A stretch of 32,000 bases of DNA from Pseudoalteromonas tetraodonis (GTDB lineage: Bacteria; Pseudomonadota; Gammaproteobacteria; Enterobacterales; Alteromonadaceae). Location: contig NZ_CP011041.1 of assembly GCF_002310835.1 (NCBI RefSeq), forward strand, positions 870,001 through 902,000, given 5' to 3'. Made by a program: the position numbers and the translations under genes. This document shows positions 1 through 32,000 of the stretch, piece by piece (the first letter of the stretch is position 1; the number at the start of each line of letters is the position of its first letter). The notes beneath the pieces are model-generated. The model was not told the DNA's origin and searched no databases. It saw only the letters and a list, made by a program, of their open reading frames with translations.

Positions 1-58
1 AAACACCTTATATTAGCGTGTTTTACAAACTAACAGGTGTTTTAGTCACACACTAGGT

Positions 59-1690
59 ATGAAGATGGATCAAAAGCGTTGTGCCGTCGCCTCTAAAGAA
101 AGCCTTAAACGGATATTCACCGTTCCAGAGGCGCCAGACTCAACTTTGAGCAAAATAGAGCTTGAAATTTCGAGTAATTTAGCAGGTTTCTTAAACGAAA
201 ATATCGCGGCAATTGAAAAACCATTACATGAAATAGAAAAAGATTTTCAATCGGCGGCAATCCCTGAAGAACCGACGTTTGTGTCTTGCTATGCTCAAGA
301 TATTATGGAGCAGCTGGTTGCTCATTCTGTTCATACCGCAGCGCCAAGCTTTATTGGCCATATGACATCGGCTCTGCCTCATTTTTTACTACCGTTATCG
401 AAATTAATGGTTGGGTTAAATCAAAACCTAGTAAAAATTGAAACCTCGAAAGCGTTTACCCCATTAGAACGTCAAGTTTTAGGGATGATGCATCATTTAG
501 CTTATAGCCAAAGTGATGGTTTTTATTCTAAATGGATGCACAGTGCAAAAACTTCGTTAGGGGCATTTTGCTCTGGCGGCACCGTGGCAAATATTACTGC
601 ACTTTGGATAGCTCGAAACCGCTTATTAAAAGCGGATGGCAATTTTAAAGGCATTGCTGCACAAGGTTTAGTTGCAGGAATGCTTCACTATGGTCACAAA
701 GGGCTGGCAGTTTTAATTTCTGAACGAGGTCATTATTCGCTTGGTAAATCGGTTGATTTATTAGGTATTGGTCGTGAAAATTTAATTGGTATCAAAACTT
801 CTGCCGATAACAAAGTCGATGTTAGTGCAATGCGAGAAAAAGCGTTAGAGCTTGAAGCACAAGGCATTAAAGTGATGGCAATTGTTGGGGTCGCAGGAAC
901 CACTGAAACCGGTAATATTGACCCACTTGAAGATATGGCTAATTTAGCACAAGAGATTAATTGTCATTTTCATGTTGATGCAGCGTGGGGTGGAGCTACT
1001 TTACTGTCTAATACCCATAGGCATTTATTAAAAGGTATTGAGCATGCAGATTCAATCACCATTGATGCGCATAAGCAAATGTATGTGCCGATGGGGGCCG
1101 GTTTAGTCTTATTTAAAGACCCTGCTGCAACTGATGCCATCGAGCATCATGCTGAATATATTTTACGTAAAGGCTCTAAAGATTTAGGCAGCCATACGCT
1201 TGAGGGAAGTCGCCCTGGGATGGCGATGTTAGTGCATGCTTGCTTACGTGTTATTGGTCGTAAAGGCTATGAAATGCTTATCGATCGCAGTATTAAAAAA
1301 GCGCGTTATTTTGCTGATTTAATAAAAGCCGATGAAGACTTTGAGTTAATATCAGAGCCAGAACTTTGCTTACTGACCTATCGCTATGTACCAAAACAAA
1401 TTAAACACGCGATAGCCCAAGCTGATGCACAAACCCGTTTAGACATTTTTGCCGCGCTTAATCGTTTTACTGCCAGCATGCAAAAACGCCAACGTGAATC
1501 GGGTCGCTCATTTGTATCGCGTACGCGTTTAACGCCAGTTCAATATGATAACCAACCAACCGTGGTATTTAGAGTGGTACTGGCGAACCCGCTTACCTCA
1601 GGTGTTATATTAAAAGAGATATTAGAAGAGCAGAAAGAACTGGCACAAACTGATCCGGTGTTTAAAAAGTATTTACGAAAATATATGTAA
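59..1690 (+). CDS. PLP-dependent group II amino-acid decarboxylase, PanP-like (putative aspartate 1-decarboxylase)
   Basis: 543-aa ORF. It carries decarboxylase signatures (SGGTVANITALWIAR) and a PLP-lysine context (SITIDAHKQMYVP). Its length and architecture resemble the ~540-aa 'pyridoxal-dependent aspartate 1-decarboxylase' proteins of Vibrio and Alteromonadales. A strong terminator follows. Confidence 0.8.
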   Translation: MKMDQKRCAVASKESLKRIFTVPEAPDSTLSKIELEISSNLAGFLNENIAAIEKPLHEIEKDFQSAAIPEEPTFVSCYAQDIMEQLVAHSVHTAAPSFIGHMTSALPHFLLPLSKLMVGLNQNLVKIETSKAFTPLERQVLGMMHHLAYSQSDGFYSKWMHSAKTSLGAFCSGGTVANITALWIARNRLLKADGNFKGIAAQGLVAGMLHYGHKGLAVLISERGHYSLGKSVDLLGIGRENLIGIKTSADNKVDVSAMREKALELEAQGIKVMAIVGVAGTTETGNIDPLEDMANLAQEINCHFHVDAAWGGATLLSNTHRHLLKGIEHADSITIDAHKQMYVPMGAGLVLFKDPAATDAIEHHAEYILRKGSKDLGSHTLEGSRPGMAMLVHACLRVIGRKGYEMLIDRSIKKARYFADLIKADEDFELISEPELCLLTYRYVPKQIKHAIAQADAQTRLDIFAALNRFTASMQKRQRESGRSFVSRTRLTPVQYDNQPTVVFRVVLANPLTSGVILKEILEEQKELAQTDPVFKKYLRKYM

Positions 1691-1712
1691 CTACAATTAC
1701 AAATGCAATGAC

Positions 1713-1741
1713 AAAAAAGACGCGATTAAGCGTCTTTTTTG
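1713..1741. terminator. bidirectional rho-independent terminator between the convergent decarboxylase gene and argE
   Basis: Perfect stem AAAAAAGACGC (1713-1723) / GCGTCTTTTTT (1730-1740) with 6-nt loop GATTAA. An A-run on one side and a T-run on the other let it work on both strands. Confidence 0.85.
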
Positions 1742-1748
1742 TTGCTGA

Positions 1749-2894
1749 TTAAAAGCAACTCGCCTTTATAAGGTTGCTGATAATTTGTTGAGAAGGTTTG
1801 ATTTTTTCCATTGCTAAAAACTCATCGGGCTGATGCGCTTGGTTAATAGAGCCTGGTCCCATTACGATGGTTTCACAACCGAGTTGCTGTATAAATGGCG
1901 CTTCGGTACAGTAGTTAACAGCCACTGCTTTTTGCCCTGCTATATTTTCGGCTAATTTGACTAACGCGCTATCTGTGCTTCCCGTAAATGCTGGAATTGG
2001 CTCATGCAAATCAATTACGCTCACAGAGTTAGGGTATTGCTGGTTTATATCGTAGGTTGCATCAAGTACCATTGCTTGAAGCTCTTGCACGCTTAAACCT
2101 GGAAGAGGGCGCATATCAATGTGCATTTCACAGCAGCCACAAATTCGGTTGGCATTGTCACCCCCATGAATATTGCCTAAGTTGAGTGTTGGATAAGGAA
2201 TTTCAAAGTGGTTTATTGAATATTTATTCTTAAGTTGTTCTTTTAAGATCAGTAATTTTGTAATCACTTTATGCATTACTTCGATGGCATTAAGGCCCCG
2301 TTCGGGATCAGAGCTATGTCCTGAGCGACCAACGACTCTGATTGCTGTAGTCATATGGCCTTTATGGGTAAATACTGGTGTCATATCAGTGGGTTCACCA
2401 ATAATACAGCGGCTTGGCTTTAAATTTGGGTGCTTACAAATTTGCTGTGCGCCAGCCATAGTGGTTTCTTCATCGGCGGTCGCTAATATTAAAATAGGTT
2501 GAGTTTGTTGCTTTTCATCAAGCTCACTAATAGCTTGCAGTACAAAAGCAAAAAAGCCTTTCATATCAATACTGCCTAAACCATATAATTTGTTATCAAG
2601 TTCAGTTAATTTAAATGGGTTTTGATTCCAGCGGCTATCATCAAATGGCACCGTATCGGTGTGCCCCGCAAGCATTAACCCGCCATCGCCTTGTCCGCGT
2701 TTTGCTAATAAGTTGTAGCGGCCTTTACCACCTTCTAACTCTATTATTTCACAGGTAAAACCTAAGCTTTCACACCACTGAGCGAGTAGTTCAATCACGC
2801 TTTTATTGCTCATACACAAATGCTCTTCAATAGCGCTAATAGAGGGGGCAGCAATCAATTGCTGATACATCGAGATAAATGACGGCAGAGACAT
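1749..2894 (-). CDS. argE: acetylornithine deacetylase
   Basis: The ORF track opens at a TTG (2906). The ATG at 2894 (MSLPSFISMYQQLIAAPSISA) matches the E. coli ArgE N-terminus (..LPPFIEIYRALIATPSISA). M20 motifs are present: LAGHTDTVPFD, GLGSIDMKGFFAF, ATADEETTMAGA, NYCTEAPFIQ, GPGSINQAHQPDE. It is divergent from argC, as in E. coli. Confidence 0.95.
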   Translation of the reverse strand: MSLPSFISMYQQLIAAPSISAIEEHLCMSNKSVIELLAQWCESLGFTCEIIELEGGKGRYNLLAKRGQGDGGLMLAGHTDTVPFDDSRWNQNPFKLTELDNKLYGLGSIDMKGFFAFVLQAISELDEKQQTQPILILATADEETTMAGAQQICKHPNLKPSRCIIGEPTDMTPVFTHKGHMTTAIRVVGRSGHSSDPERGLNAIEVMHKVITKLLILKEQLKNKYSINHFEIPYPTLNLGNIHGGDNANRICGCCEMHIDMRPLPGLSVQELQAMVLDATYDINQQYPNSVSVIDLHEPIPAFTGSTDSALVKLAENIAGQKAVAVNYCTEAPFIQQLGCETIVMGPGSINQAHQPDEFLAMEKIKPSQQIISNLIKASCF

Positions 2895-2902
2895 AAAAAA
2901 AT

Positions 2903-2968
2903 CCAAAATAAGTATTCAATTTAATTGCATAACAATATAAAAGTATTTATGATGAATATCAATTCACT
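2903..2968. promoter_or_regulatory. putative ArgR operator (ARG boxes) in the argE-argC divergent control region
   Basis: TGAATatcaATTCA at 2953-2966 matches the ARG-box core TGAAT-wwww-ATTCA in both half-sites. Weaker ARG-like 18-mers lie at 2903-2920 (AAAATaagtATTCA) and 2924-2941 (TGCATaacaATATA), spaced 3 bp apart. Confidence 0.55.
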
Positions 2969-3115
2969 TTTTAAGCATAAATATATTAAAGTTACACCAT
3001 GAAAATAATACGACGATAGTTATCACTCATTAATTTAATCAGTTTAGCTAGGTTGCAACCTAGTGTAAGTAAATAACATGGAATGTAGTCACTAATTTTA
3101 TATAAAGAGTAAATA

Positions 3116-4129
3116 ATGAACGTAGTAATTATAGGTGCCAGCGGTTATAGCGGCGCAGAATTGGCTAGCTTAGTTGCCAAACATCCAGCATTAACATTAT
3201 CAGCATGTTATGTATCAGCGCAAAGCTTAGATAAAAATAAACTGCTCAGTGAATTATACCCTGAGCACTTAGGGTTACTTGACTTACCTTTGCAACCACT
3301 TAATGAGAGTGCATTGAGTGATATAGCTCATTCAGCAGACTATGTGTGTTTATGCACTGACCATAAAGTAAGTGTTGATTTAGCCCCTCAGTTTTTAGCG
3401 ATGGGCAAAAAGGTATTTGACCTTTCGGGTGGTTACCGTCTTGAAAGTAATGAAGATTACGTCACCTATTATGGTTTTGAACACCAGCATCCAGAACTTC
3501 TTAATGAAGCTGCATATGGCCTTGCAGAGTGGAATAGTGAGGCCATTGCAAAGGCGCAGTTAGTTGCTGTAGCTGGCTGCTACCCAACTGCCGCATTAAA
3601 TGCATTAAAACCTCTTCAGCAAGCTGGGTTACTTAGTGATGAGCGGATTATTATTAATGCTGTATCGGGAGTAACTGGGGCTGGTCGTAAAGCCAGTATT
3701 GGCACGCATTTTTGCGAAGTATCGCTAGCTGCTTATGGTTTGTTTAACCATCGTCATGGGCCTGAGATACAGCAGTATCTTGGCCATAACGTGTTATTTA
3801 CTCCTCATTTAGGTAATTTCCCGCGCGGTATTTTAGAAACCATTTATGTACAGCTAAAACCGGGTGTGACCAGTGAGCAAGTAACTAAAGCGTATCAAGT
3901 ATTAGCAGATGAGCCGTTAATTCGATTGCTTGGCAGTAAAATTCCCTCCATTAAAGGGGTAGCAAAACAACCCTATGTTGATATTGCATGGCAGCAGCAA
4001 GACTCACAATTAATAGTGATGGCAGCGATTGACAATTTACTAAAAGGGGCGGCTGGTCAGGCTCTGCAATGTATTAATTTGTCAATGGGTTTGCCTCATA
4101 CTACAGGTTTAGTAGGAGCGTTTAAATGA
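3116..4129 (+). CDS. argC: N-acetyl-gamma-glutamyl-phosphate reductase
   Basis: 337 aa with an N-terminal GASGYSGAEL Rossmann motif and the catalytic Cys context VAGCYPTA. It has a 4-nt ATGA overlap with argB. Confidence 0.96.
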   Translation: MNVVIIGASGYSGAELASLVAKHPALTLSACYVSAQSLDKNKLLSELYPEHLGLLDLPLQPLNESALSDIAHSADYVCLCTDHKVSVDLAPQFLAMGKKVFDLSGGYRLESNEDYVTYYGFEHQHPELLNEAAYGLAEWNSEAIAKAQLVAVAGCYPTAALNALKPLQQAGLLSDERIIINAVSGVTGAGRKASIGTHFCEVSLAAYGLFNHRHGPEIQQYLGHNVLFTPHLGNFPRGILETIYVQLKPGVTSEQVTKAYQVLADEPLIRLLGSKIPSIKGVAKQPYVDIAWQQQDSQLIVMAAIDNLLKGAAGQALQCINLSMGLPHTTGLVGAFK

Positions 4130-4893
4130 GCAGTAAAACGTGGGTTATTAAACTCGGTGGCGCAGTACTCAATACTGAAAATGCCGCTAAAGCGCTTTTT
4201 GAGGTTCTTAATGAACAACATGATGCACAATTTGTCATTGTTCATGGCGGTGGCTCATTAGTTGACCATTGGCTAGCAGAAGCCGGTTTTGCCAGTGCTA
4301 AACACCAAGGTTTGCGTATCAGCCCTAAAGAACAGATGCCTTATATTGTAGGAGCATTAGCGGGAGCAGCAAACAAACAATTAATGGCGCAAGCAATGAC
4401 TGCTGGGCACAAACCCGTTGGCTTGAGTTTATATGAAGCTGGAATAACAGCATCACAAAAATTAAAAGCGCTAGGGCAAGTAGGTCAATGCCATAGTAAT
4501 GATGATTCTATTATTAATGAATTACTCAGTGGCGGGCGTTTACCTATAGTCAGCTCCATCGGTTTTGATGAGCAAGGGCTTTGGTACAACGTTAATGCTG
4601 ACGAAGCAGCAGCCGCGATTGCGAGTAATTTAAACGCCGAACTTATTTTTATGACAGATGTAGAAGCGGTGCTTGATGTGAATAAGCATCCACTACATCA
4701 ACTTGACACAAAACACATTGATACTTTAATTGCAGAGGGAGTAATTGTGGGCGGGATGGAGGTCAAAGTTAAGACCAGCCTTCACGCTGCCCAACATTTA
4801 CGACGCGGTGTGTACATTTCCAGCTGGCAAAAGCCAGAAAATTTAACGGCTTTGCTGCAAGGCGAGCACGTCGGAACTAAAGTGACACCATAG
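4126..4893 (+). CDS. argB: acetylglutamate kinase
   Basis: 255 aa with amino-acid-kinase motifs (IKLGGAV, VIVHGGGS, NVNADEAAAAIA). It sits between argC and argF. Confidence 0.95.
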   Translation: MSSKTWVIKLGGAVLNTENAAKALFEVLNEQHDAQFVIVHGGGSLVDHWLAEAGFASAKHQGLRISPKEQMPYIVGALAGAANKQLMAQAMTAGHKPVGLSLYEAGITASQKLKALGQVGQCHSNDDSIINELLSGGRLPIVSSIGFDEQGLWYNVNADEAAAAIASNLNAELIFMTDVEAVLDVNKHPLHQLDTKHIDTLIAEGVIVGGMEVKVKTSLHAAQHLRRGVYISSWQKPENLTALLQGEHVGTKVTP

Positions 4894-4900
4894 GTTGAAT

Positions 4901-5833
4901 ATGTTTAAAGATTTTATAACGGGTCTAGAATTAGACCAACAAGGCGCCCTTAATTTATTAAAATTAGCGCAAGATATTAAAGAAAGCCCTGCAAAGTACA
5001 GCCAAGTGTTAGCTGGTAAGTCAGTGGTTACTCTCTTCGAAAAGCAAAGTTTACGTACGCGTTTATCGTTTGATATTGGTATAAACCGTTTAGGCGGTCA
5101 TGCGGTTTATCTTGATCAACAAAACGGCGCGATGGGAGCTCGTGAATCAATAAAAGATTTTGCCTTGAATATTTCAACTTGGGCTGATGGTATCGTTGCC
5201 CGGGTTAATCAGCACAGTACGTTAACTACCTTAGGTGAGTATTCGTCTGTTCCGGTGGTTAATAGTTTGTGTGATTTATATCACCCATGCCAAGCCTTAG
5301 CTGATTTTTTAACGCTTCAAGAAGTGCACGGTGATGTTAGTCAGCTAAAGTTGGCTTATTTAGGTGAAGGTAATAACGTAACGCATTCACTGATGCTACT
5401 CGCAGCAACTTTAGGTACTGATTTTGTTGCTGTGACGCCAAAAGGCAGTTCGCCCGATTCGCAAATTCTTAAAAAAGCGGAGCAAATTGCCGCAATGAAT
5501 GGGGCGTCTGTGATGGTAAGTGACAGAGTTGAGGCTGCGGTAGGTGCTAACGCAGTTTACGCTGATACCTGGGTTTCTATGGGAGACACCACACCGCTTG
5601 AGCAAGTGAAAGAAAAATACATGCCTTATCAATTAAATCAGGCATTACTTAAAAAAACTGGGGCTACCACGGTATTACATTGCCAACCGGCACACCGTGA
5701 GTTTGAAATTACCTCTGAGGTAATGGATGGCCCCGCATCAAAAATTATTCAACAAGCAGAAAATCGTATGCATGCGCAAAATGCTCTGCTTGTTACATTA
5801 TTAAATCCAAATTTTGTTAAGGAACACCTATGA
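4901..5833 (+). CDS. argF: ornithine carbamoyltransferase (short ~310-aa type)
   Basis: Motifs present: carbamoyl-phosphate motif [13 protein letters not shown], ornithine motif DTWVSMG, and an HCQPAHRE (HCLP-type) motif. The ORF track starts at TTG 4895; the ATG at 4901 is the more likely start. Confidence 0.92.
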
Positions 5834-7032
5834 GTTCAATTAAAAAAGTCGTTTTAGCCTATTCAGGTGGTCTTGATACATCGGCTATTGTGCCATGGTT
5901 AAAAGAAAACTACGGCTGTGAAGTTATTGCCTTTGTTGCCGATGTTGGCCAGGGCGCAGAAGAACTTGAAGGCGTAGAAGCAAAAGCCATTGCATCGGGG
6001 GCATCTGAATGTTACGTAGTTGATTTGAAAGATGAAATGGTAAGTGATTACATTTACCCAACACTTAAAACAGGCTCTATATACGAAGGAACCTACTTGC
6101 TAGGTACTTCTATGGCACGTCCAATCATCGCCAAAGCCCAAGTTGAAATTGCCCGTAAAGTGGGTGCAGATGCACTTTCTCATGGCTGTACGGGTAAAGG
6201 TAACGACCAAGTACGTTTTGAGTCATGTTTTGCAGCACTGGCTCCTGATTTAAAAGTGATTGCGCCATGGCGTGAGTGGGATTTATCAAGTCGTGAATCA
6301 TTGCTTGATTACCTAGCCGAGCGTGATATTCCGTGTTCTGCATCAGCAACTAAAATTTACAGTCGTGATGCTAACGCATGGCATATCTCCCACGAAGGCG
6401 GCGAGCTTGAAGACCCTTGGTGTGAGCCAAGTGAGCAAGTATGGACATGGACTAATTCACCAGAGCAAGCGCCCGATAAAGCTGAGCATGTCACTTTATC
6501 AGTTGTAGAAGGTGAAGTGGTTGCTGTAAACGGCGAACAATTAAAGCCTTACGACTGTTTAGTTAAACTAAACGACATTGCAGCTCCGCATGGTATTGGT
6601 CGTGTTGATATTGTAGAAAACCGTTTAGTGGGCATGAAATCACGCGGTTGTTACGAAACACCAGGCGGTACAGTGATCATGGCTGCGCTTCAAGCAATTG
6701 ATGAGCTCGTTCTTGATAAGTCAAGCCGTAAATGGAAAGAGATACTCGGTGGTGAATTTTCGCATTTAGTCTACGACGGTCGTTGGTTTACGCCGCTTAA
6801 AGATTCTATTTTAGCCGGTGCAGAAGCGCTTTCTACGTTAGCGACAGGTGAAGTGGTACTTAAACTTTATAAAGGGCAAGTAACAGCGGTTCAGAAAAAA
6901 TCACCTAACAGTTTATACAGCGAAGATTTTGCTACTTTTGGTGAAGACGATGTTTATGACCAATCGCACGCAGAAGGCTTTATTCGTTTATTCTCACTAT
7001 CAAGCAGAATTTCAGCATTAGCTAAAAAGTAA
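5830..7032 (+). CDS. argG: argininosuccinate synthase
   Basis: 400 aa with the N-terminal ATP-pyrophosphatase motif AYSGGLDTS and the conserved [13 protein letters not shown]. It has an ATGA overlap with the argF stop. Confidence 0.97.
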
Positions 7033-7039
7033 TTTTTTA

Positions 7040-7061
7040 AGCCCCTTGGAATTAAGGGGCT
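7040..7061 (+). other. intercistronic stem-loop between argG and argH
   Basis: AGCCCCTT (7040-7047) pairs with AAGGGGCT (7054-7061), with loop GGAATT. No T-tract follows, so it is not a canonical terminator. Confidence 0.5.
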
Positions 7062-7084
7062 ATTATCGGGTTTGGAGAGATTTC

Positions 7085-8950
7085 ATGGCATTATGGGGCG
7101 GGCGTTTTTCTACGGGTCCAGATGAAGCGTTTAAACAATTTAACGATTCACTTCCCTTCGATTATCAATTAGCAGAGCAAGATATTATTGGCTCTGTTGC
7201 ATGGGCTGGCGCACTTGAACAAGTGAACGTGTTATCTAATGACGAACACCAAAAGCTGGTATCGGCATTATATGAATTACTTGAAGAGGTAAAAGCAGAT
7301 CCACAAGCTGTTGCCACCTCAGGTGCTGAGGATATTCACTCGCATGTTGAAGCCGCGCTAATTGAAAAAGTGGGTGATTTAGCTAAAAAATTACACACTG
7401 GACGCAGTCGTAACGACCAAGTTGCTACCGACTTTAGATTATGGTGTCGCGATACCGCCGATCACATTTTAAAAGCGATTGCACAATTAAAAGCTGAATT
7501 TGTTGCCCTTGCTGAGCGTGAGTTAGGCACAATATTGCCAGGCTACACCCACTTACAGCGTGCACAGCCCGTGTTATTTAGCCATTGGTGTATGGCTTAT
7601 GTAGAAATGTTAGAGCGTGATGAAAGCCGGTTGCAAGATGCCCAAGCACGAATGAACTATTGCCCATTAGGCAGTGGCGCTCTTGCGGGAACTGCCTATC
7701 CTATTGACCGTCATGCACTTGCGCAAGGGTTAGGGTTTATAGGCGCGACCAAAAATAGTCTTGATGGTGTATCTGATCGTGATTTTGTGGTTGAGCTATT
7801 AAGCTGTGCGTCTATCTCTATGATCCACTTATCGCGCATGTCTGAAGACTTGATTTTTTATAACTCAGGAGAAGCTGGGTTTATCGAACTGGCTGATAAT
7901 GTTACATCGGGCTCATCTTTGATGCCGCAGAAAAAGAACCCTGATGCACTAGAGCTTATTCGTGGCAAAACAGGACGGGTGTTTGGTGCGTTTAGTGCAA
8001 TGATGATGACTCTAAAAGCACTGCCGCTTGCCTACAATAAAGACATGCAAGAAGACAAAGAAGGCATTTTTGACGCTATGCCAACGTGGCTTGCGTGTAT
8101 TCATATGGCGCAAGCGTGTATTAAGGGTGTAACAGTTAAAGCAGACAAAACTTTAGCAGCGGCAAAAGGTGGCCACGCGAATGCAACCGAGCTTGCTGAT
8201 TATTTGGTAGCCAAAGGTGTGCCGTTCAGAGAAGGGCATCATATTGTTGGGGTATTGGTGCAATTAGCCATTAGTGAAGGTAAAACGTTAGAGGAGCTTT
8301 CACTTGAGCAGTATAAATCAGTAAACCCAGTGTTTGAAGATGACGTGTATCCGGTACTTGAAATTGATGCTTGTATTAAAGCACGTCAAGCACTTGGCGG
8401 AACCTCATTAGAACAAGTAAGTAAAGCGGTTAAAGACGCGAAAAAAAAACAGCAAATAACAGTTCGTGATGCAAACCTAGATGACGTGGAAGTAATCGCT
8501 AAACTCGTGCAACATTGGGCAACAGTCGGCGAAAACTTACCGCGCGCTAAAAGTGACATGGTGCACTCAATTAATGAATTTGCCGTGACAGAGATTAATG
8601 GGCAGGTATCAGGTTGTGCTTCATTATACATTTACGACACCGGATTAGCTGAAATACGCTCTTTAGGTATTGACCCTAAAAGCGGGGTAACAGGGCAAGG
8701 GCGAGAGCTGGTAGAACATTTATTAGTAAAAGCCAAAAAATTGGCACTCAATCGTGTCATCGTTCTGACTCGTGTACCTGACTTTTTCGAAAATCAGCGG
8801 TTTAGTTTCTGTAATAAAGAGAGCCTACCTGAAAAAGTCATGAAAGATTGTGAGTTATGTTTACGTAAAGAAAACTGTGATGAAGTCGCAATGGAATATA
8901 TGTTAAAGCCAAGTAATAGCATGGAGATCCCTTGTAAAAACGTGGCTTGA
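7085..8950 (+). CDS. argH: bifunctional argininosuccinate lyase / GNAT-type N-acetylglutamate synthase fusion, argH(A)
   Basis: The ORF opens at 7046, but ATG 7085 (MALWGGRFS) with a GGAGAG SD at 7074-7079 fits lyase N-termini. The fumarate-lyase signature [12 protein letters not shown] is present. The ~165 residues after the KKK linker form a GNAT domain ([25 protein letters not shown], an acetyl-CoA motif A-like segment). Confidence 0.92.
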
Positions 8951-8964
8951 GCAATCCCTAGGAT

Positions 8965-8999
8965 AAAAAACGCACGGTGACCCCGATGCGTTTTTTTTT
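8965..8999 (+). terminator. rho-independent terminator of the arg operon
   Basis: CGCACGG (8971-8977) pairs with CCG-A-TGCG (8983-8990, one bulged A). An A6 run precedes it and a T9 run (8991-8999) follows. Confidence 0.8.
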
Positions 9000-9047
9000 G
9001 AGTAAAATAAAGTGATGTTTTAAATTAATATGCTATGAATTTAAAGT

Positions 9048-9063
9048 TGGCATATCGGTTGCA
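9048..9063 (+). promoter_or_regulatory. candidate sigma-54 (RpoN) -24/-12 promoter
   Basis: TGGCATatcggTTGCA matches the consensus TGGCAC-N5-TTGCW. GG and GC have the canonical spacing and orientation. It lies ~140 nt upstream of the 9204 ORF, in an intergenic region directly after the arg terminator. Confidence 0.6.
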
Positions 9064-9203
9064 TTTATAGTTCTGTAGTGTGTTGTTGAGTCAATTAATC
9101 AACGAAGGCAATACGTTACAGAAGTTATTTAGTAACTGCTCCAGATGGTGTGATTTAAATTTGCGCCAATAATAAAAATTTAATACTCATAAGGATTAAT
9201 CAC

Positions 9204-9398
9204 ATGCAAATTTCAGCTAATAGCCAAGTACAAATGCAAGCATATAATAAAACGCAACAATTAAAGCCTGCAATGGAACAAACTGCTAGCCCTAAAACCC
9301 TACAATCTGATACAGTTAGTATATCTCAAGAGGCAATGAGTGCTGCTGGTGCAGAACTTCGTCGTGGCGGCGGTATTGTACCTATCAAACCTAAATAA
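9204..9398 (+). CDS. small hydrophilic protein of unknown function (64 aa)
   Basis: An AAGGA SD (9191-9195) lies 8 nt before the ATG. It is the first cistron of a 4-gene same-strand block, 16 nt from the next gene. The segment QSDTVSISQEA loosely resembles the central D-x-V-x-L-S motif of FlgM-type proteins. There is no signal peptide or TM segment. Confidence 0.55.
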   Translation: MQISANSQVQMQAYNKTQQLKPAMEQTASPKTLQSDTVSISQEAMSAAGAELRRGGGIVPIKPK

Positions 9399-9414
9399 TT
9401 AATTAAGGTTTTAA

Positions 9415-9948
9415 ATGTTTTTAACTGAGTTTTTTGGTTTTTTCTCGCTTTCAGCGTTTACAATGTGGGGCTTTTTAATGGCATTTTTTTTTAATGTCTT
9501 TGTCTATACTTTAAACGTAAAAAGAAATACAACTTTATTACTCAGTTCATTTATTATGATGGTTTCTTATACTCTTTCAGACTATTTTTTTACTTGGCTA
9601 TCAATTAAAACTGCGGTTTTATTAGATTGGGCTATCTATGATATTTTTACCATTCTTTGCTTGCTAATAGCTATGGCTATGTTAAGAAAAACGACACCCT
9701 CTTTTTTGTATTTAATTGTGGGTCTTGCAATAAATTCACTTTTCTTTTCCCTCATGTACTTAGATTTGAATGTATATCAAAATAAAGAACCTTGGCTTTT
9801 TTGGGATATCTACACCTTCAGTGTAAACATTATTGATCTGATTATGATTGTCGCTTTAATAGTAGACCGTGATTTCCTTGGCTTACACACCCTTAAAAGT
9901 AAACTCATTTCATTATTCAAAACGACTGAGCTTAACAAAATCCAATAA
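9415..9948 (+). CDS. 5-TM membrane protein, paralog 1 of 3, unknown family
   Basis: 177 aa with about five hydrophobic helices. It shares the motifs WGFLMA, SY in helix 2, (E/D)PWxFW and IIDLIMIVALIVDRDFLGL with the next two ORFs. Its stop TAA abuts the next ATG. Confidence 0.75.
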   Translation: MFLTEFFGFFSLSAFTMWGFLMAFFFNVFVYTLNVKRNTTLLLSSFIMMVSYTLSDYFFTWLSIKTAVLLDWAIYDIFTILCLLIAMAMLRKTTPSFLYLIVGLAINSLFFSLMYLDLNVYQNKEPWLFWDIYTFSVNIIDLIMIVALIVDRDFLGLHTLKSKLISLFKTTELNKIQ

Positions 9949-10458
9949 ATGTATTATGTAGACTTATTTTTAGCAGATTATATCGATGCATTTATACAGT
10001 GGGGCTTTTTAATGGCCATGTTGTACGCTTTGGTATCGAGTATAAATACGCTAAATAAATCTTTGGTCTATTTAGCCACAATCATGTTCTTTTCTTACCT
10101 TATTGGTGATTTCCTTTTAGTTTTCAAAAACGTTTACCTTAACTGGATTTTTTTTGATTTCGCTACAGTTTGTATTATTTTTATAATAACAAAAGCTTCA
10201 AGCTTTGAAAGCGATGTGGCTAAAAACTATATTGTTAGTGGCTTATTGATTAATGCTTGTTTAACGTATGCTATTTACATAGATCTTTATATAAACTGGA
10301 ACTCAGATCCTTGGTGGTTGTGGAGCCTGTACTCTATGGGGGTTAATGTTGTTGATTTACTAATGATTATTACTATTTTTATCAATAAAGACTTTTTAGG
10401 GCTAATGAAACTTAAAGGTCGTTTATTTAGATCACGCGCTGAGTTTAAAAGCCCATAA
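9949..10458 (+). CDS. 5-TM membrane protein, paralog 2 of 3, unknown family
   Basis: 169 aa, collinear with paralogs 1 and 3 (WGFLMAMLY, DPWWLWSLY, VVDLLMIITIFINKDFLGL). Its ATG directly follows the upstream TAA. Its own TAA overlaps the next ATG by 1 nt. Confidence 0.75.
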   Translation: MYYVDLFLADYIDAFIQWGFLMAMLYALVSSINTLNKSLVYLATIMFFSYLIGDFLLVFKNVYLNWIFFDFATVCIIFIITKASSFESDVAKNYIVSGLLINACLTYAIYIDLYINWNSDPWWLWSLYSMGVNVVDLLMIITIFINKDFLGLMKLKGRLFRSRAEFKSP

Positions 10459-10979
10459 TGACAGATTTATTATGGCTACTTGTTAAAGTTGGCGAGAATT
10501 TAGGTAATTTTATTTTGTGGCTATTTTTAATCGCTTTTCTATATAATCTTTCTTCGAGCATTAATAAACAAGATAAAAGCTTGCTGCATATTTCATTGAT
10601 AATGATGATTTCTTATTTTCTAAGTGCATTTTTAAGCCTCGAAACTTCAACTTATAAAGATTATTTCATATTTGATCTCACAACTATTTTTACACTTTTT
10701 TTGTGGCGAAAAATCACGTTGCAAAATACACCTATTGCTTTTTATTACTTAATTCTGGGGTTGGGTGTTAATACCTGTTTATTTTTGGGGATGCATTATG
10801 ATGTTCAAGTTAAAGGAAACATTGATTATTGGTGGTTTTGGGCTGCATATGGGTTTGGCGTTATTCTATTTGATCTTATAATGGCATTGGCACTATTTAT
10901 CAATAAAGATTTTTTGGGCTTAGTGAGGCTTAAGAACGTTCTGTTTCCATCAAGAGCGAAGCTACCTAGCGTAATGTAA
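10458..10979 (+). CDS. 5-TM membrane protein, paralog 3 of 3, unknown family
   Basis: 173 aa, with WLFLIAFLY, DYWWFWAAY and LFDLIMALALFINKDFLGL. Its C-terminal tail LFPSRAKLPS parallels LFRSRAEFKS of paralog 2. Confidence 0.75.
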   Translation: MTDLLWLLVKVGENLGNFILWLFLIAFLYNLSSSINKQDKSLLHISLIMMISYFLSAFLSLETSTYKDYFIFDLTTIFTLFLWRKITLQNTPIAFYYLILGLGVNTCLFLGMHYDVQVKGNIDYWWFWAAYGFGVILFDLIMALALFINKDFLGLVRLKNVLFPSRAKLPSVM

Positions 10980-10992
10980 CGATACGCTAGGT
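10964..10992. terminator. hairpin spanning the stop codon, between the convergent membrane-protein operon and coaD
   Basis: Perfect 10-bp inverted repeat ACCTAGCGTA (10964-10973) / TACGCTAGGT (10983-10992) with a 9-nt loop that contains the TAA stop. The flanking T/A runs are only weak. Confidence 0.5.
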
Positions 10993-10999
10993 GTTGTGT

Positions 11000-11614
<615 letters not shown>

Positions 11615-11669
11615 CTAGGCGGATTATTTTAATGCAGCATCGTATTTTCGAAAATTGAGTAATGAGTAT

Positions 11670-12323
11670 ATGAATACCAAGGATAAAATAATTCAAACCA
11701 GTATTTCATTGTTTAACGAACATGGTGAAAGAGCAATATCTACTAATCATATCGCATCGAGTTTAGGTATGAGTCCGGGTAATCTGTACTACCACTTTAA
11801 AAATAAAGAAGACATTATTCGCCATATATTTGCACTTTATCGTGACCATTTAAGTACTCATTTTAAGCCGGTCGATCAAGGCGACGATGCTTTTGAACAC
11901 CTAGGTCCTTATTTAGATTCGCTATTTGAATTGATGTGGCGCTATCATTTTTTTTACGACAACCTTGGCGATATTCTCGCTCGCGATAGTCATTTAAAAC
12001 AGGGTTACATTGATTTTCAGCAAGAGTTACTTGAGCAGGTGCGTAACATCATTTTGGCCTTACGCGACAGCGAAATTATTGCTATTGATGAACAAGATGC
12101 TATCGAACTTGCTCATACGTTAAAATTAACGGTCAGCTTTTGGACACCCTATATGAAAGCAAGAAGGCTTAGTGGTGTGCTGGTTGAGCAAGATATTTAC
12201 CCTGGTATTGTAAAAGTACTGACTTTATTTAAAGCCTACAGCACCGAAAAAAGCGCAAATAAAATTAATCAGTTAAGAGACAAGTACGCACTTTTAGCAA
12301 ATGCTGCTCCCCAGAATCCTTAA
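11670..12323 (+). CDS. TetR/AcrR family transcriptional regulator
   Basis: The N-terminal HTH (ISTNHIASSLGMSPGNLYYHFKNKEDI) is typical of the TetR family. The ORF track starts at TTG 11655; the ATG at 11670 is more likely. Confidence 0.85.
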   Translation: MNTKDKIIQTSISLFNEHGERAISTNHIASSLGMSPGNLYYHFKNKEDIIRHIFALYRDHLSTHFKPVDQGDDAFEHLGPYLDSLFELMWRYHFFYDNLGDILARDSHLKQGYIDFQQELLEQVRNIILALRDSEIIAIDEQDAIELAHTLKLTVSFWTPYMKARRLSGVLVEQDIYPGIVKVLTLFKAYSTEKSANKINQLRDKYALLANAAPQNP

Positions 12324-12341
12324 GCCCGTTAAGTTGGTTAG

Positions 12342-12370
12342 TTCCTAGGCGCTAAATTTTTTGCTATAAT
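12342..12370 (+). promoter_or_regulatory. candidate sigma-70 promoter with extended -10 for thiI
   Basis: TGcTATAAT at 12362-12370 is an extended -10. A weak -35, TTCCTA, lies at 12342-12347 with a 17-nt spacer, about 55 nt upstream of the thiI ATG. Confidence 0.4.
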
Positions 12371-12423
12371 CCGCCGCGCCCAATACCTGGGTGCGCGAAT
12401 TCCCGCAGTCTAAGAGTTAAACT

Positions 12424-13881
12424 ATGCTTAAATTTATCGTCAAACTTCACCCTGAAATAGCCATTAAAAGCCGTTCAGTCCGTAAACGCTTTACTAAAGT
12501 GTTAGAAAATAACATTAAAATTGTATTGCGTCGTGTTGACGAAAAAGTACAGGTACGTAATAACTGGGATAACATTTCAGTTGTAACAAAACTTGACGAT
12601 GCTCAAACTCGCCTTGATTTTATCGACAGCTTACAACGTATACCTGGTATCGTGCAGTTTATTGAAGTGACTGAAACAGACTTTAAAACGATTGATGACA
12701 TTTATCAAAAAACTATTGAGCTAGTTGGTCACACTATTATTGGTAAAACCTTTTGTGTCCGTGCTAAGCGCATAGGTCAACATGATTTTACTTCAACTGA
12801 GCTAGAGCGTTACGTTGGTGGCGGGCTTAATCAACATGTTGAAGGGGCTCGAGTAAAGCTAAGTCGCCCAGAAGTAACGATTCGTTTAGAAATTAAAGAC
12901 GAAAAAGCCTACATAGTAACGCAAACGCATTTAGGAATGGCGGGCTTTCCACTGCCAACACAAGACGATGTATTATCGCTTATGTCTGGTGGGTTTGATT
13001 CTGGCGTTGCCAGTTATCAAATGATCCGTAAAGGTGCTCGCACGCACTTTTTATTCTTTAATTTAGGTGGCGCTGCTCATGAAATTGGGGTTAAACAAGC
13101 GAGTTACTATCTATGGAAACAATACAGCTCTACTCACAAAGTTAAGTTTATTACTGTTGATTTTGAGCCAGTGGTTGCTGAAATCTTAGAAAACGTTGAG
13201 AACAGCCAAATGGGCGTTGTCCTTAAACGTATGATGATGCGAGCGGGTAGTGCCGTTGCTGAAAAACTAAATATTCAAGCATTGGTTACGGGTGAAAGTA
13301 TAGGTCAGGTGTCTAGTCAAACCTTAGCTAACTTAAGTGTGATTGACCGCGTAACCGAAACGCTCATTTTACGCCCACTTATCCAACATGATAAGCAAGA
13401 AATCATCAATATAGCGCGCCAAATAGGCACTGCAGAAATGGCAGAGACGATGCCTGAATACTGCGGTGTGATCTCTAAAAAGCCGACAGTTAAAGCCAAA
13501 ATTGAAGTAATTAAAGCAGAAGAAGAAAAGTTTGACTTTGATGTGTTAGATACCGTTATTGATAACGCCCGTGTTATGGATGTGCGCGATATTGATGTTG
13601 AGGCTAAGCAAGAGCTTAAAGAGGCAGAATCAGTTACAGAGTTACCTGAAGGAGCGGTTGTTGTTGATATTCGCTCGCCTGAAGAAGAAGATGCGGCGCC
13701 GCTGGAAATTGAAGGTATTGAAGTTATCCACTTACCGTTTTTCCGCTTAGCAACAAAGTTTGGCGATTTACCTAAAGGTAAAGATTATTACTTATATTGC
13801 CAAAAAGGAGTAATGAGCCAATTACAAGCGCTTATTCTTCACGAAGAAGGCTTTAACACCGTAAAAGTATATCGTCCTTGA
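12424..13881 (+). CDS. thiI: tRNA 4-thiouridine(8) synthase / sulfur carrier ThiI with C-terminal rhodanese domain
   Basis: 485 aa. The N-terminus MLKFIVKLHPEIAIKSRSVR resembles E. coli ThiI. It has the PP-loop SGGFDSGVA and a C-terminal rhodanese domain with the active-site Cys context YCQKGVMS. Confidence 0.96.
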   Translation: MLKFIVKLHPEIAIKSRSVRKRFTKVLENNIKIVLRRVDEKVQVRNNWDNISVVTKLDDAQTRLDFIDSLQRIPGIVQFIEVTETDFKTIDDIYQKTIELVGHTIIGKTFCVRAKRIGQHDFTSTELERYVGGGLNQHVEGARVKLSRPEVTIRLEIKDEKAYIVTQTHLGMAGFPLPTQDDVLSLMSGGFDSGVASYQMIRKGARTHFLFFNLGGAAHEIGVKQASYYLWKQYSSTHKVKFITVDFEPVVAEILENVENSQMGVVLKRMMMRAGSAVAEKLNIQALVTGESIGQVSSQTLANLSVIDRVTETLILRPLIQHDKQEIINIARQIGTAEMAETMPEYCGVISKKPTVKAKIEVIKAEEEKFDFDVLDTVIDNARVMDVRDIDVEAKQELKEAESVTELPEGAVVVDIRSPEEEDAAPLEIEGIEVIHLPFFRLATKFGDLPKGKDYYLYCQKGVMSQLQALILHEEGFNTVKVYRP

Positions 13882-13895
13882 TGGCTTAAGATATT

Positions 13896-14159
13896 GGGTC
13901 TGTTGACCTTTGCGGATTATAATTTGTTCAAACTAGGGGCGGTTTAATCGCGGCGCGAGGTTTGTAACCTAGTGGGCTAAGTAAAAATCGAGCAACAAAG
14001 AGTAAATCGCCCCTAGGCAGAACCCTTCGGGCAGCGCCTGTTTGGCATTGATGCTGCGTTATCGCCTATTTATGGGGAATAACCACACCACATAGGCTCT
14101 GCCTTACCTAAATACCAAACAGACTGCTGCAAATTTAACCTTGAAAGGTCAACAGACCC
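13896..14159. other. 264-bp inverted-repeat-bounded, highly self-complementary intergenic element (MITE-like element or structured sRNA)
   Basis: Perfect 16-bp terminal inverted repeat: GGGTCTGTTGACCTTT (13896-13911) / AAAGGTCAACAGACCC (14144-14159). Nested helices: 13933-13946 with 14003-14016 (14 bp, one G-U); 14031-14045 with 14115-14130 (5+8 bp); 14064-14069 with 14092-14097. No ORF longer than 15 codons lies on the + strand. Confidence 0.6.
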
Positions 14160-14164
14160 TAAAT

Positions 14165-14191
14165 GCGCGGATTTATTCCGCGCTTTTTTTT
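14165..14191 (+). terminator. + strand rho-independent terminator (ends the thiI transcript and/or an intergenic RNA)
   Basis: GCGCGGA (14165-14171) pairs with TCCGCGC (14177-14183), loop TTTAT, then T8 (14184-14191). The T-run is on the + strand only. The hairpin overlaps the last codons of panE on the opposite strand. Confidence 0.8.
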
Positions 14192-15075
14192 GCCAGAATT
14201 TCAGCAAGTAAAGCGTCGTTATACGGGGTCGCAATATTATGTCGCTTGCCTTGCTCACTAATATAACCACAAATTGCCATGATCTCAGTTTGTCTATTAT
14301 GCATTACATCTTGATGCATCGAAGAGTAATTTTCGGCAGTTAAACTCATTACTTTGTAAGCCCGCTCTAGGGCATCTATAAGCTTAATATTGAGTTTTAG
14401 CGCGGTTGCAATGTGGCATGCCTCAGCTAATAAATTAATAATTGCACTACTGTATTGCGGTGCACGTAACTGACCATTTTTTATATTGTGGTGAGCGGTT
14501 AATGGATTTATTGCAATATTAACCAGTAGCTTTTCAAACCGTAGTTGTTCAATATTGTTACTGACAATTAACTGCGGAATAGTGTGTAATTGCGCACTAA
14601 GCTGTTGAATATTTTGAATAGCTAGTTGATTACAGCCCCCTAATACACTTTGCCCGTTTCCGGTATGTTGCACAATATTAGGGTTTGACTTAAATCCAGC
14701 CATGCTGGTGGTTAAAAAGTACAACGACTGCTGCTTTGTTAGCTGTTCATTTAATTGTTCAACATTACCCATGCCATTATGACTCAGTATAATATGGGTA
14801 TTATTGCCTAGATAAGGTTTTACTTGAGCATAGGCTTGTTGCACTGCAAACGCTTTTACCGTGAATAAAACAATATCAAATTCAGGAGTTTGAGATAACT
14901 GCTCTTGTGAGATAAAAGTGGCGTTAATTTTTTCAGACGCAGCGTTACTGTGGCTGTAAAAGCGAGTATTAACTGTGCCTTTTCGAGTAAGTATATATAT
15001 AGCGTGATGCTTGGCTAAAAAATGGCTAAATAACAAGCCAATAGCGCCATCACCTACAACAAGTATGTTAGCCAT
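14173..15075 (-). CDS. panE: 2-dehydropantoate 2-reductase
   Basis: 300 aa with an N-terminal NAD(P) motif VVGDGAIGLL. LVNIAINPLTA and TAENYSSMHQDVMHNRQTEI match E. coli PanE ([31 protein letters not shown]). The thiI / panE / yajQ neighbourhood is as in E. coli. Confidence 0.85.
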   Translation of the reverse strand: MANILVVGDGAIGLLFSHFLAKHHAIYILTRKGTVNTRFYSHSNAASEKINATFISQEQLSQTPEFDIVLFTVKAFAVQQAYAQVKPYLGNNTHIILSHNGMGNVEQLNEQLTKQQSLYFLTTSMAGFKSNPNIVQHTGNGQSVLGGCNQLAIQNIQQLSAQLHTIPQLIVSNNIEQLRFEKLLVNIAINPLTAHHNIKNGQLRAPQYSSAIINLLAEACHIATALKLNIKLIDALERAYKVMSLTAENYSSMHQDVMHNRQTEIMAICGYISEQGKRHNIATPYNDALLAEILAKKSAE

Positions 15076-15418
15076 AATGCTTCTTTTTACGCAGTGTTAA
15101 CAGGGCTTTAGCTAAAAAGTAGCTCGCTGCACCAATAAAATCGGCAACAAAATCGGCCAGTGATGCTTGTCTGTAAGGAAGGCTATCTTGCATAATTTCT
15201 ATTGCTGCACCGTAACCAGCGAGTAATAGTATTTGTGCATATAATGGGAGTTTAAACGCTTTATCCATAATAATGGCAAGTAAAAAGAAGATACCAAAAT
15301 GCGCTACTTTATCAACATGCGGAAATAAGTTTGCCGCGCCCTTTACCTCTTTAGCAAATAAGAAGGTAAACGCAACAATACTAATTAAAAAAATTGCTTG
15401 GTAAACACGCCTTGTCAC
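15068..15418 (-). CDS. small 4-TM membrane protein, VanZ-like
   Basis: 116 aa with four hydrophobic segments and a DKVAHFGIFFLLA motif (D-K-x-x-H-F, typical of the VanZ-like family). It overlaps the panE start by 8 nt. Confidence 0.55.
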   Translation of the reverse strand: MTRRVYQAIFLISIVAFTFLFAKEVKGAANLFPHVDKVAHFGIFFLLAIIMDKAFKLPLYAQILLLAGYGAAIEIMQDSLPYRQASLADFVADFIGAASYFLAKALLTLRKKKHYG

Positions 15419-15569
15419 GAAAATTCCTAAAATCGTATAAAAAAGAAGCCTCAGTATATCAAACTAATTTAGTATCGCACCTGAACAAAATGCAGAAAAA
15501 TGTAAAGATTTATCATTTTAACGTTATAATTGCGGCATAAAATTAAGATTAGATAGTTAGGAGAACGCT

Positions 15570-16052
15570 ATGCCTTCATTTGATATTGTATCTGAAGTAG
15601 AAATGAACGAAGCAAAAAATGCGGTTGATAACGCCAACCGTGAACTAGAAACGCGATTTGATTTTAGAGGCGTTGATGCATCAATAGAGCTAAACGATAA
15701 AACAATTAAATTAAAAGCTGAAGCAGATGCTCAGGTAATGCAGTTATTTGATATTTTAGCGAGTAAAATCTCTAAACGTGGGATGGATGTTGCAAGCTTA
15801 GAGCTACAAGATATTTCTCGTGCGGGCAAAAATGTTTTTCGTAACGTTGCACTTAAACAGGGTATCGAAAAAGACATGGCTAAAAAAGTAGTAAAAGCCA
15901 TCAAAGACTCTAAAGTAAAAGTACAAGCGGCCATTCAAGGTGAAGAAGTTCGCGTAACAGGTAAAAAGCGTGATGACTTACAAGCGGCTATGCAAGTTGT
16001 ACGCACTGCTGATTTAGGTCAACCATTTCAGTTTAAAAACTTCCGCGATTAA
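15570..16052 (+). CDS. yajQ: YajQ family nucleotide / cyclic-di-GMP-binding protein
   Basis: 160 aa. [34 protein letters not shown] is close to the E. coli YajQ N-terminus. An AGGAG SD precedes it. Confidence 0.95.
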
Positions 16053-16106
16053 TTTATTGCCTCGAGCTCGGCACTATAGGCGCTTAGCTCAAAGCAACAT
16101 GTATTT

Positions 16107-16142
16107 AGCCAAACACGTTATATTGTTTGGCTTTTTATTTTT
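16107..16142 (+). terminator. rho-independent terminator of yajQ
   Basis: AGCCAAACA (16107-16115) pairs with TGTTTGGCT (16124-16132), with an 8-nt loop, followed by TTTTTATTTTT. Confidence 0.85.
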
Positions 16143-16159
16143 GGATCTATGATAATTAT

Positions 16160-16243
16160 CGAACTCCGAACTCCGAACTCCGAACTCCGAACTCCGAACT
16201 CCGAACTCCGAACTCCGAACCCCGTATCCTGAATCTTGAACCT
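16160..16243. repeat. heptanucleotide tandem repeat (CGAACTC)8 plus four degenerate units
   Basis: Eight perfect CGAACTC units occupy 16160-16215. Decayed units follow: CGAACCC, CGTATCC, TGAATCT, TGAACCT (to 16243). The array is intergenic, 28 bp upstream of the candidate btuB -35. Confidence 0.95.
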
Positions 16244-16270
16244 TTGGATTTGTAGATGTTTAGACGTCCG

Positions 16271-16299
16271 TTGACTTTTTTTAGTAAACAGATAACAAT
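16271..16299 (+). promoter_or_regulatory. candidate sigma-70 promoter for the btuB leader
   Basis: TTGACT (16271-16276), a 17-nt spacer, then AACAAT (16294-16299). This places the TSS a few tens of nt upstream of the riboswitch core. Confidence 0.35.
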
Positions 16300-16334
16300 A
16301 GCAGTCTATTTTCAAGGTGCTTACTAAACACTTC

Positions 16335-16511
16335 AATGGTGTGATTTTTTTAGTAGGATAATCGGGAAGTTGGTGCGTTTTCATTGATGAAGTCAATCCC
16401 AACACTGCCCCCGCAACGGTAAAGTTATGCTGTATTAAATTATGGTAACTGAGTCCGGAGACCGGCCTTGATTTAATCTTACTTACTAACATCTTTGCGG
16501 TGGGCAAAGAT
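16335..16511 (+). promoter_or_regulatory. cobalamin (B12) riboswitch with expression-platform hairpin
   Basis: Conserved elements: AATCGGGAAGTTGGTGCG (16360-16377), CACTGCCCCCGCAACGGTAAAG (16403-16424) and the B12 box AGTCCGGAGACCGGCC (16452-16467). A hairpin ATCTTTGC / GCAAAGAT (16491-16511) abuts the AGGGGA SD of btuB. Confidence 0.9.
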
Positions 16512-16518
16512 AGGGGAC

Positions 16519-18372
16519 ATGATGCTAAATAAAACCGCACTGGGTATGGCCATTTCGGCTGCACTCTCTTTTTCTGTATCTGCTGCAGAACAATCAATCG
16601 AAACAATAACAGTAACCGCTAATAAGTTTGAACAACCTATAAATGATGTATTAGCAAGTGTGGCAGTTATCGAGCGCGCTGATATTGAAAAAGCGAATTA
16701 TCGAGACTTACCTGCAATATTAAATACTATTGCTGGGATAGATATTGTTCGTAATGGTGGGTTAGGTCAAAAAGCAGATATATTTGTTCGCGGGGCCAGT
16801 GCTAAATATACCTTAGTATTGGTTGATGGCGTAAGAGTGAGCGATGCAAGTTCAGGTAGTGTATCGCTGACGAATATTCCAGTTAACAGTATCGAGCGTG
16901 TTGAAATTATAAAAGGTGCCAGAGCGGCTATTTATGGCTCAGACGCGGTAGCCGGAGTAATTAATATTATCACCCGTAAAGCCTCAAATAACTCGCTTTC
17001 GGCTACTTTAGGCAGCCATAGCTACAGTAATTATCAGCTTGCTGGTGGGCTTGTAAAAGAGGCGCTTAGCTTTAATTATAATTTAGGCTACGAAGAGACG
17101 GATGGTTTTGATGTTACTGGCAAAGATCCAGCGGCTGAGTACACAAAAGATCATGATGATGATGGCTACAAAAATAAAAACATTGGCTTTAATTTAGCTT
17201 ATGAGCTTGCTGAACTAGGCCAATTGAGCCTGCAATCTCAGTATAGTGAAGGCGAAGCACAATATGATAATGCAAGGGGTAACGATGCCTACGACTTTGA
17301 AAATTACACCGCTAAGCTAGGCTGGAACAAAGCCTCAGATATATATAGCCAAAGTACTTCGGTGAGCGTTTCGCAAGAAGAAAATACCCAAACAGGTACC
17401 GATGTGCAGCAAGTGTATAGCACAGAGCGTGTTGAGTTTGAATATCGAGGGCTTTATACCCTTACTGAAGAACTTGATATATCGGGTGGCTTTAATTATT
17501 TATCTGAGGATTTATCAAACTCGTCAGCAACGTCATCAGAAGAAAAACGCGATAATAAGGCGTTGTTTATAGGCGCGTTTTATAGCCATAACAAATGGTT
17601 AGCAAATGCGGTTGTTAGAACCGATGATTATGACTTCCATGGCCGTGCAAACACTTACAGTACAGGACTTGGTTACAAAGCAAATAACTATGTAACACTA
17701 CGTTTAAATCACGGTACTGCATTTAGAGCTCCTTCGTTAATTAATGCGTTTGTGACTAACAGCCCGTACTATTTACCAAACAATAATATTAAACCTGAAG
17801 AAGCCTTAAATAATGAGCTTGGTATAACTTTAGAAACCCAATGGGGCCGTTATGATATTGCTATTTTCGATAACCGTATCAATAATTTGATTAGTAATAA
17901 TTATGATGCAGACTCAGGTAAATATATTGCCACTAACATAGATAAAGTATCTATGCAGGGATTTGAGCTGTCGGCAGAGTTTTCAGCGCTAGGCTTTGAA
18001 CACTCGGTTAATTTTAGCTTTTTAGACGCTACAGATGAAAAAACGAATACCGATTTACCACGTAGACCTTCTGAATCGTTTAATTATCAACTCGCTAAAA
18101 CATGGGGTGATTTTGATGCCAGCTTGGATATGCAATATCGCTCATCGCGTCCTTCGATTGCGTATTATGACTCGGAGCTCGCTGCTTATACGGTATTTAA
18201 TATAGCAGCCAATTACCAGTTGCTAGATAATTTGTCGTTAGCTGCTCGAATAGAGAATATTACTGATGAAGAATATTTTACTGCTGCGACGGGCTTTGCT
18301 GCCAGTGGTAAGCTATTAGGTTATAACAGCGCAGGAAGAACTTTCTTTGTAGGGGCAAATTATCAGTTTTAG
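16519..18372 (+). CDS. btuB: TonB-dependent vitamin B12 outer-membrane receptor
   Basis: It has a signal peptide (MMLNKTALGMAISAALSFSVSAA) and a TonB box and plug (ETITVTANKFEQP, compare E. coli DTLVVTANRFEQP). It ends in a terminal aromatic residue (GANYQF). A B12 riboswitch lies directly upstream. The ORF track's TTG 16495 start lies inside the riboswitch platform. Confidence 0.9.
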   Translation: MMLNKTALGMAISAALSFSVSAAEQSIETITVTANKFEQPINDVLASVAVIERADIEKANYRDLPAILNTIAGIDIVRNGGLGQKADIFVRGASAKYTLVLVDGVRVSDASSGSVSLTNIPVNSIERVEIIKGARAAIYGSDAVAGVINIITRKASNNSLSATLGSHSYSNYQLAGGLVKEALSFNYNLGYEETDGFDVTGKDPAAEYTKDHDDDGYKNKNIGFNLAYELAELGQLSLQSQYSEGEAQYDNARGNDAYDFENYTAKLGWNKASDIYSQSTSVSVSQEENTQTGTDVQQVYSTERVEFEYRGLYTLTEELDISGGFNYLSEDLSNSSATSSEEKRDNKALFIGAFYSHNKWLANAVVRTDDYDFHGRANTYSTGLGYKANNYVTLRLNHGTAFRAPSLINAFVTNSPYYLPNNNIKPEEALNNELGITLETQWGRYDIAIFDNRINNLISNNYDADSGKYIATNIDKVSMQGFELSAEFSALGFEHSVNFSFLDATDEKTNTDLPRRPSESFNYQLAKTWGDFDASLDMQYRSSRPSIAYYDSELAAYTVFNIAANYQLLDNLSLAARIENITDEEYFTAATGFAASGKLLGYNSAGRTFFVGANYQF

Positions 18373-18397
18373 TCACTTATCCTAGTTGCCAAGGAAC

Positions 18398-18426
18398 AAA
18401 TAGCCCAGCTTATTGCTGGGCTATTT
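18398..18426. terminator. bidirectional terminator between convergent btuB and msrA
   Basis: Perfect 12-bp stem AAATAGCCCAGC (18398-18409) / GCTGGGCTATTT (18415-18426) with 5-nt loop TTATT. Confidence 0.85.
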
Positions 18427-18438
18427 ATTAAAAGCACT

Positions 18439-18975
18439 TTATTCCGATAAAAACTCGCTAAATTCGGTTTCAAACTTATGTAATTTGGGTGCAATTAAAA
18501 TACTGCAATAGCCCTGCTCAGGATTTTCATTGTAATAGTCCTGATGGTAGTGCTCTGCGGGGTAAAAAGTGGTTGCTGGGCTCACCTCGGTTACTATAGG
18601 TTCGCTAACATGAGTTTGCAGCTCTGCAATAACGGCCTGTGTTTGTACTTGTTGTTGCTCATTATGATAATACACAACGCTGCGGTACTGAGTGCCTATA
18701 TCGTTACCTTGGCGATTTAGTTGTGTGGCATCGTGTAGGGTAAAAAACATCGCGAGTAAGGTTTCAAAGCTGATAACACTGGCATCAAATTCAACCTTAA
18801 TTACCTCTGCATGGCCACTGTTGCCAGTGCAAATAGTTTTGTAGGTTGGGTTATCAGTATGTCCACCAGTATAACCAGAGCAAACACTGAGTACACCTTT
18901 TACACGCCTAAATGCTGCATCAATACACCAAAAACAGCCGCCGCCGAGTGTTGCTACTTGTGTGGTCGAACTCAT
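18439..18975 (-). CDS. msrA: peptide-methionine (S)-S-oxide reductase
   Basis: The catalytic motif GGGCFWC lies near the N-terminus, along with GYTGG and HAEVIKVEFD. The likely start is MSSTTQVATLGGGCFWC (18975), not the upstream ATG at 19008. Confidence 0.93.
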   Translation of the reverse strand: MSSTTQVATLGGGCFWCIDAAFRRVKGVLSVCSGYTGGHTDNPTYKTICTGNSGHAEVIKVEFDASVISFETLLAMFFTLHDATQLNRQGNDIGTQYRSVVYYHNEQQQVQTQAVIAELQTHVSEPIVTEVSPATTFYPAEHYHQDYYNENPEQGYCSILIAPKLHKFETEFSEFLSE

Positions 18976-19051
18976 AAGTACTTCCTCAATTGTTAGGGAT
19001 ATGTGCACTGAATAAAGCGCCGTAACAGCTAGTTACGACGCTCTGAGTGAC

Positions 19052-22000
19052 TTAGATCTCTTTAAGCGGTTTTTCAGCGGCTTGCTTATCAAGTTTTTGT
19101 TGTAAAAACTCAGGTGATTGTGTGTTTCGTGCTAGTGCGTAATAAGCGGCTGGCACCACAAACAGAGTTAGTATGGTTGCCACCGTTACGCCAGTAAATA
19201 CCACCACACCAATTACCATTCTACTTTCCGAGCCTGGACCGGAAGCCAACACCAAAGGTACGGCACTCATAACCGTTGTTAGGGAAGTCATAATAATAGG
19301 GCGCAAACGCTGTGTAGCCGCTTGTAAAATAGCCTCACTAAATTCTACGCCTTTATCACGTAACTGGTTGGTAAATTCAACGATCAGTATACCGTTTTTA
19401 GCACTTAACCCAATGAGCATAACAATGCCTATTTGGCTGTATATATTAAGCGTTAACCCCATACTCCACAGCCCAAACATGGCACCCATTAAACCAAGTG
19501 GCACAGTTAACATAATAACAAATGGATGCATAAAACTTTCAAACTGAGCTGCCAGTACTAAAAAGGTCACGGTTAATGCCAGCACAAACACATAGGTCAT
19601 GGCTGAGGCACCTTCATAAAACAATTGCGACTCACCTTTATAGTCAATGGCACCATCAATGTCGTTTTCCTCTGTGGCAACCTTGTTTAAAAAGTTTAGT
19701 GCTTGTTCTAGCGTGTAACCATCAGCGAGGTTGGCACTTAAAGTAATTGCACGCATTCGGTTATAGCGATTTAAACGCGAGGCGGTGGCTTCTTCTTTTA
19801 AGCTAATAAGGCTATCAAGAGGAACAAGTTCTCCGCTACGTGATTTTAGGTAAATATTTGAAATATCAGTCGGGTTGGCAAAGTCTTGTTTTGTGCCCTT
19901 TAAAATTACATCGTATTCTTCACCGCGGTCAATAAAGGTGGTTACACGGCGTTGGCCAAGCATGGTTTCAAGTGTACGACCCACATCAGAGACTGATACG
20001 CCTAAATCAGCGGCTTTATTTTTATCAATACTGACTAAAAACTGAGGGAAGGTTTCTTTATAATCATGATCAATACGCACTAATCCAGGGTTTTTCTCAG
20101 CGCGTTTAATAATTCTATCTCGCCAATCGGCAAGTTGAGCATAATCATTACCTTGCAAAACAAATTCAATAGGGCGAGATGAACCACCTCCGCCAATACC
20201 ACGGCGCATAATAGCAAATGCACGAACGTCGGTGACCTCTTGCATTTTGCCGCTTATTTCATCCATGACTTCCCATGTTGAGCGTTTGCGCTTATCCCAG
20301 TCAGCCATGCCAACAATAGCCACGCCGCCACTGCCACCCCAACCTGGGACTCGAACAAGCACTCGACTTAGTTCGCCAGATTCAGAATAAGGCATCAAGC
20401 GCTCTTCAATTTTTGCCATATTAGCTGCGTTATTTTCATAACTTGCCCCTTCAGGGCCATTCATAAGCACAAAGAAGGTGCCACGATCTTCTTTTGGCGT
20501 GAGCTCTGAGGGTATTTGTAAAAATAATGAATAACTAACAAACCCAGCCAAAACTAAGCTCAGCATTAAGCCCCATTTACGGGTCATGTTTGACGCTAAA
20601 GCGTTACGGTATCCATTTTCTAATTTAGTAAAAAAACGGTCCATAACTTGGCTAAACTTACTTTCTTTTTCAGAGGCCTTTAACACTTTTGAACACAGCG
20701 CCGGAGAGAGTGTCAACGCAGTGATACTAGAGAAAAACACGGCAGCACTTACTGCCATAGCAAACTCTGTAAATAGTGCGCCAATTCGTCCTTCCATAAA
20801 CACTAATGGTACAAACACGGATATAAGCACTAAGGTGGTGGCTATAATTGCAAAGCCCACCTCACGTGCGCCGCGATAAGCTGCCAATAAAGGCGGTTCA
20901 CCAAGTTCAATACGGCGGTGAATATTCTCTAGCATTACAATGGCATCATCGACCACTAAGCCTATTGCTAACACCAGTGCTAGTAGAGTTAATAAGTTAA
21001 TTGAATAACCCATTGCTAATAAAAACATGAAACTACTGACTAGGGCGACTGGTACTGTGACCGCGGGAATAAGAGTGGCGCGAATGTTACCTAAAAATAT
21101 AAAGATAATAAGCACGACTAACCCCATAGAAATTGCTAAAGTTTTATAAACCTCATTAATTGACTCTTTAATAAATACCGAAGAATCATAACTGTCTTCT
21201 ATGGTGGTGCCTTCAGGTAAATTACGTTTTATTTTTTCCAGTTCACTGCGGGCGTTATCAACCACAGTTAGGGTATTGGCTTTGGCTTGTTTAACAATAC
21301 CCATACCAATCATATTACGGCCATTACCTCGGAATAAACTTTCATCATCGGCGGCTTCTAGTTTTACGTCAGCCACTTCGCCTAGACGCACTAAATAACC
21401 ATCTTCACCTCGTTTAATAACTAGGTTTTGAAAATCACGTTGGTTTTTATAGCTGCGGGCAGTGCGAACGGTAAAATCACGATCAACTGATTCAATTTCA
21501 CCGGCCGGAAGTTCTACATTTTCACTACGCAGTGTTTGCTCAATATCACTGGAGGTAATACCACGGGCGGCCATCGCTTGGCGGTTAAGCCATACTTTCA
21601 TGGCATACTTTCGCTCCCCCCCAATGCGCACATTCGATACGCCATCAACAACGGCTAATCGATCTACAATAAAACGCTGTGCATAATCAGAAAGTTGCAA
21701 TGAATCCATGGTTTCGCTGTTAAGTACAAACCACGCGATAGGGCTTTCGTCACTATTTGATTTTGATACTTCAGGAGGACGCACTTGTTCGGGTAGGCTA
21801 TCAAGTGCACGCGCTACACGTTCACGCACATCGTTGGAGGCATCGTCTATGTCACGGCTAATATTAAACTCAATGGTAATGTTTGAGCGGCCATTACGAC
21901 TCGATGAGTTAATACTTTTAATACCTTCAATGCCCGAAATACGATTTTCAATAACTTGCGTTATTTTTGTTTCAATAATTTCGGCAGATGCACCGGTATA

Positions 22001-22150
22001 TTCAGTACTAATATTTACAATCGGTGTTTCAATATCTGGATACTCTCGCAAAGGCAACATGCTAAAAGCAACTAAGCCAAATGTGAGTAACAGTAAGTTA
22101 ATAACAATCGCAAAAACGGGGCGTTTGACGCTAGTATCGGTAATTTTCAC
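19052..22150 (-). CDS. RND multidrug efflux transporter, inner-membrane permease subunit (AcrB/HAE1 type)
   Basis: 1032 aa with 12-TM architecture and two large periplasmic loops. The N-terminus MKITDTSVKRPVFAIVINLLL is typical of the family, and GLVVDDAIVMLENI is conserved. It lies 3 nt downstream of the adaptor gene. Confidence 0.95.
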   Translation of the reverse strand: MKITDTSVKRPVFAIVINLLLLTFGLVAFSMLPLREYPDIETPIVNISTEYTGASAEIIETKITQVIENRISGIEGIKSINSSSRNGRSNITIEFNISRDIDDASNDVRERVARALDSLPEQVRPPEVSKSNSDESPIAWFVLNSETMDSLQLSDYAQRFIVDRLAVVDGVSNVRIGGERKYAMKVWLNRQAMAARGITSSDIEQTLRSENVELPAGEIESVDRDFTVRTARSYKNQRDFQNLVIKRGEDGYLVRLGEVADVKLEAADDESLFRGNGRNMIGMGIVKQAKANTLTVVDNARSELEKIKRNLPEGTTIEDSYDSSVFIKESINEVYKTLAISMGLVVLIIFIFLGNIRATLIPAVTVPVALVSSFMFLLAMGYSINLLTLLALVLAIGLVVDDAIVMLENIHRRIELGEPPLLAAYRGAREVGFAIIATTLVLISVFVPLVFMEGRIGALFTEFAMAVSAAVFFSSITALTLSPALCSKVLKASEKESKFSQVMDRFFTKLENGYRNALASNMTRKWGLMLSLVLAGFVSYSLFLQIPSELTPKEDRGTFFVLMNGPEGASYENNAANMAKIEERLMPYSESGELSRVLVRVPGWGGSGGVAIVGMADWDKRKRSTWEVMDEISGKMQEVTDVRAFAIMRRGIGGGGSSRPIEFVLQGNDYAQLADWRDRIIKRAEKNPGLVRIDHDYKETFPQFLVSIDKNKAADLGVSVSDVGRTLETMLGQRRVTTFIDRGEEYDVILKGTKQDFANPTDISNIYLKSRSGELVPLDSLISLKEEATASRLNRYNRMRAITLSANLADGYTLEQALNFLNKVATEENDIDGAIDYKGESQLFYEGASAMTYVFVLALTVTFLVLAAQFESFMHPFVIMLTVPLGLMGAMFGLWSMGLTLNIYSQIGIVMLIGLSAKNGILIVEFTNQLRDKGVEFSEAILQAATQRLRPIIMTSLTTVMSAVPLVLASGPGSESRMVIGVVVFTGVTVATILTLFVVPAAYYALARNTQSPEFLQQKLDKQAAEKPLKEI

Positions 22151-22153
22151 GTG

Positions 22154-23215
22154 TTACCCCTTAACGCTTACTTTACTACCTGAGCGAATTTTAATTATTC
22201 CCTCGGTAACAATTTGCTCGCCATTACTTAACCCTTTGTCTATCGCAACCCAGCCATTATTTCTACTTACAACATGTACTTCTTTACGGTTTGCTATGCC
22301 ATCTTCAATTTGAAAAACGTAATGCTTATCTTGCAGAGGAATAATGGCCTTTTCAGGCACCATCAGCGCTTGGTTACTGCTCAGTTCTAAAGCGGTATTA
22401 AGCAACATGCCTGGGCGAAGTAAACCTGATTTATTAGCAAAACTTGCTGTTACTTCTACACTGCGAGTGATTGAGTCGATACGTGAGCTTATATGGGTTA
22501 CTTTACCGCTGAAGGTTTGATCAGGGTAAGCATCGTTTTGAGTGCGAACAATCATTCCGTTTTTCAATTGAGCTAAATACTTTTCAGGCACTTTAAAATC
22601 AACTTTTATAATACTAATGTCATCGAGGGTTGTGATCACAGTACTATTATTAATATACGCACCCACCGATATTTCGCGTTTCCCCAGTAACCCAGAAAAA
22701 GGCGCGGTGATGGCCATTTCATTGAGTTTGGTTTTAGCACTTTCAAGTTGTGCTTCGCTGGCATCAACGCGAGCGAGTTGTTCTTCAAGCAATGACTTGG
22801 CCGTCGCTTGCGAGCGAGAAAGCTCGGTCAGTCTGGCTAATTGACGTTTTTCTTCTTGTAAATTAATGCTAAGTTCTTTTACTGCAAATTGTTCTTGTTG
22901 GTTTTGCAGTTGTACTAATTTTTGTCCTTTGCTGACCAAGTCGCCATCTTCAAAGTAAATGCTAGTGACATAATCGTTTTGAGCGCTTTTAATGTAGATA
23001 GCCTGATTAGCACGAGCACTGCCAATGGCTTCAATCATAATTGCGTTTTCTTGCGATCTTACCGTGTGGGCAGAGACTTGCGTTGTCATTGGCGAGTAAT
23101 TGGCTTGCTCGCCCTGTGATGCGGGAAAATACAAATAAACGCTAAAAATTATTAGTAACGAAATAATAAATGGAAATAAGGCTTTACCTGATTGTTTAGA
23201 GTGCATTGTTTTCAT
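22154..23215 (-). CDS. RND efflux periplasmic adaptor (membrane fusion protein)
   Basis: 353 aa with an N-terminal membrane anchor, a coiled-coil hairpin region (QLARLTELSRSQ...QLESAKTKL) and beta-barrel domains. It sits immediately upstream of the RND permease. Confidence 0.9.
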   Translation of the reverse strand: MKTMHSKQSGKALFPFIISLLIIFSVYLYFPASQGEQANYSPMTTQVSAHTVRSQENAIMIEAIGSARANQAIYIKSAQNDYVTSIYFEDGDLVSKGQKLVQLQNQQEQFAVKELSINLQEEKRQLARLTELSRSQATAKSLLEEQLARVDASEAQLESAKTKLNEMAITAPFSGLLGKREISVGAYINNSTVITTLDDISIIKVDFKVPEKYLAQLKNGMIVRTQNDAYPDQTFSGKVTHISSRIDSITRSVEVTASFANKSGLLRPGMLLNTALELSSNQALMVPEKAIIPLQDKHYVFQIEDGIANRKEVHVVSRNNGWVAIDKGLSNGEQIVTEGIIKIRSGSKVSVKG

Positions 23216-23356
23216 ACCTGAAAATAGATTATAAGTATTGTACGAAATCAGGACAAAAAAAGGCGGTTATGTATCTCATTAATTTGTGCGTTAAGCGTAA
23301 AAATAACTGATACTTAGTCATTGCGCATATTTAACAGTAATAATGGGAGTTAATTG

Positions 23357-23461
23357 ATGAGCTTTAAAACATCATGCAAACGCTGTTTAACGCTGAGAAA
23401 GTTAGTATTGTGGGCTATTATTATGTTTATATTTTATATGGCGTTTTTTCAGTATGGCTAA
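23357..23461 (+). CDS. candidate 34-codon small membrane protein (not in the ORF track)
   Basis: A GGGAG SD (23345-23349) lies 7 nt before ATG 23357. The product is MSFKTSCKRCLTLRKLVLWAIIMFIFYMAFFQYG: a basic N-terminus with C-x-x-C plus one TM helix. Its stop at 23459-23461 overlaps the downstream ATG (23454) by 8 nt. Confidence 0.45.
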   Translation: MSFKTSCKRCLTLRKLVLWAIIMFIFYMAFFQYG

Positions 23462-24158
23462 TATAAATAAACAAATACTAAATTACCGAGCGCAAGGCGC
23501 TAAAAATGGAATTGAAATATTAATGGTAGGCAGCATTGGCTTGATTATTATCATGCTGTTTAATTTATTACGCCCAGGCGAAATAAGTATTATCGAAATT
23601 TTTTTAGTAAGTTTATGTATTGCTGCAATTTTAATTGGCTTTTTTAAAACACAAGAACCTTTTTATAGTATTATTTTAACTGAGCAGCAATTAATATATC
23701 AGCATAAGTATGGACAATGGCATTTACACCCAGAGAATTTGCACCATTGTGGTATACCTAAGGTTGATAATGGCATTGATTACCTTGAGCTTAATGCGAT
23801 TGGTATTAAGTTAAATGATATAGATTCATTCTTGTCTGCTTTAGCTCCAAGAATTGCGGGTAAATTGTTGATAGAGCAGCGACATTTCTTTATGCAAGTT
23901 GTTCAAAAAAATTGCAAAAATGGGCATTGCCCATCAGAATGGTTAGTTGAAGATAATAAATATAGGTCAAAAAAAGGAATTGACTATAATGGGCTCATAG
24001 CGATGTTTGCTAATAGGGCTAAACATCTTCAGCTTTTAACAGGGTATGACTTACTGTTACCAGCGAGTGTAATAGAAAGTGATATTTGGGAATTTAGCGC
24101 AAATTTAAATAAATGGAAGCGCGATCCCTCTCAGTTTATAAAGTCGCAGTGTGAATAA
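23454..24158 (+). CDS. membrane protein of unknown function (2 N-terminal TM helices plus ~150-aa soluble domain)
   Basis: 234 aa with TM segments at about residues 20-40 and 46-66. I recognise no catalytic motif. It may belong to an Alteromonadales-restricted DUF family, but I cannot verify that. Confidence 0.6.
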   Translation: MANINKQILNYRAQGAKNGIEILMVGSIGLIIIMLFNLLRPGEISIIEIFLVSLCIAAILIGFFKTQEPFYSIILTEQQLIYQHKYGQWHLHPENLHHCGIPKVDNGIDYLELNAIGIKLNDIDSFLSALAPRIAGKLLIEQRHFFMQVVQKNCKNGHCPSEWLVEDNKYRSKKGIDYNGLIAMFANRAKHLQLLTGYDLLLPASVIESDIWEFSANLNKWKRDPSQFIKSQCE

Positions 24159-24193
24159 TAATATAAGCACTCACTGCGGGATTAGGAATAACT

Positions 24194-24526
24194 ATGAGCC
24201 AAGACAGATCTTTCATTAAAAGTGGTCGAAACACCATAATACATAAAGACAGAAAACTAGATTTAGTGATTGTTAATGGTGAGACTCACCCTAAAATTAA
24301 AGTAACAGGCAATGGTCTTGAGCCATTTAAAGAAGAACTGCCAAAAAACCGCCGAGATGCAAAAGAGCGTTACCTCGACGTTGTTTATATTACTAGTGCT
24401 GATGTATTTAGCGAAGAAAAACAATTGTTGTTTATTCAATCCTTAGATGGCCGCGAATATAAAGTAGATTACAGTAAAGTTGGCACTAAATTATTTGTTC
24501 GCATTCATCAAGATAGCTATTTATAA
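24194..24526 (+). CDS. hypothetical soluble protein (110 aa)
   Basis: An AGGAA SD-like sequence precedes the ATG. It lies on the same strand, 35 nt after the previous gene. No motif recognised. Confidence 0.5.
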   Translation: MSQDRSFIKSGRNTIIHKDRKLDLVIVNGETHPKIKVTGNGLEPFKEELPKNRRDAKERYLDVVYITSADVFSEEKQLLFIQSLDGREYKVDYSKVGTKLFVRIHQDSYL

Positions 24527-24592
24527 TTTATAATGGCATTTTTTTTGCTTAATATTTTTATTAGATAATTTTAAGACAAAAAGGTGCTGAGT

Positions 24593-26239
24593 ATGAGAGC
24601 AATTTCGTTAATACCACTTATGTCATGCTTGCTTTTGGCTGCATGCGGAGGGGGAGGCGGTGCTGATAACAGTGATATAAAAACATCAGTATTTGCAGGT
24701 AACGATCTTCAAGTTGTAGAAAAATCAGAGTTTACTATTTCTGCAAAAGGCTCTCCTGCAGATGGTATATTTACTTGGCAGCGTGTAAGTGGCCCTATTA
24801 TAGATGTGTTTCCGCTTGAAGGGGCTGAACAAACCATTACTGCACCAGATGTAAAGTCTGACAGTGAACTGGTATTAAGAGTTAGTTATCAAACCTCAGA
24901 TGGCAGTTTAGTGAATGACGACTTGAGTGTTTTCATTGCCTCTAATAATCAGCTTCCTCTTGCTGTTGTTACTCAAGTTGCTCCTGCAAACTTGCCCTCA
25001 GTTTATAAGGATACTGTAACCCTTAGTGGTTTAACTTCCACAGACCCCGATGAAAATGGCGAAATTAGCAGTTATTTGTGGCAATTATTGTCAGGGCCGG
25101 ATTTAACAATTGATAGCTATACCAATCCAACGCTTAGTTTTTCTCATCCATTATTAGAAAATAACACCAACTTAAAATGGCAGCTCACCGTAACAGATGA
25201 TGAGGGCGGAGTATCTGCATCACAATTTGATATGACCCTTAATAAAACAGCCCAGGTAATTATTGCCGATGCAGGCGCTAATCAAACAGTAGAAGAGTTT
25301 GATAAGGTTATTTTAGATGCCACAGCCAGTGAAGCGGCAACTCAATCTTATCAATGTAAGTGGCAACAACTTACCGGTAATGCAGAAACCCTGATTGAAT
25401 CACAGTCATGTACTGCCAGCTTTTTTGCCTCTGATATTGATTTAAATGCAACGCTTAGCTTTGAAGTACAAGTTATGGACTTAAAAGGGCGCACCGACAC
25501 AGATACCGTATTTATTGATGTAACACCCAAAGCGCTAGGGTTAATAAATGATACAGGAGTAGGAGAGTGTTATAACAATACTCAGCGAATTAATTGTAAT
25601 AATGATGAATTTCCAGCTCAAGATGCTGATCTTGGGCGCGATAGTTTTGCCAATCGTTTAGGTAAAGTGGGTAAAGGGAATCTGGCTTTTGATTACACCA
25701 AACTTAATGAGTTTGCCGATGAGCTTCTCGATGATGCGCAAAACTTTAGCTGTATTCGTGATAATACTACCGGCCTTGTTTGGGAAGTAAAAAGCCCTTA
25801 TTCCGGGGTGTTACCAAATACCACTTTACGTGATGGGCAAAACCGTTACATTTGGCAAGGAACTGTCAATAGCGGCGATGTAGCGGGTAGTGATAATACC
25901 ACGTGCCCGAGCAATACTGATTGCGGATTACAAACCTATATTGATGAAGTTAATGCGCTTGATTTTTGTGGTGGTAGTAACTGGCGTTTACCCACTTATA
26001 CTGAACTTTTAGGTTTAATTGATTACGGTAAACAAGGGCAAAACGTATTGATAGATACTGCATTTTTTCCTAATACACCATCGACTAACACCGAAGGGCA
26101 TTTACGCTATTGGACCTCACAGACCGCGGTTGATGGTGCCAGTTTATCTCAGGCTTACATTATCGATATGATGGATGGCAACGACTTAGCCTATCCAAAA
26201 GATAATGCCGCTTATGTGCGCTTAGTTAGAAATCGTTAA
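24593..26239 (+). CDS. lipoprotein with three PKD/Ig-like repeats and a C-terminal DUF1566 (Lcl C-terminal-like) domain
   Basis: ATG 24593 gives MRAISLIPLMSCLLLAAC, with the lipobox LAAC followed by GGGGG. Three ~90-aa repeats share the W-Q-(x)-(V/L)-(S/T)-G pattern (FTWQRVSGP, YLWQLLSGP, CKWQQLTGN). The C-terminal motifs GLVWEVK, NWRLPTYTELLGLI and AYVRLVRN are typical of DUF1566. The ORF track starts at GTG 24584. Confidence 0.75.
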   Translation: MRAISLIPLMSCLLLAACGGGGGADNSDIKTSVFAGNDLQVVEKSEFTISAKGSPADGIFTWQRVSGPIIDVFPLEGAEQTITAPDVKSDSELVLRVSYQTSDGSLVNDDLSVFIASNNQLPLAVVTQVAPANLPSVYKDTVTLSGLTSTDPDENGEISSYLWQLLSGPDLTIDSYTNPTLSFSHPLLENNTNLKWQLTVTDDEGGVSASQFDMTLNKTAQVIIADAGANQTVEEFDKVILDATASEAATQSYQCKWQQLTGNAETLIESQSCTASFFASDIDLNATLSFEVQVMDLKGRTDTDTVFIDVTPKALGLINDTGVGECYNNTQRINCNNDEFPAQDADLGRDSFANRLGKVGKGNLAFDYTKLNEFADELLDDAQNFSCIRDNTTGLVWEVKSPYSGVLPNTTLRDGQNRYIWQGTVNSGDVAGSDNTTCPSNTDCGLQTYIDEVNALDFCGGSNWRLPTYTELLGLIDYGKQGQNVLIDTAFFPNTPSTNTEGHLRYWTSQTAVDGASLSQAYIIDMMDGNDLAYPKDNAAYVRLVRNR

Positions 26240-26249
26240 GGTTATTATT

Positions 26250-26765
26250 ATGAAATTAATTAAAGTCTCTATGTTATTAGCCTTGGGATTATGCCAGTCA
26301 CTTGCAGCGCAGCAGTGTTATGAAGAGGTAGCGACTAGCGATGATACCGACCGATTTGTGATTAATATTGATGGCACTGTGTCAGATACTAAAACAGGGC
26401 TAATGTGGCAGCGCTGTAACTATGGTCAAGTTTATAATAGCGAAACAACTAGCTGCGATGGCGATACTCAACCATTAAATTGGCAAGCTTCACTTAAAGG
26501 CGCACTTAATGACACCACGGCAAATTATAACGACTGGCAAGTGCCGAGTATTAAAGAGTTAGCTAGTATAGTAGATCACCGTTGTACCGATCCAAGTATT
26601 AATGCGGGTATTTTTTTAGCAACGCAGTCGCAAAATTATTGGTCTAATACCTCGGGTATTAGCAATATAAACTCGGCATGGGTTTATCAATTTTCCAGTG
26701 GTTTAAATAGCTTACATGCTAAAACAAGTAACGTATATTTACGCCTAGTACGCTATGAGAAGTAG
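26250..26765 (+). CDS. secreted stand-alone DUF1566 (Lcl C-terminal-like) protein
   Basis: 171 aa with a Sec signal peptide (…CQSLA/AQQ). GLMWQRC, DWQVPSIKELASIV, YWSNTS and VYLRLVRY parallel the C-terminal domain of the upstream lipoprotein. The gap to that gene is 10 nt. Confidence 0.75.
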   Translation: MKLIKVSMLLALGLCQSLAAQQCYEEVATSDDTDRFVINIDGTVSDTKTGLMWQRCNYGQVYNSETTSCDGDTQPLNWQASLKGALNDTTANYNDWQVPSIKELASIVDHRCTDPSINAGIFLATQSQNYWSNTSGISNINSAWVYQFSSGLNSLHAKTSNVYLRLVRYEK

Positions 26766-26843
26766 TTAATTAATATATTAGCGAATCTAAAAATGCTTTT
26801 TTATTTACGGTTAGCCTTTTTATTTACACTATTTTAATAATAA

Positions 26844-26878
26844 AGCCTGGTTGTAGTTGTCACCCAGGCTATTTTTTT
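26844..26878 (+). terminator. rho-independent terminator after the DUF1566 genes
   Basis: AGCCTGG (26844-26850) pairs with CCAGGCT (26864-26870), followed by ATTTTTTT. Confidence 0.75.
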
Positions 26879-26918
26879 GCCATTATAGGCCGTGAATTAA
26901 CGACCAAGGACTATAAAG

Positions 26919-27836
26919 GTGTATTTAAGCTATTTTGGTTTACAAGAAAAGCCATTCTCAATTTCGCCTAATCCCCACTACTTATTTTTAAGTGAACGCC
27001 ACAAAGAAGCATTAGCGCACCTTACCTATGGACTAGGTGAAGACGGTGGCTTTGTGCTGTTAACTGGTGAAGTGGGGACGGGTAAAACCACCATAACACG
27101 TAGTATGTTAGAGCGACTGCCTGAAAATACCCAAGTAGCCATGATCCATAATCCTGCGTTATCAGAACTTGAACTGTTAGCCAGTATTTGCGATGAATTA
27201 CAAATAACTTACGACGCCAAAAATGCCACGCTGAAAAGTCTAACGGATGTGATTAAAAAGCACCTTGAGTTTAATAATAAAGCGGGGGGGCATACTATTT
27301 TAATTATTGATGAAGCACAGCTACTTGCCCCCGATGTGCTTGAACAACTTCGGTTATTAACCAATATCGAAACCGACCATAAAAAGTTATTACAAATAGT
27401 ATTAGTAGGGCAGCCTGAGTTACAGGTACTTCTAAAGCGAAATGAGTTAAGACAGCTGGCACAGCGTATTACTGCTAGGTATCACTTGTTAGCGCTAACA
27501 CCAGGGCAAACCATTGCTTATATTCAACACCGGTTGCATATTGCAGGTTGTGACAAGAAAATATTTTCAATGGAAGCGATGCAAATGGTGCATCAGCTAA
27601 CTGGCGGTGTGCCACGATTAATGAATCTGGTGTGTGAACGCGCATTAGTAGGGGCATTTTCCAAACAGCAAGAAATTGTTGGCAGTGATATTGTTAAGCA
27701 AGCGGCGAGTGAATCTTTACCTATCGACTTTATTGCCACAAATAATAAGGTGAGTAAAACAGGTTCTATTTGGCCTTATAGTGCTGCTGCGTTAATGCTT
27801 TTTTGTGCAGGAATTGGCCTGTCATTTATTCTTTAG
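26919..27836 (+). CDS. ExeA/GspA-family AAA ATPase (short form with C-terminal TM anchor)
   Basis: GTG start with an AAGGA SD 8 nt upstream. MYLSYFGLQEKPFSISPNP is the canonical ExeA/MshM N-terminus. Walker A is GEVGTGKTT and Walker B is ILIIDEAQ. One TM helix lies at the extreme C-terminus (WPYSAAALMLFCAGIGLSFIL). Confidence 0.85.
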   Translation: MYLSYFGLQEKPFSISPNPHYLFLSERHKEALAHLTYGLGEDGGFVLLTGEVGTGKTTITRSMLERLPENTQVAMIHNPALSELELLASICDELQITYDAKNATLKSLTDVIKKHLEFNNKAGGHTILIIDEAQLLAPDVLEQLRLLTNIETDHKKLLQIVLVGQPELQVLLKRNELRQLAQRITARYHLLALTPGQTIAYIQHRLHIAGCDKKIFSMEAMQMVHQLTGGVPRLMNLVCERALVGAFSKQQEIVGSDIVKQAASESLPIDFIATNNKVSKTGSIWPYSAAALMLFCAGIGLSFIL

Positions 27837-27847
27837 TTAGGTGATTC

Positions 27848-28855
27848 ATGTCTTATTTATTAGATGCGTTAAAGCAGTCAAAGCACGATACCATGAGCGC
27901 AGAGCAATATGACTTGCAAGCGCAACAATTAAAACAACAACACCAGTTGATGACCTATCGTCGAATTAGTTTTTTACTCGCAGGAAGTTTATTGGCAACG
28001 GGTATATTGACCAGTGGCTTTTTTGTCGGGAAGTTGCTGCAACAAGAAAATGTAGCCGTAAAAAATAAGGTTGTCCAAAATGACCTTAGTCAAAAAGACT
28101 CAGCAGTGGTAGAAAAACCAACAAGCCCAGAGGAAGTACAAAAAACGGTTGTTCAAGCAGTAACAAACCCTCAAGCGCCCCTTGTTACAACTGCGCCTAA
28201 CAATTCTGTGCCACTGGCAGGGCAATTGGTTTATGTACAAACCCCAACGGGTGTACAGCAAATGTTGCTTACGCCTCAAGGGCAATATTTACCTATGAGC
28301 GTTAATCAAGCGTCTCAAGGGCAAGCGCACAATTTCTCGGCGCAGAATAACGTTCCATCTAGTTTTCTATCACCGAGCAACCAACCGAAAAGCGTACCAA
28401 CTCAAGCAACGAAAAGAACACTCAGTGCCGATGAGTTAAGTAAATACAAAGTGTTAGGTAAACCACTTAATCAAAATGTGCCTGCCCAGCCAGAATCAAC
28501 CGCTGAACTAGATACGGTTCCCGACACGCTTAAAAATGCGTTTGCGCAAGCCGTTAATGACACAGAAACAACAGCCGACTACGAAGTAACTCAAGGCTCT
28601 CGTCATTCATCACGGGTACAACCCGTTGAGCTACTGCCGGATGGCCTACAAAGTATGTTGCCAAGCATTAAATATCAGGCACATATTTATTCGTCGACAG
28701 CAGATAAGCGCTGGATAAAGCTCAATGGCAGAGAGCTATATGAAGGGGAGTCTATTGGTGCATTGAGGGTGCTAGAAATAGCACCGGATCAGAGCGTACT
28801 TGATTTTGATGGCTATGAATTTAGCTTAAAAGCTCTGCAAGATTGGCCACAGTAG
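27848..28855 (+). CDS. GspB/ExeB-like protein (type II secretion assembly factor B family)
   Basis: MSYLLDALKQS is the typical GspB N-terminus. One TM helix lies at about residues 39-60, followed by a long low-complexity Q/P/S/T linker. The C-terminal segment IKYQAHIYSSTADKRWIKLNGRELYEGESIG..LEIAPDQSVLDFDGYEFSL matches the T2SS-B domain pattern. Confidence 0.75.
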   Translation: MSYLLDALKQSKHDTMSAEQYDLQAQQLKQQHQLMTYRRISFLLAGSLLATGILTSGFFVGKLLQQENVAVKNKVVQNDLSQKDSAVVEKPTSPEEVQKTVVQAVTNPQAPLVTTAPNNSVPLAGQLVYVQTPTGVQQMLLTPQGQYLPMSVNQASQGQAHNFSAQNNVPSSFLSPSNQPKSVPTQATKRTLSADELSKYKVLGKPLNQNVPAQPESTAELDTVPDTLKNAFAQAVNDTETTADYEVTQGSRHSSRVQPVELLPDGLQSMLPSIKYQAHIYSSTADKRWIKLNGRELYEGESIGALRVLEIAPDQSVLDFDGYEFSLKALQDWPQ

Positions 28856-28863
28856 TGGCCAAT
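28842..28863. terminator. hairpin spanning the gspB-like stop codon, between convergent genes
   Basis: Perfect 9-bp stem ATTGGCCAC (28842-28850) / GTGGCCAAT (28855-28863) with loop AGTA. There are no flanking T-runs. The two convergent genes are only 7 nt apart. Confidence 0.45.
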
Positions 28864-30059
28864 TAACTAAAGATAGAGTGCTTATAAAAACCCTCTAAAT
28901 CTATATTATATTCTTTGGGTTTCACTGCTGATTCAAGCGTGTCTTGTGTTCTTTTGCTTGATAAGTCAATATCTTGAACTTCAGTGTAACGCCCATGTTT
29001 GGCATTAAAAAACGTTTTTACGACTGGTTTTAATGGTGTTGCAGGATTACTTTGGGTCACCAGCCCCACTTTTTGGCTGGAAAGTTTTACCAGCGTGCCC
29101 ACTGGGTGAATACCAATGCATTGAATAAACTTATTAAGTAGCACGCCATCAAAGCTATCAGGGCAACCTTGTTTTAATATTTTAAACGCCTTAATTGGCT
29201 CCATACCCGCTTTATAAACGCGTTCAGCGGTTAATGCATCATATACATCAACAATAGAGGCCATACGAACATATTGGCTTATTTCATCGCCTTTCTTACC
29301 AAAGGGATAGCCTTTACCATCTAAGCGCTCATGGTGCATACCTGCGATATCAACAGCAATCCCCGTTAATCCTGCGTCTTCTAGTATTTCTTTGCTAAAG
29401 CGCGCATGATTTTGCATCACTTTAAATTCTTCGTCACTGTAGCGACCTGGTTTGTTGAGAATCGCGTCAGGTATTTTTATTTTTCCCATATCATGCAATA
29501 GGGCACCTGTTGCAAGTTCTTCAATGATTGGTTTTTCAATATTGAGATGTTTTGCAAAAATACTCATTAAAATAGACACATTTATCGAGTGCTCTAATAA
29601 ATAGGCATCTTTTTGGCGCATTTGCGTAATGCACGCCAGCGCATCTTGATTTCTAAAGACGGAGTCAATAAACCCGCTAGCCAGCTCCCTAAAAGGAGCA
29701 ACATCAACAGTGCGGCCAGATTCTATATCGCCAAATGCTTTGGTTTGTAAGTTTTTTGCTTCATCATAAAGCTTTTTAGCTTTACTCATTTCTTGCTCAG
29801 CGCTGTGGGTTATTAACCATGGATCGCGCTTTTTGATTTCGTGCTTAGTCGCAGGCGTTGGTTGTGTTTCAGGTTCTTCAGAGGTGAGCATTTTATCAGG
29901 ATCGATTTCAACCTCTAAAATGCCAGATTTTTTTAATTTATCAATTCCACTTTGAGTTTTAACCCAGCCTTGGTTTTTTATTCTAATATTGCCAGTTTGC
30001 TTAACAACTTTTTGCACAAACATACCAGGTTTTAGCTGTGTAGTAGGAATGGTTTTCAA
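28863..30059 (-). CDS. HD-GYP domain cyclic-di-GMP phosphodiesterase with N-terminal DUF3391-like domain
   Basis: HD (LLHDMGKIKIP) and HHERLDGKGYPFG motifs are present. The N-terminal LKPGMFV segment is typical of the domain that precedes HD-GYP in gammaproteobacteria. The apparent start codon is TTG. Confidence 0.88.
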   Translation of the reverse strand: MKTIPTTQLKPGMFVQKVVKQTGNIRIKNQGWVKTQSGIDKLKKSGILEVEIDPDKMLTSEEPETQPTPATKHEIKKRDPWLITHSAEQEMSKAKKLYDEAKNLQTKAFGDIESGRTVDVAPFRELASGFIDSVFRNQDALACITQMRQKDAYLLEHSINVSILMSIFAKHLNIEKPIIEELATGALLHDMGKIKIPDAILNKPGRYSDEEFKVMQNHARFSKEILEDAGLTGIAVDIAGMHHERLDGKGYPFGKKGDEISQYVRMASIVDVYDALTAERVYKAGMEPIKAFKILKQGCPDSFDGVLLNKFIQCIGIHPVGTLVKLSSQKVGLVTQSNPATPLKPVVKTFFNAKHGRYTEVQDIDLSSKRTQDTLESAVKPKEYNIDLEGFYKHSIFS

Positions 30060-30120
30060 AGTGAACTCTAATTAACAAATATGATTAGAGAAAGTAACAA
30101 ATAAATTCACATTTAGAAAT

Positions 30121-30149
30121 AAAAAAAGGCATCAAATTGATGCCTTTTT
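30121..30149 (-). terminator. rho-independent terminator of putA
   Basis: GGCATCA (30128-30134) pairs with TGATGCC (30138-30144), flanked by A7 and T5. On the - strand the stem is followed by T7. Confidence 0.8.
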
Positions 30150-30169
30150 AATTAAATGATGACTATTTT

Positions 30170-32000
30170 CTATTCATCATCTTCAACAAGCGTCATCAAC
30201 GAGGTGTTACCGCCTGATGCCGTTGTATCGATACTGATTGTTTTTTCAGTAATTAAGCGCTTAATTAGCGTGTCGTAATACTCTGAGCTGATCACTGGCA
30301 GTATTGCGCCTTTACGTTGTGCAAGCTGTTGGCTGAAGTAGCCTAAGCGAGAAGAACGTGCAGCAACTACCGCACCCGCTAAGTGAGGGTGTGCCAATAT
30401 AGCTTGTAACTGGTTTGGTTTAGCTACTTGGAAAACACCTTCAGCAACGCCGGTTGCAATAAACTTATCTCTAAAGGCAACCGCTTCGTCGTAAAATATT
30501 TCAGATGCAACAGTAATTACCGTATTACCAGCCGCTAGTGCGGTAATAATAGACAGTGCCCAAAAGTTAAATGAGGTGCTTTTATCTGCGTAACAAACCA
30601 CACAACCCCGAGCTTCAAGGTGAAGTGTATTCGACTCACCTGTTGGCCCTGGCAATGTTGTATATTTACGCATGTGCTTTTCTAAGCGGTTTAACTGAGC
30701 GCGAGCATCGGCAAGTGTTAACGCTAAATCGTCCGCGAGGTCGTCAATAATTTCAACCGTCGCTACTTTCGCTAATAACTGACGTACCGCAGAAACACGG
30801 TCATTCAGTGGCGTTGCACGCCAGATTTTTTCATCGCGCATAGAGTTAACCATCAGCTTTTCTACTTGCTCATTTGCGCCACTGTAGTGGTGTAAATCAA
30901 GCTCATCTGGCGTTAGGTTAGTCATTTGTACGTTATCTGGTGATGCTTTTTCTTTTATTAGGCGTTGTAGATAGTTTGGTCCACCGGCTTTAGGGCCAGT
31001 ACCAGAGAGTCCACGGCCACCAAACGGTTGCACGCCAACAATGGCACCAATCATATTACGGTTGATGTATACGTTACCTGCACGCGACATTTTCGCTAAA
31101 TGTTCACAACGTTCTTCAATGCGAGAATGAATACCCATTGTTAAGCCGTAACCCGTGTTGTTGATTTGGTCGACAACACTATCAAGCTCACTCGATTTAA
31201 AGCGGATAACATGCACACACGGGCCAAATACTTCACGTTTCAATACCGATAAGTCTTTAATTTCGTATAAACGTGGTGCAAAGAAAAATGCGCCATTTTC
31301 GCTGTTATCAGGAATTTTACACTCATAGTGAAGTGTTGCATTACCCTTGAGGTATTCAACATGGTCGTTGAGTGTTTTAAGCGCTTTTTCATCTATTACT
31401 GGGCCTACGTCTGTAGAGAGTAATGATGGGTCGCCAATATGCAACTCAGCAAGTGCGCCTTTAAGCATATCGATAATGCCATCAGCTACGTCTTCTTGAA
31501 TAAAGAGTACGCGTAATGCTGAACAACGTTGACCCGCACTTTGGAAACCAGAACTGATAACATCATCAACAACTTGCTCAGGAAGCGCTGTTGAGTCAAC
31601 AATCATACAGTTTTGGCCGCCAGTCTCTGCAATTAAAGGCACCTGAATATCGTTACGTGCCGCTAATGTTTGCGAGATAAGCGTGCCCGTTTCAGTTGAA
31701 CCTGTAAACATAACAGCTTGAATACGCTCATCAGGAACAATGGTTTTACCTACTTCGCTACCGCGAGCAATGACAGGTTGTACAACGTGCTCAGGTAAAC
31801 CAACTGATAGCATTAATTCAATGGCACGTAGTGCGATTAAGCTGGTTTGCTCTGCTGGTTTTGCAATAACCGTGTTACCAGTAACAATGGCCGCTGCAAC
31901 TTGACCCAAGAAAATAGCGAGCGGGAAGTTCCATGGGCTAATACATAAAATAACACCGCGGGCTTCAAAGCGTTCATCTTGCGCAAGCTCTTCAGCACGG
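30170..32000 (-). CDS. putA: bifunctional proline dehydrogenase / L-glutamate gamma-semialdehyde dehydrogenase, C-terminal part (truncated by the window edge)
   Basis: Aldehyde-dehydrogenase motifs are present (FTGSTETG, ETGGQNCMIVDSTA, catalytic Cys in QRCSALR). The frame stays open upstream of the track's Met to position 32000 (…ISPWNFPLAIFLGQVAAAIVTGNTV). The long C-terminal domain is typical of PutA. Confidence 0.9.
   Translation of the reverse strand, partial: RAEELAQDERFEARGVILCISPWNFPLAIFLGQVAAAIVTGNTVIAKPAEQTSLIALRAIELMLSVGLPEHVVQPVIARGSEVGKTIVPDERIQAVMFTGSTETGTLISQTLAARNDIQVPLIAETGGQNCMIVDSTALPEQVVDDVISSGFQSAGQRCSALRVLFIQEDVADGIIDMLKGALAELHIGDPSLLSTDVGPVIDEKALKTLNDHVEYLKGNATLHYECKIPDNSENGAFFFAPRLYEIKDLSVLKREVFGPCVHVIRFKSSELDSVVDQINNTGYGLTMGIHSRIEERCEHLAKMSRAGNVYINRNMIGAIVGVQPFGGRGLSGTGPKAGGPNYLQRLIKEKASPDNVQMTNLTPDELDLHHYSGANEQVEKLMVNSMRDEKIWRATPLNDRVSAVRQLLAKVATVEIIDDLADDLALTLADARAQLNRLEKHMRKYTTLPGPTGESNTLHLEARGCVVCYADKSTSFNFWALSIITALAAGNTVITVASEIFYDEAVAFRDKFIATGVAEGVFQVAKPNQLQAILAHPHLAGAVVAARSSRLGYFSQQLAQRKGAILPVISSEYYDTLIKRLITEKTISIDTTASGGNTSLMTLVEDDE

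What the first reader, a model, noticed from the sequence alone, without database searches (positions are those of the whole stretch)
9415..10979. Three tandem, translationally coupled paralogous 5-TM proteins of an unrecognised family
The three consecutive ORFs (177, 169 and 173 aa) are collinear paralogs. All three share W(G/L)FL(M/I)A at helix 1, SY in helix 2, a (D/E)(P/Y)WW(F/L)W segment before the last helix, and the striking (I/V/F)DL(I/L)MI...I(N/D)(K/R)DFLGL at its end. The gene junctions are TAAATG (9946-9951) and TAATG (10456-10460), which implies coupled translation and probably stoichiometric co-production, for example of a heteromeric membrane complex. At the DNA level they are well diverged, so the triplication is old and has been maintained. 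I recognise no transporter, holin, immunity or sensor family from these motifs. The block looks more AT-rich than its housekeeping neighbours, though I judged that by eye only. It sits between the arg operon and coaD, with its own candidate sigma-54 promoter. This is the best candidate in the window for an undescribed system. A T9 run (9484-9492) and a T8 run (10148-10155) lie inside the coding regions; they probably just reflect Phe codons.
Basis: partly seen in the sequence, partly recalled or inferred. Interest (0 to 1): 0.7.

Follow-up and report, generated by a model that had tools for sequence, protein, structure and literature searches.

The report
Hypervariable small-protein and membrane-protein gene array
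The three membrane-protein genes are real but are not a fixed trio: they belong to an uncharacterised, fast-changing locus in which a small protein with a hypervariable tail is paired with a matching membrane protein, followed by a gene array of 2 to 8 paralogues depending on the species.

Summary
Three collinear paralogous 5-TM ORFs (177, 169 and 173 aa; 33-40% identical) with TAAATG and TAATG junctions match no Pfam, NCBIfam, PADLOC, PHROG, PDB or fold-library entry. The fixed heterotrimer reading does not hold. In other Pseudoalteromonas the same argHA-coaD slot holds 2 to 8 paralogues, sometimes apparently broken, and relatives in Colwellia and unassigned metagenome contigs have one copy.

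The conserved unit is the upstream 64-aa ORF plus the first 5-TM gene. The small protein has an almost invariant 52-aa N-part, a QRGG(G) hinge and a hypervariable 7-13-aa Pro/Lys tail (over 60 variants). Tail and first gene change together as one cassette, even between genomes with near-identical flanks. All alleles are under purifying selection.

The sigma-54 -24/-12 element is conserved in 13 of 13 aligned loci. The low GC reflects amino-acid composition, because GC3 equals the flanks. Outside the genus the module often lies beside mobile-element genes: P4-type integrases, P2-like tail genes and CI-type repressors.

Best reading, which is inferred: a polymorphic cognate pair resembling toxin-immunity or exclusion systems, with extra paralogues as a specificity repertoire. 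The function is untested.

The parts
8966..8999 (+). Intrinsic terminator of the arg operon (hairpin ACGCA...TGCGT followed by a T9 run). It separates the block from argH/A.
   Evidence: Read from the sequence. It is one of three conserved islands in the alignment of 13 Pseudoalteromonas intergenic regions. The automatic terminator scan did not list it.
9048..9063 (+). Candidate sigma-54 promoter (-24 TGGCA, -12 TTGCA), about 140 nt upstream of the small ORF.
   Evidence: The pattern TGGCAY-N5-TTGCW has 2 hits in the window against 0.25 expected. The TTGG...TTGC core is invariant in 13 of 13 aligned loci within otherwise poorly conserved DNA. rpoN dependence was not tested.
9204..9398 (+). Small ORF (64 aa), the conserved partner of the 5-TM genes. 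A Shine-Dalgarno AAGGA lies at 9191-9195.
   Evidence: Present upstream of the first 5-TM gene in all 17 Pseudoalteromonas genome-scan loci (L001-L017). Analogous small ORFs occur in the loci outside the genus (L018-L024). dN/dS is 0.14-0.31. The AF2 model is mostly disordered, pLDDT 59.
9204..9359 (+). Conserved N-terminal part of the small protein (residues 1-52, MQISANSQVQMQAYNKTQQLKPAMEQTASPKTLQSDTVSISQEAM...).
   Evidence: 21 invariant and 10 near-invariant columns among 121 sequences.
9360..9374 (+). Hinge or demarcation motif RRGGG (QRGG(G) in most relatives).
   Evidence: R54 is invariant and G56 near-invariant. The drop in nucleotide identity between closely related genomes starts here.
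9375..9395 (+). Hypervariable C-terminal tail (IVPIKPK in this genome).
   Evidence: At least 60 different tails among 120 cluster representatives. The pattern is 2-4 hydrophobic residues, Pro, Ser or Asp, then [KR]-P-[KRQ]. The tail co-varies with c1.
9415..9948 (+). c1, the first 5-TM gene (177 aa). It is the hypervariable member tied to the tail allele.
   Evidence: Orthologues are only 54-76% identical where the flanking proteins are 87-96% identical. L006 and L011 have argHA dS of 0.04 but c1 identity of 66%.
9949..10458 (+). c2, the second 5-TM paralogue (169 aa). It has no Shine-Dalgarno sequence and its start directly follows the c1 stop.
   Evidence: 100% identical to a protein of Pseudoalteromonas sp. 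SM9913 (P0001). The best match in other species is only 29-44%.
10458..10979 (+). c3, the third 5-TM paralogue (173 aa). Its start overlaps the c2 stop (TAATG).
   Evidence: It belongs to a paralogue type also found as c4-c8 in other species, at about 50% identity.
9484..9492 (+). T9 run inside c1 (Phe codons).
10148..10155 (+). T8 run inside c2 at the conserved (I/F)FFD codons.
   Evidence: A similar T8 run in the homologous part of a paralogue of L008 lies where that ORF is frameshifted. This is either strand slippage or an assembly error.

Best explanation
The block is the local form of a two-part module: a small, largely disordered protein whose C-terminal Pro/Lys tail is the specificity element, plus a cognate 5-TM inner-membrane protein (c1).

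Shown:
1. The pair is conserved across Pseudoalteromonas, Colwellia and unassigned marine metagenome contigs. The number of further 5-TM genes is not conserved.
2. Tail and c1 form one hypervariable cassette that is exchanged between lineages. The upstream promoter and leader, and the downstream genes, stay conserved.
3. Every allele is under purifying selection.
4. In Pseudoalteromonas the module sits at a fixed site behind a conserved sigma-54-type promoter. It is followed by a birth-and-death array of old paralogues, three in this window.
5. Outside the genus the module often lies next to integrases, satellite genes or prophage genes.

Inferred:
- The tail docks onto the 5-TM protein. The most likely site is the family-wide conserved aromatic and acidic periplasmic face (N102, D112, the N-x-D/E-P-W-W-x-W loop and Y128). 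The conserved Pro and Lys residues would contact conserved Trp, Tyr and Asp. The variable tail residues would contact the variable loop 2, TM3 and loop 4.
- The pair works as a lock and key in a conflict or self-recognition role. This would be a miniature version of polymorphic toxin-immunity or exclusion loci.
- c1 would be the cognate partner. c2 and c3 would be extra specificities (an immunity or receptor repertoire), not stoichiometric subunits.

Not established: which partner is harmful and which protects, how the leaderless Pseudoalteromonas protein would reach the periplasm, and whether the tail is cleaved off after GG.
For: Family and pairing:
- 343 hits at 90% clustering, the best 120 listed carrying only Pseudoalteromonas names where named, apart from one short contig binned as a Bacteroidota MAG (see noticed in passing). 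109 clusters at 50% identity among 1.84 billion proteins, none longer than 207 aa and none fused to another domain. Distant members are in Colwellia, Thalassomonas and Algicola.
- A small ORF with a C-terminal hydrophobic-Pro-(Pro)-Lys tail precedes the first 5-TM gene in every locus read. Examples: IVPIKPK, GGVYVPPK, GGVYIPPK, IILPPK and EFPPPKPPG. Four of the small ORFs outside the genus carry Sec-type signal peptides.

Hypervariable cassette:
- At least 60 tails behind an almost invariant leader.
- L006 against L011: 97-100% nucleotide identity through argHA, the promoter and the leader. Identity falls to 61-82% over the tail and c1, then returns to 84-98% in c2 and c3.
- The window against L003 shows the same boundaries, 9320-9800.
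- Across 42 non-redundant tail/c1 pairs, Mantel r = 0.53 and p = 0.0002. Identical tails go with c1 identity of 80-99%. Very different tails go with a mean of 58% and a maximum of 82%.
- Partial Mantel test controlling for argHA distance: r = 0.53, p = 0.0006.

Selection: c1 dN/dS is 0.08-0.13 at dS of about 0.22.

Array: 2 to 8 copies. Copies within a genome are 29-56% identical, so there are no recent duplicates. Broken copies occur in L001, L008 and L009.

Conserved site: Y63, Y94, L99, N102, D112, W122, W125 and Y128. Positive-inside counts place loop 4 in the periplasm. c1 variability peaks in loop 2, TM3, loop 4 and the C-terminal tail.

Sigma-54.

Mobile-element settings: L020 and L024 lie directly beside a P4-type integrase in islands with AlpA and a Phage_GPA primase. 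L020 also has precomputed GAPS4 defence-system Pfam hits. L021 lies near P2-like tail genes. L019 lies beside CI-type repressors. P4-like satellites carry a defence hotspot next to int (PMC9122126).
Against: - No activity, binding, secretion or phenotype has been tested. The docking model is inference only.
- Tail and c1 are about 20 nt apart. Their co-variation could be plain linkage inside one recombination tract.
- The Pseudoalteromonas small protein has no signal peptide, whereas the conserved face of the 5-TM protein is predicted to be periplasmic.
- No exporter or protease gene lies in the window.
- A 7-13-aa tail is too short to be an enzymatic toxin.
- Downstream paralogues do not resemble c1 alleles of other strains. 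c1 forms its own cluster. This is not what a simple collection of orphan immunities against the same peptide family predicts.
- No member was found in sequenced phages, plasmids or IMG/VR contigs.
- L023 is an ordinary chromosomal setting.
- My own hmmscan and PADLOC runs did not reproduce the GAPS4 label in L020.
Confidence: 0.4

Rival explanations
1. Peptide signalling. The small protein is a pheromone precursor with a conserved leader, a GG processing site and a short variable C-terminal mature peptide, as in Phr, PapR, ComS or arbitrium. The 5-TM proteins are its sensors, giving pherotypes. The extra paralogues listen to other variants.
For: - The leader, hinge and hypervariable C-terminal tail architecture.
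- Allele coupling with the adjacent membrane protein, as in agr and com pherotypes.
- Sec signal peptides on some homologues outside the genus.
- Mobile-element settings recall arbitrium.
Against: - The 5-TM proteins have no output domain. All family members are 207 aa or shorter.
- No kinase or regulator is consistently adjacent.
- No exporter or oligopeptide importer lies nearby.
- No processing has been shown.
- As far as I know, peptide quorum sensing is essentially undescribed in Gammaproteobacteria.
Confidence: 0.15
2. Abortive-infection or toxin-antitoxin-type module. The 5-TM protein is a latent membrane-damaging effector, similar in logic to RexB or a holin. The small protein, encoded upstream like an antitoxin, holds it shut through its tail. 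Infection or stress releases it.
For: - The gene order (small protein first, tightly spaced) and the allele-specific pairing.
- The integrase-proximal cargo position in P4-type islands beside a putative defence system, and the prophage and repressor neighbourhoods.
- Conserved polar residues inside TM3 to TM5.
Against: - Arrays of up to 8 putative effectors with a single small protein are hard to reconcile with one-to-one neutralisation.
- No PADLOC match.
- A fixed core-genome location with a sigma-54 promoter across a whole genus.
Confidence: 0.15
3. The three proteins are stoichiometric subunits of one heteromeric membrane complex with a cellular transport or envelope role.
For: - Coupled junctions without Shine-Dalgarno sequences for c2 and c3.
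- The paralogues are old and under purifying selection.
- Polar residues lie within the TM helices.
Against: - Copy number is 2-8 at the same locus and 1 outside the genus.
- The paralogue sets differ between genomes whose flanks are almost identical.
- Broken copies are tolerated.
- c1 is hypervariable.
Confidence: 0.07
4. An envelope or surface-polysaccharide accessory locus. The variable membrane proteins would be linked to capsule or LPS diversity, which would explain the hypervariability.
For: A wzi (capsule assembly) gene lies between the array and coaD in several Pseudoalteromonas clades. Surface-polysaccharide loci are classic hypervariable regions flanked by core genes.
Against: - wzi is absent from this window and from many loci.
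- No glycosyltransferase, flippase or polymerase gene is adjacent.
- The module travels without such genes in the loci outside the genus, including Colwellia.
- There is no similarity to Wzx, Wzy or O-antigen ligase families.
Confidence: 0.05

Closest known systems
Polymorphic toxin-immunity loci (CdiA-CT/CdiI, Rhs-CT/RhsI and similar)
   Same: A conserved N-terminal part, a short demarcation motif (here QRGG), a hypervariable C-terminus, a co-varying gene immediately downstream, recombination boundaries at the motif, further related genes in a variable array, and frequent carriage on mobile elements.
   Different: The variable part is only 7-13 residues and cannot be an enzyme domain. There is no delivery machinery (T5SS, T6SS or Rhs shell). 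The downstream partner is a 5-TM membrane protein rather than a small soluble immunity protein. There is no sequence or fold relationship. Toxicity has not been shown.
Class II bacteriocin and microcin loci with membrane immunity proteins
   Same: A small ribosomal peptide gene followed by one or more polytopic membrane-protein genes, allele diversity, and a variable number of immunity-like genes.
   Different: The GG lies near the C-terminus and not after a 15-30-aa N-terminal leader. Position -4 is Arg. No peptidase-ABC exporter lies nearby. There is no Pfam hit to CPBP/Abi or any bacteriocin immunity family.
Pherotype loci (agrBDC, comCDE) and C-terminal peptide signals (Phr, PapR, arbitrium AimP)
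   Same: A conserved pro-region with a short hypervariable functional peptide, coupled allelic variation in an adjacent polytopic membrane protein, and the mature part at the C-terminal end of a small precursor.
   Different: No kinase, RRNPP-type receptor or regulator is present. The conserved His and Cys of AgrB are absent. These bacteria are Gram-negative. Processing and secretion have not been shown.
Membrane-protein exclusion and abortive-infection modules of prophages (for example lambda RexAB, or Sie/Imm-type proteins)
   Same: Small polytopic membrane proteins carried as cargo next to integrase or repressor genes of prophages and satellites.
   Different: No homology. In Pseudoalteromonas the module sits at a fixed core-genome site as a multi-copy array. 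No phage phenotype has been tested.

Membership tests
Any curated protein family (Pfam-A, NCBIfam) | Profile match above the curated threshold | tested here: not met
   The best hits are far below the cut-offs: cyoE_ctaB at 15.5 bits against 210 needed, and DUF4956 at 10.2 against 30.6. The same holds for the small ORF.
Known anti-phage defence systems (PADLOC 2.0) and phage protein families (PHROGs) | Profile match to a component model | tested here: not met
   No PADLOC hit. The best PHROG hit has E = 0.84.
Any solved or predicted viral fold | Significant sequence or structure match | tested here: not met
   A profile search against PDB gave 0 hits at E of 10 or less. Foldseek against PDB gave a best E of 0.27 with TM about 0.3. 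Foldseek against BFVD gave a best E of 0.02, to uncharacterised phage membrane proteins. No AlphaFold DB library was available.
Double-glycine-leader bacteriocins and microcins | An N-terminal 15-30-aa leader (LSxxELxxIxGG) followed by a long core peptide | tested here: not met
   The GG lies 7-13 residues from the C-terminus and position -4 is Arg.
Double-glycine-leader bacteriocins and microcins | An adjacent peptidase-containing ABC exporter | tested here: not met
   No ABC or C39 peptidase gene among the window's 29 ORFs of 120 aa or more.
CPBP/Abi-type bacteriocin immunity proteins | EExxxR, FxxxH and HxxxN motifs with a PF02517 match | tested here: not met
   No Pfam hit. No conserved Glu or His across the family.
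FlgM anti-sigma-28 (for the small ORF) | A PF04316 match or a match to solved FlgM chains | tested here: not met
   The D-T-V-S-I-S-x-E-A stretch resembles FlgM by eye only. There is no Pfam hit at E of 10 or less and no FlgM among the PDB profile hits.
Sigma-54-dependent promoter | GG-N10-GC with TGGCAC-N5-TTGCW at the right distance upstream, conserved among relatives | tested here: met
   TGGCATATCGGTTGCA at 9048-9063. The core is invariant in 13 of 13 aligned loci.
Sigma-54-dependent promoter | Transcription depends on rpoN and an enhancer-binding protein | not testable with these tools
   No expression data are available, and no activator gene lies in the window.
Polymorphic toxin-immunity system | Conserved N-part, demarcation motif, hypervariable C-terminus and a co-varying downstream gene | tested here: met
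Polymorphic toxin-immunity system | The C-terminal part is toxic and is neutralised only by the cognate partner, and a delivery apparatus exists | not testable with these tools
   No toxin domain or secretion genes were detected. This needs experiments.
   Copy number is 1-8 and the paralogue sets differ between close genomes.

The most novel reading that the evidence does not exclude
This is a previously undescribed class of polymorphic recognition system in Gram-negative marine bacteria. A ribosomally made small protein presents a hypervariable 7-13-residue Pro/Lys tail to an allele-matched 5-TM membrane protein. The system arose as cargo of satellites and prophages. In Pseudoalteromonas it was fixed in the core genome under sigma-54 control and expanded into a repertoire of membrane partners. 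It would mediate strain-level self versus non-self discrimination, either as peptide toxin and immunity or as exclusion.
Probability: 0.3. Interest if true: 0.85.

Novelty: categorically new. Interest (0 to 1): 0.68.

Why it matters
If the reading is right, this would be a new, very compact way for bacteria to encode strain-specific recognition: a few variable residues at the end of a small protein, matched to a membrane protein. It occurs in an ecologically important marine genus known for antagonism and biofilm formation. The natural library of more than 60 tail variants with their matched partners would be a ready-made data set on peptide-membrane-protein specificity. The occurrence of the module beside integrase and prophage genes would add a candidate to the list of mobile-element conflict systems. 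Even without a function, the locus is a clear recombination and diversity hotspot between core genes, and so a useful strain-typing marker in Pseudoalteromonas.

Tried and rejected
- Foreign origin inferred from AT-richness. Rejected because GC3 of c1-c3 equals that of the flanks. The deficit lies in codon positions 1 and 2.
- FlgM-like identity of the small ORF. The resemblance is by eye only, with no Pfam or PDB support.
- Canonical double-glycine leader. The position and the -4 residue are wrong, and there is no peptidase-ABC exporter.
- Intramembrane aspartyl protease. Only one Asp (D112) is conserved family-wide. The TM3 and TM5 Asp residues become Asn in the 176-aa subfamily.
- Recent tandem duplication or gene conversion. 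Copies within a genome are at most 56% identical, and the DNA repeats are only 29-nt remnants.
- Downstream copies as orphan c1 alleles. c1 forms its own cluster, separate from all other positions.
- RNA elements. No Rfam hit in 8800-11200.
- Phage, plasmid or IMG/VR copies of the family. None were found. Two alignment-based scans could not run for lack of conserved stretches.
- Literature. Nothing was found on the 'triplicated membrane protein' annotation or on a Pseudoalteromonas RpoN regulon covering this locus.
- Sigma-54 sites upstream of the modules outside the genus. None were found, so the promoter is specific to Pseudoalteromonas.
Full report
**Observation**

The window carries three head-to-tail ORFs on the + strand: 9415-9948 (177 aa), 9949-10458 (169 aa) and 10458-10979 (173 aa). 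The junctions are TAAATG and the overlapping TAATG. Neither c2 nor c3 has a Shine-Dalgarno sequence, whereas c1 and the upstream 64-aa ORF do.

The three proteins are collinear paralogues. They are 33-40% identical, with BLASTP E from 1.6e-18 to 4e-32 under composition correction. Hydropathy and an AlphaFold2 model (pLDDT 81.5, pTM 0.78) give five TM helices and a C-terminal amphipathic helix. Lys and Arg counts place the N-terminus outside and the C-terminus inside, so the conserved N-x-(D/E)-P-W-W-x-W loop is periplasmic.

The quoted motifs and the T9 and T8 runs are present, with minor deviations. At the DNA level only a 29-nt remnant repeats.

The flanks are argC-B-F-G, an argH-argA fusion, and then coaD(-), tetR and thiI. 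c2 is identical to a protein of Pseudoalteromonas sp. SM9913. Some database entries already call these proteins 'membrane protein, triplicated sequence', so annotators had noticed the repetition. I found no study of it.

**Composition**

The block has 31-32% GC against 41-45% in the arg operon and 38-41% downstream. GC3 is 0.30-0.33 against 0.31-0.38 in the neighbours. The AT-richness therefore comes from the amino-acid composition and is not a sign of foreign DNA.

**No known family**

Pfam, NCBIfam, PADLOC and PHROGs give nothing near threshold for the three proteins or the small ORF. A family profile finds no PDB sequence at E of 10 or less. Foldseek finds no significant match in PDB or BFVD.

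The family is small. It has 343 clusters at 90% identity, the best 120 listed being named only as Pseudoalteromonas, apart from one short contig binned as a Bacteroidota MAG (P0105; see L003 and L007 below). It has 109 clusters at 50% identity among 1.84 billion proteins. All members are 207 aa or shorter, with no fused domains. The most distant members are in Colwellia, Thalassomonas and Algicola.

**Not a fixed trio**

In 17 genome loci the synteny is constant: argH/A, the small ORF, the array, sometimes wzi(-), then coaD(-), tetR and thiI. The array, however, has 2, 3, 4, 5, 6 or 8 full-length copies. Fragmented copies occur in L001, L008 and L009. These could be pseudogenes or homopolymer assembly errors.

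Copies within one genome are 29-56% identical, so they are old paralogue types that are gained and lost, not recent duplicates. Only a close relative (L003) shares this window's c2 and c3 (94% and 99%). Elsewhere the best matches are 29-53%. Relatives outside the genus have one 5-TM gene. This argues against an obligatory 1:1:1 complex.

**The conserved partner**

A small ORF precedes the first 5-TM gene everywhere. In Pseudoalteromonas it has three parts:
- an almost invariant 52-aa N-part
- a QRGG(G) hinge
- a hypervariable tail of 7-13 residues that usually ends in [KR]-P-[KRQ]

At least 60 different tails occur among 120 cluster representatives. The tail in this window is IVPIKPK.

In the loci outside the genus (Colwellia and unassigned metagenome contigs) the small proteins differ in sequence but end in the same kind of tail: GGVYVPPK (twice in L018), GGVYIPPK, IILPPK and EFPPPKPPG. 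Four of them carry Sec-type signal peptides. The window's small protein is predicted to be largely disordered (pLDDT 59).

**Tail and c1 form one allelic cassette**

L006 and L011 have near-identical flanks (argHA dS 0.04, coaD dS 0.04). Their c1 proteins are nevertheless only 66% identical, with dS of 1.7. Their nucleotide identity is 97-100% through argHA, the promoter and the leader. It falls to 61-82% from the tail codons to the end of c1, and returns to 84-98% in c2 and c3. The window against L003 shows the same boundaries: 64-79% over 9320-9800 and 99-100% over most of 10100-11000 (one 100-column bin at 94%).

A metagenome scan added 58 loci. Across 42 non-redundant tail/c1 pairs the Mantel r is 0.53 with p = 0.0002. 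Identical tails go with c1 identity of 80-99%. Very different tails go with a mean of 58% and never more than 82%. Controlling for argHA distance in 11 genomes gives r = 0.53 and p = 0.0006.

c1 variability peaks in periplasmic loop 2, TM3, the end of TM4 with loop 4, and the C-terminal tail. All alleles are constrained, with dN/dS of 0.08-0.13 at unsaturated dS. The flanking genes have dN/dS of 0.03-0.07. The alleles therefore look old and appear to be swapped by recombination. Because tail and c1 are adjacent, linkage alone could produce the coupling.

**Regulation**

The intergenic alignment of 13 loci has three conserved islands: the arg terminator, a TTGG-N(10)-TTGC sigma-54-type -24/-12 element (TGGCATATCGGTTGCA at 9048-9063 here) and the Shine-Dalgarno sequence. 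The strict pattern occurs twice in the window against 0.25 expected. The modules outside the genus lack it. No activator gene lies in the window, and rpoN dependence is untested.

**Settings outside the genus**

- In L020 and L024 the module, with a 104-aa third gene, lies directly beside a P4-type integrase in islands with AlpA and a Phage_GPA primase.
- L020 also has precomputed GAPS4 Pfam hits next to the module. My own scans did not reproduce them.
- L021 lies near P2-like tail genes, L019 beside two CI-type repressors, and L018 beside what looks like an integrase remnant, judged by eye only.
- L022 lies beside a UvrD/GajB-like helicase.
- L023 is an ordinary chromosomal site.
- P4-like satellites are known to keep a defence hotspot next to int (PMC9122126).
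- No copy was found in sequenced phages, plasmids or IMG/VR.

**Mechanism (inferred)**

The family-wide conserved residues are Y63, Y94, L99, N102, D112, W122, W125 and Y128 in c2 numbering. They line the TM4, loop 4 and TM5 face on the periplasmic side. This aromatic and acidic surface is well suited to bind a Pro- and Lys-rich peptide.

I propose that the tail docks there, or possibly on the variable cytoplasmic tail, as a lock and key. In that case the pair works like a miniature polymorphic toxin-immunity or exclusion module, and c2 and c3 add further specificities.

Weak points:
- There is no export route for the leaderless protein.
- There is no toxin domain.
- The downstream paralogues do not resemble foreign c1 alleles.
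- There are no functional data.

Confidence is 0.4. The rivals are peptide signalling (0.15), an abortive-infection or toxin-antitoxin-type gate (0.15), the heteromeric complex (0.07) and a capsule-linked role (0.05).

**Verdict**

It is an uncharacterised, hypervariable module of a small protein and membrane proteins, with no detectable relative among known systems.

Noticed in passing
window 24534-24549: A second exact match to the sigma-54 pattern (TGGCATTTTTTTTGCT) lies about 35 nt upstream of the 24584-26239 ORF, a PKD/Lcl_C-domain protein. A second Lcl_C protein follows at 26250-26765.
   Followed up: partly
window 7046-8950: argH is fused to a GNAT (argA-like) domain: Lyase_1 + ASL_C2 + Acetyltransf_1 in one 634-aa ORF. 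In L013, L014 and L017 the tblastn match covers only the argH part, and in L013 the argH ORF (459 aa) ends there.
   Followed up: partly
L005 7659-9035 (-), L013 8432-9796 (-), L025 7649-9025 (-): In several Pseudoalteromonas clades a capsule-assembly wzi gene (Pfam E = 6e-42 in L005) sits between the array and coaD. It is absent from this window.
   Followed up: partly
L008 7196-7203, compared with window 10148-10155: A T8 run in the corresponding part of a paralogue in L008 (by eye, the same FFD codons as the window's T8) lies where that copy is split into two overlapping ORFs. This is either slipped-strand inactivation or a homopolymer assembly error.
   Followed up: partly
L003 and L007 (JBCCHA010000115.1, JBCCHA010000129.1): Two short contigs binned as a Bacteroidota MAG carry this Pseudoalteromonas locus. 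L003 is 99-100% identical to most of the window's c2-c3 region and 100% identical over the 39 aligned coaD residues. They are almost certainly mis-binned.
   Followed up: no
L019 8504-8953, L021 6501-6953, L022 7504-7941; L020 6515-6829, L024 7521-7835: The modules outside the genus have a third gene overlapping or abutting the 5-TM gene. It encodes a 145-150-aa or 104-aa protein with an N-terminal TM helix and no Pfam match. Pseudoalteromonas lacks it.
   Followed up: partly
L006 5732-5986, L011 5730-5984: In these two genomes the small ORF has an in-frame 18-aa upstream extension (MWLKVAPNIIKTF(I/T)RINH). This is probably a start-codon artefact, because the conserved Shine-Dalgarno sequence precedes the internal ATG.
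   Followed up: no
L018 7742-7984: The Colwellia psychrerythraea small protein contains the HGGGGVYVPPK motif twice, once internally and once near the C-terminus. This suggests a tandem duplication of the tail unit.
   Followed up: no
window 9211-9234 and 9587-9610: A 24-nt inverted repeat (79% complementary) links the start of the small ORF with the middle of c1. It is likely chance in AT-rich DNA.
   Followed up: no
window 19052-23215 (-): An RND efflux pair: an AcrB-family pump and a HlyD-family adaptor. A TonB-dependent receptor lies at 16495-18372. These are ordinary neighbours and were recorded only for context.
   Followed up: no

Follow-up and report, generated by a model that had tools for sequence, protein, structure and literature searches.

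What is the 264-bp structured segment that lies between thiI and panE in Pseudoalteromonas tetraodonis? A preliminary description of this DNA left two readings side by side, a MITE-like mobile element with Tn3-type ends and the gene of a structured sRNA. We followed both up in a window of 32,000 nucleotides, which is the whole stretch of DNA that was analysed and to which all positions refer unless another locus is named. The segment is very probably a non-autonomous IS5-family MITE without a gene of its own, and its interior is an inverted hairpin duplication that is unrelated to the insertion sequence. The features of the element and its surroundings are listed below.

12424 to 13881, + strand: thiI, upstream neighbour (ORF list; Pfam ThiI, THUMP and ThiI_fer on the identical locus L126)
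13894 to 13895, no strand: TT, left flank, a degenerate copy of the TA target duplication
13896 to 14159, no strand: 264-bp MITE (family A), with full-length relatives elsewhere and absent from contigs L127 and L128
13896 to 13911, + strand: left terminal inverted repeat, 16 bp, perfect, the same as the ends of four IS5-family elements; presumably the end that the transposase binds and cleaves
13912 to 13937, + strand: left subterminal region with the motif ..ATTT(T)G.., homologous to insertion-sequence ends (nhmmer arm profile)
13926 to 14023, + strand: left arm, a long irregular hairpin (RNAalifold, pair counts)
14024 to 14030, no strand: central mini-hairpin CC-UUC-GG, symmetry centre of the element (alignments)
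14031 to 14130, + strand: right arm, a long irregular hairpin and inverted homologue of the left arm
14144 to 14159, - strand: right terminal inverted repeat, 16 bp, perfect
14160 to 14161, no strand: TA, right copy of the target duplication
14165 to 14191, + strand: intrinsic terminator common to the convergent genes thiI and panE, outside the element
14173 to 15075, - strand: panE/apbA, convergent downstream neighbour (ORF list; Pfam ApbA and ApbA_C)

Ends and fold of the element in the window

As originally reported, the element ends in a perfect 16-bp inverted repeat, GGGTCTGTTGACCTTT at 13896-13911 and AAAGGTCAACAGACCC at 14144-14159. This terminal repeat does not occur a second time within the 32-kb window. 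The complementarity of the ends continues imperfectly inwards, as was also reported, and gives 34-nt arms that are 76% complementary. Folding of the 264 nt gave -99.4 kcal/mol (z -5.8) for the + strand and -107.3 kcal/mol (z -7.3) for the - strand. None of 200 dinucleotide-preserving shuffles matched the real fold energy on either strand.

The left arm is built from helix P2 (GUUC with GAAC), helix P3 (13933-13949 with 14000-14016) and then P4 and P5. The right arm opens with P7 (14031-14045 with 14115-14130), continues with P8 to P11, and scored 122 bits with a covariance model (R1) of the right-hand domain. The three internal helices that had been picked out from the single sequence correspond to P3, P7 and P10 in the consensus of the family, and compensatory changes are numerous in P3 and P7 among 73 copies. 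The claim that the structure exceeds what chance would give was therefore borne out, as the helices have been kept through compensatory change. In the central mini-hairpin, the stem is invariant and the loop variable in the family A alignments, although the stem belonged to the motif used for the genome scan, so its invariance is partly by construction. The coding capacity of the element is limited to two unconserved ORFs, both overlapping the right-hand end. The lengths of the copies vary by non-multiples of three, and the substitutions track base pairing.

An empty site at the thiI-panE junction

A look-up of PanE returned a complete chromosome, CP076084.1 (L126), which encodes exactly this protein and whose locus is identical to the window. 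Two metagenome contigs (L127 and L128) also encode an identical PanE. In both, the panE-thiI spacer is 26 bp long, lacks the element and has the same terminator hairpin. Empty sites at this junction, which the preliminary description had proposed to look for, were thus found as a presence/absence polymorphism. Five short-read contigs stop inside the element, as a repeat would lead one to expect.

The strong + strand terminator at 14165-14191 had been noted as the possible end of an sRNA. It is a real terminator, but its assignment to an sRNA of the element did not survive the comparison, as it is present at the empty sites. Since it is unchanged there, it is older than the insertion and belongs to the thiI/panE pair. 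The sole terminator lies beyond the element, so the + strand of the element would be transcribed as part of the thiI 3' UTR. The filled and empty spacers are several substitutions and indels apart, and the left TA of the window copy is therefore restored only ambiguously. The likely course of events is that this copy landed in a T/A tract just upstream of the common thiI/panE terminator, and that the thiI 3' untranslated region has thereby become 264 nt longer.

Copies and target duplication

Searching plasmid and chromid records with blastn, the copy-number check that had been suggested, revealed many dispersed copies: 84 places in 18 replicons, with up to 22 per chromid. Full-length matches were 92-97% identical to the window copy in Pseudoalteromonas and 66-75% identical in other genera; in the blastn search, those in Pseudoalteromonas chromids lay at 92-95% and the Vibrio and Catenovulum matches at about 73%. 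An internal-motif scan of one genome per species found at least 120 loci in at least 15 genera, and the element is common among marine Gammaproteobacteria. These include Pseudoalteromonas, Shewanella, Vibrio, Grimontia, Enterovibrio, Alishewanella, Rheinheimera, Thalassotalea, Bowmanella, Oceanisphaera, Aliidiomarina, Algicola, Agarivorans, Psychromonas and others. The scan motif was GAACCCnnnGGGCAGCG...CTCTGCCTT, and its bases are forced to be invariant in the sample. Covariation and the conservation of other motifs (e.g. UUUUGUUC and GCUGCAAA) are unaffected by this constraint. Several loci came from the same genome and had different neighbours. Phage records (blastn) and viral contigs (motif scan) gave no match.

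Ninety full-length copies were extracted. Most are 262-266 bp long, and variants of 272-279 and 310-311 bp are included; a separate family A variant of 363 bp was also seen. In the longer variants, the extra hairpins occur only in the terminal loops (P5) or at junctions. The terminal inverted repeats are conserved in all 90 copies.

No target-site duplication had been seen, and the window copy does lack an intact left TA, its flanks being TT (left) and TA (right). The family, however, has a TA duplication. Of the 90 copies, 66 are flanked by TA at both ends (72 on the left, 79 on the right), compared with a background TA frequency of 6.6% in the surrounding DNA. The inferred target, N-TA-N, was CTAG in 28 of these 66, CTAA in 11, TTAA in 10 and TTAG in 8, and 57 of the 66 fit YTAR. 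A 4-bp duplication of CTAG was considered and rejected, since the mixed targets CTAA, TTAA and TTAG fit only a 2-bp duplication of TA. Orientation relative to neighbouring ORFs showed no convincing bias by crude ORF calls: 40 copies were on the same strand as the upstream gene and 46 on the opposite strand, and for the downstream gene the counts were 33 and 53.

Probable autonomous IS5-family partners

No cognate transposase is encoded within the 32-kb window. At another locus (L001/L125), an 878-bp insertion sequence adjoins a MITE copy and encodes a 253-aa transposase. Its ends read cTA-GGGCGTGTTGATCTTTGTGG...CAAAGATCAACAGCCCC-TAg. The transposase matches NF033580 (IS5 family) with 258 bits, above the cut-off of 110, and contains the Pfam domains DUF4096 (PF13340) and DDE_Tnp_1 (PF01609). 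Three further insertion sequences, annotated as IS5 family or as ISSod6/ISSpu10, have transposases 61-64% identical to it. The host of ISSod6 is Shewanella oneidensis, and another relative lies on a Vibrio alginolyticus plasmid. The four that were compared (ISSod6, ISSpu10, the V. alginolyticus element and the Pseudoalteromonas/Aliivibrio element) are 878-884 bp long, are flanked by TA and have GGG(T/C)NTGTTGATCTTT at both ends. In the examples compared, the end variants of MITE copies agree with the insertion sequence found in their own genus: Shewanella copies have GGGTC, as ISSod6 does, and Vibrio copies have GGGCG. The ISSod6/ISSpu10 type is a short, TA-duplicating IS5 subgroup, which we take to be the IS427 group.

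When an nhmmer profile of the arms was run against the four insertion sequences, homology covered about 42 bp on the left and about 29-36 bp on the right, and there was none further in. Since the homology stops at about 42 bp, the interior of the MITE is no deletion derivative of the insertion sequence, and an origin of the interior from that source was rejected.

These findings settle in part how the mobile-element reading fared. The kind of element had been named correctly, since the copies are multiple, dispersed, flanked by TA and polymorphic in presence, and their ends are those of insertion sequences. With all the defining features of a MITE that were tested, the element is an ordinary bacterial MITE in kind. 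The affinity to Tn3 was mistaken. It had been drawn from the GGGTCTG start, and only the first 6-7 bases resemble the Tn3-type GGGGTCTGA. Tn3 elements duplicate 5 bp of target and have ends of about 38 bp. A miniature element derived from the Tn3 family (TIME) is therefore extremely improbable here, as the duplication is the 2-bp TA and the ends are identical over 16-22 bp to those of IS5-family elements of the ISSod6/ISSpu10 type (NF033580, DUF4096 and DDE_Tnp_1).

From this anatomy, a DDE transposase of the ISSod6/ISSpu10 type probably moves the MITE in trans. It would recognise the terminal repeats of about 16-22 bp together with about 20 bp of shared subterminal sequence. Insertion would then take place at a TA inside a YTAR-like site, with duplication of the TA.

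Conservation of the fold and palindromic architecture

The fold was examined in an alignment of 73 copies of 262-266 bp with a mean column identity of 81%. The RNAalifold consensus has 67 pairs, 34 of which show double-sided changes in at least one sequence. Standard pairs fill 96.4% of the cells, compared with 33-46% when the 3' partners are slid by 1-3 columns, and the covariation score is 0.342 compared with 0.05-0.08 for the slid partners. None of 500 column shuffles attained the observed pairing and covariation values. Several positions have three or four pair types; at 149-227, for example, UA occurs 41 times, GC 22, AU 5 and CG 5. Unpaired motifs outside the scan pattern are also conserved, namely GCGUUAUCG, CAACAAAGAG and GCCUUG.AUAAA.

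The covariance model R1 describes the right-hand domain in 118 positions. Nearly all complete copies of family A reach 83-136 bits with it. The same model matches the left-hand domain on the opposite strand, with E values of 1e-6 to 1e-13 across copies. In the window, this match covers 13922-14037 on the - strand (39 bits, E 3e-6), and it reaches 70 bits in locus L059. Beyond the ends, the left arm is about 42% identical to the reverse complement of the right arm and has the same order of motifs. Each arm folds by itself, with z about -4.5. The interior thus consists of a hairpin arm of about 100-115 nt that is present twice, in inverted orientation, on either side of a central CCCnnnGGG, and the pairing of each arm is preserved by compensatory substitutions across genera.

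Profile searches of the collected loci uncovered a second MITE family, family B, of about 261-273 bp. It is flanked by TA and has unrelated ends, TACCCAAACCACCTCAAGATGC, and its interior aligns with that of family A arm for arm. Adding family B leaves the conservation of pairing in the right arm intact. Its helices are preserved by double-sided changes, for instance in all four family B sequences at pairs 17-131 to 20-128. This family is also found in Pseudoalteromonas chromids and in Photobacterium. Versions of family B that consist of the terminal inverted repeats (TIRs) only, about 58 bp long, also occur, which suggests that mobility probably does not depend on the arms. Two candidate single-arm elements, at L059 2184-2331 (26 bits) and L079 312-471 (40 bits), are weak or partial matches to the model. 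Each contains the GCCUUG..AUAA motif together with an apical hairpin similar to UAGAAYAACUA, and the one in L059 is bounded by a 21-bp inverted repeat and folds with z -8.9.

Expression signals

A stand-alone sRNA gene of this locus would run from the promoter-like TTGGGT-18-TATAAT at 13894-13923 to the terminator at 14165-14191. The window copy does have a perfect TATAAT as its -10, the flank supplies the TTG, a terminator lies downstream and the fold is stable. The proposed promoter did not stand, as a standard sigma-70 scan of 13800-14260 found no promoter. Both bases that improve it are private to the window copy, with sister copies reading TA at the flank and TAAAAT at the -10. Nor is a promoter or a terminator conserved in the family alignment, and neither arm has an intrinsic-terminator tail.

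Other hexamers can be read by eye, TTGTTC..TTTAAT on the left and TTGCAG..TATACA on the right, and in the alignment they fall at the Pin -10 that the insertion sequences have. They were rejected as promoters because they lie within covarying helices, or because a start there would omit strands of the outer helices. In each arm, one region corresponds in the alignment to the TATAAT that the insertion sequences conserve; on the left it falls within covarying helices, and on the right it is weak. A transcript starting at this insertion-sequence-derived -10 would omit the 5' strands of P3 or P7. Across copies, the candidate -10 positions are paired and variable.

The preliminary description had recognised no known RNA class and had advised a search of Rfam. 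This search agrees with it, as Rfam 15 at gathering score gave no match to the element in the window or at 18 other loci, and at E up to 10 nothing relevant appeared within 13700-14400. A tRNA/tmRNA scan found none. Away from the element, Rfam matched a cobalamin riboswitch and the Spot 42 gene.

The terminator that would end the sRNA also stands at the empty sites, and the element is missing there beside an identical PanE and present in hundreds of copies elsewhere (at least 120 loci in the scan alone). Many dispersed copies with target duplications had been named beforehand as the observation that would speak against an sRNA gene, and this is what was found. With copies in both orientations, no conserved promoter and a terminator older than the insertion, the notion of a discrete structured sRNA gene found no support. 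It is contradicted as an explanation of the family, and for the locus in the window we consider it highly improbable.

Strand preference of the arms

Wobble pairs were used to ask which strand folds. A count over the inner helices of the + strand consensus gave 215 G.U and 36 A.C cells, which would point to a + strand RNA. This conclusion was rejected since the bias is an artefact: a prediction from one strand admits G.U columns and drops A.C columns. An unbiased set of 82 pairs was therefore predicted from both strands, with the reverse-complement alignment folded too. The counts were as follows.

Closing stem: 26 G.U and 30 A.C cells; G.U exceeds A.C at 6 pairs, A.C exceeds G.U at 7
Left arm: 78 G.U and 25 A.C cells; G.U exceeds A.C at 17 pairs, A.C exceeds G.U at 7
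Right arm: 12 G.U and 56 A.C cells; G.U exceeds A.C at 6 pairs, A.C exceeds G.U at 15

In this set of 82 pairs, no strand is consistently favoured for the whole element. The bias is mirrored instead, and the strand favoured in each arm is the one read 5' to 3' from that arm's end towards the centre, in a count of few pairs (17:7 and 6:15) from phylogenetically related copies. The mirrored bias fits the inverted duplication and speaks against a single long RNA from one strand as the product under selection. It is no more than suggestive: it could reflect selection on a nucleic acid that is read from either flank towards the centre, and transcription-associated mutation could also yield it without selection.

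Possible role of the arms

Several explanations for the persistence of the arms were weighed. Tentatively, the arm of about 100-115 nt may be an uncatalogued structured module that is itself selected, has been captured repeatedly between different TA-targeting ends (in family A, in family B and possibly in the single-arm elements) and spreads by its function. Such a module would be characterised by the apical UAGAAYAACUA hairpin and by an internal loop with GCGUUAU and GCCUUG.AUAAA. In marine Gammaproteobacteria, the element or its host would benefit from the folded RNA or single-stranded DNA of this module, which might process or insulate incoming transcripts or else control the cognate transposase. 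It is conceivable, though we would not count on it, that the MITE shell carries a functional structured ncRNA or a pair of RNA modules as cargo, with arms that are selected and act as RNA in trans or in cis and with repeats that serve only as the vehicle. Covariation in every long helix speaks for such cargo, as do the conserved unpaired motifs GCGUUAUCG, CAACAAAGAG and GCCUUG.AUAAA and the homologous core of family B between the unrelated ends TACCCAAACCACCTCAAGATGC. The candidate single-arm relatives at L059 2184-2331 and L079 312-471 and the confinement of the extra hairpins of longer variants to terminal loops or junctions fit it as well. It is harder to reconcile with the near-random orientation relative to neighbours, the lack of a single preferred strand for the whole element, the lack of a conserved sigma-70 promoter or terminator in the family and of an Rfam match, and the loss of the 5' strands of P3 or P7 from a transcript that starts at the insertion-sequence-derived -10.

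The fold might also have no function. The element would then have started out as a palindrome of palindromes, and processes at the DNA level, not selection for a folded molecule, would keep it paired; the candidates are correction by template switching ('quasipalindrome' correction) and the spread of a few master copies. The whole element is indeed hierarchically palindromic, both strands fold equally well, G.U and A.C are about equally frequent in the closing stem (26 and 30), and the TIR-only minis suggest that the core is dispensable for mobility. We nevertheless regard a functionless fold as rather unlikely. Divergence across genera is 25-35%, yet 96% of the pairing is retained, and single positions show as many as four pair types; the core is maintained between two unrelated kinds of ends, and unpaired motifs are conserved as well. 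The mirrored G.U/A.C bias of the arms is unexpected from a purely double-stranded symmetry.

The role that we favour for the arms, though with low confidence, is an effect on transcripts that does not depend on orientation. The arms may act on a nucleic acid that is read or unwound starting at its outer ends. The likeliest case, also held with low confidence, would be read-through transcripts from either flank, in which the first arm that is met folds into a stable hairpin. Such folding would make the element independent of orientation and tolerable beside the ends of genes, by analogy with what is described for REP, ERIC and Correia elements. The lack of an intrinsic-terminator tail behind either arm and the near-random orientation to neighbouring genes count against this role.

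For annotation, the analysis removes a tempting false sRNA call and makes recognisable a repeat at which short-read assemblies of Pseudoalteromonas, Vibrio and Shewanella break. A covariance model of the element could join repeat and RNA libraries. The MITE is now paired with likely partners of the ISSod6/ISSpu10 type, and its interior is no decaying junk, as the mirror-image arms stay paired across genera and recur in family B. If the arms are selected as RNA, they would represent a mobile structured-RNA module that is absent from Rfam, and a tractable system for the role of non-coding cargo in a bacterial transposon.

Comparison with known systems

A search of the literature that included the end sequences found no description of this element, and it may already have a name among the S. 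oneidensis MITEs or in ISfinder. A 2008 study of the mobile elements of Shewanella oneidensis by Romine et al. reportedly defined three MITE types.

The closest known system is the insertion sequence of the ISSod6/ISSpu10 type, which shares with the MITE the terminal repeat GGG(T/C)NTGTTGA(T/C)CTTT, the subterminal ATTTTTG, the TA flanks and the host genera. It differs in having a transposase gene, in its length (about 880 bp compared with 264 bp) and in its unrelated interior.

In general character, the element is like the Correia elements of Neisseria (CREE/NEMIS) and the ERIC/IRU elements of Enterobacteria and Vibrionaceae. These too are small, intergenic, present in many copies, bounded by inverted repeats and linked to TA targets. 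Correia, ERIC and REP sequences are intergenic, structured and co-transcribed with their neighbours, and Correia and ERIC form hairpin-folding parts of neighbouring mRNAs (background; see also PMC10969869). The present element has no sequence similarity to Correia or ERIC, is about twice as long and has an identifiable cognate insertion sequence. It also has two separately folding, mirror-image arms of several helices with covariation, whereas Correia and ERIC form one long hairpin.

REP and BIME sequences are likewise intergenic and structured, are often found at the 3' ends of genes and can fold in either orientation. REPs are only about 35 bp long, however, and unlike the element they are not known to have terminal inverted repeats or target duplications. 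They are linked to tyrosine RAYT transposases, and the element to DDE transposases of the IS5 family.

Mobile insertion cassettes (MICs) have, like the element, the ends of an insertion sequence around a foreign core. Since the core of the MITE is foreign to its insertion sequence and occurs with two end types, its construction resembles that of MICs. The known passengers of MICs are protein-coding genes, whereas the passenger here is a non-coding hairpin module.

The element within the thiI/panE terminator

thiI and panE share a bidirectional terminator, and the element has inserted into its T/A tract, as seen when window 14160-14191 is compared with 3904-3930 of L127, an empty thiI-panE site. 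Past the hairpin on the panE side, the tail reads TTTTAAAATATTT in the empty allele and ATTTAGGGTCTG in the filled allele. This altered tail may weaken panE termination and permit antisense read-through into the element.

At the other end, the hexamers that the preliminary description had read as promoter-like, TTGGGT-18-TATAAT, are present at 13894-13923 of the window copy. However, this arrangement did not pass a standard sigma-70 scan, and the two changes that bring the left end nearer in sequence to such a promoter are private to this copy: a left flank of TT, not TA, and TATAAT where family A, the MITE family of the element, has TAAAAT.

Variants and relatives of the element

The following variants and relatives were found in the other loci examined (L-numbers).

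Coordinates of MITE variants and relatives
L054 5032-5394, longer family A variant
L117 6941-7303, longer family A variant
L082 2541-2855, longer family A variant
L040 157-471, longer family A variant
L053 6695-6955, family B MITE
L083 3539-3800, family B MITE
L096 2650-2922, family B MITE
L096 4618-4888, family B MITE
L064 6684-6945, family B MITE
L001 1366-1422, ~58-bp mini-element
L057 5518-5573, ~58-bp mini-element
L059 2184-2331, candidate single-arm relative (148 bp)
L079 312-471, candidate single-arm relative (160 bp)

In the longer family A variants (311-363 bp), additional small hairpins are inserted into the terminal loop of P5, a helix of the left arm, and ahead of the CAACAAAGAG junction, and the remaining fold is unbroken. 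L022 4864-5396 is occupied by two direct tandem copies that belong to a divergent family A subfamily, with the middle TA common to both.

Family B is a second MITE family of ~261-273 bp, flanked by TA, which was also found in Pseudoalteromonas chromids and Photobacterium. Its ends, TACCCAAACCACCTCAAGATGC, are unrelated to those of the window's element, whereas the interiors of the two are homologous. The ~58-bp mini-elements are made up of nothing but the two inverted repeats of family B, separated by a few bases, suggesting that the hairpin core is not needed for mobility.

Both single-arm candidates are single long hairpins, each closed by its own inverted repeat, with a GCCUUG..AUAA motif and a UAGAAYAACUA-like apical hairpin. 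The covariance model of the element's right arm matched L059 weakly (26 bits, E 0.005) and L079 partially (40 bits, model positions 25-103). On these model matches, they are possible single-arm relatives.

Other RNA features and an IS5-family element

Two other RNA features were identified.

Window 16319-16484, + strand, cobalamin riboswitch RF00174 (68 bits, E 5e-15)
L097 2193-2312, - strand, Spot 42 sRNA gene (110 bits), Shewanella isolate

Immediately downstream of the riboswitch, the ORF at 16495-18372 has Plug and TonB-dependent receptor domains (read on the identical locus L126) and, therefore, probably encodes a B12-regulated outer-membrane transporter. The Spot 42 gene lies ~190 bp away from a MITE copy (1719-2000), a closeness that is probably a coincidence.

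In Pseudoalteromonas sp. HL-AS2, an IS5-family element (L125 460-1337) adjoins a MITE copy. The transposase that it encodes matches one from a plasmid of Aliivibrio salmonicida (NZ_CP034238.1) at 100% identity, and this points to a recent intergeneric transfer.
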